From the sequence record KM407600: a DNA stretch of 64,000 nt. One strand, 5' to 3'. Numbering within the stretch: position 1 is the first letter of the stretch; every line of letters begins with the position of its first letter. The stretch comes from Shigella phage Shf125875. The position numbers and the translations under genes were made by a program. Positions 1 through 64,000 of the stretch are shown piece by piece. The notes under the pieces were generated by a model, which searched no databases, was not told the DNA's origin, and saw only the letters and a list, made by a program, of their open reading frames with translations.

Positions 1-675
1 AGAATTATAAGAACAAATGTTGGCTCCATTACTTCAATGGATGGTAATGCAACTTATCCATGGTTCACTGATTTCCTTTTAGGAATGGCCGGTGTTTCAG
101 GTGGTATGGGTAGTAATTGTGGTAAATTCTACGGCCCGAACGCTTTTGGTGCTGATCTCGGGTATTATTCTCAATTAGTATCTTATATGGGTATGCTTCA
201 AGATATGATTGCTCCTCTTCCAGATTTTTGGTTTAACTCTGCAAACGAGCAATTAAAAGTAATGGGTAACTTTAGACAGAAAGATGTCATTATCGTTGAA
301 TCGTATGTTCGCTCTTATATCGAGACCCATAAGATGGTAGGAAATACAGTAGGGTACGGTCAGGTCGGTCCTCGTGATTCATGGTCTATTTCTGAACGTT
401 ATGATAATCCAGACCATAATTTGGTAGGACGTCGAGTTGGTGAAGATCCTGCAACTAAACAAGGCGCATATAACAACCGCTGGGTTAAAGATTATGCAAC
501 TGCATTAGCTAAAGAGCTTAACGGACAAATTCTTGCTAAACATCAAGGTATGATGTTACCGGGTGGTGTCACTGTCGACGGTGTTCGATTAATTGAAGAA
601 GCTCGTTTAGAGAAAGAAGCTTTACGAGAAGAGTTATATTTACTAGACCCTCCTGCAGGTATTTTGGTAGGTTAA
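1..675 (+). CDS. 13: Neck protein gp13, 5'-truncated at window edge
   Basis: Frame open from base 1; position immediately upstream of 14-15-16-17-18 as in T4. Confidence 0.7.
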
Positions 676-676
676 T

Positions 677-1441
677 ATGGCAACTTATGATAAAAATCTT
701 TTCGCCAAGCTAGAAAATCGTGGTGGGTATTCTCAGACAAATGAGACCGAAATCCTCAATCCATTTGTCAATTTTAATAACTATGAGAATAGTCAGACAT
801 TAGCCGATGTTCTAGTGGCAGAAAGCATACAGATGCGCGGTATTGAATGTTTTTATGTTCCACGTGAATATGTTGCCGTGGACCTTATCTTTGGTGAGGA
901 CCTTAAAAATAAATTTACTAAAGCATGGAAATTTGCTGCATATCTGAACTCTTTTGAAGGTTATGAAGGAGCGAAATCGTTCTTCAGCAACTTCGGAATG
1001 CAAGTTCAAGACGAAGTTACATTATCTATTAACCCGGGTCTTTTTAAACACCAGGTCAACAATCAGGAGCCTAAGGAAGGTGATTTAATATACTTCCCAA
1101 TGGATAACAGTTTGTTTGAGATTAACTGGGTTGAACCATATGACCCATTCTATCAAGTAGGTAAAAATGCGATTCGTAAAATTACTGCAGGCAAGTTTAT
1201 TTACTCTGGCGAAGAAATCAATCCGGTGCTTCAGAAAAATGAAGGTATCAATATACCTGAATTTAGTGACTTGGAACTTAACCCTGTTAGAAATCTTGAC
1301 GGTATCCATGACATTAATATCGATGAATATTCTGAAGTTGAGCAAATCAATTCAGAGGCAAGTGAATACGTTGAGCCGTATGTAGTAGTTAACAACCGCG
1401 GTAGACAAAATTCACCGTTTGACGATGGGTTTATGAATTAA
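677..1441 (+). CDS. 14: Neck protein gp14
   Basis: 254 aa (T4 gp14 about 256 aa); synteny. Confidence 0.75.
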
Positions 1442-1490
1442 TAAATAGATAAGATAAAGCAAACGCCGGTCGAAAGGCCGGTTAGGAGAA

Positions 1491-2315
1491 ATGATGTTTG
1501 GTTATTTTTACAACTCGTCGTTCAGGCGATATATCACAATGATGGGCGATTTGTTTTCAAATATCCAAGTTAACCGTCAATTGTCTACAGGCAATAAATT
1601 AATTAGAGTTCCTATTACGTATGCATCTAAAGAGCACTTTATGATGAAACTTAATAAATGGACCTCTATAAACTCACAAGAAGATGTGGCTAAAGTCGAA
1701 ACTATTCTACCACGTATAAATCTCCAAATGGTAGATTTCGTTTATAACCCAACGTTTAAAACGAATATATTGAATAACTCTCTTTTGAGTAAATCGACTA
1801 AGGATATTGTAGACCAATACAACCCATCACCAATTAAAATGATTTTTGAACTGAGCATCTTTACTCGTTATGAAGATGATATGTTCCAAATCGTTGAGCA
1901 AATTATTCCATATTTTCAGCCGCATTTTAATACGACTATGATTGAGCAATATGGGCAGGATATTCCATTTGAAAGGGATATTAAAGTCGTATGGATGGCA
2001 GCAGCAATGGACGAACAAATAGACGGTGATAATTTATCTCGTCGACGCTTAGAGTGGTCATTAACATTTGAAGTAAATGGATGGATGTATCCTCCGGTAG
2101 GCGCAGCTGAAGGCCTTATTAAAACGACTTATCTTGATTTTCATGCTAATGAACGAGACCTTCAAACAGCCGCCAGTGTTTTTGAATCAGTTGATACAGA
2201 AATTAAACCGAGAGACGTTGAAGCACAAGATTGGAATGGCGAAGTTGAACAAACTTATACTCATGATATTCCAATCCCGACTCCACCAACCCCTCCTGGT
2301 CCTAGAAAACAATAA
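1491..2315 (+). CDS. 15: Tail sheath stabiliser / tail completion protein gp15
   Basis: 274 aa (T4 about 272 aa); synteny upstream of terminase genes. Confidence 0.75.
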   Translation: MMFGYFYNSSFRRYITMMGDLFSNIQVNRQLSTGNKLIRVPITYASKEHFMMKLNKWTSINSQEDVAKVETILPRINLQMVDFVYNPTFKTNILNNSLLSKSTKDIVDQYNPSPIKMIFELSIFTRYEDDMFQIVEQIIPYFQPHFNTTMIEQYGQDIPFERDIKVVWMAAAMDEQIDGDNLSRRRLEWSLTFEVNGWMYPPVGAAEGLIKTTYLDFHANERDLQTAASVFESVDTEIKPRDVEAQDWNGEVEQTYTHDIPIPTPPTPPGPRKQ

Positions 2316-2324
2316 GAGGTAAAT

Positions 2325-4641
<2,317 letters not shown>

Positions 4642-4668
4642 AAATAAAGCAAATTAAGAGGAATTAAA

Positions 4669-6651
4669 ATGTCACTTCTCTCTCCGGGCGTTGAGCTCAA
4701 AGAAACTACCGTACAGAGTACTGTAGTTAATAACTCCACTGGTACTGCTGCCCTGGCTGGAAAATTCCAATGGGGACCTGCATTCCAGATTAAACAAATC
4801 ACTGATGAAGTTGCATTAGTTGATATGTTTGGTACTCCTAATACGGATACAGCAGATTATTTCATGTCTGCTATGAACTTCCTTCAATATGGTAATGACC
4901 TTCGCGTTGTGCGTGCAGTTGATCGTGATACTGCTAAGAACTCATCTCCTGTAGCAGGCAATATTGAATTCACAATCTCTGCTGCTGGTAGTAACTATGC
5001 TGTTGGTGATAAAATTATCGTTAAGTATTTGACCGAAACTGTTGAAGCAGATGGTTATGTCACTTCAGTTGATGTTGATGGTAAAATTCTTAACATTTAT
5101 ATCCCAACCGGTAAAATTATTGCTCGTGCAAAAGAAATTAACGAATATCCGGCATTGGGTTCTAACTGGACTGCCGAAGTTGCCAGTTCTTCTTCTGGAC
5201 TTTCTGGCGTTATTACAATTGGTTCTATCGTAACCGATTCTGGTATTCTGTTAACTGAAGTTGAAACTTCTGAAGAAGCTATTACTTCTCTAACTTTCCA
5301 AGAATCTATTAAAAAATATGGTGTCCCAGGTGTAGTTGCTCTTTATCCTGGTGAACTTGGCGACCAGCTCGAAATTGAAATCGTATCTAAAGCAGACTAT
5401 GACAAAGGTGCTTCAGCCCAGTTAAAAATTTATCCTGATGGTGGTACTCGTGCATCTACGGCTAAAGCAATCTTTGGGTATGGCCCACAAACTGATGACC
5501 AATATGCAATTATCGTTCGTCGTAACGATGCTGTAGTCCAGAGTGTAATTCTTTCTACTAAACGCGGTGAACGCGATATTTATGGTAGTAATATCTTTAT
5601 TGATGATTTCTTTGCTAAAGGCGCAAGCAATTATATTTTCGCTACTGCACAAGGTTGGCCAAAAGGTTTCTCTGGCGTAATCAAACTGGGTGGTGGCTTA
5701 TCATCTAATGAAACGGTTGACGCTGGTGATTTAATGGAAGCTTGGGATTTGTTTGCCGACCGCGAATCTGTTAATGCGCAGTTGTTTATTGCCGGTTCTT
5801 GTGCAGGTGAATCTTTAGAAGTTGCTTCTACAGTTCAGAAACATGTTGTAGCAATTGGTGATTCTCGCCAAGATTGCTTGGTTCTTTGCTCACCGCCACG
5901 TGCAACTATAGTCGGTATTCCTGTTAATCGTGCAGTTGATAATCTGGTTGATTGGCGTACTGCGTCAGGAACTTACACTGATAATAACTTTAATGTAAGT
6001 TCTACTTACGCGGCTATTGACGGTAACTATAAATATCAATACGACAAATATAATGATGTGAATCGTTGGGTTCCATTAGCCGCTGATATCGCTGGTCTTT
6101 GTGCTCGTACAGACAATATTTCTCAGCCTTGGATGTCTCCTGCCGGTTATAACCGTGGACAAATTCTTAACGTTATTAAGCTTGCAATTGAAACTCGCCA
6201 ACCACAGCGTGATCGTTTGTATCAGGAAGCTATTAACCCTGTTACTGGTACCGGTGGTGATGGGTATGTTCTGTATGGTGATAAAACTGCTACTTCCGTT
6301 CCTTCACCATTTGACCGTATTAACGTTCGTCGTTTGTTCAATATGGTTAAAACGAACATTGGTTCAGCATCTAAATATCGCCTGTTTGAATTGAACAACG
6401 CATTTACCCGTTCTTCTTTCCGTACAGAGACTTCTCAATATCTACAGGGTATTAAAGCTCTTGGTGGTGTATATAACTTTAAAGTTGTTTGTGATACTAC
6501 CAATAACACACCAGCGGTTATCGACCGTAATGAATTTGTAGCTACTTTCTACTTACAACCTGCGAGATCGATAAATTATATTACGTTGAACTTTGTAGCA
6601 ACAGCAACGGGTGCCGATTTCGACGAACTAATTGGTGCTGTAGGTGGTTAA
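4669..6651 (+). CDS. 18: Tail sheath protein gp18
   Basis: 660 aa (T4 659 aa); synteny; late promoter upstream. Confidence 0.9.
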   Translation: MSLLSPGVELKETTVQSTVVNNSTGTAALAGKFQWGPAFQIKQITDEVALVDMFGTPNTDTADYFMSAMNFLQYGNDLRVVRAVDRDTAKNSSPVAGNIEFTISAAGSNYAVGDKIIVKYLTETVEADGYVTSVDVDGKILNIYIPTGKIIARAKEINEYPALGSNWTAEVASSSSGLSGVITIGSIVTDSGILLTEVETSEEAITSLTFQESIKKYGVPGVVALYPGELGDQLEIEIVSKADYDKGASAQLKIYPDGGTRASTAKAIFGYGPQTDDQYAIIVRRNDAVVQSVILSTKRGERDIYGSNIFIDDFFAKGASNYIFATAQGWPKGFSGVIKLGGGLSSNETVDAGDLMEAWDLFADRESVNAQLFIAGSCAGESLEVASTVQKHVVAIGDSRQDCLVLCSPPRATIVGIPVNRAVDNLVDWRTASGTYTDNNFNVSSTYAAIDGNYKYQYDKYNDVNRWVPLAADIAGLCARTDNISQPWMSPAGYNRGQILNVIKLAIETRQPQRDRLYQEAINPVTGTGGDGYVLYGDKTATSVPSPFDRINVRRLFNMVKTNIGSASKYRLFELNNAFTRSSFRTETSQYLQGIKALGGVYNFKVVCDTTNNTPAVIDRNEFVATFYLQPARSINYITLNFVATATGADFDELIGAVGG

Positions 6652-6664
6652 TAAGACGCCTGAT

Positions 6665-6682
6665 GGGCTATTTCGGTAGCCC
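6665..6682 (+). terminator. Hairpin after gene 18
   Basis: GGGCTA-TTTCGG-TAGCCC just past gene 18 stop. Confidence 0.45.
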
Positions 6683-6683
6683 A

Positions 6684-6691
6684 TATAAATA
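6684..6691 (+). promoter_or_regulatory. T4-type late promoter for gene 19
   Basis: CCATATAAATATAACTAT, same extended sequence as at 7305. Confidence 0.65.
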
Positions 6692-6764
6692 TAACTATAT
6701 CGTTTAAAAATTAATTCTATGGGCATCTGGTTAATCCTAAGCCCATATTACTACAGAGGCTAAT

Positions 6765-7256
6765 ATGTTTGTAGATGACGTAACTCGTGCCTTCGAATCA
6801 GGTGATTTCGCTCGCCCTAACCTGTTCGAAGTAGAAATTTCTTATCTTGGGCAAAACTTTAGCTTCCAGTGTCGTGCTACGGCTCTTCCTGCTGCGATCG
6901 TTGAAAAGGTTCCTGTTTCTTATATGAACCGTAAAATTAACGTGGCCGGTGATCGTACATTCGATGATTGGACTATTACAGTAATGAACGATGATGCTCA
7001 TAGCATTCGTCAGAAATTTGTTGATTGGCAAGGTATTGCAGCAGGACAAGGTAATGAAATTACGGGTGGTAAACCTGCTGAATATAAAAAGACTGCTATC
7101 GTTCGTCAATTTGCTCGTGATGCTAAAACGGTCACTAAAGAAGTTGAAATTGTTGGCTTGTGGCCTACTAACGTCGGTGAAGTATCTCTTGATTGGGATT
7201 CGAATAACGAGATTGAAACGTTCGAAGTAACTCTTGCTCTTGATTGGTGGGAATAA
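6765..7256 (+). CDS. 19: Tail tube protein gp19
   Basis: 163 aa, same as T4; late promoter upstream. Confidence 0.9.
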   Translation: MFVDDVTRAFESGDFARPNLFEVEISYLGQNFSFQCRATALPAAIVEKVPVSYMNRKINVAGDRTFDDWTITVMNDDAHSIRQKFVDWQGIAAGQGNEITGGKPAEYKKTAIVRQFARDAKTVTKEVEIVGLWPTNVGEVSLDWDSNNEIETFEVTLALDWWE

Positions 7257-7263
7257 TCTGGTT

Positions 7264-7277
7264 GGGGAGAAATCCCC
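7264..7277 (+). terminator. GAAA-tetraloop hairpin after gene 19
   Basis: GGGGA-GAAA-TCCCC 8 nt past gene 19 stop. Confidence 0.45.
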
Positions 7278-7304
7278 AGCTTCCCGTGATGACGGAGAAG
7301 TCCA

Positions 7305-7312
7305 TATAAATA
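7305..7312 (+). promoter_or_regulatory. T4-type late promoter for gene 20
   Basis: CCATATAAATATAACTATA about 30 nt upstream of ATG. Confidence 0.65.
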
Positions 7313-7340
7313 TAACTATAATTCCCATTCGGAGAATACA

Positions 7341-8912
7341 ATGAAATTTAATATCTTAAGTTTGTTTGCTCCATGGGCAAAAATGGACGAACGTGATTAC
7401 AAAGACCAAGAAAAAGAAAATTTAGAATCTATCACCACACCAAAATTAGACGACGGTGCTAAAGAATACGAAGTATCTGAAAATGAAGCACAGCAAACAT
7501 ATAATGCTATGTTTCAGAGAATGTTCGGTAGTCAAGAACCAGGGCTCAAATCAACCCGTGAATTAATCGATACGTATCGAAATTTGATGACGAACTATGA
7601 AGTGGATAATGCAGTCTCTGAAATAGTTTCTGATGCTATCGTATATGAAGATGATACAGAAGTCGTTTCTATAAATTTAGACAACACAAAATTTAGTCCA
7701 AATATAAAATCAATGATGTTGGATGAATTTAACGAAGTGTTGAATCATTTATCTTTCCAACGTAAAGGTTCAGACCATTTTAGACGTTGGTATGTAGATT
7801 CTCGAATTTTCTTCCATAAAATTATTGACCCTAAACGCCCTAAAGAAGGTATTAAAGAGCTTCGTCGTTTAGACCCACGTCAAGTTCAATATGTCCGTGA
7901 AGTTATTACAACCACTGAAGCCGGTGTTAAAATAGTCAAGGGTTATAAAGAATATTTCATTTATGACACATCACACGAATCTTATGCTTGTGATGGCCGC
8001 ATATATGAAGCTGGCACAAAAATAAAAATCCCTAAAGCCGCGATTGTTTATGCCCATTCTGGTTTGGTTGATTGTTGTGGTAAAAATATCATCGGTTATT
8101 TGCATCGGGCTATTAAGCCAGCGAACCAATTAAAACTTCTTGAAGATGCCGTCGTAATTTATCGTATTACTCGTGCTCCTGATCGTCGTGTATGGTACGT
8201 TGATACAGGTAATATGCCTTCAAGAAAAGCAGCAGAACATATGCAGCATGTTATGAATACGATGAAAAACCGTATTGCATATGATGCTACTACAGGCAAG
8301 ATTAAAAACCAGCAGCATATTATGTCGATGACCGAAGATTATTGGTTACAACGACGTGATGGTAAAGCAGTAACAGAAGTTGACACATTACCAGGTGCAG
8401 ATAATACCGGAAACATGGAAGATGTACGTTGGTTCCGTAATGCGCTTTATATGGCTTTACGTATTCCTATTACCCGTATTCCAAGTGACCAAGGTGGTAT
8501 ACAGTTTGATGCTGGTACTTCTATTACACGAGATGAATTGTCATTTGGTAAATTTATTCGTGAGCTGCAACATAAATTTGAAGAGATATTCCTAGACCCG
8601 CTTAAAACTAATTTAATTCTTAAAGGAATTATTACAGAAGATGAGTGGAATGATGAAATAAATAATATTAAGATAAAATTTCATCGGGATAGTTATTTCT
8701 CGGAATTAAAGGATGCTGAGATTCTGGAGCGTCGCATTAATATGCTTCAGATGGCCGAACCATTTATTGGTAAATATATTTCTCACAGAACAGCTATGAA
8801 AGATATTCTTCAGATGTCTGACGAGGAAATTGAACAAGAGGCTAAGCAAATTGAAGAAGAGTCGAAAGAGGCTCGTTTCCAAGACCCCGACCAAGAACAA
8901 GAGGATTTTTAA
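7341..8912 (+). CDS. 20: Portal vertex protein gp20
   Basis: 523 aa (T4 524 aa); late promoter upstream. Confidence 0.9.
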
Positions 8913-9148
8913 TGGACGATTTAATTCAAGCTATTAAATCAAACGACCTCGTTGCTACTCGAAAGTTTTTTGAAAGTGCAATGGCAGAAAAAGCGGTTCG
9001 TTTGATTGAAGCACGCAAAGCAGAAATCGCTTCTCAATTTTTGATTGAAGGCGAAGAACCTGAAGAAGAAAAGAAAGCTAAAGCTTCGGAAGACGACGCT
9101 GATGAAGGCGATGACGACGAAGACGAAGATGATGAGGACGATGAATAA
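8912..9148 (+). CDS. 67: Prohead core protein gp67
   Basis: 78 aa with poly-acidic C-terminus; position between 20 and 68. Confidence 0.7.
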
Positions 9149-9573
9149 TGTATCTTATCCCTGAATCTTATGAATTGGTACTCGAAAATGTCGAAGCACT
9201 TATTCCTGAAGCACAGGGCCGAATCGATGCATTGTCTTCTGCTCTCGATATTGACGATATAAATACTATTATCGAGAACATGCTTGAAACTGAAACGGAT
9301 TTAGCTGTTGCAATGGCTTCCATTATTAATGAAGAACAGTTAAATGAGTTTATCGTTAAACATGTTTCTTCTCGTGGTGAAGTCACCCGCACTAAAGACC
9401 GTAAAACTCGTGAACGTAACGCGTTCCAAACCACTGGTCTTTCTAAAGCAAAACGTAGACAAATCGCTCGTAAGGTCGTTAAAGCTAAAAAAGCTAACCC
9501 TTCAGGCCAAGTTAAAGGCTTGCGTAAGCGTAAAAAGGCTCTTAAACGTCGTAAAGCATTAGGATTAAGCTAA
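9148..9573 (+). CDS. 68: Prohead core protein gp68
   Basis: 141 aa, same as T4 gp68; basic C-terminus. Confidence 0.7.
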
Positions 9574-10220
9574 TGAATAAACCCGAGTTACTTATTGAAA
9601 CTTGGGGTCAACCCGGTGAGATTATTGATGGCGTTCCAATGTTGGAATCTCATGATGGAAAAGATTCTGGCTTAAAACCAGGGCTTTATATAGAAGGTAT
9701 TTTTCTTCAGGCAGAGGTTGTTAACCGAAATAAACGTTTATATCCTAAACGCGTTTTGGAAAAAGCAGTAAGTGACTATATTAAAGAACAAGTCGCAACC
9801 AAACAAGCCCTTGGAGAATTAAACCATCCACCTCGTGCAAATGTTGACCCTATGCAAGCCGCTATCATTATTGAAGATATGTGGTGGAAAGGAAACGATG
9901 TATATGGACGCGCTAGAATTATTGAAGGCGACCATGGTCCCGGTGATAAATTAGCTGCTAATATACGAGCTGGTTGGATTCCAGGTGTTTCCTCTCGTGG
10001 TCTTGGTTCTTTAACCGACACCAATAAAGGGTACCGTATCGTGAACGAAGGATTTAAATTAACCGTCGGCGTAGATGCCGTATGGGGACCTTCTGCTCCA
10101 GATGCTTGGGTTACTCCTAAACAAATATCAGAATCAGAATCAGAAAATTCGGTGGAAATCACCAAAAACAGTGCTGACGAAGCATTTAAAGCTCTCGCAG
10201 AGAGTTTAAAAGCATTATAA
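9573..10220 (+). CDS. 21: Prohead core scaffold protein and protease gp21
   Basis: 215 aa (T4 212 aa); synteny. Confidence 0.85.
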   Translation: MNKPELLIETWGQPGEIIDGVPMLESHDGKDSGLKPGLYIEGIFLQAEVVNRNKRLYPKRVLEKAVSDYIKEQVATKQALGELNHPPRANVDPMQAAIIIEDMWWKGNDVYGRARIIEGDHGPGDKLAANIRAGWIPGVSSRGLGSLTDTNKGYRIVNEGFKLTVGVDAVWGPSAPDAWVTPKQISESESENSVEITKNSADEAFKALAESLKAL

Positions 10221-10223
10221 ATA
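10216..10223 (+). promoter_or_regulatory. T4-type late promoter for gene 22
   Basis: TATAAATA overlapping gene 21 stop, about 30 nt upstream of gene 22. Confidence 0.55.
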
Positions 10224-10253
10224 ATAATGTAATCTAAACCACAGGACACTAAA

Positions 10254-11066
10254 ATGATCAAAGAACAACTTTTGAAAGAAGCTCAGAACATCGAGACTTC
10301 AGTTGCTCTTAATAGTGTTTTCGAATCAGTAGAACTGTCTCCGGACGTTAAAGCTAATTTCAGCACTGTATTCGAAGCCACCGTTAAGCAGGAAGCAGTC
10401 AAACTGGCTGAATCTCATATCAAAGCCATCGCCGAAAAGGCTGAAGAAGAAGTTGAAAAGGCCAAAGAAGATGCTGAAGAGAAAGCTGATAAAAAATTGG
10501 CTGAACAAGCTTCTAAATTCCTAGACCATCTTGCAAAAGAATGGCTCGCAGAAAACCAAATCGCAGTTGATAAAGGCATTAAAGCTGATTTGTTCGAATC
10601 CATGCTTGGTGGTCTGAAAGAACTGTTTGTTGAACATAACGTTGTTGTTCCAGAAGAATCTGTAGATGTTGTAGCAGAAATGGAAGAAGAGCTGGCCGAA
10701 CATAAAGAAGAAACCGCTCGTTTGTTCGAAGAAGTTACCAAACGTGATGCATATATCAATTACGTTCAGCGTGAAACCGCTATTAATGAAAGCGTAAAAG
10801 ACCTGACTGAATCTCAGAAAGAAAAAGTTATTGGCCTGGTTGAAGGTATGGATTATTCTGACGCATTTGGTACTAAGTTAACTGCTATTGTAGAAATGGT
10901 TAAAGGTTCTACTAAAGAAGAAGCCGCTATTACCGAAAGTATAAATACAGTTGACAATGACGCTGCCGGTCTTAATTTTGTTGCCGAAGCAGTTGACACT
11001 ACCACAACTCAGGTAGAACAGAATTCTAATGTAAGTTTATATGCGAAAGTCGCATCTCGTTTCTAA
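10254..11066 (+). CDS. 22: Prohead core (major scaffold) protein gp22
   Basis: 270 aa, Glu/Ala-rich coiled-coil; T4 gp22 269 aa. Confidence 0.85.
   Translation: MIKEQLLKEAQNIETSVALNSVFESVELSPDVKANFSTVFEATVKQEAVKLAESHIKAIAEKAEEEVEKAKEDAEEKADKKLAEQASKFLDHLAKEWLAENQIAVDKGIKADLFESMLGGLKELFVEHNVVVPEESVDVVAEMEEELAEHKEETARLFEEVTKRDAYINYVQRETAINESVKDLTESQKEKVIGLVEGMDYSDAFGTKLTAIVEMVKGSTKEEAAITESINTVDNDAAGLNFVAEAVDTTTTQVEQNSNVSLYAKVASRF
10940..10947 (+). promoter_or_regulatory. Candidate late promoter for gene 23, inside gene 22 coding sequence
   Basis: TATAAATAC about 137 nt upstream of gene 23 ATG. Confidence 0.4.
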
Positions 11067-11083
11067 TTTAAAGGTTAACACAA

Positions 11084-12652
11084 ATGACTACTATCAAAAC
11101 TAAAGCTCAGCTCGTAGACAAATGGAAAGAACTGCTGGAAGGTGAAGGCCTGCCGGAAATCGCTAATAGCAAGCAGGCTATTATCGCTAAAATCTTCGAA
11201 AACCAGGAAAAAGATTTCGAAGTATCCCCTGAATATAAAGACGAGAAAATCGCTCAGGCATTTGGTTCTTTCTTGACCGAAGCTGAAATTGGTGGTGACC
11301 ACGGTTATAATGCTCAGAATATTGCAGCAGGTCAAACCTCTGGTGCAGTAACCCAAATTGGGCCGGCAGTTATGGGTATGGTTCGTCGTGCTATTCCTAA
11401 TCTGATCGCTTTTGATATTTGTGGTGTTCAGCCTATGAACAGCCCGACCGGTCAGGTATTTGCTCTCCGTGCAGTATATGGTAAAGACCCTATCGCTGCT
11501 GGCGCTAAAGAAGCTTTCCATCCGATGTATGCCCCAGACGCGATGTTCTCTGGTCAGGGTGCTGCTAAGAAATTCCCAGCTCTGGCTGCTGACACTACCA
11601 CCGTTGTAGGTGATATCTATACTCACTTCTTCCAAGAAACTGGTACTGTATATCTGCAAGCTTCTGCTATCGTAACACTTGATTCTGGTGCAACTGATGC
11701 AGCTAAATTAGATGCAGAAGTTAAGAAACAAATGGAAGCTGGTGCACTGGTAGAAATCGCTGAAGGTATGGCTACTTCTATCGCTGAACTCCAGGAAGGT
11801 TTCAACGGTTCTACCGATAACCCATGGAATGAAATGGGCTTCCGTATCGATAAACAAGTTATCGAAGCTAAATCTCGCCAGCTGAAAGCTGCTTACTCTA
11901 TCGAATTAGCACAAGACCTCCGTGCAGTACACGGTATGGATGCTGATGCTGAACTGAGCGGTATTCTGGCTACGGAAATTATGCTAGAAATCAACCGTGA
12001 AGTTGTTGATTGGATTAACTACTCTGCACAGGTTGGTAAATCTGGTATGACCCTGACTCCGGGTTCTAAAGCCGGTGTATTTGACTTCCAGGACCCGATT
12101 GATATCCGTGGTGCTCGTTGGGCCGGTGAAAGCTTTAAATCTCTGTTGTTCCAGATTGATAAAGAAGCAGTTGAAATTGCTCGTCAAACCGGTCGTGGTG
12201 AAGGTAACTTCATTATCGCTTCCCGTAACGTAGTTAACGTACTGGCTTCAGTTGATACTGGTATTTCTTACGCTGCACAGGGTCTGGCTTCTGGGTTTAA
12301 TACCGACACTACTAAGTCTGTATTTGCCGGTGTACTTGGTGGTAAATACCGCGTATACATCGACCAGTATGCTAAACAGGATTACTTCACCGTTGGTTAC
12401 AAAGGCGCTAACGAAATGGATGCAGGTATTTACTATGCTCCTTACGTTGCACTTACCCCACTGCGTGGTTCCGATCCTAAGAACTTCCAGCCGGTAATGG
12501 GCTTTAAAACTCGTTACGGTATCGGTGTTAACCCGTTTGCTGAAAGTTCCCTGCAGGCTCCAGGTGCTCGCATCCAGTCCGGTATGCCGTCTATCCTGAA
12601 CAGCCTTGGTAAGAACGCTTACTTCCGCCGTGTATATGTAAAAGGCATCTAA
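11084..12652 (+). CDS. 23: Major capsid protein gp23
   Basis: 522 aa; near-identical over long stretches to T4 gp23 as I recall it (MTTIKTKAQL...RRVYVKGI). Confidence 0.97.
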   Translation: MTTIKTKAQLVDKWKELLEGEGLPEIANSKQAIIAKIFENQEKDFEVSPEYKDEKIAQAFGSFLTEAEIGGDHGYNAQNIAAGQTSGAVTQIGPAVMGMVRRAIPNLIAFDICGVQPMNSPTGQVFALRAVYGKDPIAAGAKEAFHPMYAPDAMFSGQGAAKKFPALAADTTTVVGDIYTHFFQETGTVYLQASAIVTLDSGATDAAKLDAEVKKQMEAGALVEIAEGMATSIAELQEGFNGSTDNPWNEMGFRIDKQVIEAKSRQLKAAYSIELAQDLRAVHGMDADAELSGILATEIMLEINREVVDWINYSAQVGKSGMTLTPGSKAGVFDFQDPIDIRGARWAGESFKSLLFQIDKEAVEIARQTGRGEGNFIIASRNVVNVLASVDTGISYAAQGLASGFNTDTTKSVFAGVLGGKYRVYIDQYAKQDYFTVGYKGANEMDAGIYYAPYVALTPLRGSDPKNFQPVMGFKTRYGIGVNPFAESSLQAPGARIQSGMPSILNSLGKNAYFRRVYVKGI

Positions 12653-12676
12653 TCTTAATTGATTAAATCTTATTTT

Positions 12677-12700
12677 GGGAGACTTCGGTCTCCCATTTTT
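12677..12700. terminator. UUCG-tetraloop hairpin terminator between convergent gene 23 and the 89 aa ORF
   Basis: GGGAGAC-TTCG-GTCTCCC followed by ATTTTTGGTTTT. Confidence 0.7.
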
Positions 12701-12704
12701 GGTT

Positions 12705-12974
12705 TTATTTCTGTGCAATTTCGATGTAAGTTTTCAAAATATTTTGCCAATTAGGCATACCTTCTTGGACATATGCCGGAGAACCGTCTTTGTTTTTGAA
12801 TGATGCAAGTTTATCAGTGGCCCAATAACCTTTAGCTCGAGCTTCAGAATCAACTTTCATCCATACTTTGTTGAAGGCATTACCATTAACTTTTGCACCA
12901 TATTTTTCTACTAACTTAACTGCTTCAGCTTCTAGAACTTTTAAAGTATCTCGTAAGAAACGTGCTTTAGTCAT
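12705..12974 (-). CDS. Hypothetical 89 aa protein at the 23/24 junction (the segD position in T4)
   Basis: ORF with AGAGGAG RBS, early-type promoter upstream and hairpin terminator downstream; no GIY-YIG motif. Confidence 0.5.
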   Translation of the reverse strand: MTKARFLRDTLKVLEAEAVKLVEKYGAKVNGNAFNKVWMKVDSEARAKGYWATDKLASFKNKDGSPAYVQEGMPNWQNILKTYIEIAQK

Positions 12975-13003
12975 TTTGTTTACTCCTCTGTAGTTGATAA
13001 GTC

Positions 13004-13034
13004 TATAGTATCACACGCCAAATACGTTGTAAAC
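13004..13034 (-). promoter_or_regulatory. Early sigma70-type promoter (GTTTAC / TGnTACTAT family) for the 89 aa ORF
   Basis: Minus-strand GTTTACAACGTATTTGGCGTGTGATACTATAGAC. Confidence 0.5.
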
Positions 13035-13040
13035 AATCTT

Positions 13041-13048
13041 TATAAATA
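13041..13048 (+). promoter_or_regulatory. T4-type late promoter for gene 24
   Basis: TATAAATAATCTAT about 28 nt upstream of gene 24. Confidence 0.6.
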
Positions 13049-13075
13049 ATCTATATCACATAAGGAAAAAATGCA

Positions 13076-14359
13076 ATGAGTAAAATCCAAAAATTATTGC
13101 GTGAATCTACAACGTCTACTAGCAACTCAATCGGTCGCCCAAATCTCGTTGCTTTGACTCGCGCTACGACTAAATTAATATATTCTGACATTGTAGCAAC
13201 ACAAAGAACTAATCAACCTGTTGCTGCTTTTTATGGTATCAAATATCTTAACCCAGATAACGAATTCACATTTAAAACTGGTGCTACTTATGCAGGCGAA
13301 GCTGGATATGTAGACCGAGAAAAAATTACTGAGCTCACAGAAGAATCAAAAGTCACACTAAATAAAGGTGATTTTTTCAAATATAATAATATCGTCTATA
13401 AGGTGTTAGAAGATACACCATTTGCAGATATTCAAGAAAGTGATCTAGAATTAGCTCTTCAGATTGCAGTCGTTCATTTAAAGGTACGGTTATTTTCAGA
13501 TGCAGCGGTAACAAGCAAATTTGAAAGCTCTGATAGCGAAATTTCTGATGCAAGATTCCAGATTAATAAATGGCAAACTTCAGTCAAATCTCGTAAACTT
13601 AAAACCGGCCTCACGGTTGAATTAGCGCAAGATTTGGAAGCGAATGGATTTGATGCCCCTAACTTCTTAGAAGATTTGCTTGCTACTGAAATGGCTGATG
13701 AAATTAATAAAGATATTCTTCAGTCTTTAATTACTGTATCGAAACGTTATAAAGTTACTGGAATTACTGACACCGGATTTATTGACTTGAGTTATGCATC
13801 AGCTCCAGAAGCAGGTCGTTCATTATATCGAATGGTGTGTGAAATGGTATCACACATTCAAAAAGAGACAACTTATACTGCAACGTTTTGTGTAGCCTCA
13901 GCTCGTGCAGCTGCTATTCTTGCTGCTTCCGGTTGGTTAAAACATAAGCCAGAAGATGACAAGTATCTTTCACAAAATGCTTATGGATTCTTGGCAAATG
14001 GATTACCTCTTTACTGCGATACCAACAGCCCGTTAGATTATGTTATTGTGGGTGTTGTAGAAAATCTCGGCGAAAAAGAGATTGTAGGTTCCATCTTTTA
14101 TGCTCCATACACTGAAGGAATGGATTTAGACGACCCGGAACATGTCGGTGCATTTAAAGTTGTAGTTGATCCGGAAAGCTTACAACCGTCTATAGGTTTA
14201 TTGGTTAGATATGCTTTATCAGCAAATCCTTACACAGTAGCAAAAGATGAAAAAGAAGCGAGAGTAATTGATGGCGGGGACATGGATAAAATGGCAGGAC
14301 GTTCAGACTTGTCTGTTTTACTCGGTGTTAAATTGCCTAAAATTATTATAGATGAATAA
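13076..14359 (+). CDS. 24: Capsid vertex protein gp24
   Basis: 427 aa, same as T4 gp24; late promoter upstream. Confidence 0.9.
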   Translation: MSKIQKLLRESTTSTSNSIGRPNLVALTRATTKLIYSDIVATQRTNQPVAAFYGIKYLNPDNEFTFKTGATYAGEAGYVDREKITELTEESKVTLNKGDFFKYNNIVYKVLEDTPFADIQESDLELALQIAVVHLKVRLFSDAAVTSKFESSDSEISDARFQINKWQTSVKSRKLKTGLTVELAQDLEANGFDAPNFLEDLLATEMADEINKDILQSLITVSKRYKVTGITDTGFIDLSYASAPEAGRSLYRMVCEMVSHIQKETTYTATFCVASARAAAILAASGWLKHKPEDDKYLSQNAYGFLANGLPLYCDTNSPLDYVIVGVVENLGEKEIVGSIFYAPYTEGMDLDDPEHVGAFKVVVDPESLQPSIGLLVRYALSANPYTVAKDEKEARVIDGGDMDKMAGRSDLSVLLGVKLPKIIIDE

Positions 14360-14367
14360 ACGAAAAA

Positions 14368-14393
14368 GGGACCGTAAGGTCCCTTTTTTTTTT
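14368..14393. terminator. Bidirectional intrinsic terminator between gene 24 and rnlB
   Basis: GGGACC-GTAA-GGTCCC flanked by A5 and T10. Confidence 0.75.
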
Positions 14394-14394
14394 G

Positions 14395-15402
14395 TTATGA
14401 TACTAATTCAATCCATGCAGGACGCAGAACATCTTGCACCATTCGGACTAATTCTTTCTTAACAAGATTCGGATTATCAGATGATGTTAATACAATACCT
14501 TCACGAGAAGTTTCTTCCAGAATATCTTGGACAGTCAATCCCATCACTTTGCCAAAATCTTTTGGCGTTACAGTCCCAATCTTAGAAATAACATTATTAA
14601 CACGATTTAATGTAACATAACAAGCTAGAACATCAAGCAAGTTTTTGTCAACTTCGGTTAATGGAACCTGAGTTTTAATAGGCTTATCAGACTTTTTCTT
14701 TTCACTGAATTTAGAGTTCTTGCACTTAATCGCTACACGAGCACCGTTTGGCAGCCATTTAGGGAAACAAGGCTTCAGAACATAACCTTCTGCCGTATTA
14801 TCGCCAATAACATTAGCATCAAATACACAATTATTTGCTTCTACAAGGTCTTCTGACGCAGTAGCATTATAAGCGGCTAAGACGGAATCAAGGTCATTTG
14901 GAATCATGATAAGAGAATCAAATGTTCCACGTCCAAGCATTGGTGCCATTTTAAAACCGAATTCATTACAGAAATCTTGCATTTCGTAATCACTCATGTA
15001 ATAAGTATCAGCACTTTCTGTGTTTATGATGATATCGAATACATAGAAATCTTTTTCACCATAGTCAACACCTTTCTGGATTCCACCACCAGCGAATTCA
15101 CCAAAGACTTGATATGACACCGGCACTGAAGTTGAAATACTGTCCATGACTTCTTGAACGGCTTTAATAGCTTTATCATACTTCTTGAGTACGATTTCAT
15201 AACCATAAAAATCTTCTGCTAGAAGAATAGGGCCTGTGCGCTTGGCGCATGTGACGTTGTCACGTTCAATTATTAACGAGAAGTTGGTCCCATGGATTTT
15301 CTCACGTGCTACCCAAACACCAGTAGTCAAACCATTAGTGTAGAGTTTTTCAATAAACTTAGAGTTGTAGTGGTTTTCAAGACTGCTGTATTTCTTAAAC
15401 AT
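14395..15402 (-). CDS. rnlB: RNA ligase 2 (Rnl2)
   Basis: 335 aa (T4 334 aa); nucleotidyltransferase motif I KIHGTN. Confidence 0.85.
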
Positions 15403-15521
15403 AAATCACCATTATAAATAATAATATCAAAATAATTAGCAGAGACTCTGTCTCTGACCAGATGTTTAATTTGAATGGATAGAACCTAGATTCATTATAC
15501 CATCAAAAAATGTAAAGCATA

Positions 15522-15773
15522 TTAGAACTTGATTTCTATCCAATGACCATCACGCTGGTCGTGATTAATTTTGTACTGAAAGCCGTTATCACGAAGCCAT
15601 TGACCGACTTGCTCGGTGATAGTTAAATCATTCTTTGACGGGTAGTACGTGAATTGTGTCTGGCCTTTGTCAGCGGCTTTCTCTGCCATCACAGAGAAGT
15701 TAGTAATAAAATCACTCAACAAATTGGCTTTAGTGGCCAGAGCCCTTTCTCTTAATTCCTGTGCAAAACTCAT
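15522..15773 (-). CDS. Hypothetical protein (24.2-like position)
   Basis: 83 aa ORF between rnlB and hoc. Confidence 0.45.
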   Translation of the reverse strand: MSFAQELRERALATKANLLSDFITNFSVMAEKAADKGQTQFTYYPSKNDLTITEQVGQWLRDNGFQYKINHDQRDGHWIEIKF

Positions 15774-15970
15774 TTCTTCACCTTTTTATTAATCAGACGT
15801 TTACGGTATACAACTTTTTCTTTTGCTTTAAACTTTGACCGAGCTGTCTCGGCTTTAGTCCATAGTAATCCAACTTCTTTAGGTTGTAAACCGATTTTTT
15901 GAGCAATTTCTACGAATGAAAATCCCGCCTCATGTAATGTATAAACTTCAACTTCAGCTCTCATAATCAA
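15770..15970 (-). CDS. Hypothetical small protein with helix-turn-helix-like segment
   Basis: 66 aa; segment GFSFVEIAQKIGLQPKEV resembles an HTH; basic C-terminus. Confidence 0.4.
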   Translation of the reverse strand: MIMRAEVEVYTLHEAGFSFVEIAQKIGLQPKEVGLLWTKAETARSKFKAKEKVVYRKRLINKKVKK

Positions 15971-16044
15971 TCCCGTATTATTTGGTTTGTGCCATTATAT
16001 ACATCAATCTCAAGTTGTGTTTTTATGCTTTAAAAACGAAGAAA

Positions 16045-16058
16045 GGGGCCGAAGCCCC
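16045..16058 (-). terminator. UUCG-tetraloop hairpin after hoc
   Basis: Minus-strand GGGGC-TTCG-GCCCC then TTTCTTCG, 6 nt past hoc stop. Confidence 0.55.
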
Positions 16059-16064
16059 TTTCGA

Positions 16065-17195
16065 TTATGGATATGTATAGATGATACCAGTTTCCAAAGC
16101 AGTTTTATGGACGATGTATCCATTACGTGATTCTTGAACATCAACTTCTGGGTAGTCTTTCATCATCTTCTGAAGCGTATAACGATGCAGGTAGTATTTA
16201 CTATCTGGATCTTCAGTTTTCCAATCTTTACCTTCTTCAGTCATTTTTTGGATTTCATCCATAACCCACCAACCGCACCAGATGTAAGCTGAGGTACGAT
16301 GTGGAAGAGGATGAACATAAGGTAATTCACCTTCTGGTTCCGGAGCAACTTTATCAGTCACTTGAACTTGACCTTCTGCTGTAATAGTTTTGCTATCATA
16401 ATCAGCAGCAGTAACAGTTGCAGTCACTTCAATAGTTTGACTTCCAACAGATGAAGTATCAACGGTATATACATTAGTCGACCCTTCTACAGGAGAAGAA
16501 TCTTTCTTCCATGAATACGCAATTTGCGCTTCTTCTGGAGCATCAGTGACATTAGCGGTAAATGTAGCCGAAGCATCTTGTTGAACGTTAATAGAAGGAG
16601 GAGTCAATGTAACCTGTGGATTCATTGTCTTCTTATTAACTGTTAATGATACTTCATTAGAAGTAACTTCCTTTGCATCATAATCTGTTGCGGTTACTTG
16701 GGCTACACACTTGATCTTTTTAACTCCGCTTGTGGTAGGAGTGTAATTGAATGTAGCGCTAGTCGCTTCGCTTACAGGAGAATCGTCAACATACCATTGA
16801 TACGTAGCAGATGCACCTGATGGCTGCGAAGCCAAAGCAGCAGTAAATTTAACAGCTGTTCCAATTACTCCAGCTGAAGGACTATTGGGAGTTACTGCCA
16901 ACGTAGTTGACTGAGTTTTATTTTTAACCGTGATAGTCGTAGTAATTTCTGCTGTTTCAGCATCAGTATCTGGGACTGTGTTTGTTGCAACTACTTTAAT
17001 AGTCTTTTGTCCAGCAGGACCCTTTAATACATAACTAAAAGTTGCTTCAGCTCCATCTTGTGGAGCATCGTCTACAGTCCAAGCATAAGTAATAGTTCCA
17101 CCTCCAGTTTCACCACTGGGCGTAGCAGTAAACTGCTTAGTCTGATCTATAACTCCAGTAGGCGTTTTAGGAGTTATATCAACTGTAAAAGCCAT
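16065..17195 (-). CDS. hoc: Highly immunogenic outer capsid protein Hoc (Ig-like repeats)
   Basis: 376 aa, same as T4 Hoc; Thr/Val-rich repeated beta-rich modules; position. Confidence 0.8.
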   Translation of the reverse strand: MAFTVDITPKTPTGVIDQTKQFTATPSGETGGGTITYAWTVDDAPQDGAEATFSYVLKGPAGQKTIKVVATNTVPDTDAETAEITTTITVKNKTQSTTLAVTPNSPSAGVIGTAVKFTAALASQPSGASATYQWYVDDSPVSEATSATFNYTPTTSGVKKIKCVAQVTATDYDAKEVTSNEVSLTVNKKTMNPQVTLTPPSINVQQDASATFTANVTDAPEEAQIAYSWKKDSSPVEGSTNVYTVDTSSVGSQTIEVTATVTAADYDSKTITAEGQVQVTDKVAPEPEGELPYVHPLPHRTSAYIWCGWWVMDEIQKMTEEGKDWKTEDPDSKYYLHRYTLQKMMKDYPEVDVQESRNGYIVHKTALETGIIYTYP

Positions 17196-17204
17196 AAGTT
17201 ATCC

Positions 17205-17873
17205 TTATTTTAATGTTACGAAAGAAGAATTACGAGTTTCACGAATTAGAACTGATCCATCGCGATTAATATAATAAATTAAGCTAAATAATGTTTGGTG
17301 TGCAGACGCATGTTCAAAACTGGTTGGGCGAGATTTCCAATCAGGTGTTTCGGCTATCCATTGATAAATCCACCAAGGAACAGTAACATACCCTGGGCCT
17401 TTGCCTAATTTAATGAGTGTAGGACTAAAATTTTCAGGCAGAACAAATTTTACTTCTTTATTTACTTCTGGCTTGGGCTCTTTTTCAGATTCAACAACCT
17501 GAGTAATTGCTTCTTCAAATTTATCATGGTCGAATTCTATTTCTTGTTCGACAACTTCTAATACTTCAACTTGTTCTGTTGGAGAATCAAACAACAGAAT
17601 AGCTTCTTCTTTAACTTCTTCGTTGGTGAAATTAACACCGTCTACATCATCTGCGGCAGTAATTAAATCAGTGATAGATAATCCATCAGTTTCAGGTAAC
17701 GGTTCATCAGCCAGTTCGTTAAGAGCTTCTTCGATATCAATAACAATATTATCGAATGATTTTGTTTTCTTAACACTAATGCCAAATTGTTCCGCATATT
17801 CAGACAGTTTAGCTTTGGCTTCCTTTTTATCAGAAAGAGCACGTAACTCTTCAATATAGTCTTTATCGATCAT
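17205..17873 (-). CDS. inh: Inh-like protein (inhibitor of prohead protease)
   Basis: 222 aa; position between hoc and uvsW as in T4. Confidence 0.55.
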   Translation of the reverse strand: MIDKDYIEELRALSDKKEAKAKLSEYAEQFGISVKKTKSFDNIVIDIEEALNELADEPLPETDGLSITDLITAADDVDGVNFTNEEVKEEAILLFDSPTEQVEVLEVVEQEIEFDHDKFEEAITQVVESEKEPKPEVNKEVKFVLPENFSPTLIKLGKGPGYVTVPWWIYQWIAETPDWKSRPTSFEHASAHQTLFSLIYYINRDGSVLIRETRNSSFVTLK

Positions 17874-17886
17874 GGTATTTCCTCAT

Positions 17887-17894
17887 TATAAATA
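17887..17894 (+). promoter_or_regulatory. T4-type late promoter for uvsW
   Basis: CATTATAAATATAACTATA about 30 nt upstream of uvsW. Confidence 0.6.
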
Positions 17895-17923
17895 TAACTA
17901 TATTTATTACATGGTAATTTGAC

Positions 17924-19438
17924 ATGACTGACATTAAAGTACATTTTCATGATTTTAGTCACGTGCGCATTGAATGCGACGAAAGTACGTTTTACGAACT
18001 TCGTGACTTTTTTAGCTTTGAAGCTGACGGGTATAAATTTAACCCAAAATATCGCTATGGGCAATGGGATGGTAGAATTCGACTTTTAGATTACAATCGT
18101 TTGTTACCATATGGACTTGTAGGTCAAATAAAAAAGTTCTGTAACAATATGAGTTATTCTGTATGGATTGACCCTAAAATCTTTGAGACTGAAGACCTTA
18201 CCAGAGAAGATTTTGACGCATGGCTTTCTAAACAAGAAATTTATTCGGGCAACACCAAAATCGAACCACATTGGTATCAAAAAGATGCAGTATATGAAGG
18301 ACTAGTTAATCGTCGTCGAATTTTAAACCTTCCGACATCAGCAGGTAAATCACTAATCCAAGCACTTTTAGCTCGATATTATCTAGAGAACTATGAAGGT
18401 AAAATTCTCATTATCGTCCCTACAACAGCATTGACAACCCAGATGGCTAATGATTTTGTTGATTATCGCTTGTTTAGTCATTCGATGATTAAGAAAATTG
18501 GCGGTGGTGCTGATAAAGCCGACAAATCTAAAAACGACGCTCCAATTATTGTTGGCACATGGCAAACGGTAGTTAAGCAGCCTAAAGAATGGTTCTCTCA
18601 GTTCGGTATGATGATGAACGATGAATGCCACTTAGCAACAGGCAAAAGTATTTCTTCAATCATCTCAGGATTAAATAATTGCATGTTTAAATTCGGTTTA
18701 TCTGGCTCATTAAGAGACGGAAAAGCCAATGTAATGCAGTACGTAGGTATGTTCGGCGAAATCTTCCGTCCTGTTAGCACGTCTAAATTAATGGAAGACG
18801 GACAGGTAACTGAGCTTAAGATTAATAGTATTTTCCTTCGTTATCCGGACGAATTCACCGTTAAATTAAAAGGTAAAACATACCAAGAAGAAGTTAAAAT
18901 TATTACCGGACTAAAACGACGTACAAAGTGGATTGCTCAACTTTCAGTCAAATTGGCTAAGAAAGACGAGAACGCATTTGTAATGTTTAAACACGTTACA
19001 CACGGTAAAGAAATATTTGAAGCTATTAAAGAGCTTGGATACGAAAAAGTTTATTACGTATCAGGCGAAGTTGATACTGAAACACGTAACGCGCTTAAAG
19101 TCATGGCAGAAAATGGTAAAGGCATTATTATTGTCGCATCATATGGAGTATTCTCTACTGGTATTTCAGTCAAGAATCTTCATCATGTTATTTTTGCCCA
19201 TGGTGTTAAATCAAAAATTATCGTACTTCAAACCGTAGGTCGCGTGCTTCGTAAGCATGGTTCTAAAGCTGTTGCTACAGTTTGGGATCTCATCGATGAC
19301 GCAGGTGTAAAACCTAAATCATTAAATACTAAAAAGAAGTATACTCATCTTAATTACTTGTTAAAACACGGTATTGATCGTATCCAACGTTACGCTGATG
19401 AGAAATTTAACTATGTAATGAAAACAATTAATTTATAA
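17924..19438 (+). CDS. uvsW: UvsW DNA/RNA helicase
   Basis: 504 aa (T4 502 aa); SF2 helicase motifs (DECH at MMNDECHLA). Confidence 0.9.
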   Translation: MTDIKVHFHDFSHVRIECDESTFYELRDFFSFEADGYKFNPKYRYGQWDGRIRLLDYNRLLPYGLVGQIKKFCNNMSYSVWIDPKIFETEDLTREDFDAWLSKQEIYSGNTKIEPHWYQKDAVYEGLVNRRRILNLPTSAGKSLIQALLARYYLENYEGKILIIVPTTALTTQMANDFVDYRLFSHSMIKKIGGGADKADKSKNDAPIIVGTWQTVVKQPKEWFSQFGMMMNDECHLATGKSISSIISGLNNCMFKFGLSGSLRDGKANVMQYVGMFGEIFRPVSTSKLMEDGQVTELKINSIFLRYPDEFTVKLKGKTYQEEVKIITGLKRRTKWIAQLSVKLAKKDENAFVMFKHVTHGKEIFEAIKELGYEKVYYVSGEVDTETRNALKVMAENGKGIIIVASYGVFSTGISVKNLHHVIFAHGVKSKIIVLQTVGRVLRKHGSKAVATVWDLIDDAGVKPKSLNTKKKYTHLNYLLKHGIDRIQRYADEKFNYVMKTINL

Positions 19439-19450
19439 GGGCTTCGGCCC
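19439..19450 (+). terminator. UUCG-tetraloop hairpin between uvsW and uvsW.1
   Basis: GGGC-TTCG-GCCC immediately after uvsW stop; no U-run, so possibly an RNA stability or processing element. Confidence 0.35.
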
Positions 19451-19463
19451 TTAGGAGATAAAA

Positions 19464-19697
19464 ATGGTACTTGAATTTAAACAATTTTTATACGAAGCAT
19501 CTATTGACGAATTCATGGGTAAAATTGCTAGTTGTCATACCTTAGAAGGGCTTGAAGAATTGGAAGCTTATTATAAGAAACGTATAAAAGAAACGGAATT
19601 AAAAGATACAGATGATATTTCTGTCAGGGATGCCTTAGCAGGTAAGCGTGCCGAACTTGAAGGCGACGATGATGAGGATGAGGAAGAAGACTTCTAA
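19464..19697 (+). CDS. uvsW.1: UvsW.1-like small acidic protein
   Basis: 77 aa with acidic C-terminus; directly follows uvsW. Confidence 0.6.
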   Translation: MVLEFKQFLYEASIDEFMGKIASCHTLEGLEELEAYYKKRIKETELKDTDDISVRDALAGKRAELEGDDDEDEEEDF

Positions 19698-19745
19698 TTA
19701 AAAAAAAAGGCCCGACCTTTTTGGAAGGGCCAAAAACCATAGGCA
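19698..19745 (-). terminator. Intrinsic terminator for the minus-strand uvsY operon
   Basis: Minus-strand GGCCCTTCCAAAAAGGTCGGGCC followed by T9. Confidence 0.5.
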
Positions 19746-19758
19746 AAAAAAGGTAACA

Positions 19759-19926
19759 CTATAGTAAAAGTTGGGTTTCGTTCAATTGCTCTTCTGAACT
19801 TTCTGAAACCGGCAATTGTTGGACATAATTATAACAAGGACCAGGATGTGCTGGACCTTTGTCTGTTTCAACAACCAATGCAGAATCGATTGGAGTTTTA
19901 CAGACAACACAAATCTTATCTGACAT
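19759..19926 (-). CDS. Small 55 aa Cys-containing protein (below ORF-track threshold)
   Basis: My own translation MSDKICVVCKTPIDSALVVETDKGPAHPGPCYNYVQQLPVSESSEEQLNETQLLL; AGGAGG RBS 5 nt upstream of the ATG; terminator downstream. Confidence 0.45.
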   Translation of the reverse strand: MSDKICVVCKTPIDSALVVETDKGPAHPGPCYNYVQQLPVSESSEEQLNETQLLL

Positions 19927-19958
19927 GATTGCCTCCTAAGTTGAAATTACATATCTAT

Positions 19959-20183
19959 TTATACCACTCGCATGCACATATCGATACCCATATCTTTTGT
20001 ATAAAAATACTCGTCGATATACCCAGCAAACTTCCCTTTAATATAAAGGACGTCTTCGCCGCAAGGATGGTCTGCCAGGATACGAATATCCTGACGTCGT
20101 AGACGATACTTTTCCATTAAGAATTTAATTTCGGTTTCAAATTCTTCATCATTATTAAAGGCATCTTCAATTGAATAACGCAT
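19959..20183 (-). CDS. Hypothetical protein downstream of uvsY
   Basis: 74 aa ORF, stop/start overlap with uvsY. Confidence 0.5.
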   Translation of the reverse strand: MRYSIEDAFNNDEEFETEIKFLMEKYRLRRQDIRILADHPCGEDVLYIKGKFAGYIDEYFYTKDMGIDMCMRVV

Positions 20184-20596
20184 TATTGCCCCGCTTCAAA
20201 TTCTCGCATATCTTGAATATGTTTAAGTGCAAAACTACGAGACTTAACTGCGTCAAGTGCCCCACTACAGAACTCAAGTAAAATTCCCCAGTATTGTAAA
20301 GTAGTCTCTATTTTAAGCACATCTTTATCTGCAGCCAGGACAGTTTTCATTTCAGATTTCTCATATCGGTCCATACTGAATTCATCACCATCACCTCGTC
20401 CCGAGTAGTAGTCTAATCTTGCTTTTAGAGCAGTTTTCTTCTGAGTCTCTATACGCAACATTTCTTTACGAATAAATGAGTGCTTACGTAGCCATTTGCT
20501 GTATAACTTAACATTATTCGCCGTCTCATATTGCAACTTTGTCGTATCAATAGCTAAGTCTGCGTCTAACTCTTCCTGTAAATCTTCCAGCTTCAT
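20183..20596 (-). CDS. uvsY: UvsY recombination mediator
   Basis: Strong similarity to T4 UvsY from MKLEDLQEEL onward; start moved to the internal Met (137 aa) because the MotA-type promoter lies inside the longer ORF. Confidence 0.9.
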   Translation of the reverse strand: MKLEDLQEELDADLAIDTTKLQYETANNVKLYSKWLRKHSFIRKEMLRIETQKKTALKARLDYYSGRGDGDEFSMDRYEKSEMKTVLAADKDVLKIETTLQYWGILLEFCSGALDAVKSRSFALKHIQDMREFEAGQ

Positions 20597-20651
20597 AATG
20601 TTCTCTCTTTTAACTAATAATCTCCCGGCTGTATCGGAAGGACCTAAAACC

Positions 20652-20678
20652 ATTATACATAGGTTGCCTTGAAGCATT
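20652..20678 (-). promoter_or_regulatory. MotA-dependent middle promoter for uvsY
   Basis: Minus-strand AATGCTTCA, 12-nt spacer, TATAAT; overlaps gene 25 stop. Confidence 0.6.
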
Positions 20679-21075
20679 ACACTCTATTGCTTGACGCTAA
20701 CTGAAGTTTAATTTGTTCAATATCGTCAGGGTTGTCTACGACCGAAAATCTAATCTCTACTATAACCGTATAGTCATCATATACTGGCGTTACACTTACA
20801 GAAAGTTTGTCGATGCGTGGCTCATAGTTACGAACAGCTGCCTGGATATTACGCTCAATCGTATCGGCTGTAAGTGGTGTCATGTTCTCGAAAAGTTCAT
20901 CAACCAAATCGCATCCAAATTCAGGGTCGAAGGGGCGTGAGCCTTTTCTAGTTGTCACTATGCCAAGAAGACTATTTTTAATAGAACGAAGTCCTACAGA
21001 ACGAGCAACGTCCTTGTTCCAATCCATACGCATTTCTGGGTCGATATCTGAATAAAGTTTATTGATATTAGACAT
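20677..21075 (-). CDS. 25: Baseplate wedge subunit gp25
   Basis: 132 aa, same as T4. Confidence 0.85.
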   Translation of the reverse strand: MSNINKLYSDIDPEMRMDWNKDVARSVGLRSIKNSLLGIVTTRKGSRPFDPEFGCDLVDELFENMTPLTADTIERNIQAAVRNYEPRIDKLSVSVTPVYDDYTVIVEIRFSVVDNPDDIEQIKLQLASSNRV

Positions 21076-21701
21076 TATAGTAACTCAAAGAATTCTTTGA
21101 GGCCTCGTATTGTGTGAACGTGTGACGCCCCACATTTGGGACATTTAATAGGGGTTGCCAGATAAATTGATGGCGACACCAAAAGATTTTTAATATTGAT
21201 CATGTCATCTTCTGTTATAAGGCCGTAAAGGTCGTTTATTTCTGCTTCAGTTAAATCTTCAACAGGGATAGACTCTCCATTGACAAAAACAGCCTCAATA
21301 CATGAAGCAATCATTAATGCGATATTTTTATCATCAAATAATTTAGGTTGACGGAACTTAATTTTAATACCGCTGAACGAATACCAGGGATCGGCCTGTT
21401 CATCTAATTGAGTGTGCAATAAATTCATATAGACTTGAAATGAATGCCCACAGGAACAATTCCAGGTGTGTTCTTGATTCACTTCACCTAATGAATGTGC
21501 CCACAGATTTACCAACAATAGCTCGGCTTCTTGTTTAGTCAAGTTTTTAGCATTAGAGCAATTAGTGATAATATTGTTCACTGCTGATTCAATAGTACCA
21601 GTAGCCCGAGCACCTATGAGCCCTAAATATTCTTTTAAAGTAAAGGCCCTACAATTCACTTCTTTATCGCCTAAACGTACGGTAAACGTATATTTGTACA
21701 T
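21075..21701 (-). CDS. 26: Baseplate hub subunit gp26
   Basis: 208 aa, same as T4; late promoter upstream. Confidence 0.8.
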   Translation of the reverse strand: MYKYTFTVRLGDKEVNCRAFTLKEYLGLIGARATGTIESAVNNIITNCSNAKNLTKQEAELLLVNLWAHSLGEVNQEHTWNCSCGHSFQVYMNLLHTQLDEQADPWYSFSGIKIKFRQPKLFDDKNIALMIASCIEAVFVNGESIPVEDLTEAEINDLYGLITEDDMINIKNLLVSPSIYLATPIKCPKCGASHVHTIRGLKEFFELL

Positions 21702-21719
21702 GTTAACTCCTTTATTGTG

Positions 21720-21731
21720 TATTTATAAATA
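21720..21731. promoter_or_regulatory. Overlapping divergent late promoters for gene 26 (minus) and gene 51 (plus)
   Basis: Palindromic TATTTATAAATA gives TATAAATA on both strands between divergent genes. Confidence 0.6.
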
Positions 21732-21748
21732 ATAGAAAAGGAGTAATT

Positions 21749-22501
21749 ATGGCTAATATAATTCGTTGTAAATTACCGGATGGTGTTCATCGTTTTAAGC
21801 CGTTCACTGTGGCGGATTATAGAGACTTTTTACTAGTTAGAAATGATATCGAACATCGTTCGCCGCAAGAACAAAAAGAAATAATTGCCGATCTGATTGA
21901 TGATTATTTTGGCGAGTACCCTAAAACATGGCAACCATTTATATTCCTGCAAGTTTTTGCAGGATCTATAGGCAAAACAAAAGTTCCCGTTATTTTCACT
22001 TGCCCTAAATGCTCTAAAGAAAAAACTGCACCATTTGAGATATATCAAAAAGAACTAGTCGAACCTGAACTTGATGTTGCTGGTATAAAAATACGTTTTT
22101 CTTTCCCTGAAAAGTTTTATGACAATAAAGCATTAATGATAAGTGAAAACATAAAAGAAATATATTATAATGATGAATGGTACCCATGGAATGATTTGAC
22201 TGAAGAGAACCAAATCCAAGTAATAGAAGCAATAGACATTGACTCGCTCGAGAAGGTTATTGCTTCTATGAACCCTATTAATTTGACCCTTAGATTAGGT
22301 TGTTGTGAACGACATGTTAAAACATATACTGATATCTTAGAGGTTTTTAAATTGTTAGTTAACCCTGATGAGATTTTTACATTCTATCAGATAAACCATT
22401 CACTAGTAAAGAGTCAATACACATTGGATTCTATTATGCAAATGATTCCTGTTGAACGTGGTATTGCTTTAACATTAGTAGAAAAGGACCATAAAAAATG
22501 A
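21749..22501 (+). CDS. 51: Baseplate hub assembly catalyst gp51
   Basis: 250 aa (T4 249 aa); divergent from 26. Confidence 0.8.
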
Positions 22502-23670
22502 CAGTATTCCAACGTCCAGGATATCCTAACTTAAGCGTTAAATTATACCAAGATTATTCGGCTTGGCAAGAAAATAGATACGTTGAACTCGCAGCAACAA
22601 TAACAACTTTAACCATGCGAGATTCGCTATATGGAAGAAATGAAGGGATTCTTCAATTTTATGACACTAAAAACATCCACACTAAAATGGATGGTAGACA
22701 GATAGTTCAAATCTCTGTTTCAAATTCAAACACACCTCTCCAAGTTAGAACTCGAATTTACGGATGTAGACATTATTCTGTGTCTGTGGACTCAAAAGGC
22801 GACAATATTATTGCAATTGAGCTTGGAACAATACATTCTATAGAGAACCTTAAATTTGGGCGACCGTTCTTCCCGGACGCAGGAGAATCTATACGTGAAA
22901 TGTTAGGTGTCATATACAAAGACCGTACGTTAATTACTCCGCCAATAAACACTATTAATGCTTATGTTCCTGATATTCCTTGGACAAGCACATTTGATGA
23001 TTATTTGGCATATGTCAGAGAATTAGGACTTGCTACAGCGAGTGATAAGTTCGTATTCGTATGGCAAGATATTTTAGGCGTAAACATGATTGACTACGAT
23101 ACTCTTATTGGCCAGGAAGGCATTAAGATGATTGTAGGCGAGCCAAATACCGTAGGCCAGTATATTCAAGAGCTTGAGTATCCATTAGTATGGGATTTCA
23201 CCTGGATGACTAAAGCTAACCAATTTACAAGAGACCCTATTAAAAACGCCACAATATTCGCCCATTCATTTTTAGATACATCTATTCCGGTTATTGTTAC
23301 AGGTGATGGTGATAATGCTATTCTTGTGTCAAGATCCGGCGGATATTCCGAAATGACCTATCGTAATGGATTTGAAGAAGCAAGTCGTCTTCAGACAATG
23401 GCTCAATACGACGGTTATGCTAAATGCACTACTACAGGTAATTTTAACATAACGCCTGCTACTAAAATTATATTTGTTGACCAAAAGAACCAATTCAAAT
23501 CCGAATTTTACGTGGATGAAGTTATTCATGAGTTATCAAATAACAACTCACAAACTCATCTGTACATGTTTACCAACTCAATGGTGTTAGAACCTGTTAA
23601 CCCAGTTAAGGTTAAAAATGAACTTAAATCTGATTCTACCTCTAAAGAAAATAATTCTACCACAGTCTAA
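22498..23670 (+). CDS. 27: Baseplate hub subunit gp27
   Basis: 390 aa (T4 391 aa). Confidence 0.85.
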
Positions 23671-24151
23671 TAAAAAGGTAATGATTCCCAAATTAGGGCT
23701 CAAACATTATAATCTTTTAAAGGACGTTAAAGGTCCTGATGAAAACATGAAAATCTTAGCTGATTCTATTTGTAAAAATATGAGTCCCGCAGATTTTGAT
23801 TTTGCATGTCTACATATATTGGAATTTAATAACAAACTTAAGTCTGAAGTTGAAAAAGACGGATTCACATATAAACTAGATGACGTCTATGTATGCCAAC
23901 GAACAGAATTCCAATTCCAAGGCAATACTTTTTATTTTAGACCTCCAGGCAAATTTGAACAATTCGCTACAATCAGTGAAATGTTATCAAATTGCTTAAT
24001 AAAAGTTAATGACGAAGAGAAAGAAATTTCTTTCCTTGAGATGCCTGCTTTTGTAATCAAATGGGCAGAAGACCTTTCGACAACTATTGCTATTCCAGGC
24101 CCTAATGGTCCTATTAAGGGTATAGCAGAAATTATTGGATTGCTTGAATGA
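23618..24151 (+). CDS. 28: Baseplate hub distal subunit gp28
   Basis: 177 aa, same as T4; 53-nt overlap with gene 27. Confidence 0.75.
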
Positions 24152-25920
24152 AACCTGAAGAAATGAAATCCATGCGTAGAAATAAGGTCATTGCCGATAA
24201 TAAACCACAAAAAGTAGCTGCTGATGCAGCTACCGATTCATTAGAAGCATTGAATAACATTTCATCAAAACTAGACGATGTCCAAGCCGCGTCTGAACTC
24301 ACATCACAAAGTGTAGAAGATAAAGGCAATGGAATTATTGAATCAATTGGAGACTTAAAGAATTCGACAGATAATACTGCTGAAGGCACAGAGCTTATCG
24401 CAGAAGTTATTGAAAAACAAACTGAAGTCACTAAAAGTATAAACGAAGTTTCTAGTGCAATAAGCTCTAAGTTAGACCGATTAGCTACATTATTAGAGCA
24501 AAAATTACAAACATCTACCGCTATTCAAAATACAGGAGGCACCTCTCTTGAAGTAATTGAGAACGCAATACCTGTTAAAGTGGTTGAGAATGAAACTTCT
24601 GATGAGTTGTTTAAAGCATTACCTACACCTGAAAAGATTGATAATAAGCCAGACGAAGATTTCTTCCCAGCGCCGGTTCAAGAAAGTGCTAATTCTACTT
24701 CCGATTCTAAAGGTGGAATTAGCTTTAAATTGAGCGATAAAATTGCAATGCTCACCAAAACAGTTCAAACCGGGTTTAATAAATCAATATCAATTTCAGA
24801 CAGAATTGCTGGAATGCTTTTCAAATACACTATAACAGCTGCTATTGAAGCAGCAAAAATGGCCGCACTTATTCTTGGTATTGTTATCGGTATTGATTTA
24901 TTGATAGTCCATTTCAAATATTGGACAGACAAGTTCACTTCTGCCTGGGATTTATTTGATGAAAACTTTACTAAATTCTCCGATGAAGCTAAAGAGTGGG
25001 GTAAATTCTTAAGTGATATATTCACTTCTATTGACTCGATAAAACAATTGTGGGAAGCTGGAGACTGGGGTGGTTTAACCGTTGCTATTGTCAAAGGTGT
25101 AGGAACAGCATTAATGAACTTAGGTGAACTAATTCAATTAGGAATGGCTAAACTCTCCGCGTCTATATTGCGTGCTATAGGTTTTGGTGATACCGCGGAC
25201 GAAATAGAAGGACGTGCTTTGGAAGGATTCCAAGAAACTACTGGGAACAAATTAAAGAAAGAAGACCAAGAGAAAGTCGCTAAATATAAAATGAAGCGTG
25301 ACGATGGGGAATTAGGAACCGTTTCTAAAGGTCTTGATATGTTACAACGCGGCAAAACATTCGTTACTAACTGGGTTCGTGGTAATGACAATAAAGAAGA
25401 GTTTAGTACAAGTGATGAGCGCGCTGCGGAATCAGCAAAATTAAAAGAGTTACCTGAAGAGGAGCGTAAAGAGGCGTATATAAAAGCTAATGAAACTCGT
25501 GCGGCACTGGTTAGATTTGAGGATTATATCGATAAAATCGATATGACTAATCCGGAAAATGCTAAAAACGTCGAGAAGTCTTATGCTGATTTAAGTAAAC
25601 TTATTAAAGACCCTGAACTTAATAAAACTCCTGTTGTTAAAAAGGAAATAGATGCTAGATTTGAAAAGCTAAATAATAAAATGGCTGAAGTCAAAAAGGC
25701 TCAGACAACAGTTAAGCCTGAATCTTCGACTAAATCTCCGGAAGCAAAACAAGTTCAGTCAATAGAGAAAGGACGTGCTTCTGAATCTAAACAACAGCAA
25801 CCGGTAGCGGCGATTAGTAACACAAATAATGTCGTCAAAAAGAATACCGTAGTCCAGAATATGACCCCTGTAACAAGTACAACGGCTCCTGGAATTTTCC
25901 ATGCCACCGGTGTTAATTAA
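24148..25920 (+). CDS. 29: Baseplate hub subunit / tail length determinator gp29
   Basis: 590 aa, same as T4. Confidence 0.85.
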   Translation: MKPEEMKSMRRNKVIADNKPQKVAADAATDSLEALNNISSKLDDVQAASELTSQSVEDKGNGIIESIGDLKNSTDNTAEGTELIAEVIEKQTEVTKSINEVSSAISSKLDRLATLLEQKLQTSTAIQNTGGTSLEVIENAIPVKVVENETSDELFKALPTPEKIDNKPDEDFFPAPVQESANSTSDSKGGISFKLSDKIAMLTKTVQTGFNKSISISDRIAGMLFKYTITAAIEAAKMAALILGIVIGIDLLIVHFKYWTDKFTSAWDLFDENFTKFSDEAKEWGKFLSDIFTSIDSIKQLWEAGDWGGLTVAIVKGVGTALMNLGELIQLGMAKLSASILRAIGFGDTADEIEGRALEGFQETTGNKLKKEDQEKVAKYKMKRDDGELGTVSKGLDMLQRGKTFVTNWVRGNDNKEEFSTSDERAAESAKLKELPEEERKEAYIKANETRAALVRFEDYIDKIDMTNPENAKNVEKSYADLSKLIKDPELNKTPVVKKEIDARFEKLNNKMAEVKKAQTTVKPESSTKSPEAKQVQSIEKGRASESKQQQPVAAISNTNNVVKKNTVVQNMTPVTSTTAPGIFHATGVN

Positions 25921-25928
25921 GGATTATT

Positions 25929-27038
25929 ATGATTAGTGTAAAAGAAATAGTAGTAGATGCAAAGGATTTAAATAAAGCAATCCCAGTCTCAGAAAGTGCT
26001 GGGCAAAGCACTAAAACCGAAACAACTACTAAAACTTATGTTGCTCAATTTCCTACAGGAAGAGCAGCCGGAAATGACTCCACAGGAGACTTCCAGGTAA
26101 CAGACCTTTATAAGAATGGATTATTATTTACCGCGTACAATATGTCTGCACGCGATTCAGGATCCCTCAGGAATTTACGTCCGGCATACGCCGGAACTTC
26201 ATCTAATGGTATCATATCAGATTTAACTGATAACGTGAAAGATGCAGTGACTAAATTCTCAAACGGATTGCTTCCTGCCGGAGCTAATAAGTCTACTATA
26301 AATAAAACTCCTGTTGCTAATATACTTTTGCCACGTTCCAAATCTGACGTTGATACAACTTCGCATCGTTTTAATGATATCGGTGATAGCCTTATTACTA
26401 AAGGTGGAGGTACTGCTACAGGTGTTTTAAGTAACATTGCTTCCACTGCAGTCTTTGGTGCATTAGATTCTATTACTCAAGGGCTTATGGCCGATAATAA
26501 CGAACAGATTTATACGACTTCTCGTAGTATGTATGGCGGTGCTGAGAACCGTACTAAAGTCTTTACATGGGATTTAACTCCACGTTCAACTGAAGACCTT
26601 ATGGCTATTATAAACATTTACCAGTATTTTAACTATTTCTCATATGGTGAGACCGGTAAATCACAGTACGCCCAAGAGATTAAAAGTTATTTAGACGAAT
26701 GGTACCGTTCAACGTTTATTGAGCCTATGACACCAGATGATGCGGTAAAAAATAAGACATTGTTTGAAAAGATTACTGCGTCATTAACAAACGTATTAGT
26801 TGTAAGCAACCCTACAATTTGGATGGTTAAAAACTTTGGTTATACATCTAAATTTGACGGGTTAACTGATGTATTTGGCCCATGTCAAATTCAAAGTGTA
26901 CGTTTTGATAAAACTCCAAATGGACAATTTAATGGTCTCGCTGTTGCTCCTAACTTACCGTCAACATTTACGTTAGAGATAACAATGCGAGAAATTATTA
27001 CATTAAACCGTTCTTCACTTTATGCGGGGACTTTCTAA
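25929..27038 (+). CDS. 48: Baseplate tail tube cap gp48
   Basis: 369 aa (T4 364 aa). Confidence 0.8.
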   Translation: MISVKEIVVDAKDLNKAIPVSESAGQSTKTETTTKTYVAQFPTGRAAGNDSTGDFQVTDLYKNGLLFTAYNMSARDSGSLRNLRPAYAGTSSNGIISDLTDNVKDAVTKFSNGLLPAGANKSTINKTPVANILLPRSKSDVDTTSHRFNDIGDSLITKGGGTATGVLSNIASTAVFGALDSITQGLMADNNEQIYTTSRSMYGGAENRTKVFTWDLTPRSTEDLMAIINIYQYFNYFSYGETGKSQYAQEIKSYLDEWYRSTFIEPMTPDDAVKNKTLFEKITASLTNVLVVSNPTIWMVKNFGYTSKFDGLTDVFGPCQIQSVRFDKTPNGQFNGLAVAPNLPSTFTLEITMREIITLNRSSLYAGTF

Positions 27039-28000
27039 TGTACTCTTTAGAAGAATTTAATAACCAAGCTATAAATGCAGATTTCCAACGAAACAATATG
27101 TTTAGTTGTGTATTTGCTACTACGCCATCGACCAAATCATCTTCACTAATTTCGTCAATTGGTAGTTTTGCTTATAATAACTTAGGGTTGGATTCTGATT
27201 GGTTAGGATTGTCTCAAGGTGATATCAATCAGGGCGTAACAACCCTGATTACAGCAGGAACACAGAAATTAATTCGAAAATCAGGTATAAGTAAATATCT
27301 GATTGGAGCAATGAGTCAACGTACGGTACAAAGCTTGTTAGGTGAGTTCACAGTAGGAGCTTATCTGATAGACTTCTTCAATATGGCATATAATAATACA
27401 GGTTTAATGATTTATTCTGTAAAAATGCCTGAGAACCGATTATCTTATGAAACGGATTTCAACTATAACTCACCGAACATCCGAATTACCGGCCGAGAAA
27501 TGGACCCATTAGTAATAAGCTTTAGAATGGATTCCGAAGCATCTAACTTTAGAGCAATGCAAGACTGGGTAAACTCAGTCCAAGACCCTGTAACAGGTCT
27601 TCGCGCTTTACCACAAGACGTCGAAGCAGATATTCAGGTTAATTTACATGCGCGAAATGGTTTACCACATACCGCTGTCATGTTCACTGGTTGTATTCCT
27701 GTTAGTGTCTCTTCTCCTGAGTTAACGTATGATGGTGATAATCAAATAACAGTTTTTGATGTAACATTTGCTTATCGCGTTATGCAATCAGGTGCTGTAA
27801 ATAGACAGGCTGCTTTAGAATGGTTGGAATCAGGACTTATTAGTAGTGTTTCAGGAATGTTTGGAAATAATCAGAATGATTCTGGTCTAGGAAGTGCAGT
27901 ATCAAGACTTTCTAGATTAGGTGGGACTGCTGGAGGTGTGTCTAATATAAACACATTGACAGGTGTGGTGAATTCTGCGTCAAGAGTTTTAGGACTATAA
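27038..28000 (+). CDS. 54: Baseplate tail tube initiator gp54
   Basis: 320 aa, same as T4. Confidence 0.8.
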   Translation: MYSLEEFNNQAINADFQRNNMFSCVFATTPSTKSSSLISSIGSFAYNNLGLDSDWLGLSQGDINQGVTTLITAGTQKLIRKSGISKYLIGAMSQRTVQSLLGEFTVGAYLIDFFNMAYNNTGLMIYSVKMPENRLSYETDFNYNSPNIRITGREMDPLVISFRMDSEASNFRAMQDWVNSVQDPVTGLRALPQDVEADIQVNLHARNGLPHTAVMFTGCIPVSVSSPELTYDGDNQITVFDVTFAYRVMQSGAVNRQAALEWLESGLISSVSGMFGNNQNDSGLGSAVSRLSRLGGTAGGVSNINTLTGVVNSASRVLGL

Positions 28001-28006
28001 GAAAAA

Positions 28007-28023
28007 GGGAGACGTTGTCTCCC
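28007..28023. terminator. Hairpin between gene 54 and the convergent minus-strand ORF
   Basis: GGGAGAC-GTT-GTCTCCC followed by TTT. Confidence 0.55.
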
Positions 28024-28032
28024 TTTAGGGGT

Positions 28033-28326
28033 TTATTTACGGAATGAAAGGAATGCTGGTGCTCGGAATGGAGTATCATCTTTAGAGTATTTAACTAATA
28101 CGACCATTGGTACCTCTGTTTCTAAATGACCTGTCACTACACCGACAAAAATTTGATCAGTGTGCTCAGGGTCGCGAAAGTTTTTAAGAGGTTCCATAGC
28201 AATATGGAATGCACCTGGGAATACTCGATTCAATTCTTCAATCACAGCTTCGTTAAAAACATCATCTGCCGGGATAACATCTTCAACTACTAGTTCTTGA
28301 CCATTAAAGCGAAGCATAGATTTCAT
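28033..28326 (-). CDS. Hypothetical protein (alt.-1-like)
   Basis: Start moved to internal Met (MKSMLRF...) preceded by GAGGAAAA; the longer ORF would swallow its own promoter. Confidence 0.5.
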   Translation of the reverse strand: MKSMLRFNGQELVVEDVIPADDVFNEAVIEELNRVFPGAFHIAMEPLKNFRDPEHTDQIFVGVVTGHLETEVPMVVLVKYSKDDTPFRAPAFLSFRK

Positions 28327-28354
28327 AACGTTTTCCTCATGTTGTTGATTGGAT

Positions 28355-28385
28355 GATAGTATCACACATCCATGTGTTTGTAAAC
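28355..28385 (-). promoter_or_regulatory. Early sigma70-type promoter (same family)
   Basis: Minus-strand GTTTACAAACACATGGATGTGTGATACTATCATCC. Confidence 0.5.
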
Positions 28386-30472
28386 TATCCTTGGACAAAT
28401 TTAAACGGAACTGATTCTAAATCCATTAAAGATGCTAACAATTTCAAACCTTTAGGTGCACTAGTTTTTTCTACAAATGAGGAGAACGATACCGGCTCAT
28501 CCGATTCGATTTCACCCGTCATAGCAACCACCTCGCCTGTTTCCATGAGAACATCACCATCGTAAATGACGGCTTCATCCAACTGGTCTGAGGACATGAC
28601 TTCAGCTTGAATAAATTTAAGGTTGGATTCTAAACCTGCACCGGTGTCAGATGACGCATCTGTAATTTTATTTATCTGCAAGAGAATGCCTCTAGGCAAA
28701 ATAATTTCTTGCTCATTAGGGTGATTACTCAACTGTCCTGGATAAATCACGTTAACTTTATGGGCACCGTCAATAGCCCATCCAACGTTAACACGGATTT
28801 GTTCTGGCGCATGCATAGCTGTTCTTACTTGACTAGGAGAAATAGTAACACCTTCGTCATTATTGTCAATGTTAAGCTCTTTGCGAACTTCTTCAGGAGC
28901 AAGTCCAAGGGCAACGTTCTCTTTAAACCCACCGAAAATAATAGGAGCTAGTGAAGTGGAAACATAGTTTCTGAAGTAGAATACTTTATTTTTAACCATT
29001 GCTTCGTAAATAGGCATTCTGATAGACTGAGCTCTATATAACGTTAGTCCTTCAGGTAAACGGTCTCCATTTAAAAACGCCGAATCAAGACCATCAATAG
29101 CGCGTTTAACTTCATCTTCATCTGCAACATCGTAAAAATCTGGTTTATAACGACCTAACAACATATTATTGATATCTATATATGCAGAAGAGGCATATTC
29201 ACGAATAGCTCGTTTTTCAGCAACAGAGTATTGTTTAGGGTCCCGATTCATTGTTATATTAAAGGTGCCTCTAGCCGATTCTCGTGCATAAGTATACATC
29301 ACATTAGACAAGAACGCTGATTTACGTTGTTTCCAAGTTCTTTCAGATACTTCAGCTAAAACGTCGTCAGGCAGTTGGAAATTATCACGTCTAAAATCTT
29401 CAAACCATTCGTCTTTAATAGAGTCTGCAATTTCATTTGCAGCTTCAACAAAAGCAGCTAATGCTTTAACAGATGTTGTTTTTTCGGTTTTAATTTTCTT
29501 AGCAAACTTTTCTAAAGTCGGCTTAATAACACTACCATAAGAAACTTCATCAGCAAATTTAAAGGATTCATCAATACGATTATAAATCTTATTTTCGATA
29601 TCAGCAACTAAAGTGCCTTTTGCTGTGGACGATGCTTGGGCTAGTACGATTTCATATGCTTCAGGAAGTAATTCGGCCGTAGCTGGGCCACTAACTTCTT
29701 TAGCAGAATTTTCGTATTTCTGGAATAACTCACCTTCTTGTCGGTCAGCTTCTAAAGATTGACTTGCTGCAATAGCACGACGAGAAATTTTAGTACGAGC
29801 AATAACAGGCTTATCTTTACGTTTTTCTTCTACAGCAGCAATAGAACCAGCGATAGCCGTTTCTTTGGTGACCTTTTCGCCGGTCTTTTTACTCACATAA
29901 ACTTCGCCAACATCAGAATCTACTTTCGTATACAACTCTGTGTTAATGTTAGGGATGCCTTTAATATCTTCAATGTTGGCATTTTTACGAACCATCATCA
30001 CATAGGTGTGTTTACCTGTGAATTGATACATTGCCGACAATACTTTAAAACGACCACCGGTTTTAGTAGAAACTAAACGAGCAAGAAGAGTTTGAAGCTG
30101 TTGTCCACGTCCTTTCAATTTCTTGGTAGGGAATCGGAACAGAACTGCATCCATACGAAGAGCTTTAACCTGTTCATATACTGTATTGAAAATAGTGTTG
30201 ATTGCATCAATAGGAGCAGGACCAAGGCCATTTTTCAATTCAGCGAGATTACCCTTTTCAGATAGACTCATAATAACAACATGAGCGTATTTGTCGCCAA
30301 GTTTAACTTGTTTTACGGCATCGCCTTCAGAAAGATAAGAGAATAAGCGAACTACGATGTTTGTATCGATATCACCAATTTTCCAGACTTGTGGAACTTT
30401 AGCTTTAGGGTTCAAATTGACGACAGGAAGACTGCCTTCAGATTCAAACACTTCGTTTATTTGTTCAGACAT
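28385..30472 (-). CDS. alt: Alt ADP-ribosyltransferase (head-packaged, modifies host RNA polymerase)
   Basis: 695 aa (T4 Alt 682 aa); position between 54 and 30. Confidence 0.8.
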   Translation of the reverse strand: MSEQINEVFESEGSLPVVNLNPKAKVPQVWKIGDIDTNIVVRLFSYLSEGDAVKQVKLGDKYAHVVIMSLSEKGNLAELKNGLGPAPIDAINTIFNTVYEQVKALRMDAVLFRFPTKKLKGRGQQLQTLLARLVSTKTGGRFKVLSAMYQFTGKHTYVMMVRKNANIEDIKGIPNINTELYTKVDSDVGEVYVSKKTGEKVTKETAIAGSIAAVEEKRKDKPVIARTKISRRAIAASQSLEADRQEGELFQKYENSAKEVSGPATAELLPEAYEIVLAQASSTAKGTLVADIENKIYNRIDESFKFADEVSYGSVIKPTLEKFAKKIKTEKTTSVKALAAFVEAANEIADSIKDEWFEDFRRDNFQLPDDVLAEVSERTWKQRKSAFLSNVMYTYARESARGTFNITMNRDPKQYSVAEKRAIREYASSAYIDINNMLLGRYKPDFYDVADEDEVKRAIDGLDSAFLNGDRLPEGLTLYRAQSIRMPIYEAMVKNKVFYFRNYVSTSLAPIIFGGFKENVALGLAPEEVRKELNIDNNDEGVTISPSQVRTAMHAPEQIRVNVGWAIDGAHKVNVIYPGQLSNHPNEQEIILPRGILLQINKITDASSDTGAGLESNLKFIQAEVMSSDQLDEAVIYDGDVLMETGEVVAMTGEIESDEPVSFSSFVEKTSAPKGLKLLASLMDLESVPFKFVQG

Positions 30473-30512
30473 AGTGTTTTCCTTTTAGTAATAATTTATA
30501 TTTATGCCAAAA

Positions 30513-30528
30513 AGAGCCCGAAGGCTCT
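30513..30528 (-). terminator. UUCG-tetraloop hairpin
   Basis: Minus-strand AGAGCC-TTCG-GGCTCT followed by TTTTTGG. Confidence 0.45.
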
Positions 30529-30737
30529 TAATCCACAATCGGGAGCAAAGTACGATAAACTTCAAAATTAGGGCCTTTTTCGTACCCATTAACGTTATCT
30601 ACGAAAACCCGATACGAATTTTCATTAGGAAAATCTAATATAATCTGAGAGCAAGAGGTGGAAACATCTCCACCATCCTTCTTAGCTACAATAACTGTTT
30701 CTAAATAAGCTTTCATTATAAACCTGTCTGGGACCAC
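30528..30737 (-). CDS. Hypothetical small protein
   Basis: 69 aa ORF; hairpin terminator at its 3' end. Confidence 0.4.
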   Translation of the reverse strand: MVPDRFIMKAYLETVIVAKKDGGDVSTSCSQIILDFPNENSYRVFVDNVNGYEKGPNFEVYRTLLPIVD

Positions 30738-32209
30738 GGTCCAAATACGTCTTCAAACGAATCCGCTTCTGTTTTATCAAAACGGAACCCTTTAATAATT
30801 GGAAGGAAAATACCTACAGTACCTTCACGGCCTTTAGAATGAACCCAACCATTACATTCACAATCAGCGATACGTCCAATTAATTTACCTTCACGAGCTT
30901 CGGCCATTAATCGTTCACGGTCTAAATCATGACGCTCGTCTAAAGGAATAAGAACCTTTACACCGTCAACTGTTTTATGAGTTGTATCTTTAAAACCTGA
31001 ACCACAATCGGTTGTAATACGACGACAACGTGATACGAGTTCGACACCACCTAATTTGTTAGGGTCTTTAGAGTGTTCGTAGTATCCTACAACTTCTAAA
31101 GCGATATCAATAACTTCTTTAAATTTAATTAGATTCTTAGAGCGTTTGTTTTCCCAATATGAATCACGGTTTTTAAGGATAATACCTTCAAGACCTTGGT
31201 CAACATATTTTTTATAAACCACTTTAGCTTCGTCAAGATTATGAACTAACTGATTTTCAATTGGCTCAATTCGTTTAAAGCCTTCAGCCATATTTTCAAG
31301 AGCAGCAAAACGAACATCATATTTCTGACCTTTAATTTTGCCATCAGAATAGACTTCATCTAAAGGAACATAGTCCCAGGCTTGAAGAACCATACCTTCC
31401 GCTTCTTTAGGAGAAATAGTCCCTTGAAGAGATTTATTTGCTAAACCATTTGAAGTGCTACGGTCTGCAACTTGTACTTCTTCGGATTCTTCATTATCAC
31501 CAAATAAGAACGACAGGTCATTTCCTGAGCTCACAGCCTTTTTAATATCAAATGAATGATAAACTAATTCACCGTCGATTAAAACCCCATTAGGGTGTCT
31601 TTCACGAGCTTCTTTAGTCATTTCCATTAGTTCATCCGCTAATAGAGTAAGACCATGATATTCATTACCAGCACGAGAAAAGAATTGAACACCATCATCG
31701 CGAACTTCAGCGAAACAACGAGCACCATCGGCTTTTAATTGAGCAAATGCAGGCCATTTAATATTTTTAGTAATCAATTTCTCATCATATGCAGATGCTA
31801 ACATCTGTGGTTGCAATTGAATAAGTCCAGGCCACACCTTATTCGCGATAGACACTGAAGCACCTACTTCAAGGTCGCGCATCATTACACGACGAAGGAC
31901 TTCTACATCGTCAGGTTTACCGTCAGCGATATAACCCATGAGCTCTTTAATTGCAGCATTACCAGTGAGTTTACGAGTGGCTAATGTGAACTCAATAAAA
32001 TCCAACATGTCATCTAATTCAAGAAGACCATACGCTTGAGACCTTTCACCTGGTCCTGGCCATTTCTTAATATAATACTGAATGCCACGTGCATACGTTA
32101 AACGATACACACGTTCAAGTAATTTGTTGTCCTTATTTTTCTTAAGGATTTCCTGTTTTGTTTTAGTAGAACCGATCGCAGCTATTTGGTTTAAAATATC
32201 TAAAATCAT
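30716..32209 (-). CDS. 30: ATP-dependent DNA ligase gp30
   Basis: 497 aa; adenylation motif KADGARC; extensive similarity to T4 ligase as recalled. Confidence 0.95.
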   Translation of the reverse strand: MILDILNQIAAIGSTKTKQEILKKNKDNKLLERVYRLTYARGIQYYIKKWPGPGERSQAYGLLELDDMLDFIEFTLATRKLTGNAAIKELMGYIADGKPDDVEVLRRVMMRDLEVGASVSIANKVWPGLIQLQPQMLASAYDEKLITKNIKWPAFAQLKADGARCFAEVRDDGVQFFSRAGNEYHGLTLLADELMEMTKEARERHPNGVLIDGELVYHSFDIKKAVSSGNDLSFLFGDNEESEEVQVADRSTSNGLANKSLQGTISPKEAEGMVLQAWDYVPLDEVYSDGKIKGQKYDVRFAALENMAEGFKRIEPIENQLVHNLDEAKVVYKKYVDQGLEGIILKNRDSYWENKRSKNLIKFKEVIDIALEVVGYYEHSKDPNKLGGVELVSRCRRITTDCGSGFKDTTHKTVDGVKVLIPLDERHDLDRERLMAEAREGKLIGRIADCECNGWVHSKGREGTVGIFLPIIKGFRFDKTEADSFEDVFGPWSQTGL

Positions 32210-32475
32210 TTGATATCCTCGATTTTGGTTACGGTTCTATTATAAGCCACTTCATCTAGAAGCGATTTCAGCGTTTTCTGATAAGTGGTAATCCATTTAC
32301 CGAGTCCTTCAACATAATATTCTGAAATGTAGATGAACCCTTGTTCAACACACTCTTTAAATATTTCTGCGTCTTTTACTGAACGAAACACCGGCCAGTC
32401 TCGAAAGAACATGTTAACATGACCGTAGTCACGTGTGGTGTTTTTGCCATCTGTAATATCATGAACTACAAACAT
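32206..32475 (-). CDS. Hypothetical protein (30.1-like)
   Basis: 89 aa ORF, overlaps ligase start. Confidence 0.5.
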   Translation of the reverse strand: MFVVHDITDGKNTTRDYGHVNMFFRDWPVFRSVKDAEIFKECVEQGFIYISEYYVEGLGKWITTYQKTLKSLLDEVAYNRTVTKIEDIK

Positions 32476-32484
32476 AATTAGCCC

Positions 32485-33300
32485 TTAACAATTTATAGAC
32501 CAAGTCCATTTAGACGAATCTAAAGGAAAGTTTTGAATCGTCCACCATGGCTGCATATCGGTTGGTCCTGGAGTTCGCCAGGTGTACGGATTCGACGGAC
32601 CGCCAATTTGATTAGGCCATGCACCTGGACTTGTTGCACCAGATTCTTTAAGCAAATCTGCCAATCGTTTTAAAAGGTCTTCACGATCTGAATCTGAATT
32701 ATGCTTTGGCGGAACTAAACGAGATTCAATATCATCCCATGTGTGTACACGTTGTGCAGTGCGAGGAATATCATCACGTTCACCACGAGCCAACCAATAA
32801 ATCGGTACATTAAGAATTTCTGCCGCATGGTCACAATGATGAGCTAAATCGTCAACGTAACAAATTACGTTATATTTTGTTTTAGCTAGTTCGAATAATT
32901 GTTCCTTTGAAGAATCATGACCACACATCATTACTTCAGAGAAAGCGCCTGGGAACAAAGCATTCAAATTAAATTGTCTATTCAATCGAGCATCAATTGA
33001 ATCACCTAACGCCGTTACGGCTACAAAATTATAGTCTTCTTTTAGTTTATTGATAACTCGAAGAGCATCCGAATAAGGCGCTAAGTAACGAATAAAATCA
33101 GAGCGATTATATTTTTCTATTAATTGTTTACCAAGGTTATCGTCGGTATTGAATAGTTTACCAGGAGAAATAAATTTTTCGTCCTGAATCATTTTTAAAA
33201 TATGTTCTAATGGAAGATTATATTTTTGGGCAAAATAAGGAAGTCCCGATTGCCAGCTTAAACATACACCATCAATATCAGTCAAAATAGTAGGCTTCAT
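32485..33300 (-). CDS. Hypothetical protein with HAD-like motif I (30.2-like)
   Basis: 271 aa; N-terminal ILTDIDGV resembles the HAD hydrolase DxDx(T/V) motif. Confidence 0.55.
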   Translation of the reverse strand: MKPTILTDIDGVCLSWQSGLPYFAQKYNLPLEHILKMIQDEKFISPGKLFNTDDNLGKQLIEKYNRSDFIRYLAPYSDALRVINKLKEDYNFVAVTALGDSIDARLNRQFNLNALFPGAFSEVMMCGHDSSKEQLFELAKTKYNVICYVDDLAHHCDHAAEILNVPIYWLARGERDDIPRTAQRVHTWDDIESRLVPPKHNSDSDREDLLKRLADLLKESGATSPGAWPNQIGGPSNPYTWRTPGPTDMQPWWTIQNFPLDSSKWTWSINC

Positions 33301-33764
33301 AAAGAGTCTCTTAATAGGTTTAACACATCAATAAATTCAGCTTCAGTTAGTATTGTATCATCTTTTGTTAGGTGGCTGGCCATGCTATGCTTCAAAATTT
33401 TTCCTTTAGAGGCTTGTAAGGCATCGCGAAAACCCTTGTTTTGGATCGCGGCTTCAAAATATGCATTTGTGTATAATTCTTTCCACGCTTCAGAGTATCT
33501 TGAAAATGGAACTCCTAACCAGAAGAGAGTCCCATGGTCCTGAGCTCTTGCATAAGACCTTCCAGCTTGCTGTGCAGCCAATCCAGATAACCCAAATATA
33601 CGTCTTTGTTGTTCAACATTTTTCACCTTACATCCTTGGAGAAATCCTTCAAGACCTCCGAATTGAATACCGTCCATAACAAAAGGCCATTGAGCAAAGT
33701 TACTTAGTGCACATGACGGCCACTTGAAATTGCTTCTTATCTCTAACTCAGACATCTTTAACAC
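33297..33764 (-). CDS. NADAR-domain (YbiA-like) protein, 30.3-like
   Basis: 155 aa; SNFAQWPFVMDGIQF resembles E. coli YbiA SNFAAWPIKVDGKTW. Confidence 0.7.
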   Translation of the reverse strand: MLKMSELEIRSNFKWPSCALSNFAQWPFVMDGIQFGGLEGFLQGCKVKNVEQQRRIFGLSGLAAQQAGRSYARAQDHGTLFWLGVPFSRYSEAWKELYTNAYFEAAIQNKGFRDALQASKGKILKHSMASHLTKDDTILTEAEFIDVLNLLRDSL

Positions 33765-33966
33765 TTATAATTTCAACATCAGCCCAATGGCCGTATCCTG
33801 GTATACGGTCTTCGATAGATAAATTTCCGTCATTTTTAGGCATTTTAATTGACGTAACGTATGGTTCTAAACGGTTTTCTGCATAATATGGAAAAACGTC
33901 CGTCACACGATAAGTAACTTCAATCATTTCTGTACCAAACAATTTCTGGATTAATTTTTTAAGCAT
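33748..33966 (-). CDS. Hypothetical protein
   Basis: 72 aa ORF in 30.x cluster. Confidence 0.4.
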   Translation of the reverse strand: MLKKLIQKLFGTEMIEVTYRVTDVFPYYAENRLEPYVTSIKMPKNDGNLSIEDRIPGYGHWADVEIISVKDV

Positions 33967-33970
33967 TTCA

Positions 33971-34258
33971 TTAGAACCTCATCTGAAAACCATGTGATTT
34001 AACATTACCGCCGCCAATATCAGAAATGTTAATTTCACTTGCAATCGAAGGATCGATGTCAATTTCACGATTAAGTTTAGTGATAGCTAAAGTATCATGT
34101 CCATTTACTGTACGAAACTCCAAAGGACATACTACGTTGACATAGTGTTTAATTGACTCGCTAGTAGGTTGCAAATGGGCCGGAAGGTCTTTAGGTGCTT
34201 TAGAGAAAACAACTTCACAAAAGTTTTTGCGGGTATCAAAATAAGTGGTCATAAACAT
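33971..34258 (-). CDS. Hypothetical protein
   Basis: 95 aa ORF in 30.x cluster. Confidence 0.45.
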   Translation of the reverse strand: MFMTTYFDTRKNFCEVVFSKAPKDLPAHLQPTSESIKHYVNVVCPLEFRTVNGHDTLAITKLNREIDIDPSIASEINISDIGGGNVKSHGFQMRF

Positions 34259-34264
34259 AATATT

Positions 34265-34280
34265 TTCCTCAATTGGGAGC
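34265..34280 (-). terminator. UUCG-tetraloop hairpin
   Basis: Minus-strand GGGAGC-TTCG-GCTCCC between two 30.x ORFs. Confidence 0.45.
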
Positions 34281-34297
34281 CGAAGCTCCCAGTTAAA

Positions 34298-34663
34298 TTA
34301 GATATCGAATTCATTAAGAACTACATCAAAGATTGCTTCGAGATGTTCAGGTTTAGCTCGGTTACTCAGGATATGACGAATCCAAGTTTTAACCAAAAGT
34401 TTACGATTAACACCGTTCCAGCAAGGATGAGTACCTAAATCACGCTGACGGAAATCATCATCTAATGCAATTTTAAAATTTGAACCTTCCATCGTGATTG
34501 AAACCGTGATGCCATTTTCAAATCGCATATAAACGTAATTAGGAGTCATGCACTGTTCGATTTCACAAACTGTACCGTTTTTGTGTTTCCATAAGCAAAT
34601 AACTTCAGAAGAACCAGCGATACCGTTAGAAACATATTTACGTTCGAAGTTGATGTAGTTCAT
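34298..34663 (-). CDS. Hypothetical protein
   Basis: 121 aa ORF with its own early-type promoter and downstream UUCG hairpin. Confidence 0.5.
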   Translation of the reverse strand: MNYINFERKYVSNGIAGSSEVICLWKHKNGTVCEIEQCMTPNYVYMRFENGITVSITMEGSNFKIALDDDFRQRDLGTHPCWNGVNRKLLVKTWIRHILSNRAKPEHLEAIFDVVLNEFDI

Positions 34664-34702
34664 TTTATTCTCCAGATGTTTAAGTTGTTTGTTGGTACAG
34701 GT

Positions 34703-34733
34703 CTATAATAACATAACCTGTACCAAAGTAAAC
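34703..34733 (-). promoter_or_regulatory. Early sigma70-type promoter (same family)
   Basis: Minus-strand AGTTTACTTTGGTACAGGTTATGTTATTATAGAC. Confidence 0.45.
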
Positions 34734-34737
34734 TGTT

Positions 34738-35106
34738 TTATGCAACTTTAATCCAATTGTCTAAATTTAAAACACCTTTGGCTTTCATTTTTTCGATCAG
34801 GTTATCTGCTGTAATGCGTCCATTTTGATACCATGTAACATCTTCAGAGTAACCAGTTTCTTCGTCAACATATGTTTCTGAACGAATTTTACCTGTAATA
34901 ATAGTTTTTAATTCGTATGTGTCACCTGTGAAAAAGTTTGCTAACACAATTTTCCAAGAGAAATCATTTGAAGGACCTTCAGGAGTTGTACAACCTACGA
35001 TCTCAAATTGCTCTTTGTATAACATCCACTGGAATTCTTTAATTTCGATAGCTTTATAACCGTCGTGGTCTTTACATTTGATGTATGAGTTCAGGTTGAT
35101 TTTCAT
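34738..35106 (-). CDS. Hypothetical protein
   Basis: 122 aa ORF with its own early-type promoter. Confidence 0.5.
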   Translation of the reverse strand: MKINLNSYIKCKDHDGYKAIEIKEFQWMLYKEQFEIVGCTTPEGPSNDFSWKIVLANFFTGDTYELKTIITGKIRSETYVDEETGYSEDVTWYQNGRITADNLIEKMKAKGVLNLDNWIKVA

Positions 35107-35147
35107 TTTGTTCTCCAGTTTGTTTTATTGATTAGGTGGTACAAGTC

Positions 35148-35177
35148 TATAGTAACACATCCTACAGGAGAGTAAAC
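35148..35177 (-). promoter_or_regulatory. Early sigma70-type promoter (same family)
   Basis: Minus-strand TGTTTACTCTCCTGTAGGATGTGTTACTATAGAC. Confidence 0.5.
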
Positions 35178-35214
35178 ATTTTTTTTAAACTTTTTCTGCC
35201 CTAAACGCACAAAA

Positions 35215-35232
35215 GGGAGACCGAAGTCTCCC
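35215..35232 (-). terminator. UUCG-tetraloop hairpin terminator
   Basis: Minus-strand GGGAGAC-TTCG-GTCTCCC followed by TTTTGTG. Confidence 0.6.
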
Positions 35233-35237
35233 TAAAA

Positions 35238-35417
35238 TTATGCAACAACCTTTCCAAAACGAGAAGCATCATCTCGAAGAACTGCACGTGCTCTGCGCAT
35301 GATCTTCTCAACTGTTTGATTAATACGAGAGTTCGACCCACGCTTGTATCCAGCGCGTTTAGAGGTACCATCAACTTTCTTTTCAACTGCTTTCTTTGCT
35401 TTAGCTTGTTTTGCCAT
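35238..35417 (-). CDS. Small basic 59 aa protein (below ORF-track threshold)
   Basis: My own translation MAKQAKAKKAVEKKVDGTSKRAGYKRGSNSRINQTVEKIMRRARAVLRDDASRFGKVVA; stop 5 nt before a UUCG hairpin terminator. Confidence 0.4.
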   Translation of the reverse strand: MAKQAKAKKAVEKKVDGTSKRAGYKRGSNSRINQTVEKIMRRARAVLRDDASRFGKVVA

Positions 35418-35685
35418 TATAAATTCTCTTTAAATGAAAATGCAGGACTTATTGACATTGCCTGCGCAAGCCCTCAAGGGGAACATAGGTTTTGGATATT
35501 TAACGACAGGATAACCATAAACCCGTCATCATACCAACCACGACTTAGACAGATAACCTTTTTCTGACGCGTGATAGTACAAAATACATTCAAGAGGTAC
35601 ACCGTAAAATTGTCGGGGCGGTACTTCTAAAACATACCGATTCGCAAATCGATAATCAGACAATTCGACGGCTCCTCGATTTAAC

Positions 35686-35934
35686 TTACTTCAGGGTAAT
35701 AACAAAATGACGAACTGCTTTACGAGCTGCTGAAGCCAGAGGCTTAGCATATTTCAATTCATCTTTCTGAGCCAGTACATCACGAAGATCGGCCTGTGCT
35801 GGATTCAGATGTTTGAAATACTGTAAGATTTCCAGTGCTTCGGCTTCAACATCAATTGACGCGCCGTAGTTTTCGTGACCGTTATTCCATGCATGGCGTT
35901 GCAGTTCAAGAGCGTGTTGTAATTGTTTAATCAT
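35686..35934 (-). CDS. rIII: rIII lysis inhibition accessory protein
   Basis: 82 aa, same as T4 rIII; N-terminus MIKQLQHALELQR matches as recalled. Confidence 0.85.
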   Translation of the reverse strand: MIKQLQHALELQRHAWNNGHENYGASIDVEAEALEILQYFKHLNPAQADLRDVLAQKDELKYAKPLASAARKAVRHFVITLK

Positions 35935-36050
35935 TTTAAATTCTCAATTCGAGATAATATTTAGTAGCCACGTTCGTCTGAATTTCACCTTCTTTCGACA
36001 GGTCTCTCAGTTGTAGGCTACCGCTTAGAAGAGTGTTCTCTTCATATAGT

Positions 36051-36058
36051 TATTTATA
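36051..36058 (-). promoter_or_regulatory. Candidate late promoter for rIII
   Basis: Minus-strand TATAAATAACTAT between gene 31 stop and rIII. Confidence 0.4.
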
Positions 36059-36391
36059 TCACTTATAAAGACACGGAATAGCTTTATAGTGGCATGTTAC
36101 GAATTTCTGTTTAATTTCTTTAGGTTGTTTAAGACCTAAAGCCACAAATGGATGTGGAACATTTCGAATTTGTCCAACTGGTAGTGGAGTCAAATCACCG
36201 ACTTCAACAAAACCTTCAGGAACATCAGGACCTACAGAATGAACTACACATAGTTCAGGAACTTCACCTTGAACACGTTTACCAATCACAAGTCCTGATT
36301 CGGTAACTTCTTCATCACCTGCTTGAGCGGGTTCAGAAACCAGAATGACATATTCACCAACAGCACGAATTGGGAGTTGTACTTCAGACAT
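36059..36391 (-). CDS. 31: gp31 co-chaperonin (GroES analogue)
   Basis: 110 aa (T4 111 aa); MotA-type middle promoter upstream. Confidence 0.85.
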
Positions 36392-36421
36392 CTTATTTCC
36401 TTGTTGTTTGACGATAGATTA

Positions 36422-36447
36422 ATAATACCATACTATTCGTAAAGCAT
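36422..36447 (-). promoter_or_regulatory. MotA-dependent middle promoter for gene 31
   Basis: Minus-strand ATGCTTTAC, 11-nt spacer, TATTAT, about 30 nt upstream of gene 31. Confidence 0.5.
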
Positions 36448-36448
36448 A

Positions 36449-36757
36449 TTACATAAGAAGCAAACGTTCGACCGGAGTACCATCAACCGAAATTACTTTA
36501 TCAAGGCGGAAAGAACGCCACTGACCTAACTTGGTATCAAATGCTCGAACTGATTCACGAGGTTCAGAACGAACTTCTGTTGCCGGATTGTTATTTTCAT
36601 ATTTGACTTCAAGTTCATCACGCGAAGCAAACATAGTGCGTACCTCGCCGTTAGCCTTTTCAAATACAACACAATGAACGCCTACAGACAGAATAGTTTT
36701 AATACGTTCACGAAGAACCATAGTTTCTTGTTCAGTTAAAATCATATTATTCACCAC
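36449..36757 (-). CDS. Hypothetical protein (31.1-like)
   Basis: 102 aa ORF between cd and 31. Confidence 0.5.
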   Translation of the reverse strand: MVNNMILTEQETMVLRERIKTILSVGVHCVVFEKANGEVRTMFASRDELEVKYENNNPATEVRSEPRESVRAFDTKLGQWRSFRLDKVISVDGTPVERLLLM

Positions 36758-37328
36758 AAAAGTTTCGGATTTGTTCCCAATTCAGAGAACGAAGATTATT
36801 ACGAGAGTACTGAATTACTTCAATACCGGCTTGTTTTAGAATGTCTGCCCAATTTTCAGGAGATCTGTCATATAATTCTGCGTATACAACCTTTTTAATA
36901 CCTGACTGCGTAATAGCTTTAGTGCAATCAGGACACGGAGAAAGCGTCGTATATAACGTAGCACCTTCAATAGAATTACCTTTACGAGCTGCAAACAAAA
37001 TTGCGTTCAGTTCCGCATGGATTTCGTTATTAGCAGACCATGCACTATGAGCCGCTCGATGTTCTTTAGCCAAAACAAAATTATCTGCCCGTCCAAATGC
37101 TGTAGTGCCTTCTTTATGACCGGCAATGATGACAGGACTCGGCTTGTTCTTCAACCAACCTTGTTCAGTAGCATGGTCACAACAGTTTATACCACCTGCA
37201 GGTGAACCGTTATATCCAGTAGAGATAATGCGTCCATCTTTTTCAATGACGGCACCTACTTTCCATGAACAACATTTTGATTCTTGAGAAATCAAATAAG
37301 CAATTTGAAGATATGTGCTAGCTTTCAT
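36747..37328 (-). CDS. cd: dCMP deaminase
   Basis: 193 aa, same as T4 Cd; zinc motifs HAELNAI and PCPDC. Confidence 0.9.
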   Translation of the reverse strand: MKASTYLQIAYLISQESKCCSWKVGAVIEKDGRIISTGYNGSPAGGINCCDHATEQGWLKNKPSPVIIAGHKEGTTAFGRADNFVLAKEHRAAHSAWSANNEIHAELNAILFAARKGNSIEGATLYTTLSPCPDCTKAITQSGIKKVVYAELYDRSPENWADILKQAGIEVIQYSRNNLRSLNWEQIRNFCGE

Positions 37329-38320
37329 TATTGAACCTTATTAATATAAGTTAACAGCTCTTTAGTTTGTTCCCAACTGATGCACGCATCGGTAACGGAA
37401 ACGCCATAGGACATATTATCAGAAATTTTTTGATTTCCTTCATGTAGGAACGATTCTATCATAATTCCTTTGACCAAATCATTAGCTGCTAAATTTTTAC
37501 CAATACCAATTTGATTGCTATAATGCCCATCAGCGTTTGCATGGCTACAGTCAACCATTACATAATGATTCAGACCTACTGCCCTTGCTTTGTTAGAAGC
37601 TTCTTGAATATCAGAAGAATGATAGTTCGGGCCGTTGGTCCCGCCACGCAATACGATATGCGTATTCTGATTACCTTCAGCTTCAACAATGCCTACAGTA
37701 CCATCGACGTCCATACCCATATACCGATGAGGCCAGGCGGCACTATACATCGCGTCTGTAGCTACTTTAATAGAACCATTGGTTGCGTTCTTGAAGCCTA
37801 CGCACATCGGTAGACCTGAAGCAATTTCACGATGTGTCTGACTTTCAGTCGTACGGGCGCCAATAGCAACCCATGAGAAAATACCAGAAAGATACTTAAT
37901 CGTGAATGGGTCTAATACTTCAGTTGCTAATGGAAGTCCCATACGTAGAAGTTTACGACACAATGTTCGTGCAACTATAAGACCGTGGTTCATATCAAAA
38001 CTTCCGTCAAGATATGGATCATTTACAAGACCTTTCCAACCTACGGTAGTTCGAGGCTTTTCAAAATAAACGCGCATCACTAACAGAACATTAGGAAGAC
38101 GAGTTTGAAGTTCAGCCAGACGTTTGCCGTATTCAACAGCAGCAATAGGGTCATGAATTGAACAAGGACCTACAACAATAAGTTTGCGTGGGTCTTCACC
38201 GTTCATAATCGAATTAACTTGTTCGCGATGAGAAGCCACTTGTGATGCGTAAGCTTCCGACAAAGGAATAATCTCAGCCAGTTCTTTTGGAGAAATAAGT
38301 TTTCCGACGACAGGTAACAT
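37328..38320 (-). CDS. 3-deoxy-D-arabino-heptulosonate-7-phosphate (DAHP) synthase, class I (AroG/AroF/AroH-like)
   Basis: 330 aa; blocks VVGPCSIHD, MRVYFEKPRTTVGWKGL, GARTTESQ, DCSHAN, ESFLHEGNQ, TDACI align with E. coli AroG including metal ligands; start overlaps region of cd stop. Confidence 0.85.
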   Translation of the reverse strand: MLPVVGKLISPKELAEIIPLSEAYASQVASHREQVNSIMNGEDPRKLIVVGPCSIHDPIAAVEYGKRLAELQTRLPNVLLVMRVYFEKPRTTVGWKGLVNDPYLDGSFDMNHGLIVARTLCRKLLRMGLPLATEVLDPFTIKYLSGIFSWVAIGARTTESQTHREIASGLPMCVGFKNATNGSIKVATDAMYSAAWPHRYMGMDVDGTVGIVEAEGNQNTHIVLRGGTNGPNYHSSDIQEASNKARAVGLNHYVMVDCSHANADGHYSNQIGIGKNLAANDLVKGIMIESFLHEGNQKISDNMSYGVSVTDACISWEQTKELLTYINKVQ

Positions 38321-38440
38321 AACAATCCTTAGGAGATATAAACAGATTCTGATTCAACAATACCTTTAACCGGATTAGACAGGCTAAGTTGGTAGTGCTC
38401 AGATTTATGACCATTCTCGATAGTAATGAGATAGCTCTCA

Positions 38441-38677
38441 TTATAGTGTTCCATATACTCGAGTTGCTTCAACAAGACCATCACTGCCTAATTTAAGATT
38501 AGTAATTTGGTCACCATCTTTAGGATTAACGATTATGAGAAAAGAACGTGGAGATTCTTGAATAACTCGTAATGTTGCATCTTGGAAACGTTCAGACACT
38601 TTATTGATGAGTGCTTGAGCAAATTCTTTTACTTTAATCTGAAATTCGTGTACTGTAATTGGGTTTTCACTTAGCAT
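38441..38677 (-). CDS. Hypothetical protein (cd.x-type)
   Basis: 78 aa ORF with early-type promoter upstream. Confidence 0.4.
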   Translation of the reverse strand: MLSENPITVHEFQIKVKEFAQALINKVSERFQDATLRVIQESPRSFLIIVNPKDGDQITNLKLGSDGLVEATRVYGTL

Positions 38678-38704
38678 TTCTATTTCCTCATTTGTTGGTA
38701 GAGT

Positions 38705-38735
38705 TATAGTATCACAACTCCACCATGTTGTAAAT
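38705..38735 (-). promoter_or_regulatory. Early sigma70-type promoter (same family)
   Basis: Minus-strand ATTTACAACATGGTGGAGTTGTGATACTATAAC. Confidence 0.45.
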
Positions 38736-38737
38736 CA

Positions 38738-39013
38738 TTAAATTGCTTTGCATTCAATTTTTTGTGTACCGAAATTGATATCACATTGGATAACTAAATC
38801 GCCGTCAAGATCAAATACCACTATGACGTGTGCAGACCCAGGGAGAAGAGTAATAGCAATAGAATCTACTTGGTCTGGGAGCAAAGCATTGAGTACATGA
38901 GTTAGTTGAGCATGAACTCTGAGTTCGGCTGCATTATCAAGCACTTCAAACATATTATTAGCAATAATCTGACTGAAGACTACCTTTACAATTTCAGAAT
39001 AAGTTGGGAACAT
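38738..39013 (-). CDS. Hypothetical protein (cd.x-type)
   Basis: 91 aa ORF. Confidence 0.4.
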   Translation of the reverse strand: MFPTYSEIVKVVFSQIIANNMFEVLDNAAELRVHAQLTHVLNALLPDQVDSIAITLLPGSAHVIVVFDLDGDLVIQCDINFGTQKIECKAI

Positions 39014-39020
39014 AATTACC

Positions 39021-39245
39021 TCAGTGTACAGTATTTACTTTAACTCGAACAACAAATCGCTCGGTCGGTTCACCTACAGGAACAAACTCTACATGATATT
39101 CGCCTTTGTAACGAGTATTCAGATCATTACGAATTCCTGCGAGTTTGTTGATTAATGTAGGACTCATATTAAGTCCCACTAGTTTACGAAGCATTTTGTA
39201 TGCTTCATCTTCGATTTCATGATGTTTATCGTACATAGTTTTCAT
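39021..39245 (-). CDS. Hypothetical protein (cd.x-type)
   Basis: 74 aa ORF. Confidence 0.4.
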   Translation of the reverse strand: MKTMYDKHHEIEDEAYKMLRKLVGLNMSPTLINKLAGIRNDLNTRYKGEYHVEFVPVGEPTERFVVRVKVNTVH

Positions 39246-39416
39246 TTAACCATTCAATTGCCTGGTCGACGTTATCAAATATACCACCGTCCAAACGTTC
39301 TTCATGCTCATAGTCCAGCACATCAATACCGAACTGTCCATTTACTAAAGGCCAGGCTACAAACAAATATTCTTTATGCTGTTCGATGGCCTCAATCACT
39401 TCATATAATCGTTTCA

Positions 39417-39417
<1 letters not shown>
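39226..39417 (-). CDS. Hypothetical protein (cd.x-type)
   Basis: 63 aa acidic ORF abutting pseT. Confidence 0.4.
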
Positions 39418-40503
<1,086 letters not shown>

Positions 40504-40504
<1 letters not shown>

Positions 40505-40803
40505 TATTTTATTCCTAAGAAAATTTCAAGAATACGAATGTTATGCTCGCGCCGGTCTTTATTAATTTCAGCAACGTTTTTATTAATTGACGTACTTCTA
40601 ACGTTTGAAGAAATAAATTTAATCATATGACTTTTGAGTTGTTGCAAATCCAACCCTTTTTCTTTAGCAGCTTTACGAAGAGCTTTACCTGCTTCATCTA
40701 GTGCCTTTGCTGCATCTTTGTCATAATTGCCAAGTGACATTCCACGACAGATATCAATATACTCATCAGACCGTTTGATGTAATTCTCTAGTAATGTTTT
40801 CAT
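40504..40803 (-). CDS. Hypothetical protein (pseT.x-type)
   Basis: 99 aa ORF. Confidence 0.45.
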
Positions 40804-40860
40804 TTAGATTTCCTCAATTATCCATAGGAGCATTATACTCTGCTCCTGAGAGTTTGTAAA

Positions 40861-41085
40861 CTATTTTACTAAAGATTCAATATACTCGTGAAGAGCTTTA
40901 GTCGCTACTGCCCACTTATTCTGATATTCATTTTCATGATTAGCACGAGACTGAACTAACAATCGGTCATTAGTCGGAGGCAAAGATTCTAATCGTTGAA
41001 TCTGGCGCCCATAAATCATAGCCGCCATTTCAGATTCATAGATAAGCCCTTTAATGTATTCATGCTGTTCTTTAGTCATTGGCAT
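40861..41085 (-). CDS. Hypothetical protein
   Basis: 74 aa ORF. Confidence 0.4.
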   Translation of the reverse strand: MPMTKEQHEYIKGLIYESEMAAMIYGRQIQRLESLPPTNDRLLVQSRANHENEYQNKWAVATKALHEYIESLVK

Positions 41086-41366
41086 TTTTCCTCTTTTAAA
41101 CCACTACGATAATAACATAACATAGTCTTCTGGTCATGTACATATCTTTTTACGTCGTTTAACCAGATACGAAATTCTTGAGAGTCTTCAAATGGCATTC
41201 CAACCCATGGATTACCATCAATAACCTTTACTTGCCATTTCTGGTTATATTCAGCAATAGATTCAGGCCATTGCGGATGTAAAGTTTCTTTAGGGCTTAA
41301 GGGCACATCCTGGGCACATCCAGCCAAAATACCAATAGATAATACAACTGCGGTTAATTTAATCAT
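41076..41366 (-). CDS. Outer-membrane lipoprotein, o-spanin candidate (pseT.2-like)
   Basis: 96 aa; signal peptide with lipobox LAGC; paired with upstream membrane protein. Confidence 0.6.
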   Translation of the reverse strand: MIKLTAVVLSIGILAGCAQDVPLSPKETLHPQWPESIAEYNQKWQVKVIDGNPWVGMPFEDSQEFRIWLNDVKRYVHDQKTMLCYYRSGLKEEKCQ

Positions 41367-41719
41367 TCTGAGAGCTTCCTGAGGTCTTCTGCAAAGGAAT
41401 CGAAGGACCTGTTGATTTGTTTTTCGACCAATCCTGGTTTACTTGCCACCACGTTCTTCTTCTTCGAATCCTTACGGAGCTTTTCATTTTCAGCCTTAAG
41501 TTGGTCAACTAAAACACGGTTCTTATAAGTCATTTCTTCGATTGACTGATATTGAACTTTGAAGTCGTCTAATACTTTAGCATTGTTTTTAGCAGCCTCT
41601 TTAACAGAGGCCAATTCAGTATTCAACGAATCAACTTTGTTGTTTAAGACCACTATTGTTACCGTAGAAACTAGAGCAAAAGCTGCTACTATAGCATAAA
41701 TCGGATTTACTTTAAGCAT
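41363..41719 (-). CDS. Type II membrane protein with coiled coil, i-spanin candidate (pseT.3-like)
   Basis: 118 aa; N-terminal TM segment IYAIVAAFALVSTVTIVVL then coiled-coil-like region; 4-nt overlap with lipoprotein gene. Confidence 0.6.
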   Translation of the reverse strand: MLKVNPIYAIVAAFALVSTVTIVVLNNKVDSLNTELASVKEAAKNNAKVLDDFKVQYQSIEEMTYKNRVLVDQLKAENEKLRKDSKKKNVVASKPGLVEKQINRSFDSFAEDLRKLSE

Positions 41720-42207
41720 GTTTTAATAATCTCAATGATTTCATCTCGGGATAATCCATTGATAAGAACGGTTTTCAAACCATCACACTGGATTTTGTAC
41801 GATTCAAACAATACACACAACTCTTCTGCTGTATGATACGGGCTTGAAATTCCGAGACGGTTGAATTTGTCGGTAAGAGGGTCGCAAATGATGTAGAATT
41901 TTATACCTGCGATATGTACGTTTGGTTGACTAATATTAATGAACACATTAGCGTCGTATTTAGTCAAATTGTTTTGAAGAAATTTTACCATGGCATTAAC
42001 TGCTTCTGGCATCGCTTCGCGTTTCTCTTCAGCGTATCGGGTGGAATACTCTTTTTGTTTTACTTTCTTTTTAAGATTTTTGGCCAGTGTAACACGGAGG
42101 TCAGTAAGATAACCAACTGGACGTCCTTTCTTAAAGACTCGGATTCCATCAGTTGTGTCTCCAAAAGCGGTTACGACCATATCGTTAGTAATCAATTGCA
42201 TATTCAT
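41707..42207 (-). CDS. alc: Alc-like protein (inhibitor of host transcription)
   Basis: Start set at internal Met (MNMQLITND) after GAGGAG RBS, giving 167 aa (T4 Alc 167 aa); position between rnlA and spanins. Confidence 0.65.
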   Translation of the reverse strand: MNMQLITNDMVVTAFGDTTDGIRVFKKGRPVGYLTDLRVTLAKNLKKKVKQKEYSTRYAEEKREAMPEAVNAMVKFLQNNLTKYDANVFINISQPNVHIAGIKFYIICDPLTDKFNRLGISSPYHTAEELCVLFESYKIQCDGLKTVLINGLSRDEIIEIIKTCLK

Positions 42208-42236
42208 AATTTTCTCCTCGTGTTGTTGATAAAAGC

Positions 42237-42267
42237 CATAGTAACACCATCCTTGGTGTTTGTAAAC
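42237..42267 (-). promoter_or_regulatory. Early sigma70-type promoter for alc (same family)
   Basis: Minus-strand GGTTTACAAACACCAAGGATGGTGTTACTATGGC; lies inside the longer alc ORF, supporting the shorter start. Confidence 0.5.
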
Positions 42268-42269
42268 CA

Positions 42270-43403
<1,134 letters not shown>

Positions 43404-43419
43404 TCAGTTAGTTTTTTAA

Positions 43420-43449
43420 ATTGTACCACAATCCTTGTGGTATGTAAAC
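43420..43449 (-). promoter_or_regulatory. Early sigma70-type promoter for rnlA
   Basis: Minus-strand AGTTTACATACCACAAGGATTGTGGTACAAT. Confidence 0.45.
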
Positions 43450-43859
43450 TACTTTTTCTTATGTTGGATATTCCAAGGCGGGTTGAACTTTTTGATAAAA
43501 AGCGGTTCTTCAAGGTCCATTGTTGCGATGGTCATTGAACCAAGTTCGTTGGTGACTGAAAGGTCAAAACATTGACGGGCCCAGAATTCAACCTTTTTGC
43601 CTTGCATTAAGGCATCCAAAATCATAAGTGATTTTCTTGAATCTGAAGTCTGGTCTTTTCGATTTATAGCTGTTCGATAATAGTTAATGCGTTTCTTTAA
43701 ATTCTTGGTTTTACCAATATACACAAGTTCGTCATCTATAGCAATAGCGTATATGACATTTTTCTTATTAGGGGCATCAATGGTTTTAATTGTTGCATCT
43801 TCTAATAGCTCCAATTCTATATATTTAATAAAGGAATATTCGGCGGCAATATCTTTCAT
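43449..43859 (-). CDS. denA: Endonuclease II (GIY-YIG-type)
   Basis: 136 aa, same as T4 DenA; motif VIYAIAIDDELVYIGKT. Confidence 0.8.
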   Translation of the reverse strand: MKDIAAEYSFIKYIELELLEDATIKTIDAPNKKNVIYAIAIDDELVYIGKTKNLKKRINYYRTAINRKDQTSDSRKSLMILDALMQGKKVEFWARQCFDLSVTNELGSMTIATMDLEEPLFIKKFNPPWNIQHKKK

Positions 43860-43867
43860 AATAAAGT

Positions 43868-43881
43868 GGGACCGAAGTCCC
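43868..43881 (-). terminator. UUCG-tetraloop hairpin between nrdB and denA
   Basis: Minus-strand GGGAC-TTCG-GTCCC. Confidence 0.4.
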
Positions 43882-43885
43882 GTCC

Positions 43886-45064
43886 TTAGAAATATTTTTT
43901 GTATGAATTGATTACATTTTGGTCTACATCATTATCAATTTGTGCGACAAGATAAGAACTGATTTCAACTTCCTGAGGAGCTGCTTGAACTAAATCAGAG
44001 TTCAGATATTCACGAATCCAAGGATACGGATGCTTGGTCGGAGCATCAGTGATTGGGCATGGCAAACCGCACTGTTTCATACGAGACACAGTCAAGTAAT
44101 CAACAAAAGCACACATACTCTGCGTATTGATACCTGGACATGTACCATCTTTAAAGAGGTGTGCAGCCCATTCCTTCTCTTGACTATTTACTTCCATAAA
44201 GATATCTACTGCTTCTTGCTCACACTCTTTAGCAATTTGAACCCATTCATCCCCATCAACACCAAGTTGGAGCTGTCGAATAATGTACTGAGTGCCTTTA
44301 AGGTGGAGTTGTTCGTCACGAGCGATGAACTTCATAATCTTTGCATTACCTTCCATGATTTCCATGTTCTTATGGAAGTTGAAAGTACATGCAAAAGATA
44401 CATAAAAACGAATAGCTTCTAAGGCGTTAATAACGTGTAAGCAGAGATAAAGAGACTTCATTAATGCACGTTTACATTCTTCCACATGCATAAGACTATT
44501 TGAATATGCATCCAAATCATATTCATTTTCGGAAAAACATTTAAAAATTTCTTTAGCATTTTCCCATTCACGTGTTTTAACTAGAACATCATCATAATAT
44601 TTGCCGATTGATTCCGCACGTTTCATAATTGCTTCATCTAATACAATCTCATCAAATACCTTCGATGGATCAGTATAAAGATTTCGCATGATATGAGTAT
44701 ATGAACGAGAGTGAATGGTTTCACTGAATGTCCATGTAGCAACCCATGTATCTAATGAAGGGTCAGAAATCAGTGCCATAAGTACCGCAGATGGGGCCCT
44801 GCCTTGGATAGAATCTAATAATGATTGATACTTAAGATTGTTTGTAAAGATATCCTGTTGAAACTGAGGAAGCTTATTGAACTGCGCAGAGTCCAACATC
44901 AAGTTTACCTCTTCCGGGCGCCAAAAAAACGACAATTGCTTTTCAATAAGCTCTTCAAAAACTTTATGGCGTTGAATATCGTAACGCGCAAGGCCAAGAC
45001 CGGAACCAAAGAACATTGGTTCATTCAAAACATCAACTTTTTGGGTATTAAAAACTGTACTCAT
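43886..45064 (-). CDS. nrdB: Ribonucleotide reductase small subunit
   Basis: 392 aa uninterrupted ORF (T4 388 aa); R2-family size and position. Confidence 0.93.
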   Translation of the reverse strand: MSTVFNTQKVDVLNEPMFFGSGLGLARYDIQRHKVFEELIEKQLSFFWRPEEVNLMLDSAQFNKLPQFQQDIFTNNLKYQSLLDSIQGRAPSAVLMALISDPSLDTWVATWTFSETIHSRSYTHIMRNLYTDPSKVFDEIVLDEAIMKRAESIGKYYDDVLVKTREWENAKEIFKCFSENEYDLDAYSNSLMHVEECKRALMKSLYLCLHVINALEAIRFYVSFACTFNFHKNMEIMEGNAKIMKFIARDEQLHLKGTQYIIRQLQLGVDGDEWVQIAKECEQEAVDIFMEVNSQEKEWAAHLFKDGTCPGINTQSMCAFVDYLTVSRMKQCGLPCPITDAPTKHPYPWIREYLNSDLVQAAPQEVEISSYLVAQIDNDVDQNVINSYKKYF

Positions 45065-45114
45065 TATATTCTCTCAATAGTGACTCATCCATGAGTCAAT
45101 TATAAACAAAATTC

Positions 45115-47370
45115 TTAAAGCTTACAAGCGGAGCAATCTTCAGCTTTAGGCGTTTCTAACTCATAGTCATCTGTACCAGAACCATCTCGAGTGTTATGAT
45201 AGTAAAGGTTCTTACCACCAAAGTACCAGAAGTAAAGCAAGTCATCAAGCATTACAGACATTGGCACTTTGCCTTTCTCAAAGACTGAAGGGTCGTAGTA
45301 TGTATTAGCAGAAGCAGATTGGCACACCCATTTTAACATGATAACAACTTGTGTCAGATAAGGCTTATTACCTTTCTTAGCGAGTTTCCACGCATAGTCA
45401 TAAAGACCCATGTTGTGTTCAATATTAGGAACTACTTGACGGAAATTACCTTCTTTAGATTCTTTAATACTTACTGGGCCACGAGGTGGTTCAATACCAT
45501 TTGTGCTATTTGAGACCTGGCTGCTTGATTCGCATGGCATGAGTGCAGACAACGTTGAGTTACGAATTCCATGTTCTTTGAGTTCAGCTCGAAGTTCTTC
45601 CCAGTCACAGACGTAGTTTGGGGCTGCGATTTGGTCAATCTTTTTATTGTACCAGTCGATAGGTAATTCGCCTCGAGACCATTTAGTGTCTGAATAATAC
45701 TCGCAACGTCCTTTTTCTTTGGCGAGTTTGATTGATGCTTTGATAAGGCCATATTGCAATCTCTCAAACAATTCATGAGTCAAATCGTTAGCGTCTTCAT
45801 ATGAAGCAAAGTTAGAAGCTAACCATGCAGCATAGTTCGTAACACCAATACCAAGATTACGACGCTTTTTAGCTTTTAAAGCTTCTGGAACCGGATAGTC
45901 TTGATAGTCTAACAGGTTATCAAGTGCACGTACTTGTACTTCAGCAAGTTCATTAATTTTATCTTGGTCTTGCCAATCAAATTTATCTAACACGAATGCA
46001 GATAATGTGCATAAACCAATTTCAGCATCAGGACCATTCACATCATTAGTTGGAATAGCGATTTCACAACATAAGTTACTCTGTCGAATTGGAGCTTTTT
46101 CACGAATAAATGGAGTGTAGTTGTTCGTGTTATCAACGAATTGTGGATAAATTCGAGCAGTACCAGAGCGTTCAGTCATGAACAATTCAAAGAGTTCTAG
46201 TGCTTTGATTCTTTTCTTTCTGATTGTTGGGTCTTTTTCAGCTTTCTCATAAAGCTCACGGAATTTATCTTGATCTTCAAAGAACGAGTAGTATAGTTCG
46301 CCTGACATTTCGTGAGGGCTAAATAAAGTAATATAATCATTTTTACCAAGGCGTTCCATCATAAGGTCATTAATCTGAATTCCGTAGTCCATATGTCTAA
46401 TACGGTTTTCATCCACGCCTTTGTTATTTTTCAGAACCAACAGGTTCTCTACTTCTAAGTGCCACATCGGATAATACGCTGTAGCAGCACCACCACGAAT
46501 ACCACCTTGAGAACAAGATTTTACTGCAGTTTGGAAATGTTTCCAGAATGGAATAACACCCGTATGTCGAACTTCACCCATACCAATCTTAGAACCTTCT
46601 GCACGAAGCATACCAACGTTGATACCGATACCAGCTCGTTTAGAAATATATTCAATAATTGATGCTGAAGTTTTGTTAATAGATTTTAACGAATCACCGG
46701 CTTCAATAACTACACAACTAGAGAACTGGCGAGTTGGAGTACGAGCACCTGCCATAATTGGGGTTGGCAATGAAACTTGATGAGTAGAAACGGCATCATA
46801 AAAACGAATAATATGTTTCAAACGGTCATGAGTTTCGTCTTGATGTAAGGCCATGCCAATAGCCATGATAGCAAACTGTGGAGTTTCATAAATCTTCCCA
46901 GTTGTTTTATCTTTAACTAGATATTTTTCTTTAAGCTGCATAGCACCAGCATAAGTCAGGTCAAAGTCTCGTTCATGTTTAATCTGTGAATCGAGATAAA
47001 TGATTTCTTCTGCCGAATATTGAGACAACAGCTCAGGGTCGTATTTGCCTTCATTAACACAATAAGAAATATGGTCGATAAAAGCAGGCGGTTCAAACTG
47101 CCCATACACATCTTTACGAAGTGCAAACATTAATCCTTTAGCGGCAACATATTGATAGTCAGGTTCTTCGACAGAAATCAAGTTAGCTGCAACTTTAATA
47201 CAAATCTTCTGGATATCTTTGGTGCTCATCCCATCAACCAGATGAGTCTTAATTTCTTCATACAATTCGTATGGGTCGATTTGTGTTCCTTCACACTGCC
47301 AAGTTAAGACTTGAATAATTTTCTGTGCATCAAAATTTTGGGATACACCACTGCTCTTAGTTACTTGCAT
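45115..47370 (-). CDS. nrdA: Ribonucleotide reductase large subunit
   Basis: 751 aa (T4 754 aa); C-terminal CSACKL-type tail. Confidence 0.95.
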   Translation of the reverse strand: MQVTKSSGVSQNFDAQKIIQVLTWQCEGTQIDPYELYEEIKTHLVDGMSTKDIQKICIKVAANLISVEEPDYQYVAAKGLMFALRKDVYGQFEPPAFIDHISYCVNEGKYDPELLSQYSAEEIIYLDSQIKHERDFDLTYAGAMQLKEKYLVKDKTTGKIYETPQFAIMAIGMALHQDETHDRLKHIIRFYDAVSTHQVSLPTPIMAGARTPTRQFSSCVVIEAGDSLKSINKTSASIIEYISKRAGIGINVGMLRAEGSKIGMGEVRHTGVIPFWKHFQTAVKSCSQGGIRGGAATAYYPMWHLEVENLLVLKNNKGVDENRIRHMDYGIQINDLMMERLGKNDYITLFSPHEMSGELYYSFFEDQDKFRELYEKAEKDPTIRKKRIKALELFELFMTERSGTARIYPQFVDNTNNYTPFIREKAPIRQSNLCCEIAIPTNDVNGPDAEIGLCTLSAFVLDKFDWQDQDKINELAEVQVRALDNLLDYQDYPVPEALKAKKRRNLGIGVTNYAAWLASNFASYEDANDLTHELFERLQYGLIKASIKLAKEKGRCEYYSDTKWSRGELPIDWYNKKIDQIAAPNYVCDWEELRAELKEHGIRNSTLSALMPCESSSQVSNSTNGIEPPRGPVSIKESKEGNFRQVVPNIEHNMGLYDYAWKLAKKGNKPYLTQVVIMLKWVCQSASANTYYDPSVFEKGKVPMSVMLDDLLYFWYFGGKNLYYHNTRDGSGTDDYELETPKAEDCSACKL

Positions 47371-47457
47371 ATATTCCTCAGTATAGGTTGATAGACATTA
47401 CTCCAAACGGGATAGTATTTATCCCGTTAATTTATTATACACTTTTAAACTGAAGCG

Positions 47458-47712
47458 TTAATTATTCTTAGCAATAATTTCTTTGTATTCTTTAGGTGTC
47501 AAGACTGTGATATCGAAATAAACCAATGGTTCTTTTTCCATACCGTAACCACCACAAAATTCACGATATTCATAAATTCGTTCATGTGAATAACAAATGA
47601 ATCGTTCACCTTTAACTGTGATTTCACTATTCGGTGAAGGGATATCTAGTTCGGTAGGATTTTTCATTTCAAAAATTGTGGTACCATATGAATTAATAAA
47701 ACGTAAAATCAT
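47458..47712 (-). CDS. Hypothetical protein (nrdA.x-type)
   Basis: 84 aa ORF between td and nrdA. Confidence 0.45.
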   Translation of the reverse strand: MILRFINSYGTTIFEMKNPTELDIPSPNSEITVKGERFICYSHERIYEYREFCGGYGMEKEPLVYFDITVLTPKEYKEIIAKNN

Positions 47713-48573
47713 TTATACCGCCATTTTAGCTTTGATAGTTGGATGAGATTCGTAATTTTTAAGAACGAAATCAGAATGTGTCATCGTTCCAGTAACCCAG
47801 TCCATTTGGATTTTTGTAGGCCAATTCTCAAAATTACTAGGCCAATTAATTTCAAGAGAACACAACTCTTTAGGTTCACGACGAAGAACTTCTTTGCATT
47901 GTTCTACATGATTGCTGTAGATATGCGTGTTGCCGCCTGAGAACACTAAATCACCTGGGATAAGGTTACACATCTTCGCTACAATATGCGTCAAGGCAGC
48001 GTATGAGGCAATGTTGAACGGCAGGCCCAAGAAAACATCTACACTGCGTTGATACCATTGTAAATCAAGATGCCCATTACGCACATTGAACTGATAGAAC
48101 ATGTGGCAAGGAGGAAGAGCCATTTGATTTATTTCGGCCGGATTCCAGGCAGAAACAATTTGACGACGATCAGTTGGTAATTTTTTAATACTGTTGATTG
48201 TTTCAACTAATTGGTCCACACCACCGAAATCACGCCATTGTTTACCATATATAGGACCAAGTTCGCCGCTATGATATCCAAGGTCTTTTGCCTGATTTTC
48301 ATAGTTGTCGTCCCAAATAGTTTTACCTTCAATTAGACTACCATGAGTACGAAGACGTAATTCATTAACATTAGTAGAACCGGACATGAACCACAATAAC
48401 TCGGCAATACAAGCTTTCCATGCTAATTTCTTAGTTGTTACTGCAGGGAATCCTTTAGTCAGGTCCCAACGTAATTTAGTTCCGAACAGAGCAATTGTTC
48501 CTGTGCCTGTACGGTCGTCTGTTTCGTAACCGTTTTCAAGGATATTTTTAATTAAATCTTGGTATTGTTTCAT
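47713..48573 (-). CDS. td: Thymidylate synthase (uninterrupted, no intron)
   Basis: 286 aa, same as T4 Td; near-identical N-terminus MKQYQDLIK...; active-site region ALPPCHMFYQF. Confidence 0.95.
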   Translation of the reverse strand: MKQYQDLIKNILENGYETDDRTGTGTIALFGTKLRWDLTKGFPAVTTKKLAWKACIAELLWFMSGSTNVNELRLRTHGSLIEGKTIWDDNYENQAKDLGYHSGELGPIYGKQWRDFGGVDQLVETINSIKKLPTDRRQIVSAWNPAEINQMALPPCHMFYQFNVRNGHLDLQWYQRSVDVFLGLPFNIASYAALTHIVAKMCNLIPGDLVFSGGNTHIYSNHVEQCKEVLRREPKELCSLEINWPSNFENWPTKIQMDWVTGTMTHSDFVLKNYESHPTIKAKMAV

Positions 48574-48586
48574 TTAGCACCTATAA

Positions 48587-49544
<958 letters not shown>

Positions 49545-49826
49545 TCAAAACCCCTTTTCAATAAACCATTCAGTGGCTTTATTAGCGTCAAAGAATAACT
49601 CTTCATATGTCTTTTCTTTGTTTTCAAAAACTGTCACACAAACACGTTGACATTCTCCACAGTATTCTTCTGACATACTCAAAGCGTCAGAAAACATTTC
49701 ATTAAATTCACTTAAATCGGGATTATGCAATGCGTTAAAAATTGCATAATCGAATTCGTCATTCATAAATTCAAATACAAAAATCATATTATTTTTCCTC
49801 AAACAGACTTTTTCACAATTTTCCAA
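49545..49826 (-). CDS. Hypothetical protein (frd.x-type)
   Basis: 93 aa ORF. Confidence 0.45.
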   Translation of the reverse strand: MENCEKVCLRKNNMIFVFEFMNDEFDYAIFNALHNPDLSEFNEMFSDALSMSEEYCGECQRVCVTVFENKEKTYEELFFDANKATEWFIEKGF

Positions 49827-50041
49827 TCAGCTTTAAACGATTCAACATCAGAGTGGTAAATCCAGAATCCTGCACTTTCACCATCTTCATAGAGTGGACA
49901 TCCATCGCATTCATCTTCCCAACCCATATCGCGTAAAAGATGTTCAGCTTTTTCAACAAGTTCAGCGTCTTTACCGACGATGTTGAAGTACCATTTACCT
50001 CTAACTTCAGAATCTTTGATGCTCTGGCGTTGCAATCTCAT
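49799..50041 (-). CDS. Hypothetical protein (frd.x-type)
   Basis: 80 aa ORF with early-type promoter upstream. Confidence 0.45.
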   Translation of the reverse strand: MRLQRQSIKDSEVRGKWYFNIVGKDAELVEKAEHLLRDMGWEDECDGCPLYEDGESAGFWIYHSDVESFKADWKIVKKSV

Positions 50042-50074
50042 TTTATTCTCCTCTTCACTTTTATTTGATAGGGC

Positions 50075-50105
50075 TACTATAACATAACCCTATCTTGTTA
50101 TAAAC
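50075..50105 (-). promoter_or_regulatory. Early sigma70-type promoter (same family)
   Basis: Minus-strand GTTTATAACAAGATAGGGTTATGTTATAGTAGCC. Confidence 0.4.
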
Positions 50106-50497
50106 TACTTTTTAAAAGTTTTTTGCAAAAGTTTGATGATTTCGTCGACGTTGGTTTCATCTACGATACAATGGATTTTTGTTACACCTAAAGTTATACC
50201 TTCGTTAGTAGGTTGAGGCTTTACTAAATCTACCTCAATAAAGTATTTGAACTCGTCAGGATAAATCTCAAAATAAGTTTCAATTTCACCACCGGCAGAA
50301 CATACAGTACCATCTTCCATAGTTACACTTACTACGTTTGACGTATCGTTATCATAATCAGGTTCCATTCCGTTTACAACAAAACTAGGCCCATGGAGTT
50401 CAATCAATTTTAACATCTTAGCGTTATTGTGTGGTGCTTCTTGAACAAAGTCATCTTTAAATAAAGGGTTGATGATATAAGATTTTCCGATTTCCAT
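50105..50497 (-). CDS. Hypothetical protein (frd.3-like)
   Basis: 130 aa ORF with early-type promoter upstream. Confidence 0.5.
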   Translation of the reverse strand: MEIGKSYIINPLFKDDFVQEAPHNNAKMLKLIELHGPSFVVNGMEPDYDNDTSNVVSVTMEDGTVCSAGGEIETYFEIYPDEFKYFIEVDLVKPQPTNEGITLGVTKIHCIVDETNVDEIIKLLQKTFKK

Positions 50498-50525
50498 TTT
50501 GATTTCCTCATGTTGTTGATAAGTC

Positions 50526-50555
50526 TATAGTAACACATCTACGGAAGAAGTAAAC
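50526..50555 (-). promoter_or_regulatory. Early sigma70-type promoter (same family)
   Basis: Minus-strand TTGTTTACTTCTTCCGTAGATGTGTTACTATAGAC. Confidence 0.5.
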
Positions 50556-50586
50556 AACTTTTTCAGCAATTTACAGATACTCAAAA

Positions 50587-50604
50587 GGGAGACCGAAGTC
50601 TCCC
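50587..50604 (-). terminator. Terminator after gene 32
   Basis: Minus-strand GGGAGAC-TTCG-GTCTCCC followed by TTTTGA, 7 nt past gene 32 stop. Confidence 0.7.
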
Positions 50605-50610
50605 AATTTA

Positions 50611-51510
50611 TTATAAACCAGCTAACAGGTCATCAAGGTCGCCATCATCAGAAGACGAGGAACTCATGAAGTCATCTTCAGTTTTTGCAGAACTAAAGGC
50701 TTCCATGTCTTTATCAAAATCGTCAAGGTCAGAAGCAACTTTATCTGCAACAGAAGCTGCTGCGGCTGCTGCACCACCAAGAGCGGCAGTACCAAGAACC
50801 TTAGCGAAAGATTCATTTAATTTTTCGAAGGATTTGAACTGGTCTTTAGCCGTCAAAGTAGTAAGGTCTACCATCTGGTCATACAGTTCTTTCTGGAATG
50901 CTTCGTCATTAATACGAGGAATTTCAGATTGACCCAAGAATTTAGATTCGTCATAGTTGCTAAAACCAGAAACCTGCTTAGCTTTCAGAACGAAGTTAGC
51001 ACCTTCAAACGGACAAGTAACATCAACTGGAGTTTCACCCATTTCGGTATCAACTGCAATCATTGCATTGATTTTGTCCCAAATCTTTTTACCGAAACGA
51101 TATTTAAATACTTTACCTTCGTTATCTGGAGCTTGAGGGTCTTTAACAACCAGAATATTAGCCCAATAAGAAGTTTTACGTTTCAGTTGAGAATATTCAG
51201 TTTTGTTGGTATTGTACAGGTCATTTTTACTAATGTACTGACATACAGGACAAGAGTCGTAATCACCATGTGTAGAAGAGCAATTTTCAATATACCATTT
51301 ACCATTTTTCTTGAAACCGTGGTTAACAAGAATTGCAAATGGTAGTGCATCATCAGTTTTTGCTGGCAGGAAACGAATTACCGCTTGACCATTACCTGAT
51401 GCATCTAGCTTCAGCTTCCATTCGCCTTTATCTTCTGAAGAGAAACCTTTGTTACCGTTCAGTTTAGCCATTTGAGCAGCGAGGTCAGCAGTAGATTTAC
51501 GTTTAAACAT
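50611..51510 (-). CDS. 32: Single-stranded DNA-binding protein gp32
   Basis: 299 aa (T4 301 aa); acidic C-terminus [12 protein letters not shown]; operator repeats upstream. Confidence 0.95.
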
Positions 51511-51600
51511 TATATTTACCTTTATTTAGATTATTTAGATTATTTAGATTATTTAATTTATTTACAGTTGGTTGCTACGACACTTATACCTCGTAGCTGG
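51511..51600 (-). promoter_or_regulatory. Gene 32 translational operator: tandem AU-rich repeats plus adjacent hairpin/pseudoknot region
   Basis: Plus-strand TTATTTAGA repeated three times then TTATTTAAT, directly 5' of the gene 32 ATG on the minus strand; adjacent inverted repeat GCTACGA...TCGTAGC. Confidence 0.65.
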
Positions 51601-51644
51601 TATGATTTATTTATAAAGTAATTTTAACAAACAAGAAATAAAGC

Positions 51645-52298
51645 TTAATACTTACATGATTTGATTGTTTCTATGAACAATTTCTTAGCAGCATTTCCGT
51701 CGATTTGAAGTATTTTTCGATATGCCTTTAATTTGGTAGAATAATTTTGCCAGACTAAATTGTCGGTGAGTTCGTCGTGCTTATCTATAATATTCAAGAA
51801 TGAATCCAACAACAAGAAGGTTTCAAATGAAATTATATTGCTTTGTAGCAATTTAAATATGTAGCTCGACTGAACTTTATTATTATAATCAAATATCTCT
51901 TGAAGCGCACTAACTTCCACTTTCTTACTGAAATAGTAGATGTTACGTACATCTTCAGCAAACGTCTCCTTGGCTTGTTTGAGACGTCCAATATATTCCC
52001 TATAGAAAACTAATGCATCAGCGTCTGATATCTCACCAATCCATGCATCTTGGTTAGCAACTAAGTTACTGATGAATATCAAGGTGAGTTCCTTTAACTT
52101 ATATTTCTCTGCTAGTTTCTCAAAGAAATATTTATCTCGGCGTTTTTGATACGCATTATCCGAAACACGCATGCACCAGTTATATTTGATTACGTCATAC
52201 CGACCACCAAAATGGTTTTTGCACATCAAGTATAGTTTATATACCGATTTTCCATTAATATAACGTTCTCCATCAGGAGGCATGCGTATTTTAATCAT
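51645..52298 (-). CDS. 59: Helicase loader gp59
   Basis: 217 aa, same as T4; near-identical to T4 gp59 as recalled (MIKIRMPPDGERYINGKSVYKLYLM...). Confidence 0.95.
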   Translation of the reverse strand: MIKIRMPPDGERYINGKSVYKLYLMCKNHFGGRYDVIKYNWCMRVSDNAYQKRRDKYFFEKLAEKYKLKELTLIFISNLVANQDAWIGEISDADALVFYREYIGRLKQAKETFAEDVRNIYYFSKKVEVSALQEIFDYNNKVQSSYIFKLLQSNIISFETFLLLDSFLNIIDKHDELTDNLVWQNYSTKLKAYRKILQIDGNAAKKLFIETIKSCKY

Positions 52299-52974
52299 AT
52301 TTCCATCCGGACCATTTTGAAGATTTAAGTCTATATGTAACTAAAGACGCAGAAATATTAAAAACATTTGAAACTTCTTTACACGAGGCGTATTTTATAC
52401 CATCAATAATTATAGGTTTTTGTTTTTTAATAGTTCTTTCTTTAGAATGCGGCTTTGAATTTGCTATTCTAAGAGCTTCTTTGGTTGAATCGGGCATCGG
52501 CTTATTCGTTTTTCGCCCTTTTCGGACTTTGCTCAAGGCCAATTTGTGAGCTTCAGATAGTTTCTTACCCTTATTAGGTGACGATATTTTCTTTTCTAGT
52601 CTTGTTTTAGATACTTTAGCCTTAGTCTCTTCAGATCTAGGTTTACCTAATTTAGAAAGTGAAATAGCCCTTTTAGCTTCATCACTTTGTTTTTTACCAG
52701 GACCACCTTTACCACCGGGAACTAAGTTATAAGTATCATCTCGCAAAACAAAATCTTCGTTAACCAATTCTGCTTCTTTTTTATAGGCGTCCTTGTCATT
52801 ATCATATTCATAAAGAATTTCGGTATAAAAATTTTTTAGTCCATATTTAGCTTTGGCCGCTAATATAGCGCGGCCTGATCCAATATACCAATCTTTCTCT
52901 TTATGTTTTTTGTGTACGCCTATATAAATTTTACCATTTATTTTATTGGTAGTTTTATACACAACGTATTTCAT
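52291..52974 (-). CDS. Free-standing GIY-YIG homing endonuclease (Seg-like)
   Basis: 227 aa; N-terminal GIY-YIG module (VVYKTTNKINGKIYIGV); basic repeats like NUMOD3; C-terminal HTH-like segment; overlaps gp33 stop and gp59 start. Confidence 0.8.
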   Translation of the reverse strand: MKYVVYKTTNKINGKIYIGVHKKHKEKDWYIGSGRAILAAKAKYGLKNFYTEILYEYDNDKDAYKKEAELVNEDFVLRDDTYNLVPGGKGGPGKKQSDEAKRAISLSKLGKPRSEETKAKVSKTRLEKKISSPNKGKKLSEAHKLALSKVRKGRKTNKPMPDSTKEALRIANSKPHSKERTIKKQKPIIIDGIKYASCKEVSNVFNISASLVTYRLKSSKWSGWKYD

Positions 52975-53309
52975 AATAAGAAATCTAACGTATTAGTTTT
53001 TTCACCACGAGCAACTGATGGGCGAAGCATATTTTCGTCAATTGCTTCGCTTGTAATTTTTTCAACAATTCCTGTAGGAATAAATTTAGCAAATTGTGTT
53101 TCTGGAATAGAATTTTCTTCCAAGAAAGCAGTTGTTGCTTCTAAATAAGACATACCAAATTGCTCAACCATGGATTCGATAATGAATCCGTTTTCTTGAC
53201 GGTCAAGCAATTTAGCGATATCATCTTTATCATGTTTTACTGCTAATTCTTGTTCAGATAAACCGGTCTCATCAACCGGTTTAATATCACTTAGTGAAAA
53301 CTGTGTCAT
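52971..53309 (-). CDS. 33: Late transcription accessory protein gp33
   Basis: 112 aa, same as T4. Confidence 0.85.
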   Translation of the reverse strand: MTQFSLSDIKPVDETGLSEQELAVKHDKDDIAKLLDRQENGFIIESMVEQFGMSYLEATTAFLEENSIPETQFAKFIPTGIVEKITSEAIDENMLRPSVARGEKTNTLDFLL

Positions 53310-53556
53310 AAAGCTCGACTACCTCTTCGTTTTCAGCTTCAAATTGGTCACGAGCATCTTTATGATAAAGAGCTAACAAACGATTAAACATTTTTCCATC
53401 AACGCCAAGCTCTTCTTTAGCACGAGTACGAATGTCTTTAATCAGTTCATTATAACCAGAAATTTTAAGTTTGTTATCGGAAGCTTCCTTGACTAGTTTA
53501 GCCAGTTCTTCACCATGCACATCTTGATTAAATTCAACTGCTTCTTTCTTAGCCAT
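53287..53556 (-). CDS. dsbA: dsDNA-binding protein DsbA
   Basis: Start set at MAKKEAVEF giving 89 aa as in T4; strong similarity to T4 DsbA as recalled. Confidence 0.8.
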   Translation of the reverse strand: MAKKEAVEFNQDVHGEELAKLVKEASDNKLKISGYNELIKDIRTRAKEELGVDGKMFNRLLALYHKDARDQFEAENEEVVELYDTVFTK

Positions 53557-53563
53557 GTTTACC

Positions 53564-54481
53564 TCAGAATTCATTAATTACACTTGTTAATTTAGAAAGA
53601 CCCGATTTTACAAAGTATGAATAAATCTTGCCTTTAGGTTGTTGTTTATATGAGTTATAATACTCTATAATGGTTGAAGCAATATTATCAGGGATATAAT
53701 CAAAATCAATGAGAACCAAATTTTCTTGGTACCGTTTATATTCTTCTGCACTTAATAATACTTCAGCTTGAGAACGGTCATTAGCAATTGCTTCAATAAT
53801 CGTTGTTTTCATACTCGGAGTTCGTTCGCCTTCAACTCGAGTAAACCAGAAATCACCACGAACTCGAACAGACGCAACACCATCTTTACGGTCGCCTTTA
53901 AGAATTTTAGTCATGCAATCAATTTCGGCAGAACCATTCTTAATTTTAACCCATTTTTTCTGTGGTGGTGACCACTGTTTAACGTTAGGGTATTTGTGTA
54001 ATTGTGTAAAGTCACCATCTGATGCAACAATACATACCTTATGACCAGCTAATGACAAATATTTAGTTAATACACCGATATGGTCATCCGCTTCGTATTT
54101 GTCAATATCCATTACAACGTATGGCATATATTTCTTAATCTCATCAACAACTTGATGGAGTGCAGTAAAATATCCTTCCCAATCCCACTTTGAAGCTTCA
54201 CGATCGGTTTTACGATTTTTCTTATAATAGTAAGCAAAGTCACGACGCCAATATCCAGAAGTAGCGTTATCCATGCACAATACAAATTTTGTATAACCTT
54301 GCTTACGGAACATCACTACGTTTTTACGAATTGAATTCAAGACTACATGACGAACCATCGGAACAGTAATTTTATCACCATCTTCAAAGTTGTTTAATGC
54401 AGCTGCCAATGCAATGTTACTAAAGTCTGCAAGCGCAATACCTTCTTTGTAATCTTCATCCAACATCATTTCTAAATCCAT
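53564..54481 (-). CDS. rnh: RNase H (5'-3' exonuclease / flap endonuclease)
   Basis: 305 aa, same as T4 RNase H; position upstream of gene 34. Confidence 0.9.
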   Translation of the reverse strand: MDLEMMLDEDYKEGIALADFSNIALAAALNNFEDGDKITVPMVRHVVLNSIRKNVVMFRKQGYTKFVLCMDNATSGYWRRDFAYYYKKNRKTDREASKWDWEGYFTALHQVVDEIKKYMPYVVMDIDKYEADDHIGVLTKYLSLAGHKVCIVASDGDFTQLHKYPNVKQWSPPQKKWVKIKNGSAEIDCMTKILKGDRKDGVASVRVRGDFWFTRVEGERTPSMKTTIIEAIANDRSQAEVLLSAEEYKRYQENLVLIDFDYIPDNIASTIIEYYNSYKQQPKGKIYSYFVKSGLSKLTSVINEF

Positions 54482-54514
54482 ATGAACCTCTTGTTCAGTT
54501 AGTCAACTTAGACC

Positions 54515-54544
54515 ATAGTAACATACTAGTTCGAAAGCGTAAAT
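54515..54544 (-). promoter_or_regulatory. Early sigma70-type promoter for rnh
   Basis: Minus-strand TATTTACGCTTTCGAACTAGTATGTTACTATGG. Confidence 0.45.
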
Positions 54545-54559
54545 AGTCTTTTACTCATT

Positions 54560-54567
54560 TATAAATA
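54560..54567 (+). promoter_or_regulatory. T4-type late promoter for gene 34
   Basis: TATAAATAGTA about 35 nt upstream of gene 34. Confidence 0.6.
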
Positions 54568-54601
54568 GTAAAATAGAACACATAATGATAAGAGGACTAC
54601 C

Positions 54602-57600
54602 ATGGTTGACATCAAACGTAAGTTCAGGGCCGAAGATGGTCTTGACGCAGGCGGTGATAAGATAGTTAACGTTGCGCTTGCTGACCGCACAGTTGGCACC
54701 GATGGCGTGAACGTTGACTTTTTGGTGCAAGAAAACACCGTACAGAATTATGACGATACGCGCGCGTATACAAAAGATTTTATTGTTCTTTATGATAATC
54801 GTTTTTATCAAGCTTTAAACGATATTCCAGCTCCGGCAGGCCCTTTCTCTTTGGCTAAATGGAAGTCAACTCGTACAGATGCAGAATGGACTACAGTTCA
54901 AGGCGGAGATTTCCAATTATCAGTAGGTAACTCTATTGCGGTTGATACTTCAGCTGGCACTGATATTAATTTCACTTTGCCTCAAAATCCTTTAAATGGC
55001 GATACAGTTATTTTGTCTGATATTGGCGGTAGAGTAGGCTATGTAAAAGTTCAAATTACTGCAGAGGCTCAAAGTATTGTAAACTTTAGAGGACAACAGG
55101 TTCGTTCAGTTTTAATGACGCACCCAAAATCTAAAATGGTCTTCATTTTTAGCAACCGCCTATGGCAAATGTATGTTTCTGATTACGAACGTAATGCAGT
55201 CACAGTAACTCCTGCTAAGCCATATCAGGCGCAACCTAACGATTTTATCATTCGACGTTTTACATCAGCCGCTCCTATTAATATTACATTGCCTCGCAAT
55301 GCTAATAATGGCGATATTATTAATTTAGTTGATTTAGACAAATTAAACCCGTTATATCACACAATTGTCAAAACTTACGATGATACAACTTCTATACGAG
55401 AAGCCGGTGTTCATGTAGCAGAAGGACGTAATACTGCGGAAGCATTCTTTGTTTATGATTCTGCTAATAGCTTATGGCGTGTTTGGGAAGGTGACCAGAA
55501 ATCTCGTTTACGTATAGTTCGTAATGATACTGATTTACGCCCTAATGAAGAAGTTCTTGTTTTTGGAACTAATAATGATACAATCTCGACGGTAAATCTT
55601 ACTTTGCCTACAGATATTTTGTCTGGCGATACTGTTAAAATATCGTTGAATTATATGCGTAAAGGGCAAACTGTAAAAATTAAAGCTGCTGAAGGCGATA
55701 CAATTGCTAGCAGTATTTCTTTATTACAGTTCCCAAAACGTTCGGAGTATCCACCTGATGCACAATGGGTTTCTGTTAGTGAGCTGGAATTTAATGGTGA
55801 TACTTCGTATGTACCTGTACTTGAGTTAGTTTATATAGAAGATTATTCATCTGAAACAAAATATTGGGTAGTTCAACAAAACACCGTAACCGTCGAACGA
55901 GTCGATGCATCGAGCAATACAACTCGAGCTCGTTTAGGTGTTATTGCTCTTGCTTCTCAAGCGCAAGCAAATGTCGATTTAGAAAATGCTCCTGGTAAAG
56001 AACTGGCTATTACTCCGGAAACATTAGCAAATCGTACAGCAACTGAAACTCGTCGTGGTATTGCTCGTATTGCAACAACTGCACAAGTTAACCAGAATAC
56101 CGATTTTGCATTCCAAGACGACTTGATTATTTCTCCTAAGAAATTGAACGAACGTACAGCAACTGAAACCCGTAGAGGTGTTGCTGAAGTTGCAACTCAA
56201 GCTGAAACTAATGCTGGAACAGATGACACCACTATTATTACTCCTAAGAAATTGGATGCCCGTCAAGGTTCTGAAGTTTTATCTGGTATTGTAAAATACA
56301 CATCTACGACTGGTACTATAGCTGCTACTATTCGCGGTAATGCTGGGACTAACGTTTATAACAAAGCCGTAGATAATTTAACTATTTCTCCAAAGGCTCT
56401 TGACCAGTATAAAGCTACCCCTACTCAGCAGGGTGCAGTAATTCTTGCTATTGAAAGTGAAGTTATCGCTGGCGAATCACAAGCAGGTTGGGCTAATGCT
56501 GTAGTGACCCCTGAAACTCTGCATAAGAAAACTTCTACTGATGGGCGTATTGGTTTAATTGAAATTGCTACGCAAGCAGAAACTAACACTGGAACTGATT
56601 ATACTAGAGCAGTAACGCCTAAGACGTTAAATGATAGGAAAGCTACGGAAGGATTATCTGGCATAGCCGAAATTGCTACGCAAGTTGAATTTGATACTGG
56701 AACTGACGATACTCGTATCTCGACTCCACTGAAAATTAAAACTCATTTTGATTCTTCTGGCCGTACCAGTGTTAATTCTGATTCCGGACTTATTGAAGAA
56801 GGAACCTTGTGGAACCATTATACTCTTGATATTTCTAAAGCAAATGAAACACAACGCGGTACACTTCGCGTAGCGACCCAGGCAGAATCTAATGCAGGAA
56901 CTTTAGATGATGTTCTTATTACTCCTAAAAAGCTTTTAGGGACTAAGTCCACTGAAACGTCTGAAGGCGTAATTAAGGTTGCTACTCAGGCTGAAACTGT
57001 AACAGGAACTTCTGCTAATACTGCTGTATCACCTAAGAATTTAAAATGGATTGTTCAATCAGAACCATCATGGACTGCTACTACGGCAATTCGTGGATTC
57101 GTTAAAACTTCATCTGGTTCTATTACATTTGTTGGTAATGATACAGTTGGTTCAACACAATCTTTAGAATCATATGAGAAAAATAGCTATGCGGTATCAC
57201 CATATGAATTAAACCGTGTACTTGCTAACTACTTACCGTTGAAAGCTAAAGCAGCTGATAGTAATTTGTTAGATGGTCTAGATTCTCTTCAGTTCATCCG
57301 TAGAGACATCGACCAGACGGTTAATGGTTCTTTAAGTCTTACTAAACAGACCAACCTGAGTGCTCCTTTAGTATCTACAAGCACTGCTTCTTTTGGTTCC
57401 GAAGCATCTGTTACTCGTAGATTAACTCTTAATGATTCTAGCGGTTCTGAAATAATTTTCACTAAAGGAACCCAATCTCTTAGTAATAAAGAGAATTTCG
57501 TTGTTAGAGCATGGGGTAATAGCGCTACAGATGGTGCCCGTGATACAGTATTTGAAGCGGGTGACGAAACCGGATACCATTTCTATTCTCAGCGCGCTGC

Positions 57601-58435
57601 TGATAATAAAGTATCATTTAATATTAATGGAACACTTTATTCAACAGGTATTGTTTCTACAAATGGATTAAATGTTACAGGTGTTTCTACCTTTACAGGG
57701 CCTATTAGTGCTACAGGCGAAATTGTTTCTAGTTCTCCTATTGCATTCAGAGCTATTAATGGTAACTATGGTGTTATGCTTTATAATGCTGGTAACAGTT
57801 CTTATATTGCATTAACTAACTCAGGTGACCAGACCGGGACGTTTAATAACTTACGCCCGATCACGATTAACAACGCCACAGGCTTAGTTCGTCTTGACAA
57901 TGGTGTTCAAATCACAAGTGGTGCAACAATAACTACCGGTGGGTTAACTGTAAATAACAGAATTATTTCTAACGGCGTTAAAACTGCCACTGTTTATACC
58001 GATAAACCAACAGCTTCTACTGTAGGTTTTTGGTCTATTGACATTAACGATTCTGCTGTATATAGCCAATTCCCTGGATACTGGACGCGTGATAACAAAG
58101 GTAACCGTGACCAAGAAATTAAATATCCTGGTACTTTGACTCAATTCGGCAATAGCTTAGATTCGCTTTATCAGGATTGGATTTGTTATCCTACAGGTGC
58201 AAATGGTGGTAGTATTCGTTATACTCGTACCTGGCAGAAAAATAAAGATGCTTGGACTTCATTTGCAATGGTATTTGATAGTGGCAACCCACCTTCACCT
58301 AGCGATGTCGGTGCTATCCCATCTGATAATGCTGTTATTGGAAACCTTACTATTCGAGACTTCTTACAATTAGGAAATGTGAGAATTGTTCCAGACCCGG
58401 TTAACAAAACAGTTAAATTTATATGGGTTGAATAA
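54602..58435 (+). CDS. 34: Long tail fibre proximal subunit gp34
   Basis: 1277 aa (T4 1289 aa); internal repeats TETRRG, ATQAETN, ITPKKL; late promoter upstream. Confidence 0.85.
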   Translation: MVDIKRKFRAEDGLDAGGDKIVNVALADRTVGTDGVNVDFLVQENTVQNYDDTRAYTKDFIVLYDNRFYQALNDIPAPAGPFSLAKWKSTRTDAEWTTVQGGDFQLSVGNSIAVDTSAGTDINFTLPQNPLNGDTVILSDIGGRVGYVKVQITAEAQSIVNFRGQQVRSVLMTHPKSKMVFIFSNRLWQMYVSDYERNAVTVTPAKPYQAQPNDFIIRRFTSAAPINITLPRNANNGDIINLVDLDKLNPLYHTIVKTYDDTTSIREAGVHVAEGRNTAEAFFVYDSANSLWRVWEGDQKSRLRIVRNDTDLRPNEEVLVFGTNNDTISTVNLTLPTDILSGDTVKISLNYMRKGQTVKIKAAEGDTIASSISLLQFPKRSEYPPDAQWVSVSELEFNGDTSYVPVLELVYIEDYSSETKYWVVQQNTVTVERVDASSNTTRARLGVIALASQAQANVDLENAPGKELAITPETLANRTATETRRGIARIATTAQVNQNTDFAFQDDLIISPKKLNERTATETRRGVAEVATQAETNAGTDDTTIITPKKLDARQGSEVLSGIVKYTSTTGTIAATIRGNAGTNVYNKAVDNLTISPKALDQYKATPTQQGAVILAIESEVIAGESQAGWANAVVTPETLHKKTSTDGRIGLIEIATQAETNTGTDYTRAVTPKTLNDRKATEGLSGIAEIATQVEFDTGTDDTRISTPLKIKTHFDSSGRTSVNSDSGLIEEGTLWNHYTLDISKANETQRGTLRVATQAESNAGTLDDVLITPKKLLGTKSTETSEGVIKVATQAETVTGTSANTAVSPKNLKWIVQSEPSWTATTAIRGFVKTSSGSITFVGNDTVGSTQSLESYEKNSYAVSPYELNRVLANYLPLKAKAADSNLLDGLDSLQFIRRDIDQTVNGSLSLTKQTNLSAPLVSTSTASFGSEASVTRRLTLNDSSGSEIIFTKGTQSLSNKENFVVRAWGNSATDGARDTVFEAGDETGYHFYSQRAADNKVSFNINGTLYSTGIVSTNGLNVTGVSTFTGPISATGEIVSSSPIAFRAINGNYGVMLYNAGNSSYIALTNSGDQTGTFNNLRPITINNATGLVRLDNGVQITSGATITTGGLTVNNRIISNGVKTATVYTDKPTASTVGFWSIDINDSAVYSQFPGYWTRDNKGNRDQEIKYPGTLTQFGNSLDSLYQDWICYPTGANGGSIRYTRTWQKNKDAWTSFAMVFDSGNPPSPSDVGAIPSDNAVIGNLTIRDFLQLGNVRIVPDPVNKTVKFIWVE

Positions 58436-58443
58436 GAGGTTAT

Positions 58444-59568
58444 ATGGAAAAATTTATGGCAAGGTTTGGACAAGGATACGTCCAAACGCCGTTTTTATCG
58501 GAAAGCAATTCAGTTAGATTTAAGCTAAGTATAGCGGGTTCATGCCCGCTTTCAACAACTAATCCGTATATTTTGTTCCAAAATGAGCCTTTAGGGTTGC
58601 AGTCTTTTGGTATTGGACTAAATGTTAGGGTGATAAATCCGGAAAATGGAACTATAGTTGATAGTAAATTATACAATTTTGCGCCTACAAATAATGCAAC
58701 TTCAGCTGCATTTATTTCGTTTGTTAATACATACGCAGATAATTTCATTTTCGCATTTATTTCTAATAACAAATTTAATTTGCCGCCAGAAATAATTGAA
58801 TGGTTTAAAGCTGCTGGGAGTTCAGTTATACCGTCAATTGAAGTTGCTAGTCTTGTTGATATTTCATATTCAGCGTTTTATGTTTCAGGTAAAAATACTA
58901 TTGCATTAGAACACATAAAATACAGTAATAAGAAAACAATTTCTGATTACGCAACTCCATTAGATATTGTATATGACTCTATTGCTGATATAGGTGCTAC
59001 CGGCTATCCTAGACGTACATATGAAGCTCTAGAAACGTTTTTATCTCCTGTTGGAGGAACTAACAATGAAATAAAAAGGATGCCTACGTCATCCCTTGTT
59101 ACTCCTATCGCAAACTATGGATTAAAGCCTACAGATTTTCTTTATTTGAAATTTCAATTAATGGCTGATGAAGAATTATTAGAGGAAGGAACCACAAGAC
59201 TTTCAATTCGTTTCTTTAAGTCTCCATCTAGCTCTCCTATATCATCTAAAGATATAAACTTTGATGGAACTGCCGGGGAGTGGAAGCTATATGAAGAATA
59301 CGTTGAAATACCAGCTGAAGCTGATGGCTTTACAGTATATTGTTACCGTACGGCCTCAGTCGGTCAAGGTGGACTAAGAAATGTTATTTTCACTGAAGTA
59401 TCATGTAACGGAAGTATAGCAAAACCCGCTGAGTTTGGTATAAACGGTATTCGTGTTAATTATATTGATGAATCATTAACCGGTAATGATATAATGGACT
59501 TGCCTACTCAGTTATCTAACGACACAGGTAAGGTATTTGGGCAGGAATTTAAAGAGTACACAGAATAA
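58444..59568 (+). CDS. 35: Long tail fibre hinge protein gp35
   Basis: 374 aa (T4 372 aa). Confidence 0.75.
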   Translation: MEKFMARFGQGYVQTPFLSESNSVRFKLSIAGSCPLSTTNPYILFQNEPLGLQSFGIGLNVRVINPENGTIVDSKLYNFAPTNNATSAAFISFVNTYADNFIFAFISNNKFNLPPEIIEWFKAAGSSVIPSIEVASLVDISYSAFYVSGKNTIALEHIKYSNKKTISDYATPLDIVYDSIADIGATGYPRRTYEALETFLSPVGGTNNEIKRMPTSSLVTPIANYGLKPTDFLYLKFQLMADEELLEEGTTRLSIRFFKSPSSSPISSKDINFDGTAGEWKLYEEYVEIPAEADGFTVYCYRTASVGQGGLRNVIFTEVSCNGSIAKPAEFGINGIRVNYIDESLTGNDIMDLPTQLSNDTGKVFGQEFKEYTE

Positions 59569-59569
59569 A

Positions 59570-59589
59570 GGAGACTTCGGTCTCCTTTT
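59570..59589 (+). terminator. Terminator after gene 35
   Basis: GGAGAC-TTCG-GTCTCC followed by TTTT. Confidence 0.65.
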
Positions 59590-59593
59590 CGCG

Positions 59594-59601
59594 TATAAAT
59601 A
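59594..59601 (+). promoter_or_regulatory. T4-type late promoter for gene 36
   Basis: TATAAATACTTTA about 27 nt upstream of gene 36. Confidence 0.6.
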
Positions 59602-59627
59602 CTTTAATATTAATAAGGAGACACGAA

Positions 59628-60284
59628 ATGGCCGATTTAAAAGCCGGAAGTACAGTTGGTGGTTCCGTCATATGGCATCAAGGCAATTTTCCTTTAATGC
59701 CAGCTGGCGATGACATCCTATATAAAACATTTAAATTATACACCGAATATAACAAGCCAAAAGCGGCTGATAACGATTTCGTATCTAAAGCAAATGGTGG
59801 GACATATCTCAAAAAGGTAATCTTTAACGAAGGTATTGCAGTCAAAACAGCAGATGACCAAACGAATGGTATTTTTTCTGGTGGTGGTGACGCCGCGACA
59901 TTCGACCAAACAAACATGGATATTGTTTCGTGGTATGGTATTGGGTTTAAATCATCTCAAGGTACAGGTGAAAGAACTGTTGTAATTGATGCTCGCACCG
60001 GTAATATAAGTTCTAAAGGCGTTATTGAAGCATCTCAATTCAGAGCCACAACGTTAGCACCTTTAAATAATTACGACCTTACTCGCAAAGATTATGTTGA
60101 TAGTCAAATAAATACAGTTAATGCTAATGCAAACAGACGCGTACTCCGTTCAGGAGATACGATGACCGGCGCGCTAACAGCCCCAAACTTTTTCTCACAG
60201 AATCCTGCATCTCAACCCTCGCATGTTCCACGATTTGACCAAATTGTTATTAAGGATTCTGTTCAAGATTTCGGCTATTATTAA
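59628..60284 (+). CDS. 36: Long tail fibre distal connector gp36
   Basis: 218 aa (T4 221 aa); late promoter upstream. Confidence 0.75.
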   Translation: MADLKAGSTVGGSVIWHQGNFPLMPAGDDILYKTFKLYTEYNKPKAADNDFVSKANGGTYLKKVIFNEGIAVKTADDQTNGIFSGGGDAATFDQTNMDIVSWYGIGFKSSQGTGERTVVIDARTGNISSKGVIEASQFRATTLAPLNNYDLTRKDYVDSQINTVNANANRRVLRSGDTMTGALTAPNFFSQNPASQPSHVPRFDQIVIKDSVQDFGYY

Positions 60285-60292
60285 GAGGACTT

Positions 60293-63200
60293 ATGGCTAC
60301 TTTAAAACAAATACAATTTAAAAGAAGCAAAACTGCAGGAGCACGTCCTGCCGCTTCAGTATTAGCCGAAGGTGAATTGGCTATAAACTTAAAAGACCGT
60401 GTACTTTTTACTAAAGATGACCAAGGAAATATTATTGATCTGGGTTTTGCTAAGGGTGGTAGTATTGACGGGAATGTTATTCATATAGGAAACTATAATC
60501 AAACTGGTGATTATACTTTAAATGGCGTCTTCACTCAGACTGGTAATTTTAATTTAACTGGTATTGCTCGAGTAACTCGCGATATTATTGCCGCTGGGCA
60601 GATTATGACTGAAGGCGGAGAACTTATTACAAAAAGTTCAGGTACATCACATGTTCGTTTTCATGATTCAGCTGACCGTGAACGTGGAATCATTTTTTCT
60701 CCTGCTAATGATGGATTAACTACACAAGTAATTAATATTAGAGTTCAAGACTACGCAGCTGGTAGCGAAAGCACCTATGCATTTTCAGGCAGTGGACAAT
60801 TTATTTCACCTGAAGTATCGGCATGGAAATCTATGTCAACTCCTCAGATTTTGACTGACAAAGTCATTACAGACGGGAAGAAGGCAGGTGATTATGACAT
60901 CTATTCATTAGCAAATAATAATTCTAATACAGATAAAAATAATTTACGTGTTGTACGTACCGACCCAGCGGCCGCAATGCTCCATGAAATTTGTGAAAAC
61001 AACGGCATCAGTTGGTATTCTGGTTCAACCCCTACTGATTATATGTTATCTTTTGCTTATTCCGGCGGTTTTCAAGCAGGCCATTCGATTGCAGTAGGTA
61101 TGGAATCAGGGCCTATGACATATTCAACCTTAGGTAAAAGTTCTATTGTTCTTGGGGATAATGATACTGGATTTAAATGGCATCAAGACGGATATTATTT
61201 CAGCGTTAATAATGGAACAAAAACGTTTTTATTTAATCCTAGCGAAACAACTAGCCTAAGAAAATTTGTAGCTGGATATTCTACTAATGGAACCGATTTA
61301 ACTACTCCTCCAACTGAAAACTATGCTCTTGCTACTGTTGTGACATATCACGATAATAACGCGTTTGGAGATGGTCAGACTCTTTTGGGATATTATCAAG
61401 GCGGTAACTATCATCACTATTTCCGTGGTAAGGGTACCACAAACATTAATACTCATGGCGGTTTGTTGGTTACTCCTGGTAATATTGATGTTATTGGCGG
61501 TTCTGTTAATATAGATGGTAGAAATAATTCTTCTACACTAATGTTTAGAGGCAACACAACAGGATACAGCTCGGTTGATAATATGGATATTAAAGTTTGG
61601 GGTAATACGTTTGTTGATCCAAGCGGAGGTATCCGTAAAAACGTCATGGAAATTTCTGATGCAACTAGTTGGATGAGCTATATTCAAAGACTTACAACAG
61701 GTGAAGTAGAAATGAACGTTAACGGTTCATTTGAATCATCTCGTGTTACTGCTGGAGATAGGGGAGTTTACACAACAGGCGAAATTTCATCTGGGGCTGT
61801 GAATGCGCTTCGTATTTGGAACGCAGATTATGGAGCTATTTTTAGACGTTCAGAAGATAGTCTTCATATTATTCCAACTACTTACGGTGAAGGTAAACAC
61901 GGCGGTATCGGTCCACTTCGCCCGTTTAGTTTGGCTTTAGATACCGGTAAAGTTACTATTCCAGATTTACAGTCAAAATACAATACGATCACTGCGAACG
62001 GCTATATTAAATTTGTTGGTCATGGAGCGGGTGCCGGCGGTTATGACATTCAATATGCTCAAGCAGCTCCTATTTTCCAGGAAATTGATGATGATGCTGT
62101 AAACAAATATTATCCTATTGTTAAACAGAAGTTTTTAAATGGTAAAGCCGTCTGGTCTTTAGGTACTGAAATTAATTCGGGTACATTCGTTATTCATCAT
62201 TTAAAAGAAGACGGAACTCAAGGACATACATCTCGTTTTAATCAAGACGGTACTGTTAACTTCCCAGATAACGTTCTGGTCGGTGGTGGTGAAGCTGCTA
62301 TTGCTCGTAATGGTAATATTTTCTCGGATATTTGGAAAACGTTTACTTCTGCAGGCGACGTAACTAATATTCGCGACGCAATAGCTACTCGTGTTGCCAA
62401 AGAAGGTGATACGATGACCGGCACTCTTTGGATTAATAAAGATGCTGCTGGAATAGTTCTTAATCCTCCTTTGGCCAGTGATTCATCATTTATTCGTTCT
62501 GATACGGCCGGGGCCAATAATTGGTATATTGGTAAAGGCGGTGCCGACAATGGTCTAGGTTTTTACAGTTACATTACACAAGGCGGTGTATACATAACAA
62601 CTAACGGTGAAATATCGCTTTCTCCTCAAGGCCAAGGAACATTTAATTTTAATAGAGACCGCCTCCATATAAACGGTACACAATGGACCGCACACCAGGG
62701 CGGTGACTGGGCTAACCAATGGCGCCAAGAAGCTCCTATATTTGTAGATTTTGGTAATGTCGGTAATGATAGTTATTATCCTATTATTAAAGGAAAATCC
62801 GGTATTACTAACGAAGGATACGTATCCGGCGTAGATTTTGGTATGCGACGCATTACTAATACCTGGGCACAAGGTATTATTCGTGTAGGTAACCAGGAAA
62901 ACGGTTCTGACCCCCAAGCCATCTATGAATTCCATCATAATGGTGTTTTTTATGCCCCTAGCTTACTTAAGAGCAGCAGAGTATCAGCAGGCGGCGGTGA
63001 CCCTGCATGGGCCGGGCCGTGTATTGTACTGGGAGATAACGATACCGGTTTGCTTTGGGAAAACGATGGTATTTTCAACGCATATGCAAACGGCCAAGGT
63101 GTGTTTAGTTTTAGACCTGGTTTAGCTCAGACATTCGGTGATGTTAACTTCCACTGTAATGCAGGTATGTATGTTCGTGATAACATCGATGTTAACGACG

Positions 63201-63532
63201 TTTATATTCGTTCTGATATTCGTTGTAAGTCAGAAATTAAGCTTATAGAGAATGCCCAAGAGAAATCTAAACTATTGGGCGGTTATACTTATCTGCTTAA
63301 AAACTCTGTTACAGACGAAGTTAAACCGTCCGCAGGTTTAATTGCTCAGGAAGTTCAAGAAGTATTACCTGAACTTGTTTCTGAAGATAAAGAGACCGGA
63401 CTGCTTCGTTTGAACTATAACGGTATTATTGGTTTAAATACAGCTGCAATAAACGAGCATACAGATGAAATCAAGGAATTGAAATCTGAAATTGCCGAAT
63501 TGAAAGCATTAATTAAATCATTGATAAAATAA
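60293..63532 (+). CDS. 37: Long tail fibre distal subunit gp37 with C-terminal intramolecular-chaperone-like domain
   Basis: 1079 aa; C-terminal SDIRCKSEIK...GLIAQEVQEVLPELV resembles peptidase S74 / endosialidase chaperone domains. Confidence 0.85.
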   Translation: MATLKQIQFKRSKTAGARPAASVLAEGELAINLKDRVLFTKDDQGNIIDLGFAKGGSIDGNVIHIGNYNQTGDYTLNGVFTQTGNFNLTGIARVTRDIIAAGQIMTEGGELITKSSGTSHVRFHDSADRERGIIFSPANDGLTTQVINIRVQDYAAGSESTYAFSGSGQFISPEVSAWKSMSTPQILTDKVITDGKKAGDYDIYSLANNNSNTDKNNLRVVRTDPAAAMLHEICENNGISWYSGSTPTDYMLSFAYSGGFQAGHSIAVGMESGPMTYSTLGKSSIVLGDNDTGFKWHQDGYYFSVNNGTKTFLFNPSETTSLRKFVAGYSTNGTDLTTPPTENYALATVVTYHDNNAFGDGQTLLGYYQGGNYHHYFRGKGTTNINTHGGLLVTPGNIDVIGGSVNIDGRNNSSTLMFRGNTTGYSSVDNMDIKVWGNTFVDPSGGIRKNVMEISDATSWMSYIQRLTTGEVEMNVNGSFESSRVTAGDRGVYTTGEISSGAVNALRIWNADYGAIFRRSEDSLHIIPTTYGEGKHGGIGPLRPFSLALDTGKVTIPDLQSKYNTITANGYIKFVGHGAGAGGYDIQYAQAAPIFQEIDDDAVNKYYPIVKQKFLNGKAVWSLGTEINSGTFVIHHLKEDGTQGHTSRFNQDGTVNFPDNVLVGGGEAAIARNGNIFSDIWKTFTSAGDVTNIRDAIATRVAKEGDTMTGTLWINKDAAGIVLNPPLASDSSFIRSDTAGANNWYIGKGGADNGLGFYSYITQGGVYITTNGEISLSPQGQGTFNFNRDRLHINGTQWTAHQGGDWANQWRQEAPIFVDFGNVGNDSYYPIIKGKSGITNEGYVSGVDFGMRRITNTWAQGIIRVGNQENGSDPQAIYEFHHNGVFYAPSLLKSSRVSAGGGDPAWAGPCIVLGDNDTGLLWENDGIFNAYANGQGVFSFRPGLAQTFGDVNFHCNAGMYVRDNIDVNDVYIRSDIRCKSEIKLIENAQEKSKLLGGYTYLLKNSVTDEVKPSAGLIAQEVQEVLPELVSEDKETGLLRLNYNGIIGLNTAAINEHTDEIKELKSEIAELKALIKSLIK

Positions 63533-63537
63533 TAAAA

Positions 63538-63551
63538 GGGCCTTCGGGCCC
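63538..63551 (+). terminator. UUCG-tetraloop hairpin between genes 37 and 38
   Basis: GGGCC-TTCG-GGCCC right after gene 37 stop; no U-run, gene 38 RBS follows. Confidence 0.35.
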
Positions 63552-63562
63552 TGGAGGTTTAT

Positions 63563-64000
63563 ATGGCAGTAGTAGGAATCCCTGGTTGGATTGGGACTTC
63601 AGCCGTTGCTGAAACGGGACAAAGATGGATGACGGCTGCTTCAAGGGAACTTCGTTTAGGAAACCCTTCATGGATGTCCCAATTCGCGGGCCGTTCAAGA
63701 GAAATAATTCACACACTTGGAGCAGACCATAACTTCAATGGTCAATGGTTCCGAGATAGATGTTTTGAGGCAGGTAGTGCACCTATAGTGTTTAATATCA
63801 CCGGAAATTTGGTATCATATAGTAAAGATGTTCCATTATTCTTTATGTATGGCGATACGCCAAATGAATATGTTACTTTGAATATTCACGGTGGAGTTCA
63901 TATGTGGGGACGAGGTGGTAACGGTACTGTAAACGGAAACCCAGGCACAAATGGCGGCGATGTAATCCAAAATGATATCGGCGGAAGACTTCGTATTTGG
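63563..64000 (+). CDS. 38: Receptor-recognising adhesin gp38, T2-type, 3'-truncated at window edge
   Basis: N-terminus [11 protein letters not shown]...[27 protein letters not shown] then glycine-rich [17 protein letters not shown]. Confidence 0.8.

Follow-up and report, generated by a model that had tools for sequence, protein, structure and literature searches.

The question raised by this locus is whether an ADP-ribosyltransferase, a NADAR-domain protein and a HAD-like protein, encoded near one another in a T-even phage, act together. The DNA analysed, called the window throughout, is the entire 64,000-nucleotide stretch of Shigella phage Shf125875 (KM407600). Its DNA is ~98% identical to that of known Mosigvirus phages, and the T-even phage that it belongs to is RB69-like; RB69 is the type member of Mosigvirus. 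The first-pass annotation proposed an ADP-ribosylation module of Alt and the NADAR protein, to whose context the HAD-like protein could also belong. All three (Alt, the NADAR open reading frame and a 271-aa open reading frame) are confirmed, and all are encoded on the minus strand, where the genes are alt, alt.1, the DNA ligase gene 30, 30.1, gene 30.2 (HAD) and gene 30.3 (NADAR). The NADAR gene had been placed two genes past the ligase; it is actually the third (30.1, 30.2, 30.3). The alt-30-30.x stretch is a conserved T4-type region. With a probability of about 0.9, the window derives from an RB69-like phage in which gp30.3 is an intact orthologue of the T4 anti-DarT factor AdfN, while Alt and gp30.2 are independent neighbours. 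Orthology, intactness, fold and catalytic residues come from this analysis; enzyme activity and phenotype come from publications on T4. The features concerned are these:

28385..30472, minus strand: alt, Alt-type ADP-ribosyltransferase, 695 aa (PF03496; phrog_802 over the full length)
30473..30527, minus strand: alt.1-alt intergenic segment, with hairpin AAGAGCC-UUCG-GGCUCUU, a T-run and then a late-promoter-like motif, CATAAATATAAAT (read from the sequence)
30716..32209, minus strand: gene 30, DNA ligase (ATP-dependent), with alt on one side and the 30.x genes on the other (PF01068, E 1.5e-26; phrog_114)
32485..33300, minus strand: gene 30.2, C1-capped HAD-superfamily phosphatase-like protein, 271 aa (DIDGV motif; four HAD motifs)
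33297..33755, minus strand: adfN (gene 30.3), intact allele of a predicted NADAR-fold DNA ADP-ribosylglycohydrolase, 152 aa (PF08010; identity to T4 gp30.3; fold)
33748..33966, minus strand: gene 30.4, 72 aa, its stop overlapping the adfN start (phrog_2042)

The 155-aa open reading frame noted for the NADAR protein is present at 33297-33764, but its GTG start at 33764 is doubtful and probably not real: the true start is probably the ATG at 33755, which overlaps the stop of gene 30.4 and yields a 152-aa product collinear with T4 gp30.3. This product is 96% identical in amino acid sequence to T4 gp30.3 (AdfN) and 100% identical to the phage F2 copy. It shares with T4 AdfN the gene order 30.4-30.3-30.2-30.1-30-alt.1-alt, the length of 152 aa, residues E36, K43 and H123 (invariant in an alignment of 36 family members) and the C-terminal helix; it differs in its Mosigvirus genome and in six conservative substitutions (R11K, R74H, P89E, V120I, I125M and G128H). 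The gene is under strong purifying selection (dN/dS 0.057 against T4), and members of the AdfN family occur in some 1450-1500 records of phages whose hosts span many genera. RB69 gp30.3 is likewise 96% identical across the 137 shared residues and lies in a near-identical genomic background, in which neighbouring proteins are mostly 97-100% identical to those of the window, with alt, alt.1, 30.4, 30.8 and rIII lower. In contrast to the window gene, RB69 adfN has an extra T after ...ATACTAAC, generating a stop 15 residues early and removing the last helix; truncation by this one-base insertion makes RB69 sensitive to DarTG1. When the window, RB69 and T4 are aligned as DNA, the window gene is seen to be without the T insertion at nt 411. 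The window frame is of the T4 type and complete, ending ...EAEFIDVLNLLRDSL, and the predicted model of the window protein has a helix at 138-151.

The claim that the small protein carries a NADAR signature holds for its fold and for a profile match to YbiA (E 0.0025, with E36 and K43 aligned with the E...K of YbiA), but its sequence family is Phage_30_3 (PF08010, E 4e-69, scoring 231 bits where the cut-off is 36) rather than PF08719. A direct Pfam/NCBIfam search up to E 10 did not connect it with PF08719 NADAR, and a single-sequence search of PDB sequences found no match; the kinship is visible solely by profile and fold. One homologue (P0179) bears both Pfam labels. The AlphaFold model (pLDDT 92.7, pTM 0.88) has the NADAR alpha+beta fold, in which small beta-hairpins flank the core helices. 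Foldseek against the PDB gives a probability of at least 0.96 only for YbiA (2b3w), PnNADAR (8bau) and the Geobacter lovleyi NADAR (8bat), with E 3.7e-4 and TM 0.69 for 2b3w; the next PDB match past these three NADARs has E 3.5. The DarG1/DarT1-associated NADAR antitoxins (E. coli C7; 8bat), PnNADAR and YbiA agree with AdfN in fold, in the E-x(6)-K motif with its Glu and Lys, and in their chemistry on guanine-ADP-ribose (PMC11543638, PMC11125620); the catalytic pair E36 and K43 of T4 AdfN corresponds to E88 and K95 of the E. coli C7 NADAR. The differences are a sequence identity of just 16-19%, the absence from gp30.3 of an N-terminal extension, and a last-strand His in place of Asp (DarG1 type) or Glu (YbiA type). 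This His is H123, which sits in an 'LKHS' motif (criterion from PMC11125620 and PMC11543638). Unlike the DarT1-associated antitoxin genes, gene 30.3 does not adjoin a toxin gene.

The suggestion that this protein is a counter-defence factor against DarT has already been borne out for its 96%-identical T4 orthologue (PMC11825919, PMC11125620, bioRxiv 10.1101/2025.11.20.689424). T4 gp30.3 is the anti-DarT factor NADAR, AdfN (Johannesman et al., Nat Commun 2025, PMC11825919). T4 and T2 without adfN fail to plate on DarTG1 hosts, and expression of T4 adfN suffices to rescue RB69; the purified protein strips ADP-ribose from DNA, an activity impaired by E36A, by K43A and by an RB69-like truncation (PMC11825919). 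The NADARs that have been assayed, T4's among them, act on ADP-ribose attached to guanine in DNA and leave ADP-ribosylated thymidine untouched (PMC11125620); for the T4 protein the hydrolysed adduct is guanine-N2-ADP-ribose. The function, mechanism and catalytic residues of AdfN and the RB69 frameshift were thus all published in 2024-2025. The counter-defence reading is right for the window because its allele is intact, the catalytic residues are kept and the function of T4 AdfN is published; the activity of the window protein should be that of T4's. The host DarT1 toxin would ADP-ribosylate guanines of replicating phage DNA, and AdfN would use E36, K43 and the phage-clade H123 to break the N-glycosidic bond that joins ADP-ribose to guanine. 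Repair of guanine would restore replicable DNA, and the window phage should consequently plate on DarTG1 hosts, in contrast to RB69 with its frameshifted adfN. A further check proposed in the first-pass annotation concerned rescue from DarT toxicity in cells expressing the NADAR gene; its published outcome for T4 AdfN is negative, although the phage phenotype is clear: uninfected cells are not rescued from DarT1, and non-T-even phages are rescued weakly. AdfN therefore appears to need an additional phage factor, with which the window phage is assumed to be equipped.

Alt is an Alt-type ADP-ribosyltransferase, as had been proposed: it matches PF03496 ADPrib_exo_Tox (E 1.7e-27, 96.5 bits, cut-off 23.4) and, over its full length, the Alt-like phrog_802, and its R-STS-ExE motif is intact in alignment with T4 Alt (R480, S505-T506-S507 and E587-Q-E589). 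It is a syntenic, full-length homologue of T4 Alt, with which it shares the catalytic motif, and a late-promoter motif precedes both genes; the two proteins are only 42% identical (dN 0.57), which places alt among the fastest-evolving genes of the region; the ligase between alt and the 30.x genes is 67% identical to T4 gp30. The hairpin between alt.1 and alt folds at -10.6 kcal/mol (z -2.06), and the region upstream of T4 alt is laid out alike, with an exact TATAAATA. The full-length homology to T4 Alt and the late-promoter-like motif suggest that Alt is made late, packaged in the virion and directed to host proteins such as RNA polymerase. The known targets of Alt are arginines in proteins. 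By its upstream region, alt reads as a separate late-type transcription unit, apart from the 30.x genes. A generic scan for sigma-70 promoters and terminators did no better than on shuffled sequence (28 promoter-like sites, 26 expected); only direct reading of the sequence upstream of alt was informative.

The 271-aa protein, gp30.2, is a genuine C1-capped HAD, phosphatase-like and independent of AdfN: its HAD fold with the DIDGV motif is real, but the ADP-ribose-processing context that it was suggested to share with the NADAR protein is not supported. Its Rossmannoid HAD core bears a cap domain, and all four HAD motifs are present (I, DxDx(T/V); II, S/T; III, K; IV, DD). Among 29 homologues D8, D10, G11, K132, D150 and D151 are invariant and T96 is nearly so (Ser in two). 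The core, the helical insert behind motif I that forms the cap, and the four catalytic motifs are common to the C1-capped subfamily I of HADs (the 5'(3')-deoxyribonucleotidases 2jao and 3bwv; beta-phosphoglucomutase-like phosphatases). The C-terminal tail of gp30.2 is disordered and rich in Trp and Pro. A literature search on its function found nothing relevant.

Two bodies of evidence bear on whether these neighbours cooperate. In a T4 transposon-sequencing experiment (HIDEN-SEQ), of which the table rows from gene 26 to cd.4 are considered here, with assignment to the DarTG1 host based on the content and position of the table in the file, 30.3 is strongly depleted (log2FC -7.25), while alt (-0.01) and 30.2 (-0.12, p 0.61, 71 insertion sites) are neutral. 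The only other significantly depleted gene in these rows is 30.4, and mildly (log2FC -1.79, adjusted p 0.014), probably because insertions in it are polar on adfN, which lies downstream. The second body is comparative: 80 NADAR loci from IMG/VR, reduced to 40 non-redundant clusters, were searched for HADs with a HAD-motif regular expression and jackhmmer (with the NT5C-like protein of phage D525), and synteny around the NADAR was also compared in six divergent phages. The neighbourhood dissolves outside close T4 relatives. Of the 40 loci, 7 have a HAD of the gp30.2 family no more than 2 kb from the NADAR and 6 have a ligase; no neighbour family is present in a majority. An ADP-ribosyltransferase is absent from the recurrent neighbour families of the 40 loci, and in four divergent phages the 4 kb to either side of the NADAR contain no gene annotated as one. 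The three genes are adjacent by inherited T4-type gene order and not by joint function; given the hairpin and late-promoter-like motif of alt, the neutrality of alt and 30.2 in those DarTG1 rows and the loss of linkage elsewhere, a single ADP-ribosylation module is not supported.

In a true module, a translationally coupled gp30.2 would process the released ADP-ribose or a nucleotide product, or would itself be the T-even factor that AdfN seems to need. Several observations speak for this: gene 30.2 begins within the end of adfN, through a shared ATGA, in the window, T4 and RB69; across T-even, Acinetobacter and some other T4-like phages the NADAR and HAD genes have a 4-nt overlap or a gap of only 2 nt, and the two are immediate neighbours in Acinetobacter phage LemonAid and in locus L022; in the KVP40-like Vibrio phage D525 a different HAD, of the NT5C family, directly follows the NADAR; and the gp30.2 family occurs in about as many phage records as that of AdfN (1450-1500), with nearly the same genus distribution. 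Such a module is very improbable, given that 30.2 insertions are not depleted in the available rows where 30.3 is, that in 33 of the 40 loci the 3 kb around the NADAR lack any HAD-motif protein, that Aeromonas 44RR2.8t, Salmonella Melville and Ralstonia RsoM2USA show no linkage between NADAR and gp30.2, and that gp30.2 diverges far faster than AdfN (73% against 96% identity to T4). ADP-ribose is, moreover, a pyrophosphate diester, atypical for HAD enzymes, the substrates of which are phosphomonoesters. On synteny, the 40 loci and the T4 transposon rows, gp30.2 is rejected as a general partner of AdfN, and the evidence argues that the potentiating factor is neither gp30.2 nor Alt; the tight packing of NADAR and HAD genes may still reflect a functional link under conditions other than DarTG1. 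That the factor is encoded in the same gene string, with gp30.4 as the candidate rather than gp30.2, is a long shot: the 30.4 stop overlaps the adfN start and T4 30.4 is depleted in the DarTG1 rows, yet T4 AdfN works fully in RB69 infections although gp30.4 of T4 and of the window are 53% identical, and no gp30.4-like small protein lies upstream of the NADAR in the distant phages checked.

The proposal that the NADAR protein regulates phage-driven ADP-ribosylation, as an eraser tuning or reversing modification by Alt, ModA or ModB, draws on how close its gene lies to alt in the T-even phages and the T4-like phages of Acinetobacter, and on the description of T4-like NADARs as early genes encoded alongside ADP-ribosyltransferases (PMC9503650). 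It has next to no probability: the chemistry is mismatched, guanine in DNA (and not thymidine) for the NADARs assayed against protein arginines for Alt; alt is apparently a separate late-type unit and its insertions are neutral in the DarTG1 rows at hand; adfN is non-essential on plain K-12; and no transferase appears among the recurrent neighbour families of the 40 loci or is annotated near the NADAR of the four divergent phages. That the main natural substrates of AdfN are wider, including soluble ADP-ribose-derived immune signals or ADP-ribosylated RNA, with DarTG1 one of several targets, is rather unlikely. Soluble ADP-ribose derivatives have been proposed for phage NADARs on contextual grounds (PMC9503650), the AdfN study itself raises possible action on other defences that ADP-ribosylate DNA or RNA, and the purifying selection and the spread of ~1500 records over hosts of many genera fit; the only demonstrated activity and phenotype concern guanine-ADP-ribose on DNA.

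With gp30.3 taken as an intact AdfN, the interest that remains at this locus lies in the substrate and role of gp30.2, a widely conserved HAD, and in the phage factor that potentiates AdfN. T4 has two further known anti-DarT genes, adfA (gene 61.2) and adfM (gene tk.4). Going by a list of open reading frames without annotation, the window would cover the equivalent of the T4 structural-gene to tail-fibre region, so that counterparts of both probably lie outside it. The window sequence predicts resistance to DarTG1, unlike that of RB69, a prediction that adds no new biology but is of use in host-range prediction and the choice of phages. Two Mosigviruses, Bas46 and Bas47, have tested as DarTG1-resistant.

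The flagged interval is a run of tightly packed genes, all on the minus strand and in the order of the annotated T4 and RB69 records:

28385-30472, minus strand, alt, the ADP-ribosyltransferase Alt, 695 aa
30528-30716, minus strand, alt.1, 62 aa by alignment with T4 and RB69
30716-32209, minus strand, gene 30, DNA ligase
32206-32475, minus strand, 30.1
32485-33300, minus strand, 30.2, the HAD-fold protein gp30.2, 271 aa
33297-33755/33764, minus strand, 30.3 (adfN), the NADAR-fold protein
33748-33966, minus strand, 30.4

After 30.4 come 30.6, 30.7, 30.8, 30.9, rIII and 31. Pfam and PHROG scans assign most genes of the run to T4 gene families (ADPrib_exo_Tox, Phage_blade, DNA_ligase_A_M, DUF3045, Phage_30_3, Phage_T4_Gp30_7 and Phage_30_8), which, with the shared gene order, upholds the first-pass annotation's reading of these genes, and the DNA is ~98% identical to that of Mosigvirus (RB69-like) coliphages such as UGJNEcP1, ATK47 and PhAPEC2. 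The mechanical ORF of alt.1 reaches a GTG at 30737 (69 aa). The NADAR gene does lie past the ligase, although by gene order it is the third gene rather than the second, and it probably starts at ATG 33755, giving a 152-aa product collinear with that of T4, rather than at the GTG at 33764 that gave a 155-aa ORF. The equivalent of T4 30.3', an out-of-frame ORF overlapping 30.3 (~33392-33619, minus strand), has a stop as its 35th codon in the window, as it does in RB69, and is probably not a real gene.

The small protein can be identified as AdfN: its 152 residues are 96% identical to those of T4 gp30.3, a protein now named AdfN, for anti-DarT factor NADAR (PMC11825919). A profile of 36 gp30.3 homologues finds E. 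coli YbiA as its best match among PDB sequences (E 0.0025, the alignment spanning the E...K motif), and the AlphaFold model (pLDDT 92.7) has just three convincing PDB fold matches, all of them NADARs: YbiA 2b3w, PnNADAR 8bau, and 8bat, the DarT1-associated NADAR of G. lovleyi. E36, K43 and H123 do not vary across the alignment of the family; phage NADARs have a histidine where other clades carry Glu or Asp (PMC11125620; PMC11543638). Without adfN, T4 and T2 no longer plate on DarTG1 hosts, and expression of adfN rescues RB69; purified AdfN strips ADP-ribose from DarT1-modified DNA, is impaired by E36A, K43A or C-terminal truncation, and does not counter the thymidine-specific DarTG2 (PMC11825919). 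Guanine-specific de-ADP-ribosylation by a phage NADAR in vitro was found independently (PMC11125620), and 30.3 insertions are lost on DarTG1 hosts in a T4 transposon screen (bioRxiv 10.1101/2025.11.20.689424). Resistance to DarTG1 has been demonstrated for the Mosigviruses Bas46 and Bas47. The first-pass annotation recognised the NADAR fold and the likely counter-defence role correctly; since that role is experimentally established for the T4 orthologue, the finding is already known.

What the analysis adds is limited: the adfN allele is intact, unlike that of RB69, the type Mosigvirus; the known function requires neither Alt nor gp30.2; and gp30.2 is a bona fide HAD. The sensitivity of RB69 to DarTG1 comes from an extra T that shortens its AdfN by 15 residues (PMC11825919). 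In a three-way DNA alignment of window, RB69 and T4 this T is absent from the window, which encodes the full C-terminal helix. The window AdfN is 100% identical to the phage F2 copy, full-length gp30.3 is the norm (at least 80% query coverage in 1502 of 1509 phage records by tblastn), and dN/dS between window and T4 is 0.057; on these grounds Shf125875, with this allele, is predicted to resist DarTG1. In some natural T-even phages (homologues P0102-P0106, P0111-P0116 and P0150, for example) gp30.3 is either shortened, to 86-126 aa, or fused to 30.7, 30.8 or another family. RB69 is thus not the one case of decay in this counter-defence gene, though such decay is rare (7/1509 records by tblastn coverage).

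The proposal that Alt, the NADAR and the HAD protein form a functional ADP-ribosylation module fares differently. The adfN stop and the 30.2 start overlap (ATGA), a 2-nt gap separates NADAR and HAD genes in a T4-like phage of Acinetobacter, another NADAR locus (L022) has the two overlapping by 4 nt, and an earlier comparative paper described T4-like NADARs as early genes encoded near ADP-ribosyltransferases (PMC9503650). In Vibrio phage D525 (KVP40-like) the NADAR is directly followed by a different HAD, of the NT5C family (PF06941, E 6e-11); this NADAR-nucleotidase pair (4001-4959, 4-nt overlap) is far from ligase and alt, and a gp30.2-like gene lies ~100 kb off in the same genome. Such evidence for linkage is limited and is outweighed by the evidence against it. 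In the T4 transposon table, assigned to DarTG1 by its content and place in the file rather than by a header, log2FC is -7.25 for 30.3 against -0.12 for 30.2 (71 sites), -0.01 for alt and -0.34 for adfA (61.2); a mild depletion is seen for 30.4 only (-1.79, adjusted p 0.014), and polarity is its simplest explanation. Other neighbours flank the NADAR in Aeromonas 44RR2.8t, Salmonella Melville and Ralstonia RsoM2USA. Of 40 non-redundant NADAR loci of the gp30.3 type, taken from IMG/VR and GenBank, 7 have a gp30.2-family gene and 6 a ligase gene within 2 kb of the NADAR; no neighbour family occurs in a majority of the 40, and no ADP-ribosyltransferase was seen among families recurring in at least three. 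Alt, moreover, modifies protein arginines. The NADARs tested act on guanine-ADP-ribose (PMC11125620). Transposon data, divergent neighbours, locus counts and chemistry together speak against a module: inherited gene order of the T4 type is the best explanation for the neighbourhood, and Alt and gp30.2 are dispensable for the known function of AdfN.

The individual identifications of Alt and the HAD protein stand. The last 50-75 residues of gp30.2, its C-terminal tail (32485-32650), are Trp/Pro-rich, predicted disordered (pLDDT <50) and hypervariable between phages; a GIEYLxxxPT-like end motif present in many relatives, T4 included, is absent from the window and RB69 versions. Alt aligns with its T4 homologue over the full length, though the two have diverged to 42% identity, and it keeps R480, S505-T-S507 and E587-x-E589 intact. 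The reading frame of alt is likewise intact in T4, in contrast to the RB69 reference (NC_004928; alt at 5310-7397), where a -1/+1 indel pair ~170 nt apart throws residues 472-528 out of frame, among them the catalytic R480 and S505-T-S507; either the old reference contains a sequencing error, or RB69 has a second ADP-ribosylation-related gene that is inactivated. Between alt.1 and alt the window has a hairpin with a T-run and, after these, CATAAATATAAAT, the layout also seen in T4, there with the exact late-promoter TATAAATA, which suggests that alt is a late transcription unit apart from the 30.x genes. The whole window holds 18 copies of TATAAATA, mostly on the structural-gene strand, against 7.4 expected from shuffles (18 was reached in 0/100); excess and strand bias fit a late transcription programme of the T4 type.

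Compared with T4, 28385-36391 is a mosaic of divergence at single-gene scale. dS is moderate for adfN (0.55) and for 30.6, 30.7, 30.9, rIII and gene 31 (within 0.2-0.9), and saturated (1.3-2.9) for alt, alt.1, ligase, 30.1, 30.2, 30.4 and 30.8. By these values adfN lies in a patch that was shared recently, with far older neighbours on both sides, which suggests recombinational exchange between T-even genera; the AdfN study obtained such exchange in laboratory experiments (PMC11825919). The product of 30.8 (34738-35106) is 56% identical to that of RB69 and 44% to that of T4, and that of alt.1 (30528-30716) is 81% identical to RB69's; most genes flanking the two are 97-100% identical to RB69, and both are local hypervariable spots.

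Follow-up and report, generated by a model that had tools for sequence, protein, structure and literature searches.

The locus considered here raises the question of why a T4-like phage should carry its own gene for a DAHP synthase (DAHPS), the enzyme that opens the shikimate (aromatic) pathway, and of what it would do with the extra flow through it. The gene occupies positions 37328..38320, on the minus strand, of the window, by which we mean the whole 64,000-nucleotide stretch of Shigella phage Shf125875 (KM407600) that was analysed. Shf125875 is an RB69-like coliphage of the genus Mosigvirus, and RB69 itself is without DAHPS.

The open reading frame starts with ATG, encodes 330 amino acids and has its coordinates counted with the stop codon. 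Its product matches the Pfam family DAHP_synth_1 (PF00793) with E=5e-75 and 252 bits (cutoff 25.5), passes the curated equivalog threshold of NCBIfam TIGR00034 (aroFGH; 427.7 bits, cutoff 173.2) and scores 455 bits against NF009395 (cutoff 343), and the best solved relatives in a PDB search are the E. coli proteins AroF (6agm, E=5e-105) and AroG (1kfl, E=4e-91). These matches agree with an earlier note on this DNA, which had called the product a 330-residue synthase of the AroF/G/H type with intact metal ligands, and all of the motifs that it quoted are present when the protein is aligned with E. coli AroG, AroF and AroH. In this alignment the metal ligands C61, H268, E302 and D326 of AroG correspond to C53, H260, E289 and D311 of the Shf125875 enzyme, and the four are invariant across 31 phage and 98 cellular homologs. 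The phosphoenolpyruvate (PEP) residues R92, K97, G163, A164, R165, K186 and R234 (AroG numbering) are all kept, as is the KPRT motif that binds erythrose-4-phosphate (E4P), and dN/dS between genera is 0.15-0.18, which indicates purifying selection. By sequence, the gene is therefore assigned as encoding a type I-alpha DAHP synthase with a complete catalytic site, predicted to convert PEP and E4P to DAHP. Isozyme-specific NCBIfam cutoffs are missed for both AroG (NF006723, 363 vs 568 bits) and AroH (NF009396, 386 vs 463 bits).

Comparison with the Tyr-sensitive AroF of E. coli (6agm) locates the differences. The two proteins are 51% identical over 329 aligned positions, have the same metal, PEP and E4P residues and share the glycine of the Tyr-type isozyme at the position of AroG residue 211. 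The phage enzyme departs from AroF in having no N-terminal segment for inhibitor binding, in the residues I/K/P/Y at AroG positions 150/151/180/209, in two short deletions within its C-terminal third (one of 5 residues, one of about 2-3) and in its membership of a phage-only clade that has no near donor among cellular sequences. Ahead of the catalytic cysteine there are 52 residues vs 60 in AroG, precisely the shortening of about eight that had been estimated beforehand, and the 8-10 missing N-terminal residues, among them AroG D6/D7, are lost in all 31 sequences of the phage clade. The frame leaves no room for a longer N-terminus, as no start codon lies between the preceding stop and the ATG, and homologs from six genera share the start position. 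The replacement of AroG P150/Q151/S180/F209 by I/K/P/Y is likewise found in 31/31 phage-clade sequences, apart from one sequence with P at 150 and one with R at 151, whereas the cellular homologs (n=98) have P/Q/S/F and none of them has the phage I/K/P. As judged from this allosteric site, the phage protein belongs to the catalytic family but falls outside the feedback-regulated isozyme types.

In published experiments the AroG changes P150L and S180F abolished inhibition by Phe, and AroG Q151 and S180 are inhibitor contacts. From the I/K/P substitutions together with the missing inhibitor-binding residues, the phage enzyme is predicted to be constitutively active, and very probably it is free of feedback inhibition. 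The earlier note had raised the same possibility from the N-terminus, and the residues at 150/151/180 are the stronger evidence for it. The phage changes at P150, S180 and Q151 recall the feedback-resistant AroG and AroF variants of metabolic engineering (AroG P150L, S180F, D146N and Q151 variants), although the phage residues are Ile, Pro and Lys rather than Leu and Phe, the changes are joined to an N-terminal truncation and fixed by natural selection in at least seven phage genera, and insensitivity is in their case a prediction. This I/K/P signature of the phage clade at the feedback positions appears to be a new observation.

The gene fills the slot of cd.1 in the pseT-cd interval of T4, where the earlier note had placed it among the cd.x genes, with cd.2 on one side and cd on the other, all of the features that follow being on the minus strand. 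The cd.2-like gene (38441..38677; Pfam DUF7320, E=1.5e-35), which is nearly identical to cd.2 of RB69, lies directly upstream of the DAHPS cassette and is the first gene after a conserved early promoter. A consensus scan places there a sigma-70-type promoter-like site, TTTACA-17-TACTAT with an upstream TG (38706..38734), which in a comparison of the window, T4 and RB69 is homologous to the annotated T4 early promoter Pe133295 between cd.3 and cd.2; this candidate promoter probably drives the cd.2-like gene, DAHPS and cd. From the cd.2-like stop to the DAHPS start runs a non-coding leader of 120 nt (38321..38440), of which the last 110 nt (38321-38431), by blastn of the window against RB69, form part of a segment missing in that phage, and in which a Shine-Dalgarno-like AAGGA (38326..38330) can be read five bases 5' of the ATG at 38320-38318. 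A role of the leader as regulatory RNA or promoter was considered and rejected, as it has no stable RNA fold (z = -1.1), no Rfam match and no internal promoter-like site.

At its downstream end the DAHPS stop codon TAA (37330-37328) overlaps the ATG (37328-37326) of cd in the sequence TAATG, which implies translational coupling of two separate reading frames with DAHPS upstream. The product of cd (36747..37328) is a dCMP deaminase of 193 amino acids (Pfam dCMP_cyt_deam_1, E=5e-26) that aligns over its full length with that of T4. The earlier picture of a DAHPS fused to cd, with its start overlapping the cd stop, is thus to be reversed in the order of the genes and abandoned as to the fusion. 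Co-expression with nucleotide genes, also claimed there, stands for cd but not for frd, td, nrdA and nrdB, which are on the same strand 5.5-11 kb upstream; several genes and promoter-like sites intervene, so that DAHPS is not in one operon with them. The cassette is bounded by a 7-nt direct repeat, ATAATGA, with its upstream copy at the cd.2-like stop (38438..38444, from sequence comparison with RB69) and its downstream copy read at the DAHPS stop and cd start (37325..37331), and the cd.2/cd junction of RB69, ACACTATAATGAAAGC, is the exact recombinant of both copies. The short cd of RB69 was also considered as a deletion into the 5' end of that gene, and this was ruled out because the RB69 product keeps its whole N-terminus and differs at the C-terminal end.

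The presence of DAHPS in phages is already known, which removes any novelty from its discovery here: 211 phage records carry identical or related copies, many of them annotated as aroF or DAHP synthase, and in more than 36 phage records the enzyme is 100% identical. It is listed in two papers as an auxiliary gene of unknown function, and a search of the literature for experimental work on phage DAHPS, or for a link of U32 proteins, prephenate or chorismate to phage DNA modification, gave passing mentions only. The phage sequences form a monophyletic, phage-only clade with phage-like GC3, which marks DAHPS as a long-resident phage gene; a recent host donor was ruled out on the same GC3 and on the finding of no cellular homolog above about 55% identity.

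The distribution of the gene is more telling as to its use. In T4-like phages DAHPS is found only in lineages that also have a gene for a U32-family Fe-S protein, a subset relation that was checked on about 25 named genomes and by arithmetic on the counts. U32 occurs in 220 phage records vs 211 for DAHPS, in nearly the same taxa, and the two figures reconcile if the DAHPS phages are a subset of the U32-bearing T4-like phages. At least 12 Mosigvirus records have both genes (PhAPEC2, KAW3E185, SA79RD and O157 typing phage 3 among them), as does every sampled DAHPS-positive T4-like phage outside that genus. RB69, the Tegunavirus phiR1-RT and the Mosugukvirus PM2 have U32 and are without DAHPS at the pseT-cd site, from which it follows that DAHPS is dispensable. 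For Shf125875, a U32 gene outside the window is inferred from relatives that carry both genes and have a 100% identical DAHPS. The T4-like genera in this comparison are phylogenetically non-independent, and DAHPS lies some 100 kb from U32 and not adjacent to it, so that in these phages the link rests on co-occurrence, which appears to be a new observation.

The U32 gene (RB69p050; gp159 of phiC120) sits within the cluster for modification of DNA with arabinosyl-5-hydroxycytosine. Its assignment to the U32 family is based on Pfam and on published structure matches; the phage subfamily has 10 invariant cysteines, and neither BLASTP nor a phage-U32 profile gave a significant match to E. coli RlhA, TrhP, UbiU or UbiV, nor was there a match in a sequence search of the PDB. 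Most of the DAHPS-bearing sister genera of Mosigvirus also carry a chorismate mutase (Pfam CM_2, 40-47 bits, cutoff 27), placed between U32 and the TS-like 5hodCMP synthase and, in Entb_45, with overlapping stop and start codons. It is found at U32 in Kanagawa-, Marfa-, Winkler-, Kagamiyama-, Braga-, Teguna- and Mosugukvirus and in Shewanella phage Thanatos; tblastn found none in Mosigvirus, the genus of Shf125875. A 79-residue reading frame beside U32 in Mosigvirus was considered as a chorismate mutase and rejected, having no Pfam or NCBIfam match and being unalignable with the true phage enzymes. DLP3 and Kimel, phages of aerobic hosts, have the same cluster without U32 or chorismate mutase.

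Beyond the T4-like phages, 36 divergent U32 loci on viral or metagenomic contigs were compared. A bare type I-beta DAHPS of 248 residues directly follows U32 in two of the 36, a fused DAHPS(I-beta)-chorismate mutase directly precedes it in four, and a chorismate mutase directly follows it in five; adjacency of DAHPS and U32 is restricted to these divergent lineages with type I-beta enzymes. The U32-adjacent genes resemble the unregulated type I-beta enzyme of Pyrococcus furiosus (1zco/4c1k) and the DAHPS-chorismate mutase family NF009239, unlike the Shf125875 enzyme, which is type I-alpha, independently acquired, far from U32 and unfused to chorismate mutase. The type I-beta enzymes seem to fill the same role as the Shf125875 DAHPS, and the occurrence of U32 beside DAHPS or chorismate mutase in unrelated jumbo-phage contigs also appears to be a new observation.

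What this role may be is suggested by those U32 proteins that have been characterised, namely RlhA (the maker of 5-hydroxycytidine), TrhP and UbiU/V. All are Fe-S proteins dependent on prephenate, and for UbiU/V prephenate has been shown to donate the oxygen. Since these enzymes require prephenate, the phage DAHPS is most likely a prephenate supplier, and we consider it somewhat probable that it supplies prephenate for the phage's own U32 protein. Host DAHP synthases, as established for E. coli, are subject to feedback inhibition, and plentiful aromatic amino acids repress their transcription. The phage gene would be transcribed early from the conserved cd.3/cd.2 promoter, as homology to the T4 promoter suggests, translated just before cd, and its product would reopen the shikimate pathway whatever the state of the host. 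The constitutive host enzymes AroB-AroC would take DAHP to chorismate, and chorismate mutase, phage-encoded in most sister genera and provided in Mosigvirus by host PheA/TyrA, would yield prephenate as co-substrate and oxygen donor for RB69p050 or phiC120 gp159. With one prephenate spent per hydroxylation and tens of thousands of cytosines modified per genome, the demand would, by a rough uncomputed estimate, lie far above the feedback-throttled supply of the host. Counting against prephenate supply are the want of a chorismate mutase in Mosigvirus, the absence of DAHPS from some U32 phages and the published finding that the TS-like gp48 and a kinase already suffice for 5hodC when O2 is present.

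The same two enzymes would raise Phe and Tyr equally well, DAHPS and chorismate mutase being the two feedback-controlled steps toward them, and a deregulated DAHPS might accordingly serve to lift Phe, Tyr and Trp when phage proteins are made in bulk, once host gene expression has been shut off, a reading offered in the literature for Klebsiella phage KLB31 and compatible with a gene that is under purifying selection and, by promoter homology, expressed early. We nevertheless think this unlikely, since hundreds of T4-like genomes have equal needs in protein synthesis and DAHPS is restricted to those with U32, since the chorismate mutase gene of the DNA-modification cluster is inserted between those for U32 and the 5hodCMP synthase, in translational coupling, and since both enzymes recur beside U32 in unrelated phages; moreover, the regions examined yielded neither a prephenate dehydratase nor a prephenate dehydrogenase nor an aminotransferase.

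The purpose proposed in the earlier note, that extra chorismate would feed pABA and folate and so sustain the thymidylate cycle of the phage (td, frd), has in its favour the need of td for folate and the coupling of DAHPS to cd on the strand of frd, td and nrdAB. It does not fit the distribution, which follows U32 and not td or frd, these and cd being universal in T4-like phages, and most DAHPS-bearing genera encode a chorismate mutase that would draw chorismate away from pABA toward prephenate. With no pabA/B/C or other folate-synthesis gene seen in the regions examined, and with demand kept small because folate is catalytic and recycled by frd, we hold this purpose to be very improbable. There is as little to commend DAHPS as a sink for carbon, the use of E4P and PEP pulling the non-oxidative pentose-phosphate pathway toward pentoses for dNTPs and DNA arabinose: the phage arabinose pathway does begin at ribulose-5-phosphate, and many DAHPS-bearing phages have an arabinose-5-P isomerase, but each pentose gained would cost one PEP and one tetrose, and chorismate mutase is left unexplained. 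That DAHPS tracks the isomerase was ruled out by its different distribution, 57 Acinetobacter phages having the isomerase without U32 and DAHPS, and Klebsiella phage F48 being the reverse, with DAHPS and U32 and no isomerase in the cluster. A drift to another 3-deoxy-ulosonate for a sugar-related step, such as KDO8P from the arabinose-5-phosphate that the phage makes, is extremely improbable even though KDO8P synthase is in the same Pfam family, as KPRT and all E4P/PEP contact residues are of the AroF/G/H type, the DAHPS equivalog cutoff is passed and no KDO8P synthase (KdsA) model is among the NCBIfam matches at E <= 0.1.

If the supply of prephenate to U32 is taken further, DAHPS, chorismate mutase and U32 could make up a viral pathway to 5-hydroxypyrimidine DNA that needs no O2 and has prephenate as the donor, a possibility that we put forward tentatively. 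The two aro enzymes would get round the two host steps that are under feedback control and fill the cell with prephenate; using this, U32 would hydroxylate the C5 position of dCMP or of DNA cytosine, so that gut phages could make arabinosyl-5-hydroxycytosine DNA where the flavin/O2-dependent 5hodCMP synthase cannot work. Some divergent jumbo phages have U32 and the arabinose pathway and no TS-like gene, and in these U32 would be the only hydroxylase. The proposed consumer is of the type of E. coli RlhA (ho5C2501), TrhP (ho5U34) and UbiU/UbiV (anaerobic ubiquinone), which are prephenate-dependent, O2-independent and parallel to the O2-dependent TrhO and UbiI/H/F, much as the phage has both an O2/flavin-dependent 5hodCMP synthase and a U32 protein. 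Bacterial U32 enzymes use the housekeeping aro pathway, whereas the phage supplies an entry enzyme of its own, predicted to be deregulated, and in many cases a chorismate mutase as well. Auxiliary metabolic genes of phages that ease a host bottleneck include the transaldolase gene talC and psbA of cyanophages. DAHPS resembles them as a host-derived enzyme of central metabolism made in infection to redirect flux, and differs in belonging to the shikimate pathway and in being apparently tied to the chemistry of DNA modification and not to energy or the bulk supply of nucleotides.

If confirmed, these proposals would mean that nature has fixed, in at least seven phage genera, a DAHPS altered at the very sites that engineers mutate to end feedback inhibition, so that an enzyme free of regulation would be at hand and the allosteric site could be studied in a natural experiment. 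They would give a concrete role to an auxiliary gene called 'function unknown' in the literature and to RB69p050, alone among the genes of the arabinosyl-5-hydroxycytosine cluster in having no explanation in current models, and they would extend to viruses the recently proposed chemistry of prephenate-dependent U32 hydroxylation. Confirmation would also suggest oxygen-free DNA modification by these phages in the gut, where they replicate, with a bearing on phage therapy candidates, many of which are Mosigvirus and Klebsiella phages, and on evasion of restriction and CRISPR. If the proposals are true, this would be the first U32 hydroxylase to act on DNA precursors and the first virus to rewire the shikimate pathway for a co-substrate and not for an amino acid.

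The window that holds the 330-aa ORF at 37328-38320 (minus strand) comes from the genome of a Mosigvirus, an RB69-like T-even phage, and the 8 kb around the ORF are ~97 % identical to PhAPEC2 and phiC120. The start codon of the ORF is the earliest one available after an in-frame stop and lies 5 bases past an AAGGA ribosome-binding site; the product matches the Pfam family DAHP_synth_1 (E=5e-75), the NCBIfam aroFGH equivalog (428 bits, cutoff 173) and the solved structures of Escherichia coli AroF (E=5e-105) and AroG (E=4e-91). Alignment with AroG, AroF and AroH from the E. coli K-12 genome (47, 51 and 44 % identity, respectively) reveals that all metal ligands and PEP- and E4P-binding residues of this DAHP synthase (DAHPS) are kept, and bears out the motifs and the N-terminus shorter by 8 residues that were described in an earlier note on this DNA. 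That note also had the enzyme fused to cd with its start overlapping the cd stop; it is instead the stop of DAHPS that overlaps the start of cd, in TAATG, which places DAHPS upstream, and the two are coupled reading frames.

Exactly positions 37332-38431, a 110-nt leader plus the DAHPS ORF, are absent from RB69, with flanks of 95–97 % identity. A 7-nt direct repeat, ATAATGA, flanks this segment, with one copy at the cd.2 stop and the other at the DAHPS stop/cd start; the junction in RB69 is precisely what recombination between them would leave. DAHPS is also absent from this site in Tegunavirus phiR1-RT and Mosugukvirus PM2, and is, on the evidence of these three lineages, a discrete and dispensable cassette. 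Upstream, a homologue of the early promoter annotated between cd.3 and cd.2 in T4 is kept in the window (38734-38706), and early transcription of DAHPS along with cd.2 and cd is therefore probable. The genes frd, td, nrdA and nrdB are on the same strand, 5.5–11 kb further upstream; the co-expression with them that had been suggested holds for the temporal region and fails for a single operon. Some neighbouring features may be recorded here. A 55-aa ORF (38274-38441, minus), whose ATG lies within the TAATG of the cd.2-like stop, traverses the leader and, in a different frame, enters the start of DAHPS; it is probably no gene but what is left of the ancestral cd.2/cd junction. Directly downstream of cd, and overlapping its end by 11 nt, a gene in the position of T4 31.1/31.2 (36449-36757, minus) encodes a WYL_2 (Sm-like SH3 barrel) domain protein (E=9e-10). 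The RB69 cd (4743-5252 of the RB69 locus L015) is annotated as 169 aa ending in ADILKPSWY and a stop, against 193 aa in the window and T4; either its C-terminal part is frameshifted or the reference record contains a sequencing error.

The DAHPS gene as such is not new. A tblastn search of 50,697 phage records found it in 211; in more than 36 of these the copy is 100 % identical to that of the window, and many copies are already annotated as aroF or DAHP synthase. Two papers, on Mosigvirus (bioRxiv 2020 preprint) and on Klebsiella phage KLB31 (PMC11845039), list it among auxiliary metabolic genes, with its function unknown or given in generic terms, and the domain is mentioned in the phiC120 genome paper; our literature search found no experimental study of a phage DAHPS. 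Kanagawa-, Winkler-, Marfa-, Braga- and Kagamiyamavirus and a metagenomic T4-like contig have copies of 55–77 % identity at the same place, in the order pseT, small ORFs, DAHPS, 0–2 small ORFs, cd, gene 31, rIII, the corresponding slot in T4 being cd.1. The phage proteins form one clade with no cellular members inside, the closest cellular relative is not above ~55 % identity, GC3 is that of the adjoining phage genes and dN/dS between genera is 0.15–0.18. The gene is of long standing in phages, has been passed on vertically and evolves under purifying selection. Homologues of 35–48 % identity also occur in non-T4-like or fragmentary records filed as phage (human faecal contigs MT837410 and MT838377, Aeromonas phage HJ05 OQ594355, and CAKLQH02 contigs of Acinetobacter phage MD-2021a).

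The allosteric site was compared across the 120 best database homologues plus references, comprising 31 phage-clade and 98 cellular proteins. All 31 phage-clade proteins have 48–52 residues before the catalytic Cys (cellular median 61), and the segment carrying AroG D6/D7 is absent from them. At AroG positions 150/151/180/209 they have Ile/Lys/Pro/Tyr, with single exceptions at 150 and at 151, where the cellular proteins have Pro (91/98), Gln, Ser and Phe; the nine catalytic positions checked are identical in the two groups. According to a review of engineered enzymes, AroG P150L and S180F are feedback-resistant, and Q151 and S180 touch the bound inhibitor. The phage enzyme is thus strongly predicted to be insensitive to Phe, Tyr and Trp.

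RB69-type DNA contains arabinosylated 5-hydroxycytosine, the hydroxylated nucleotide being made by gp48, a flavin/O2-dependent thymidylate-synthase (TS) homologue, and the arabinose being derived from ribulose-5-phosphate. The modification cluster of phiC120 encodes arabinose-5-P isomerase, a small ORF, a nucleotidyltransferase/kinase, a phosphatase, a 386-aa peptidase_U32 protein (gp159, L011 15061-16221), a 79-aa ORF, the TS-like protein, a glycosyltransferase and a kinase. The U32 protein (RB69p050) is labelled only 'sugar or heterocycle reductase' in a 2026 NAR paper, where RlhA and TrhP, which hydroxylate RNA, are brought up only as unrelated pathways. Characterised U32 proteins are Fe–S enzymes whose hydroxylation reactions need prephenate and no O2; the RlhA product is 5-hydroxycytidine in rRNA, and for UbiU/V the oxygen has been shown to come from prephenate, a role proposed for it throughout the family. 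The phage subfamily has 10 invariant cysteines (20 aligned sequences, 48–87 % identical to the first), among them those of a C-terminal CX4CX3CX2C block (CGTTCTYC) that resembles the radical-SAM CX3CX(aromatic)C motif; the canonical four-Cys motif of UbiU/V does not align with the subfamily.

U32 occurs in 220 phage records with a taxon list almost that of DAHPS. Among Mosigvirus records 152 have U32 and 138 DAHPS, and the two lists otherwise differ by 6 Yersinia, 2 Pectobacterium and 2 Shewanella records. These numbers agree with a nested distribution in which the T4-like phages with DAHPS all have U32 as well, a pattern to which every genome checked by name conforms, although co-occurrence within T4-like phages is not phylogenetically independent and the nesting is judged from counts and named genomes. 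The arabinose isomerase is distributed differently, being present in 57 Acinetobacter phages that lack both U32 and DAHPS. Between U32 and the TS-like gene, Kanagawa-, Marfa-, Winkler-, Kagamiyama-, Braga-, Teguna- and Mosugukvirus and Shewanella phage Thanatos encode a chorismate mutase (CM; 40–47 bits on Pfam CM_2, cutoff 27), which in Entb_45 overlaps the stop/start codons of both neighbours. Phages DLP3 and Kimel, of aerobic hosts, have the modification cluster without U32 or CM, and in Kimel the genes for the phosphatase and the TS-like protein are directly contiguous, at the exact U32–CM site of facultative-anaerobe phages. Separately, some Klebsiella-type T4-like phages, namely Klebsiella phage F48 (L013) and a 168.5-kb IMG/VR contig (L029; U32 89 % identical, also without CM), have U32 and the TS-like gene without arabinose-5-P isomerase in the cluster, and such phages may attach a different sugar, or none.

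U32 relatives were surveyed in IMG/VR and metagenomes (15 T4-like loci and 36 divergent loci, many of them on jumbo-phage contigs). Among the 36, a bare 248-aa type I-beta DAHPS directly follows U32 in two (221–237 bits on the NCBIfam DAHPS model versus 61–67 on KDO8P synthase models; L025, the one compared with the PDB, has the Pyrococcus furiosus enzyme as its best match), a fused DAHPS(I-beta)–CM directly precedes it in four, and CM directly follows it in five. A TS-family gene lies within 10 kb of U32 in one of the 36, versus 15/15 T4-like loci, and in none of the viral or metagenomic contigs pairing U32 with DAHPS or CM (L042, L025, L053, L055-L057, L059, L064, L065, L068, L069); several divergent loci have arabinose isomerase just upstream. 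Taken with the T4-like phages, two DAHPS subfamilies, each in a version that lacks regulatory parts, have thus been recruited to the side of one U32 subfamily. These contigs may encode an undescribed DNA-modification pathway with U32 as sole hydroxylase. Elsewhere, dCMP deaminase directly precedes U32 in two DnaE-polymerase phage contigs (L024 8276-9855, L026 9444-11083), echoing the DAHPS–cd coupling in the window, and U32 is followed by a conserved ~250-aa protein with no family match. An 86-kb metagenomic contig, phage or bacterial (L027 10001-16360), has two U32 paralogues 4 kb apart, separated by a radical SAM/SPASM protein, a 5'-nucleotidase (NT5C), a deoxynucleoside kinase and an NMN transporter.

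We incline to the reading that a feedback-blind DAHPS would open the host shikimate pathway early in infection and, with CM and the constitutive enzymes of the host, would yield prephenate as the one product metabolite, to be supplied to the phage U32 protein. Against it, however, this protein has diverged far from the U32 enzymes characterised so far, the U32 cluster lies outside the window, DAHPS is optional, and Mosigvirus lacks CM, having in its exact position an unrelated 79-aa ORF (L011 14825-15064; phiC120 gp158, RB69ORF049c) in which no family was detected. The main rival, in which the enzyme serves general Phe/Tyr supply, we consider unlikely; the folate idea of the earlier note, with extra chorismate passing to pABA and folate, is unsupported and highly improbable. 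With prephenate supplied in this way, U32 might, as we suggest more tentatively, provide these phages with an oxygen-independent route to 5-hydroxycytosine.

Follow-up and report, generated by a model that had tools for sequence, protein, structure and literature searches.

What is the reading frame that separates genes 33 and 59 in Shigella phage Shf125875, and does it behave as a mobile gene? In bacteriophage T4, these two genes are adjacent (the gene order is rnh-dsbA-33-59-segG-32-frd.3), as the original prediction for this DNA had stated. We analysed a stretch of 64,000 nucleotides from the phage (KM407600), referred to here as ‘the window’. At 99% identity, the region matches that of Shigella phage SHSML-52-1, a T4-like Mosigvirus. 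The prediction placed a frame of 227 amino acids (aa) between genes 33 and 59, and the ORF listing of the window and Pfam profiles bear out its coordinates and its neighbours (Table 1). The frame starts with ATG, and its 227 codons are followed by a stop. Upstream is gene 33, of 112 aa (Pfam Trans_coact, 3e-26), and downstream is gene 59, of 217 aa, which matches the Pfam models T4_Gp59_N and T4_Gp59_C. All three are read in the same direction, and the middle one overlaps both of the others. At its 5' end, its ATG and the TGA of gene 33 have bases in common within the tetranucleotide ATGA. At its 3' end, the ATG of gene 59 (52298-52296) occurs 5 nt ahead of its TAA, and this creates an 8-nt overlap, ATGATTAA. 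Both overlaps had been predicted, and both can be seen in the sequence.

Table 1. Positions of the endonuclease gene, its parts and its neighbours in the window
Feature	Position	Strand	Basis or remark
Homing endonuclease gene, SegD-like GIY-YIG (predicted)	52291..52974	-	ORF, profiles; relatives annotated ‘homing endonuclease’
GIY-YIG catalytic domain, residues 1-92	52699..52974	-	Invariant residues, fold match, identity to SegD
Basic linker, residues 93-185, with four NUMOD3-like helices	52420..52698	-	Pfam, AF2 model, composition
I-TevI-type helix-turn-helix DNA-binding domain, residues 186-227	52294..52419	-	Pfam, PDB 1I3J, Foldseek
ATGA overlap of gene 33 stop and endonuclease start	52971..52974	-	In empty relatives, ATGA couples gene 33 to gene 59
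ATGATTAA overlap: gene 59 start codon within the last codons and stop of the endonuclease gene	52291..52298	-	
676-bp segment missing from endonuclease-free relatives	52295..52970	.	Boundary ambiguous by repeated TATGA
Insert-linked polymorphisms; candidate recognition/immunity tract or co-conversion tract	52207..52239	-	Alignment of filled and empty genomes, 32-mer census
Gene 33 (late-transcription coactivator), upstream neighbour	52971..53309	-	
Gene 59 (helicase loader), downstream neighbour, likely target gene	51645..52298	-	

The same gene occurs at the same place in other Mosigviruses, in copies 95-99% identical to this one. GenBank lists it as a CDS in at least 20 records, with labels that are automatic only: the SHSML-52-1 copy (YP_009289047) is a ‘homing endonuclease’, and others are a ‘Seg-like homing endonuclease’ or a ‘group I intron endonuclease’. 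In a literature search, we found no published characterisation or name for the Mosigvirus copies, no paper on an endonuclease at 33/59, and no biochemical or genetic test of the protein or of its close homologs. The notion that the frame is a chance product of AT-rich DNA and not a gene has a vanishingly small probability. It is refuted by 552 homologs at E <= 1e-10 in a search of 5.8 billion proteins, by the CDS annotations, and by the family models, fold match and purifying selection described below.

By profile and by predicted fold, the protein is a full-length enzyme of the I-TevI/Seg type: a GIY-YIG domain, a linker with four NUMOD3-like helices and a C-terminal helix-turn-helix (HTH). 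Residues 4-226 match the NCBIfam model for the I-TevI family, TIGR01453 (‘group I intron endonuclease’), with 73 bits where the curated cutoff is 56, and PHROG 314, ‘homing endonuclease’, is matched at 2e-55. The original prediction would have fallen had profile searches led to a non-nuclease family; profile and fold searches alike lead to a nuclease family. The predicted N-terminal GIY-YIG module is supported by TIGR01453, by its fold and by 54% identity to T4 SegD; the Pfam GIY-YIG model itself stays below threshold, and Pfam SegE_GIY-YIG just under its cutoff. An AlphaFold2 (AF2) model built on 46 homologs has a mean pLDDT of 86.9. Its top Foldseek match in the PDB is 1MK0, the I-TevI catalytic domain (probability 1.0; TM 0.67 on target), its second-best is 1I3J, the I-TevI DNA-binding domain, and I-HmuI, an enzyme that uses NUMOD3-type helices, comes next. 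Tyr6 of the GIY motif, Tyr17 and Gly19 of the YIG motif, Glu67 and Asn83 are invariant in the 46 homologs, so that the fold match is accompanied by the conserved Tyr, Tyr-x-Gly, catalytic Glu and Asn of GIY-YIG homing endonucleases. Three subfamily-specific residues, His21, Tyr30 and Gly32, are likewise invariant. Position 35, which opens the first helix of the AF2 model, is Arg here, Lys in most homologs and Val in SegD. The profile alignment to 1MK0 reaches an E of only 0.1 and has a gap opposite the catalytic Arg27 of I-TevI, and the counterpart of this Arg is therefore ambiguous.

The C-terminal HTH, too, turned out as predicted. It matches Pfam I-TevI_DNA-bd above cutoff (1.7e-11, residues 183-226) and PDB 1I3J at 4e-4, and it aligns directly, residue by residue, with the HTH of I-TevI in 1I3J (ISASLVTYRLKSSKW vs ISSGLVTYRVKSDKW). 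The domain thus appears to be a separate DNA-binding module, joined to the catalytic domain by the linker. Of the NUMOD3-like repeats that had also been proposed, the repeats are there and the formal Pfam assignment is not. The linker is basic, with 30 Lys or Arg in 96 residues, and carries four repeats of the type S-x-E-x-K, each on one of four predicted helices; Pfam NUMOD3 scores 18.8 bits, just under its cutoff of 20.4. The linker has a single Cys, and an I-TevI-type zinc finger is therefore absent. Ten intact Mosigvirus copies give a pS of 0.100, a pN of 0.0115 and a pN/pS of 0.115. Taken module by module, the ratio stays low (catalytic domain, 0.078; linker, 0.097; HTH, 0.19), and purifying selection thus acts on all three.

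The closest T4 paralog is SegD, and the identity of 54% just mentioned applies to the N-terminal catalytic domains. The two proteins have a common signature, YIG-x-H ... D-x-Y-x-GSG ... KYG ... EA-LV ... TYN, and NUMOD3-like repeats in both linkers. They differ in their C-terminal halves (~30% identity, with a 28-residue gap), at position 35 as already described, and in locus, which is 23/24 for SegD and 33/59 here. The segD gene, moreover, is oriented opposite to its flanking genes 23 and 24 (T4 mutant-clone record MZ375356), whereas the 33/59 gene is co-oriented with its neighbours and overlaps them. The differences in locus and in the C-terminal half rule out orthology to SegD; the sequence comparison instead identifies the 33/59 protein as a paralog within the SegD-like subfamily. 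With I-TevI it has the same three-part design in common: GIY-YIG domain, flexible DNA-tracking linker and C-terminal HTH. The analogy suggests that its binding and cutting sites should be some tens of base pairs apart. Unlike I-TevI, it lacks the zinc finger, has a longer linker with the four NUMOD3-like helices, and shows no clear counterpart of the R27-x3-H31 helix. I-TevI is also intron-encoded (in T4 td), whereas the 33/59 gene lies between two genes.

T4 SegG resembles the 33/59 gene in its surroundings: it, too, is a free-standing GIY-YIG cassette with no promoter of its own, and it belongs to the same operon of replication genes, where it directly adjoins the opposite side of gene 59. 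The original prediction had placed segG beyond gene 32. This was mistaken; on the T4 map segG is found between genes 59 and 32 (PMC535899), and it is listed at 32/59 with its target in gene 32 (PMC2988022, Table 1). It is polymorphic for presence or absence among T-even phages, and its product cleaves gene 32 of T2 (PMC535899; PMC2988022). The 33/59 gene differs from it in insertion site and in probable target gene. A tblastn search of the T4 region from td to gene 34, which includes segG, gives no similarity to SegG at E <= 1e-3, and with the locus at 33/59 this rules out orthology; by these comparisons, the two appear unrelated beyond a common fold. The 59/32 spacer of the window is only 134 bp, so segG is absent. 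No endonuclease adjoins gene 32 on either side in the window, in keeping with the earlier remark that the 32/frd.3 region has none, and tblastn finds no paralog of the 33/59 endonuclease anywhere in it. The position of segG on one side of gene 59 and of the 33/59 gene on the other adds slightly to the interest of the case.

Is the gene a stable part of this operon, or does it come and go? Matches to 51400-53600 occur in 170 phage records, ~153 of them at >=90% identity. In 27 of the 170, the whole segment is present (‘filled’); the remainder match in two pieces that skip the ORF (‘empty’). Among the close records (>=90% identity), 27 are filled and ~126 empty, such that about one in six carries the insert. 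The gap is the identical 676 bp in all eight empty genomes that were aligned, and in empty genomes genes 33 and 59 themselves overlap in ATGA. This is a presence/absence polymorphism at a fixed site among collinear relatives. It occurs even within species: SSE1 is filled and JS09 empty, both within the ICTV species Mosigvirus JS09, and WFbE185 is filled and mar005P1 empty, again within one ICTV species. One copy of the 27, in AV116, is frameshifted (+1). Among Mosigviruses, the insert has diverged by 2-4%, similar to its flanks, and therefore there has been no recent sweep. A search of 51400-53700 returned no Rfam match at E <= 1, and with the gene lying between two genes, this rules out a group I intron context. 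The gene is free-standing, between conserved genes and outside any intron. The junction comparison had been named beforehand as a test of the proposal of a distinct Seg-type insertion at 33/59, and the clear polymorphism found there upholds it; T4 and most close relatives have nothing at this site.

The gene is faithful to this site well beyond the Mosigviruses. Its homologs include a tight subfamily at 46-58% identity, and all eight members whose context was examined occupy the 33/59 junction and overlap gene 33 in the same ATGA. They comprise Serratia phage CHI14 (Winklervirus), in which the gene is called ‘segD’ and is 51% identical to the ORF, and seven metagenomic T4-like contigs. In three of the contigs, a second ORF occurs between genes 59 and 32. 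One of these is plainly SegG-like, and gene 59 can thus be bracketed by two endonuclease genes, the 33/59 element and a SegG-side element in the same phage. Across the nine lineages, the divergence of the endonuclease is uncoupled from that of gp59 and of gp33 (rho -0.11 and -0.17, from pairs that are non-independent). This is the pattern expected if the element moves between lineages. In all nine, the start of gene 59 lies inside the endonuclease ORF.

If the endonuclease acts at this junction, its target might leave a trace in the flanking genes. In a 5-kb alignment of 11 filled and 8 empty genomes, five of 561 variable sites track the insert, and all five fall within 52207-52239, that is, nt +60 to +92 of gene 59. 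The insert-associated tract is thus ~35 bp at the 5' end of this gene. An Fst-like index rises to 0.4-0.63 in 52027-52427 and is ~0 over the rest of the 5 kb; beyond 150 bp, the flanks show no correlation with the insert. The sole perfectly associated site in the 19 genomes is 52239 (nt +60), the third base of Tyr20 and 56 bp from the insertion point, which is TAT in filled genomes and TAC in empty ones. The others change amino acids: 52215/52217 give Asn28 vs Gln, and 52207/52208 give Gly31 vs Asn. Gene 59 sites +27, +45, +48 and +54, which are synonymous and nearer to the insert, are polymorphic within the filled genomes, with alleles common to empty ones. Since these nearer sites vary, closeness to the insert does not by itself account for the fixed T at +60.

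A census of exact 32-mers over the whole phage collection extends the association. The T allele with AAAAACC occurs in 42 records (the 27 filled and 15 others) and with AAACAAC in one, which is not filled; the C allele occurs with AAAAACC in 14 records and with AAACAAC in 92, with none of the filled 27 in either group. In total, filled records are 27 T and 0 C, and the other 122 are 16 T and 106 C (Fisher's test, 7e-19, which treats records as independent and ignores shared ancestry). Inspection of the locus in four of the 15 other T-type AAAAACC records showed an exact empty site in each. The T allele is not diagnostic of the insert, since 16 endonuclease-free records carry it, as does T4, which has no insert; Tyr20 is TAT also in nine of nine filled lineages. 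T-type empty genomes are found on both sub-haplotypes of the filled genomes: F2, AV111 and G2285 match the window, and mobillu matches phi25-307. Such genomes may have lost the insert, may be recombinants or may carry resistant alleles. A linked tract of this kind would be expected if the endonuclease cuts or binds C-type genomes within the first ~100 bp of gene 59. T-type DNA would then be either immune or always co-converted. The prediction had suggested a target in the 33/59 region, and a candidate target there fits the position of the sole insert-linked polymorphisms, at nt +60 to +92 of gene 59. This short haplotype is also compatible with preferential inheritance accompanied by co-conversion. 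By eye, no I-TevI-like CNNNG cleavage motif was seen next to the junction.

How would such a gene be expressed? The late promoter TATAAATA does not occur on the coding strand between 54600 and 51615 (gene 34 to the 59/32 spacer). Matches to sigma-70-like promoters are at background (18, vs 13.2 +/- 3.8 in shuffled sequence), as are terminator scans. The gene therefore appears to be a promoterless cassette within the rnh-dsbA-33-59 unit. Promoterless, overlapping, coupled cassettes are documented for T4 segC, segF, segG and mobE, several other mob genes of T4 are promoterless cassettes too, and start/stop overlaps have been taken as a sign of translational coupling that keeps endonuclease levels low (PMC2988022). 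Coupling of this endonuclease with its neighbours, as the original prediction supposed, is plausible by analogy, given the ATGA overlap, the lack of a dedicated promoter and the similar arrangement of segC, segF and mobE. From the order of the overlaps, we infer a two-step chain, from gene 33 to the endonuclease and from there to gene 59. Most deletions of the cassette would probably disturb gene 59 expression, and this would favour its retention. In I-TevI, an RNA hairpin hides the start codon. A stem of CGUGGUGA with UUAUUAUG is predicted over the start codon here, in filled and empty genomes alike, with folding energies that are not unusual (z -0.3 and -1.7), and we dropped a start-codon-hiding hairpin as a candidate.

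In our judgement, the gene probably encodes an active SegD-like homing endonuclease that engages in classical intronless homing, with either the 33/59 junction or the 5' end of gene 59 as its target. The cassette would be transcribed as part of the operon. Ribosomes that finish gene 33 would re-initiate on the endonuclease by way of ATGA, and those that finish the endonuclease would re-initiate on gene 59 by way of the 8-nt overlap. When the phage infects a cell together with an endonuclease-free relative, the HTH and the four NUMOD3-like helices would bind conserved sequence at the junction or within the first ~100 bp of gene 59, and the tethered GIY-YIG domain would make a double-strand break nearby. 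During recombination-dependent repair, the recipient would then acquire the 676-bp cassette and, with it, a short piece of gene 59 from the donor. The carrier might be protected by the split site, by the linked gene 59 variants (TAT at Tyr20, Asn28, Gly31), or by both. Several points count against this reading. A 2018 paper in Virology reportedly found that SegD, the closest characterised relative by sequence, does not drive homing of its own gene. SegD is listed with activity ‘ND’ and target unknown (PMC2988022). Further points are the ambiguous counterpart of Arg27, the 16 endonuclease-free records with the T allele, the shared ancestry that Fisher's test ignores, and the frameshift in AV116.

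The same protein might be a functional site-specific nuclease that no longer homes here. The gene would in that case be inherited vertically, be shuffled by ordinary recombination and be lost occasionally by precise deletion between the TATGA repeats. Its retention might reflect a benefit to the phage, for instance if it cuts competitors at other loci (marker exclusion at a distance); alternatively, gene 59 translation now starts inside the ORF, and most deletions would damage it. The listing of SegD, the closest T4 relative, with an unknown target, the similar divergence of insert and flanks, and the empty genomes on both filled-type sub-haplotypes, which fit repeated loss, all lend themselves to such an account. 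So does the embedding of the gene 59 start in every lineage, retention by embedded host signals being a described theme for T4 endonuclease genes (PMC2988022). We nevertheless consider it unlikely. Filled and empty genomes coexist within species, and flanks a short distance away are uncorrelated with the insert; no filled genome has the majority C at +60, though nearer sites recombine freely; and the endonuclease has diverged independently of its neighbours across lineages. These observations are more easily explained by ongoing homing. It is less likely by far that the protein is a catalytically dead remnant, which persists only as a DNA-binding protein or as a spacer carrying the translation signals of gene 59. 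The gap opposite Arg27, the Pfam GIY-YIG models below threshold and the frameshifted AV116 copy could be taken in this sense, but the catalytic domain is the most constrained of the three modules, its Tyr, Tyr-x-Gly, Glu and Asn are invariant, its fold matches that of I-TevI, and the full-length NCBIfam model is above cutoff.

With active homing as the preferred reading, what does the locus add? It is a real but ordinary selfish gene, an unnamed SegD-like member of the well-known Seg class, and it reveals no new mechanism and no new protein family. If active, it contributes an eighth Seg-type insertion site to the T-even repertoire, and gene 59 would be bracketed by independent selfish elements in different phages, a situation that bears on how marker exclusion shapes the replication-gene cluster. 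The population sample is unusually clean, with ~150 near-identical genomes, 27 of them filled, and a linked tract of only ~35 bp. It points to the probable position of the target, and the main added value is this sharply localised prediction of a target or immunity tract. For the engineering and typing of therapeutic Mosigviruses, the gene explains a recurrent 0.7-kb indel.

A bolder interpretation is doubtful, if attractive. The 5' end of gene 59 might be a landing pad common to two unrelated lineages, one SegD-like and upstream, the other SegG and downstream. Self-immunity might be achieved not by disruption of the site, but by as little as one synonymous change (Tyr20 TAC to TAT), and the element might have captured the start context of gene 59 (ATGATTAAA, MIK), such that gene 59 would be translated only through the selfish gene. 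If so, a homing endonuclease would gate the expression of a replisome gene, and the boundary of recombination between co-infecting phages would be very short (<100 bp). We considered and rejected the idea that each genome had copied its own gene 59 start to the beginning of the endonuclease gene: the mean match within the same genome, 6.6 nt, barely exceeds the 5.6 nt of the cross-genome control. A family-level resemblance of the two starts remains, with ATGATTAAA in both, and in three of the lineages (L030, L032 and L033) the 10 leading nucleotides are common to the endonuclease gene and gene 59.

In the other T4-like lineages that carry them (Serratia phage CHI14 and seven metagenomic contigs; L004, L027–L033), homologs of the 33/59 endonuclease gene, the GIY-YIG ORF that lies between genes 33 and 59, typically begin with ATGATTAAA (MIK), and gene 59 has this as its consensus start too. 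In the window, the endonuclease start reads ATGA-AATACG and that of gene 59 reads ATGATTAAAATACG. The resemblance could be a relic of an original insertion a few codons inside gene 59 or, alternatively, could reflect convergence toward one coupling context; matches between the two starts within one genome hardly exceed those of cross-genome controls. In phages SF, F31 and JS09 (L016, L018 and L019), gene 59 is annotated from the internal Met6 (639 nt), and this leaves an apparent 11-nt gap 3' of gene 33. A different 33/59 junction in these phages is ruled out by their DNA, which contains a ATGATTAAA gene 59 start overlapping gene 33; since this start is identical to that of the other phages, the gap is an annotation inconsistency.

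Three metagenomic T4-like contigs with the 33/59 endonuclease carry an extra ORF of 211–221 aa between genes 59 and 32, the position of segG in T4. Since the one in L028 is clearly SegG-like, gene 59 can be flanked by two unrelated homing endonuclease genes, one on each side. Escherichia phage AV116 has a further homing endonuclease annotated beside or inside thymidylate synthase (td), the gene at which I-TevI, likewise, is placed in T4. Mosigviruses have a second polymorphic site for an endonuclease in the td region, ~3 kb from the 33/59 locus.

AV116's copy of the 33/59 endonuclease gene is 1 nt longer and shifts frame past approximately residue 102; GenBank annotates just a 417-nt 'hypothetical protein'. 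Either this copy is in decay, or it contains a homopolymer sequencing error. A more remote homolog (39% identity), in the 161-kb metagenomic T4-like contig L034, is flanked by a gp33-like gene and gp32, and lies on the strand opposite to both. The exact T4 late-promoter consensus, TATAAATA, occurs 18 times in the window (7.4 expected), mainly on the + strand at 4.6–26 kb, a cluster that presumably marks the late structural genes.

Coordinates of the features discussed (window positions unless a sequence is named)
Feature	Location	Strand	Remark
Endonuclease gene start	52945-52974		
Gene 59 start	52269-52298		
TATAAATA	51608-51615	-	directly upstream of gene 32
TATAAATA	54560-54567	+	directly upstream of gene 34
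Second 59/32 ORF	L027:3846-4511		
Second 59/32 ORF	L028:3830-4468		clearly SegG-like
Second 59/32 ORF	L031:2731-3366		
td-associated endonuclease site, AV116	L015:1-327		
td/I-TevI site, T4	L003:1-432		
Frameshifted copy, AV116	L015:4075-4760		
Remote homolog	L034:1501-2160

Follow-up and report, generated by a model that had tools for sequence, protein, structure and literature searches.

The window, the whole 64,000-nucleotide stretch of the Shigella phage Shf125875 record KM407600 that was analyzed, closes with gene 37 and the first part of gene 38, and genes 34, 35 and 36 lie upstream of gene 37 (Table 1). DNA identity to the best-matching E. coli Tevenvirinae phages, CCU7, CAU_ECP01, PECP20, TH12 and AugustSocin included, is 97.0–97.5%, and in these relatives the remainder of gene 38 is followed by the holin gene. 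The region very probably comes from a T2-type E. coli Tevenvirinae phage, in which it makes up the distal end of the long-tail-fibre operon (genes 34-35-36-37-38). At the amino acid level, gp37 is 93.6% identical to its counterpart in phage TH12 (tblastn), the matches being the gp37 proteins of T-even phages, which are annotated in relatives as ‘long tail fiber distal subunit’. Gene 37 closes with a tandem stop, and 30 nt of spacer follow before the gene 38 reading frame starts at 63563. The features named in a preliminary description of this DNA are present where it placed them, the start of gene 38 having been only implied there.

Table 1. Features of the gene 37–38 region, in window coordinates (↓ marks a cleavage position).
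Feature	Position	Strand	Basis
Gene 37, long tail fibre distal subunit precursor, 1079 aa	60293..63532 (stop included)	+	ORF and tblastn
gp37 distal tip, ~residues 908–973, ending in DVYIR; predicted gp38 docking platform	63014..63211	+	6F45_A alignment
Predicted autocleavage site Arg973↓Ser974, DVYIR973↓S974DIRCK979	63209..63214	+	Homology to S16 and fPS sites
Predicted catalytic dyad Ser974 / Lys979	63212–63214 / 63227–63229	+	S74 family alignment
Peptidase_S74 / intramolecular chaperone core, residues 974–1029	63212..63379	+	PF13884
C-terminal helical heptad tail, ~residues 1050–1079, NEHTDEIKELKSEIAELKALIKSLIK	63440..63529	+	Conserved with S16
Intercistronic hairpin A-GGGCC(UUCG)GGCCC-U, between gene 37 stop and gene 38 ribosome-binding site	63537..63552	+	Folding and conservation
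Gene 38 Shine-Dalgarno GGAGG, 5 nt before ATG	63553..63557	+	Read from sequence
Gene 38, T2-type adhesin, first 146 codons (window ends)	63563..64000	+	PF21721 and PF05268
gp38 N-terminal attachment domain, residues 1–42, with W9/W22/W37 inside	63563..63688	+	Pfam Gp38_N
First glycine-rich stretch of gp38, residues 110–141, 12 Gly in 32	63890..63985	+	Read directly

The C-terminal domain of gp37

The C-terminal part of gp37 matches the Peptidase_S74 family (PF13884) over profile positions 1–57 of 58 at 46.4 bits (E 4.7e-12), a score far beyond chance given the gathering score of 22 bits for this family. Ser974 occupies position 1 of the Pfam model. The last 140 residues match 35 PHROG families, annotated for the most part as tail or tail-fibre proteins, at their extreme C-termini, and tblastn places homologous C-termini in 1731 phage records. 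Structural homology extends further upstream, as residues 908–1079 match S16 gp37 in PDB 6F45_A (E 1.3e-31), with the distal tip aligning to S16 gp37 residues 25–92 in that entry. The heptad-like tail of gp37, IKELKSEIAELKALIKSLIK, is conserved in alignment with the S16 tail, INVHTKEINELKKQLKELKDIVKFLTK, and is presumed to form a trimerising coiled coil; the MyRF counterpart, a triple coiled coil, is responsible for trimerisation (PMC8326128). An AlphaFold2 model built from the last 140 residues as a lone sequence (mean pLDDT 47.7, pTM 0.29) is too poor to define a fold of the kind seen in 3GW6, 4UW8 and 7DC3 and, at this low overall confidence, predicts helix only in the tail (pLDDT ~70).

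At the start of the domain, the segment S974-D-I-R-C-K979 holds an intact Ser-x4-Lys dyad with the expected spacing. The equivalent residues lie in S638DRRIK643 of S16, SDIRLK of T2, S911-N-G-E-R-K916 of the K1F endosialidase endoNF and at S587/K592 of MyRF, and Lys979 aligns with K592 in the MyRF structure 7DC3, where the site appears as A587 (S587A). For K1F, MAFFT set the cleavage serine six residues off (S905 rather than S911), and residues 905–920 were then read directly; a literature search for ‘Ser911/Lys916’ of K1F returned no match, and the statement on the dyad comes from the MyRF structure paper, in which mutagenesis found the Ser-Lys pair to be indispensable (PMC8326128). The residue following the arginine in SDIRCK is a cysteine here, an isoleucine in S16, a leucine in T2 and an arginine in K1F. 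Because this position varies across the family, the cysteine is taken to pose no problem.

The preliminary description had assigned the gp37 C-terminus to an intramolecular chaperone or S74 domain, and the above-threshold PF13884 match together with the intact dyad bears this out. It had picked the SDIRCK serine as nucleophile, which fits the Ser-Lys dyad of the family, with Ser974 as the predicted catalytic residue. The chaperone is shorter than the ~120 residues proposed there: the piece predicted to be excised, SDIRCKSEIKLIENAQ..., runs from Ser974 (nt 63212) to Lys1079 and comprises the last 106 of the 1079 residues.

Autoproteolytic release of such domains is known experimentally for S16 (PMC7917993) and for endoNF and MyRF (PMC8326128), and it is reported for T2 gp37 (PMC3157838). 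The published S16 site is DLNVS↓SDRRIKK, and the site predicted for the fPS Yersinia phages is DVYIR↓SDGRLKI. The DVYIR motif, which gp37 here shares, is the predicted docking surface of those phages (PMC7917993). In S16, the surface on which gp38 docks is exposed only after cleavage (PMC7917993). In the least improbable of the alternatives, still a very improbable one, the S74-like domain is just a folding or trimerisation module that is retained uncleaved, which would leave gp37 at full length and gp38 bound at another place or only transiently. Such an arrangement gains some room from the fact that cleavage of this gp37 is deduced from homology and that the single-sequence fold model is poor (pLDDT 47.7), but the Ser-Lys dyad is intact with correct spacing, the site is nearly identical to that of T2, for which processing is reported (PMC3157838), the S16 docking surface becomes accessible to gp38 only after cleavage, and the residues that dock are conserved here.

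The gene 38 product and the 37–38 junction

The product of gene 38 matches two adhesin families. PF21721 (Gp38_N) covers residues 1–42 at 75.2 bits (cutoff 25), and PF05268 (GP38) covers residues 47–146 at 146.8 bits (cutoff 25), over profile positions 1–101 of 218, where the window ends. Further matches are to phrog_2056, annotated ‘tail fiber protein; host specificity’ (E 7.5e-74), and to the gp38 structures of PP01 (PDB 9V85, E 1.5e-51) and S16 (6F45_D, E 7e-32). An alignment with the gp38 proteins of AugustSocin, T2 and S16 shows W9, W22 and W37 to be invariant. In S16, three conserved tryptophans of gp38 anchor into pockets of gp37 (PMC6851490, PMC7917993), and W9, W22 and W37 probably correspond to these anchors. 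The (gp37)3-gp38 architecture has been described (PMC6851490). Gene 38 lies directly downstream of the chaperone-bearing gp37 gene, an arrangement common to T2 and S16.

The preliminary description had named this gene as encoding a T2-type gp38, which the two Pfam matches and the invariant tryptophans confirm, and had credited the protein with glycine-rich segments. The first of these is indeed in the window, and nine of its residues, G116, R117, G118, G119, G121, G128, G131, G132 and G140, are invariant in alignment with T2 and S16. It is the only such stretch within the window; the others, along with all hypervariable receptor loops that the description also invoked, fall past base 64000, so their nature can be deduced from relatives only. 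The window holds 146 of ~259 gp38 residues, with the receptor-binding half beyond it. The AugustSocin protein, which has 259 residues and is 99% identical over the shared 146, covers the whole GP38 profile; the text of the BASEL paper does not give the receptor of AugustSocin. The errors of the preliminary description were small, being confined to the chaperone length and to hypervariable segments located outside the window.

Several database records label the orthologous gene ‘long tail fiber assembly chaperone’ or ‘distal long tail fiber assembly catalyst’, which would favor a non-structural assembly chaperone of the T4 kind over a virion adhesin. These labels are inherited from T4 naming, and the idea is highly unlikely to hold for this protein: it matches the adhesin Pfam families and the S16 and PP01 gp38 structures, while T4 gp38 belongs to neither family; the T4 RefSeq note calls the T2 ‘gp38’ an unrelated protein and an adhesin; and T2-type gp38 is placed at the fibre tip by published work, PMC6851490 and PMC3157838 among it. 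In a Pfam control, T4 gp37 lacked PF13884 and T4 gp38 lacked the adhesin domain. Membership of the T4 type was rejected on this ground, as the window proteins show the opposite pattern.

The spacer between the two genes contains a UNCG-tetraloop hairpin that T2, S16 and T4 also have at this junction, with stem sequences that differ and pairing that is kept. The case for this element rests on conservation of pairing rather than on folding energy, which is unexceptional (z = -1.2 in a 56-nt context). An Rfam scan of 62800–64000 matched no RNA family. The hairpin was also considered as a plus-strand intrinsic terminator and rejected, having no T-run; the sole terminator-like match is on the minus strand. 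It is doubtful, though conceivable, that the hairpin has a function as RNA, either in balancing how much genes 37 and 38 yield, for example at a 3:1 ratio of gp37 to gp38, or in protecting the transcript end. The hairpin is kept even in T4, although T4 gene 38 is unrelated. Its position differs between the types, lying upstream of the Shine-Dalgarno sequence in the T2 type and between the Shine-Dalgarno sequence and the AUG in T4.

Comparison with known fibre tips

The fibre tip of T2 shares with this one the gene order, a Peptidase_S74 domain at the same place at the gp37 C-terminus, a cleavage motif that reads NVYIR↓SDIRLKS in T2 and DVYIR↓SDIRCKS here, and a gp38 of the same adhesin family with the same invariant tryptophan and glycine positions. 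The T2 chaperone and gp38 are nonetheless only ~39% and ~49% identical to the proteins described here, the T2 chaperone has 99 residues rather than 106, and T2 gp37 (annotated CDS of 4026 nt) is longer than 1079 residues. The gp38 N-terminal domain is also of a different subtype from that of T2. The gp38 of PP01 complements a T2 gene-38 deletion only after its N-terminal 113 residues have been exchanged for those of T2, a failure that the authors attribute to incompatibility between T2 gp37 and PP01 gp38.

S16 (PDB 6F45; Dunne et al. 2018) has a homologous gp37 tip, chaperone and gp38, with PF13884 at the same place in gp37, autocleavage just before an SD..K motif, docking by tryptophan prongs and a polyglycine sandwich adhesin. 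It differs in the residue before the cut (serine, where gp37 here has arginine), in chaperone length (112 residues by our count, 113 as reported in PMC7917993, against 106), in its much shorter gp37 of 749 residues, in host and receptor (Salmonella OmpC) and in genus (Gelderlandvirus). For the fPS Yersinia phages, in which DVYIR likewise directly precedes the chaperone serine, the same cleavage prediction has already been published (PMC7917993); the residues that follow (SDGRLKI versus SDIRCKS here) and the host range differ. The CASP13 highlights paper describes gp38 docking, though it does not mention the chaperone or cleavage.

More distant are the K1F endosialidase (MEROPS S74 type; 3GW6) and the MyRF ICA domain (7DC3), which share the Pfam family, the Ser-x4-Lys dyad and the placement of the domain, which follows a trimeric beta-helix on its C-terminal side and finishes in a coiled coil. 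Sequence identity to these is low, the K1F chaperone carries a long insertion, and cleavage there releases a tailspike enzyme or a transcription factor rather than a platform for a separate adhesin. T4 resembles this phage in operon position, in homologous gp34, gp35, gp36 and gp37 N-terminal regions and in the UUCG hairpin at the 37–38 junction. Its gp37, however, terminates in a needle that itself binds the receptor (Pfam Collar and Phage_fiber), and its gp38 is an unrelated, non-structural chaperone. That the resemblance of the gp37 end and of gp38 to their families is compositional or due to chance, with no real domain behind it, is refuted by Pfam scores 2 to 6 times the gathering thresholds, PDB E-values of 1e-31 and 1e-51 and the homologous C-termini that tblastn finds across phage records, leaving this reading with a negligible probability.

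A probable self-processed fibre capped by an adhesin

A gp37 with a self-cleaving C-terminal chaperone, followed by a T2-type gp38 that caps the fibre, is with high probability the best explanation of this locus, as judged from homology. Direct observations on this DNA are the identity of the domains, the conservation of catalytic and docking residues, the order of the genes and the close homology to S16 and T2 proteins that have been characterised by experiment; no evidence contradicts the reading. In the model that we favor, gp37 would be made as a 1079-residue precursor whose last 106 residues act as an intramolecular chaperone (Peptidase S74 / ICA domain). The chaperone would trimerise through its C-terminal coiled coil and serve as a template on which the trimeric beta-helical tip upstream of it folds. 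When a correct trimer has formed, the chaperone would use its Ser974/Lys979 dyad to sever its own chain between Arg973 and Ser974 and would then dissociate, the cleavage exposing a flat tip that ends in ...DVYIR. A single gp38 copy would next dock on this tip by the three-helix domain at its N-terminus, with W9, W22 and W37 each entering one of three equivalent pockets in the gp37 trimer, and would be retained as the receptor-binding adhesin of the virion. From the glycine-rich motifs of gp38, a polyglycine-II sandwich is expected to form and to present the hypervariable loops, which would set host range. For this phage, autocleavage, a 3:1 stoichiometry, virion-borne gp38 and the receptor are all predictions by homology.

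Every element of the reading has either passed a test or agrees with experiments published on close homologues. Processing of the gp37 C-terminus followed by gp38 capping is attributed to T2 and T6 (Drexler 1986, as cited in Trojet 2011, PMC3157838), the cleavage-then-capping model has been published for S16 (Dunne 2018; PMC7917993), and most T-even phages use this mode. For S16, T2 and PP01, the literature shows virion gp38 to be a monomer that sits on the trimer of gp37 and determines the receptor. Removal of the C-terminus before docking, which the preliminary description had set against the situation in T4, agrees with the S16 and T2/T6 literature cited above, and the T4 control lacks both domains.

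The tip module is therefore of an ordinary, well-studied kind: it is real, was correctly read in the preliminary description and is already known. The architecture, cleavage site, catalytic dyad and docking mode have been published for T2, T6, S16, PP01 and the fPS phages, and near-identical GenBank sequences already carry the annotations ‘long tail fiber distal subunit’ and ‘adhesin tip’. What had been put forward as a prediction is T-even biology of the textbook kind. The gain from this window is in annotation only: mature gp37 should have 973 residues, and the name ‘assembly catalyst’, which several records still give to gp38, should here be replaced by adhesin. In most T-even phages, host range is set by this gp37–gp38 tip module, which is a practical target for engineering phage specificity through exchange of gp38 or of its loops.

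The gp37 C-terminal domain and its predicted cleavage site

The C-terminus of gp37 carries a Peptidase_S74 domain ('Chaperone of endosialidase', PF13884), matched over residues 974-1029 with 46.4 bits (gathering score 22). The preliminary description placed a chaperone-like domain in the last ~120 residues; the domain stands, but the segment quoted, from Ser974 (nt 63212) to Lys1079, has 106 residues. Over its last 140 residues gp37 matches 35 PHROG families, mostly tail-fibre proteins, at their extreme C-terminal ends; by tblastn, 1731 phage records have homologous C-termini, among them T2 gp37 and T5-like phage fibres. Among solved structures, residues 908-1079 match gp37 of Salmonella phage S16 (6F45_A, E 1.3e-31) and, more weakly, the ICA domain of myelin regulatory factor (MyRF; 7DC3). 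The best full-length gp37 match has 93.6% amino acid identity.

S74 proteins cut via a Ser-Lys dyad, S911/K916 in K1F endosialidase and S587/K592 in MyRF, and alanine substitution of either residue abolishes cleavage (PMC8326128). K1F residues 905-920, read directly (SNPIVTS911NGERK916TEPV), have the same dyad spacing as S974-D-I-R-C-K979 of Shf125875 gp37; the corresponding stretches are S638-D-R-R-I-K643 in S16 and S-D-I-R-L-K in T2. In the HMMER alignment to 7DC3, an S587A mutant, A587/K592 align with S974/K979, and the Y615/Y617 pair with Y-T-Y of GGYTYLL. The published S16 gp37 cut is DLNVS|SDRRIKK, and cleavage of the Yersinia fPS phage fibres is predicted after DVYIR (DVYIR|SDGRLKI) (PMC7917993). 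The site predicted here is DVYIR|SDIRCK, against NVYIR|SDIRLK in T2. With the dyad intact and the cleavage site near-identical to that of T2, an uncleaved S74 remnant with a structural role only is unlikely.

The gp38 adhesin and the contrast with T4

The partial gp38 matches Gp38_N over residues 1-42 and GP38 over residues 47-146 (profile positions 1-101 of 218, where the window ends), and is homologous to gp38 of PP01 (9V85, E 1.5e-51) and S16 (6F45_D, E 7e-32), in agreement with the earlier naming of the downstream gene as a T2-type gp38. The glycine-rich segments also ascribed to it are borne out for the first stretch, the only one within the window (residues 110-141, 12 of 32 Gly); the other glycine-rich motifs, and every hypervariable segment, fall past base 64000. 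The 259-residue gp38 of the close relative AugustSocin, 99% identical where the two overlap, covers the GP38 profile in full. S16 gp38 is anchored by three conserved tryptophans, which sit in pockets of the gp37 trimer; we take these to correspond to W9, W22 and W37, all invariant in the alignment with T2 and S16.

Several GenBank records name the T2-type orthologue 'long tail fiber assembly chaperone' or 'assembly catalyst'. Such labels would favour a T4-style chaperone as the gene 38 product, but they are the T4 gene name carried over and are at odds with the adhesin family assignment, which contradicts that reading. In the same Pfam search, T4 gp37 has Collar and Phage_fiber domains without S74 and T4 gp38 matches no adhesin family, whereas PF13884 lies at the C-terminus of both T2 and S16 gp37; the contrast with T4 drawn earlier is therefore correct. 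This contrast is standard knowledge, and the T4 RefSeq note on gene 38 agrees with it. Chance domain resemblance is excluded by the match scores.

In the adhesin-capped fibre, precursor gp37 would trimerise via its C-terminal chaperone, the beta-helical tip would fold, and gp37 would then cut itself at R973|S974, freeing the 106-residue chaperone; one gp38, bearing the receptor-binding loops, would cap the exposed tip. This model is already in the literature: Trojet et al. set it out, tracing it to 1986 work, and PMC7917993 summarises the S16 structure work likewise. The CASP13 account (Dunne and Leiman) describes the S16-type fibre as the common one among T-even phages, with T4 the exception.

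The fibre operon and its junction hairpin

The + strand run of large ORFs at 54602-64000 corresponds to genes 34-35-36-37-38, the long-tail-fibre operon of T-even phages. Over the final 24 kb of the window, identity to E. coli Tevenvirinae phages, among them OLB35, TH12, AlbertHofmann and PhAPEC2, is 95-97%. Over the 1101 bases at 62900-64000, the best five phages (CCU7, CAU_ECP01, PECP20, TH12 and AugustSocin) reach 97.0-97.5%; their records label gene 37 'long tail fiber distal subunit' and gene 38 'adhesin tip for distal long tail fiber', or use comparable names.

Features of the fibre operon and junction hairpins of related phages
Feature	Coordinates	Strand	Detail
Large ORF	54602-58435	+	1277 aa
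Large ORF	58444-59568	+	374 aa
PF15711 (ILEI) in gp35	58615-58836		residues 58-131
ORF with Pfam Phage_T4_gp36	59628-60284	+	218 aa
Gene 37 ORF	60293-63532	+	1079 aa
gp37 motif, first copy	61154-61180		residues 288-296
PF21446 in gp37	61634-61930		residues 448-546
gp37 motif, second copy	63032-63058		residues 914-922
Tandem stop codons of gene 37	63530-63535		TAA TAA
Junction hairpin, window	63537-63552		GGGCC(TTCG)GGCCC
Gene 38 ORF	from 63563	+	146 codons, then window end
Junction hairpin, T2			GAGGGC(TTCG)GCCCTC
Junction hairpin, S16			AGAGCC(TACG)GGCTCT
Junction hairpin, T4			GAGGGGC(TTCG)GCCCTTC
Position of a junction hairpin listed above, comparison locus L002	~1857-1874		UNCG tetraloop
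Position of a junction hairpin listed above, comparison locus L003	~11795-11812		UNCG tetraloop
Position of a junction hairpin listed above, comparison locus L005	~9627-9646		UNCG tetraloop

Tandem stop codons close gene 37, and a C(UUCG)G hairpin in the spacer directly precedes the gene 38 Shine-Dalgarno. Stems differ among the window, T2, S16 and T4, while pairing and a UUCG or UACG loop are kept, even in T4 despite its unrelated gene 38. In the window, T2 and S16 the hairpin precedes the Shine-Dalgarno, whereas T4 has GGAG, then the hairpin, then ATG. Intercistronic UUCG hairpins are reportedly classic features of T4 mRNA (Tuerk et al. 1988). A search of Rfam found no family for this hairpin, and the terminator check rejected it as a + strand terminator.

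Elsewhere in gp37, the motif IVLGDNDTG(F/L).W..DG occurs in the N-terminal third and again directly ahead of the tip. The second copy is the one that S16 gp37 conserves (GDNDTGLRWGGDGI). Internal duplication of a fibre module is suggested. A further segment matches PF21446, the gp34 proximal-fibre trimerisation family (Gp34_trimer-like; 34.3 bits, cutoff 27), and so points to a module common to proximal and distal half-fibres; T4 gp37 falls slightly under threshold (25.5 bits). In the hinge protein gp35, a match to ILEI ('Interleukin-like EMT inducer', a FAM3-type domain) lies marginally over the family's cutoff (30.2 bits against 27); the name is a surprising one for a phage hinge connector.

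The Shf125875 fibre-tip module is already known and no fresh variant. Its sole departures are ordinary mosaic sequence divergence, with ~39% identity to T2 in the chaperone and ~49% in gp38, and the experiments proposed in the preliminary description have in essence already been performed on homologues.
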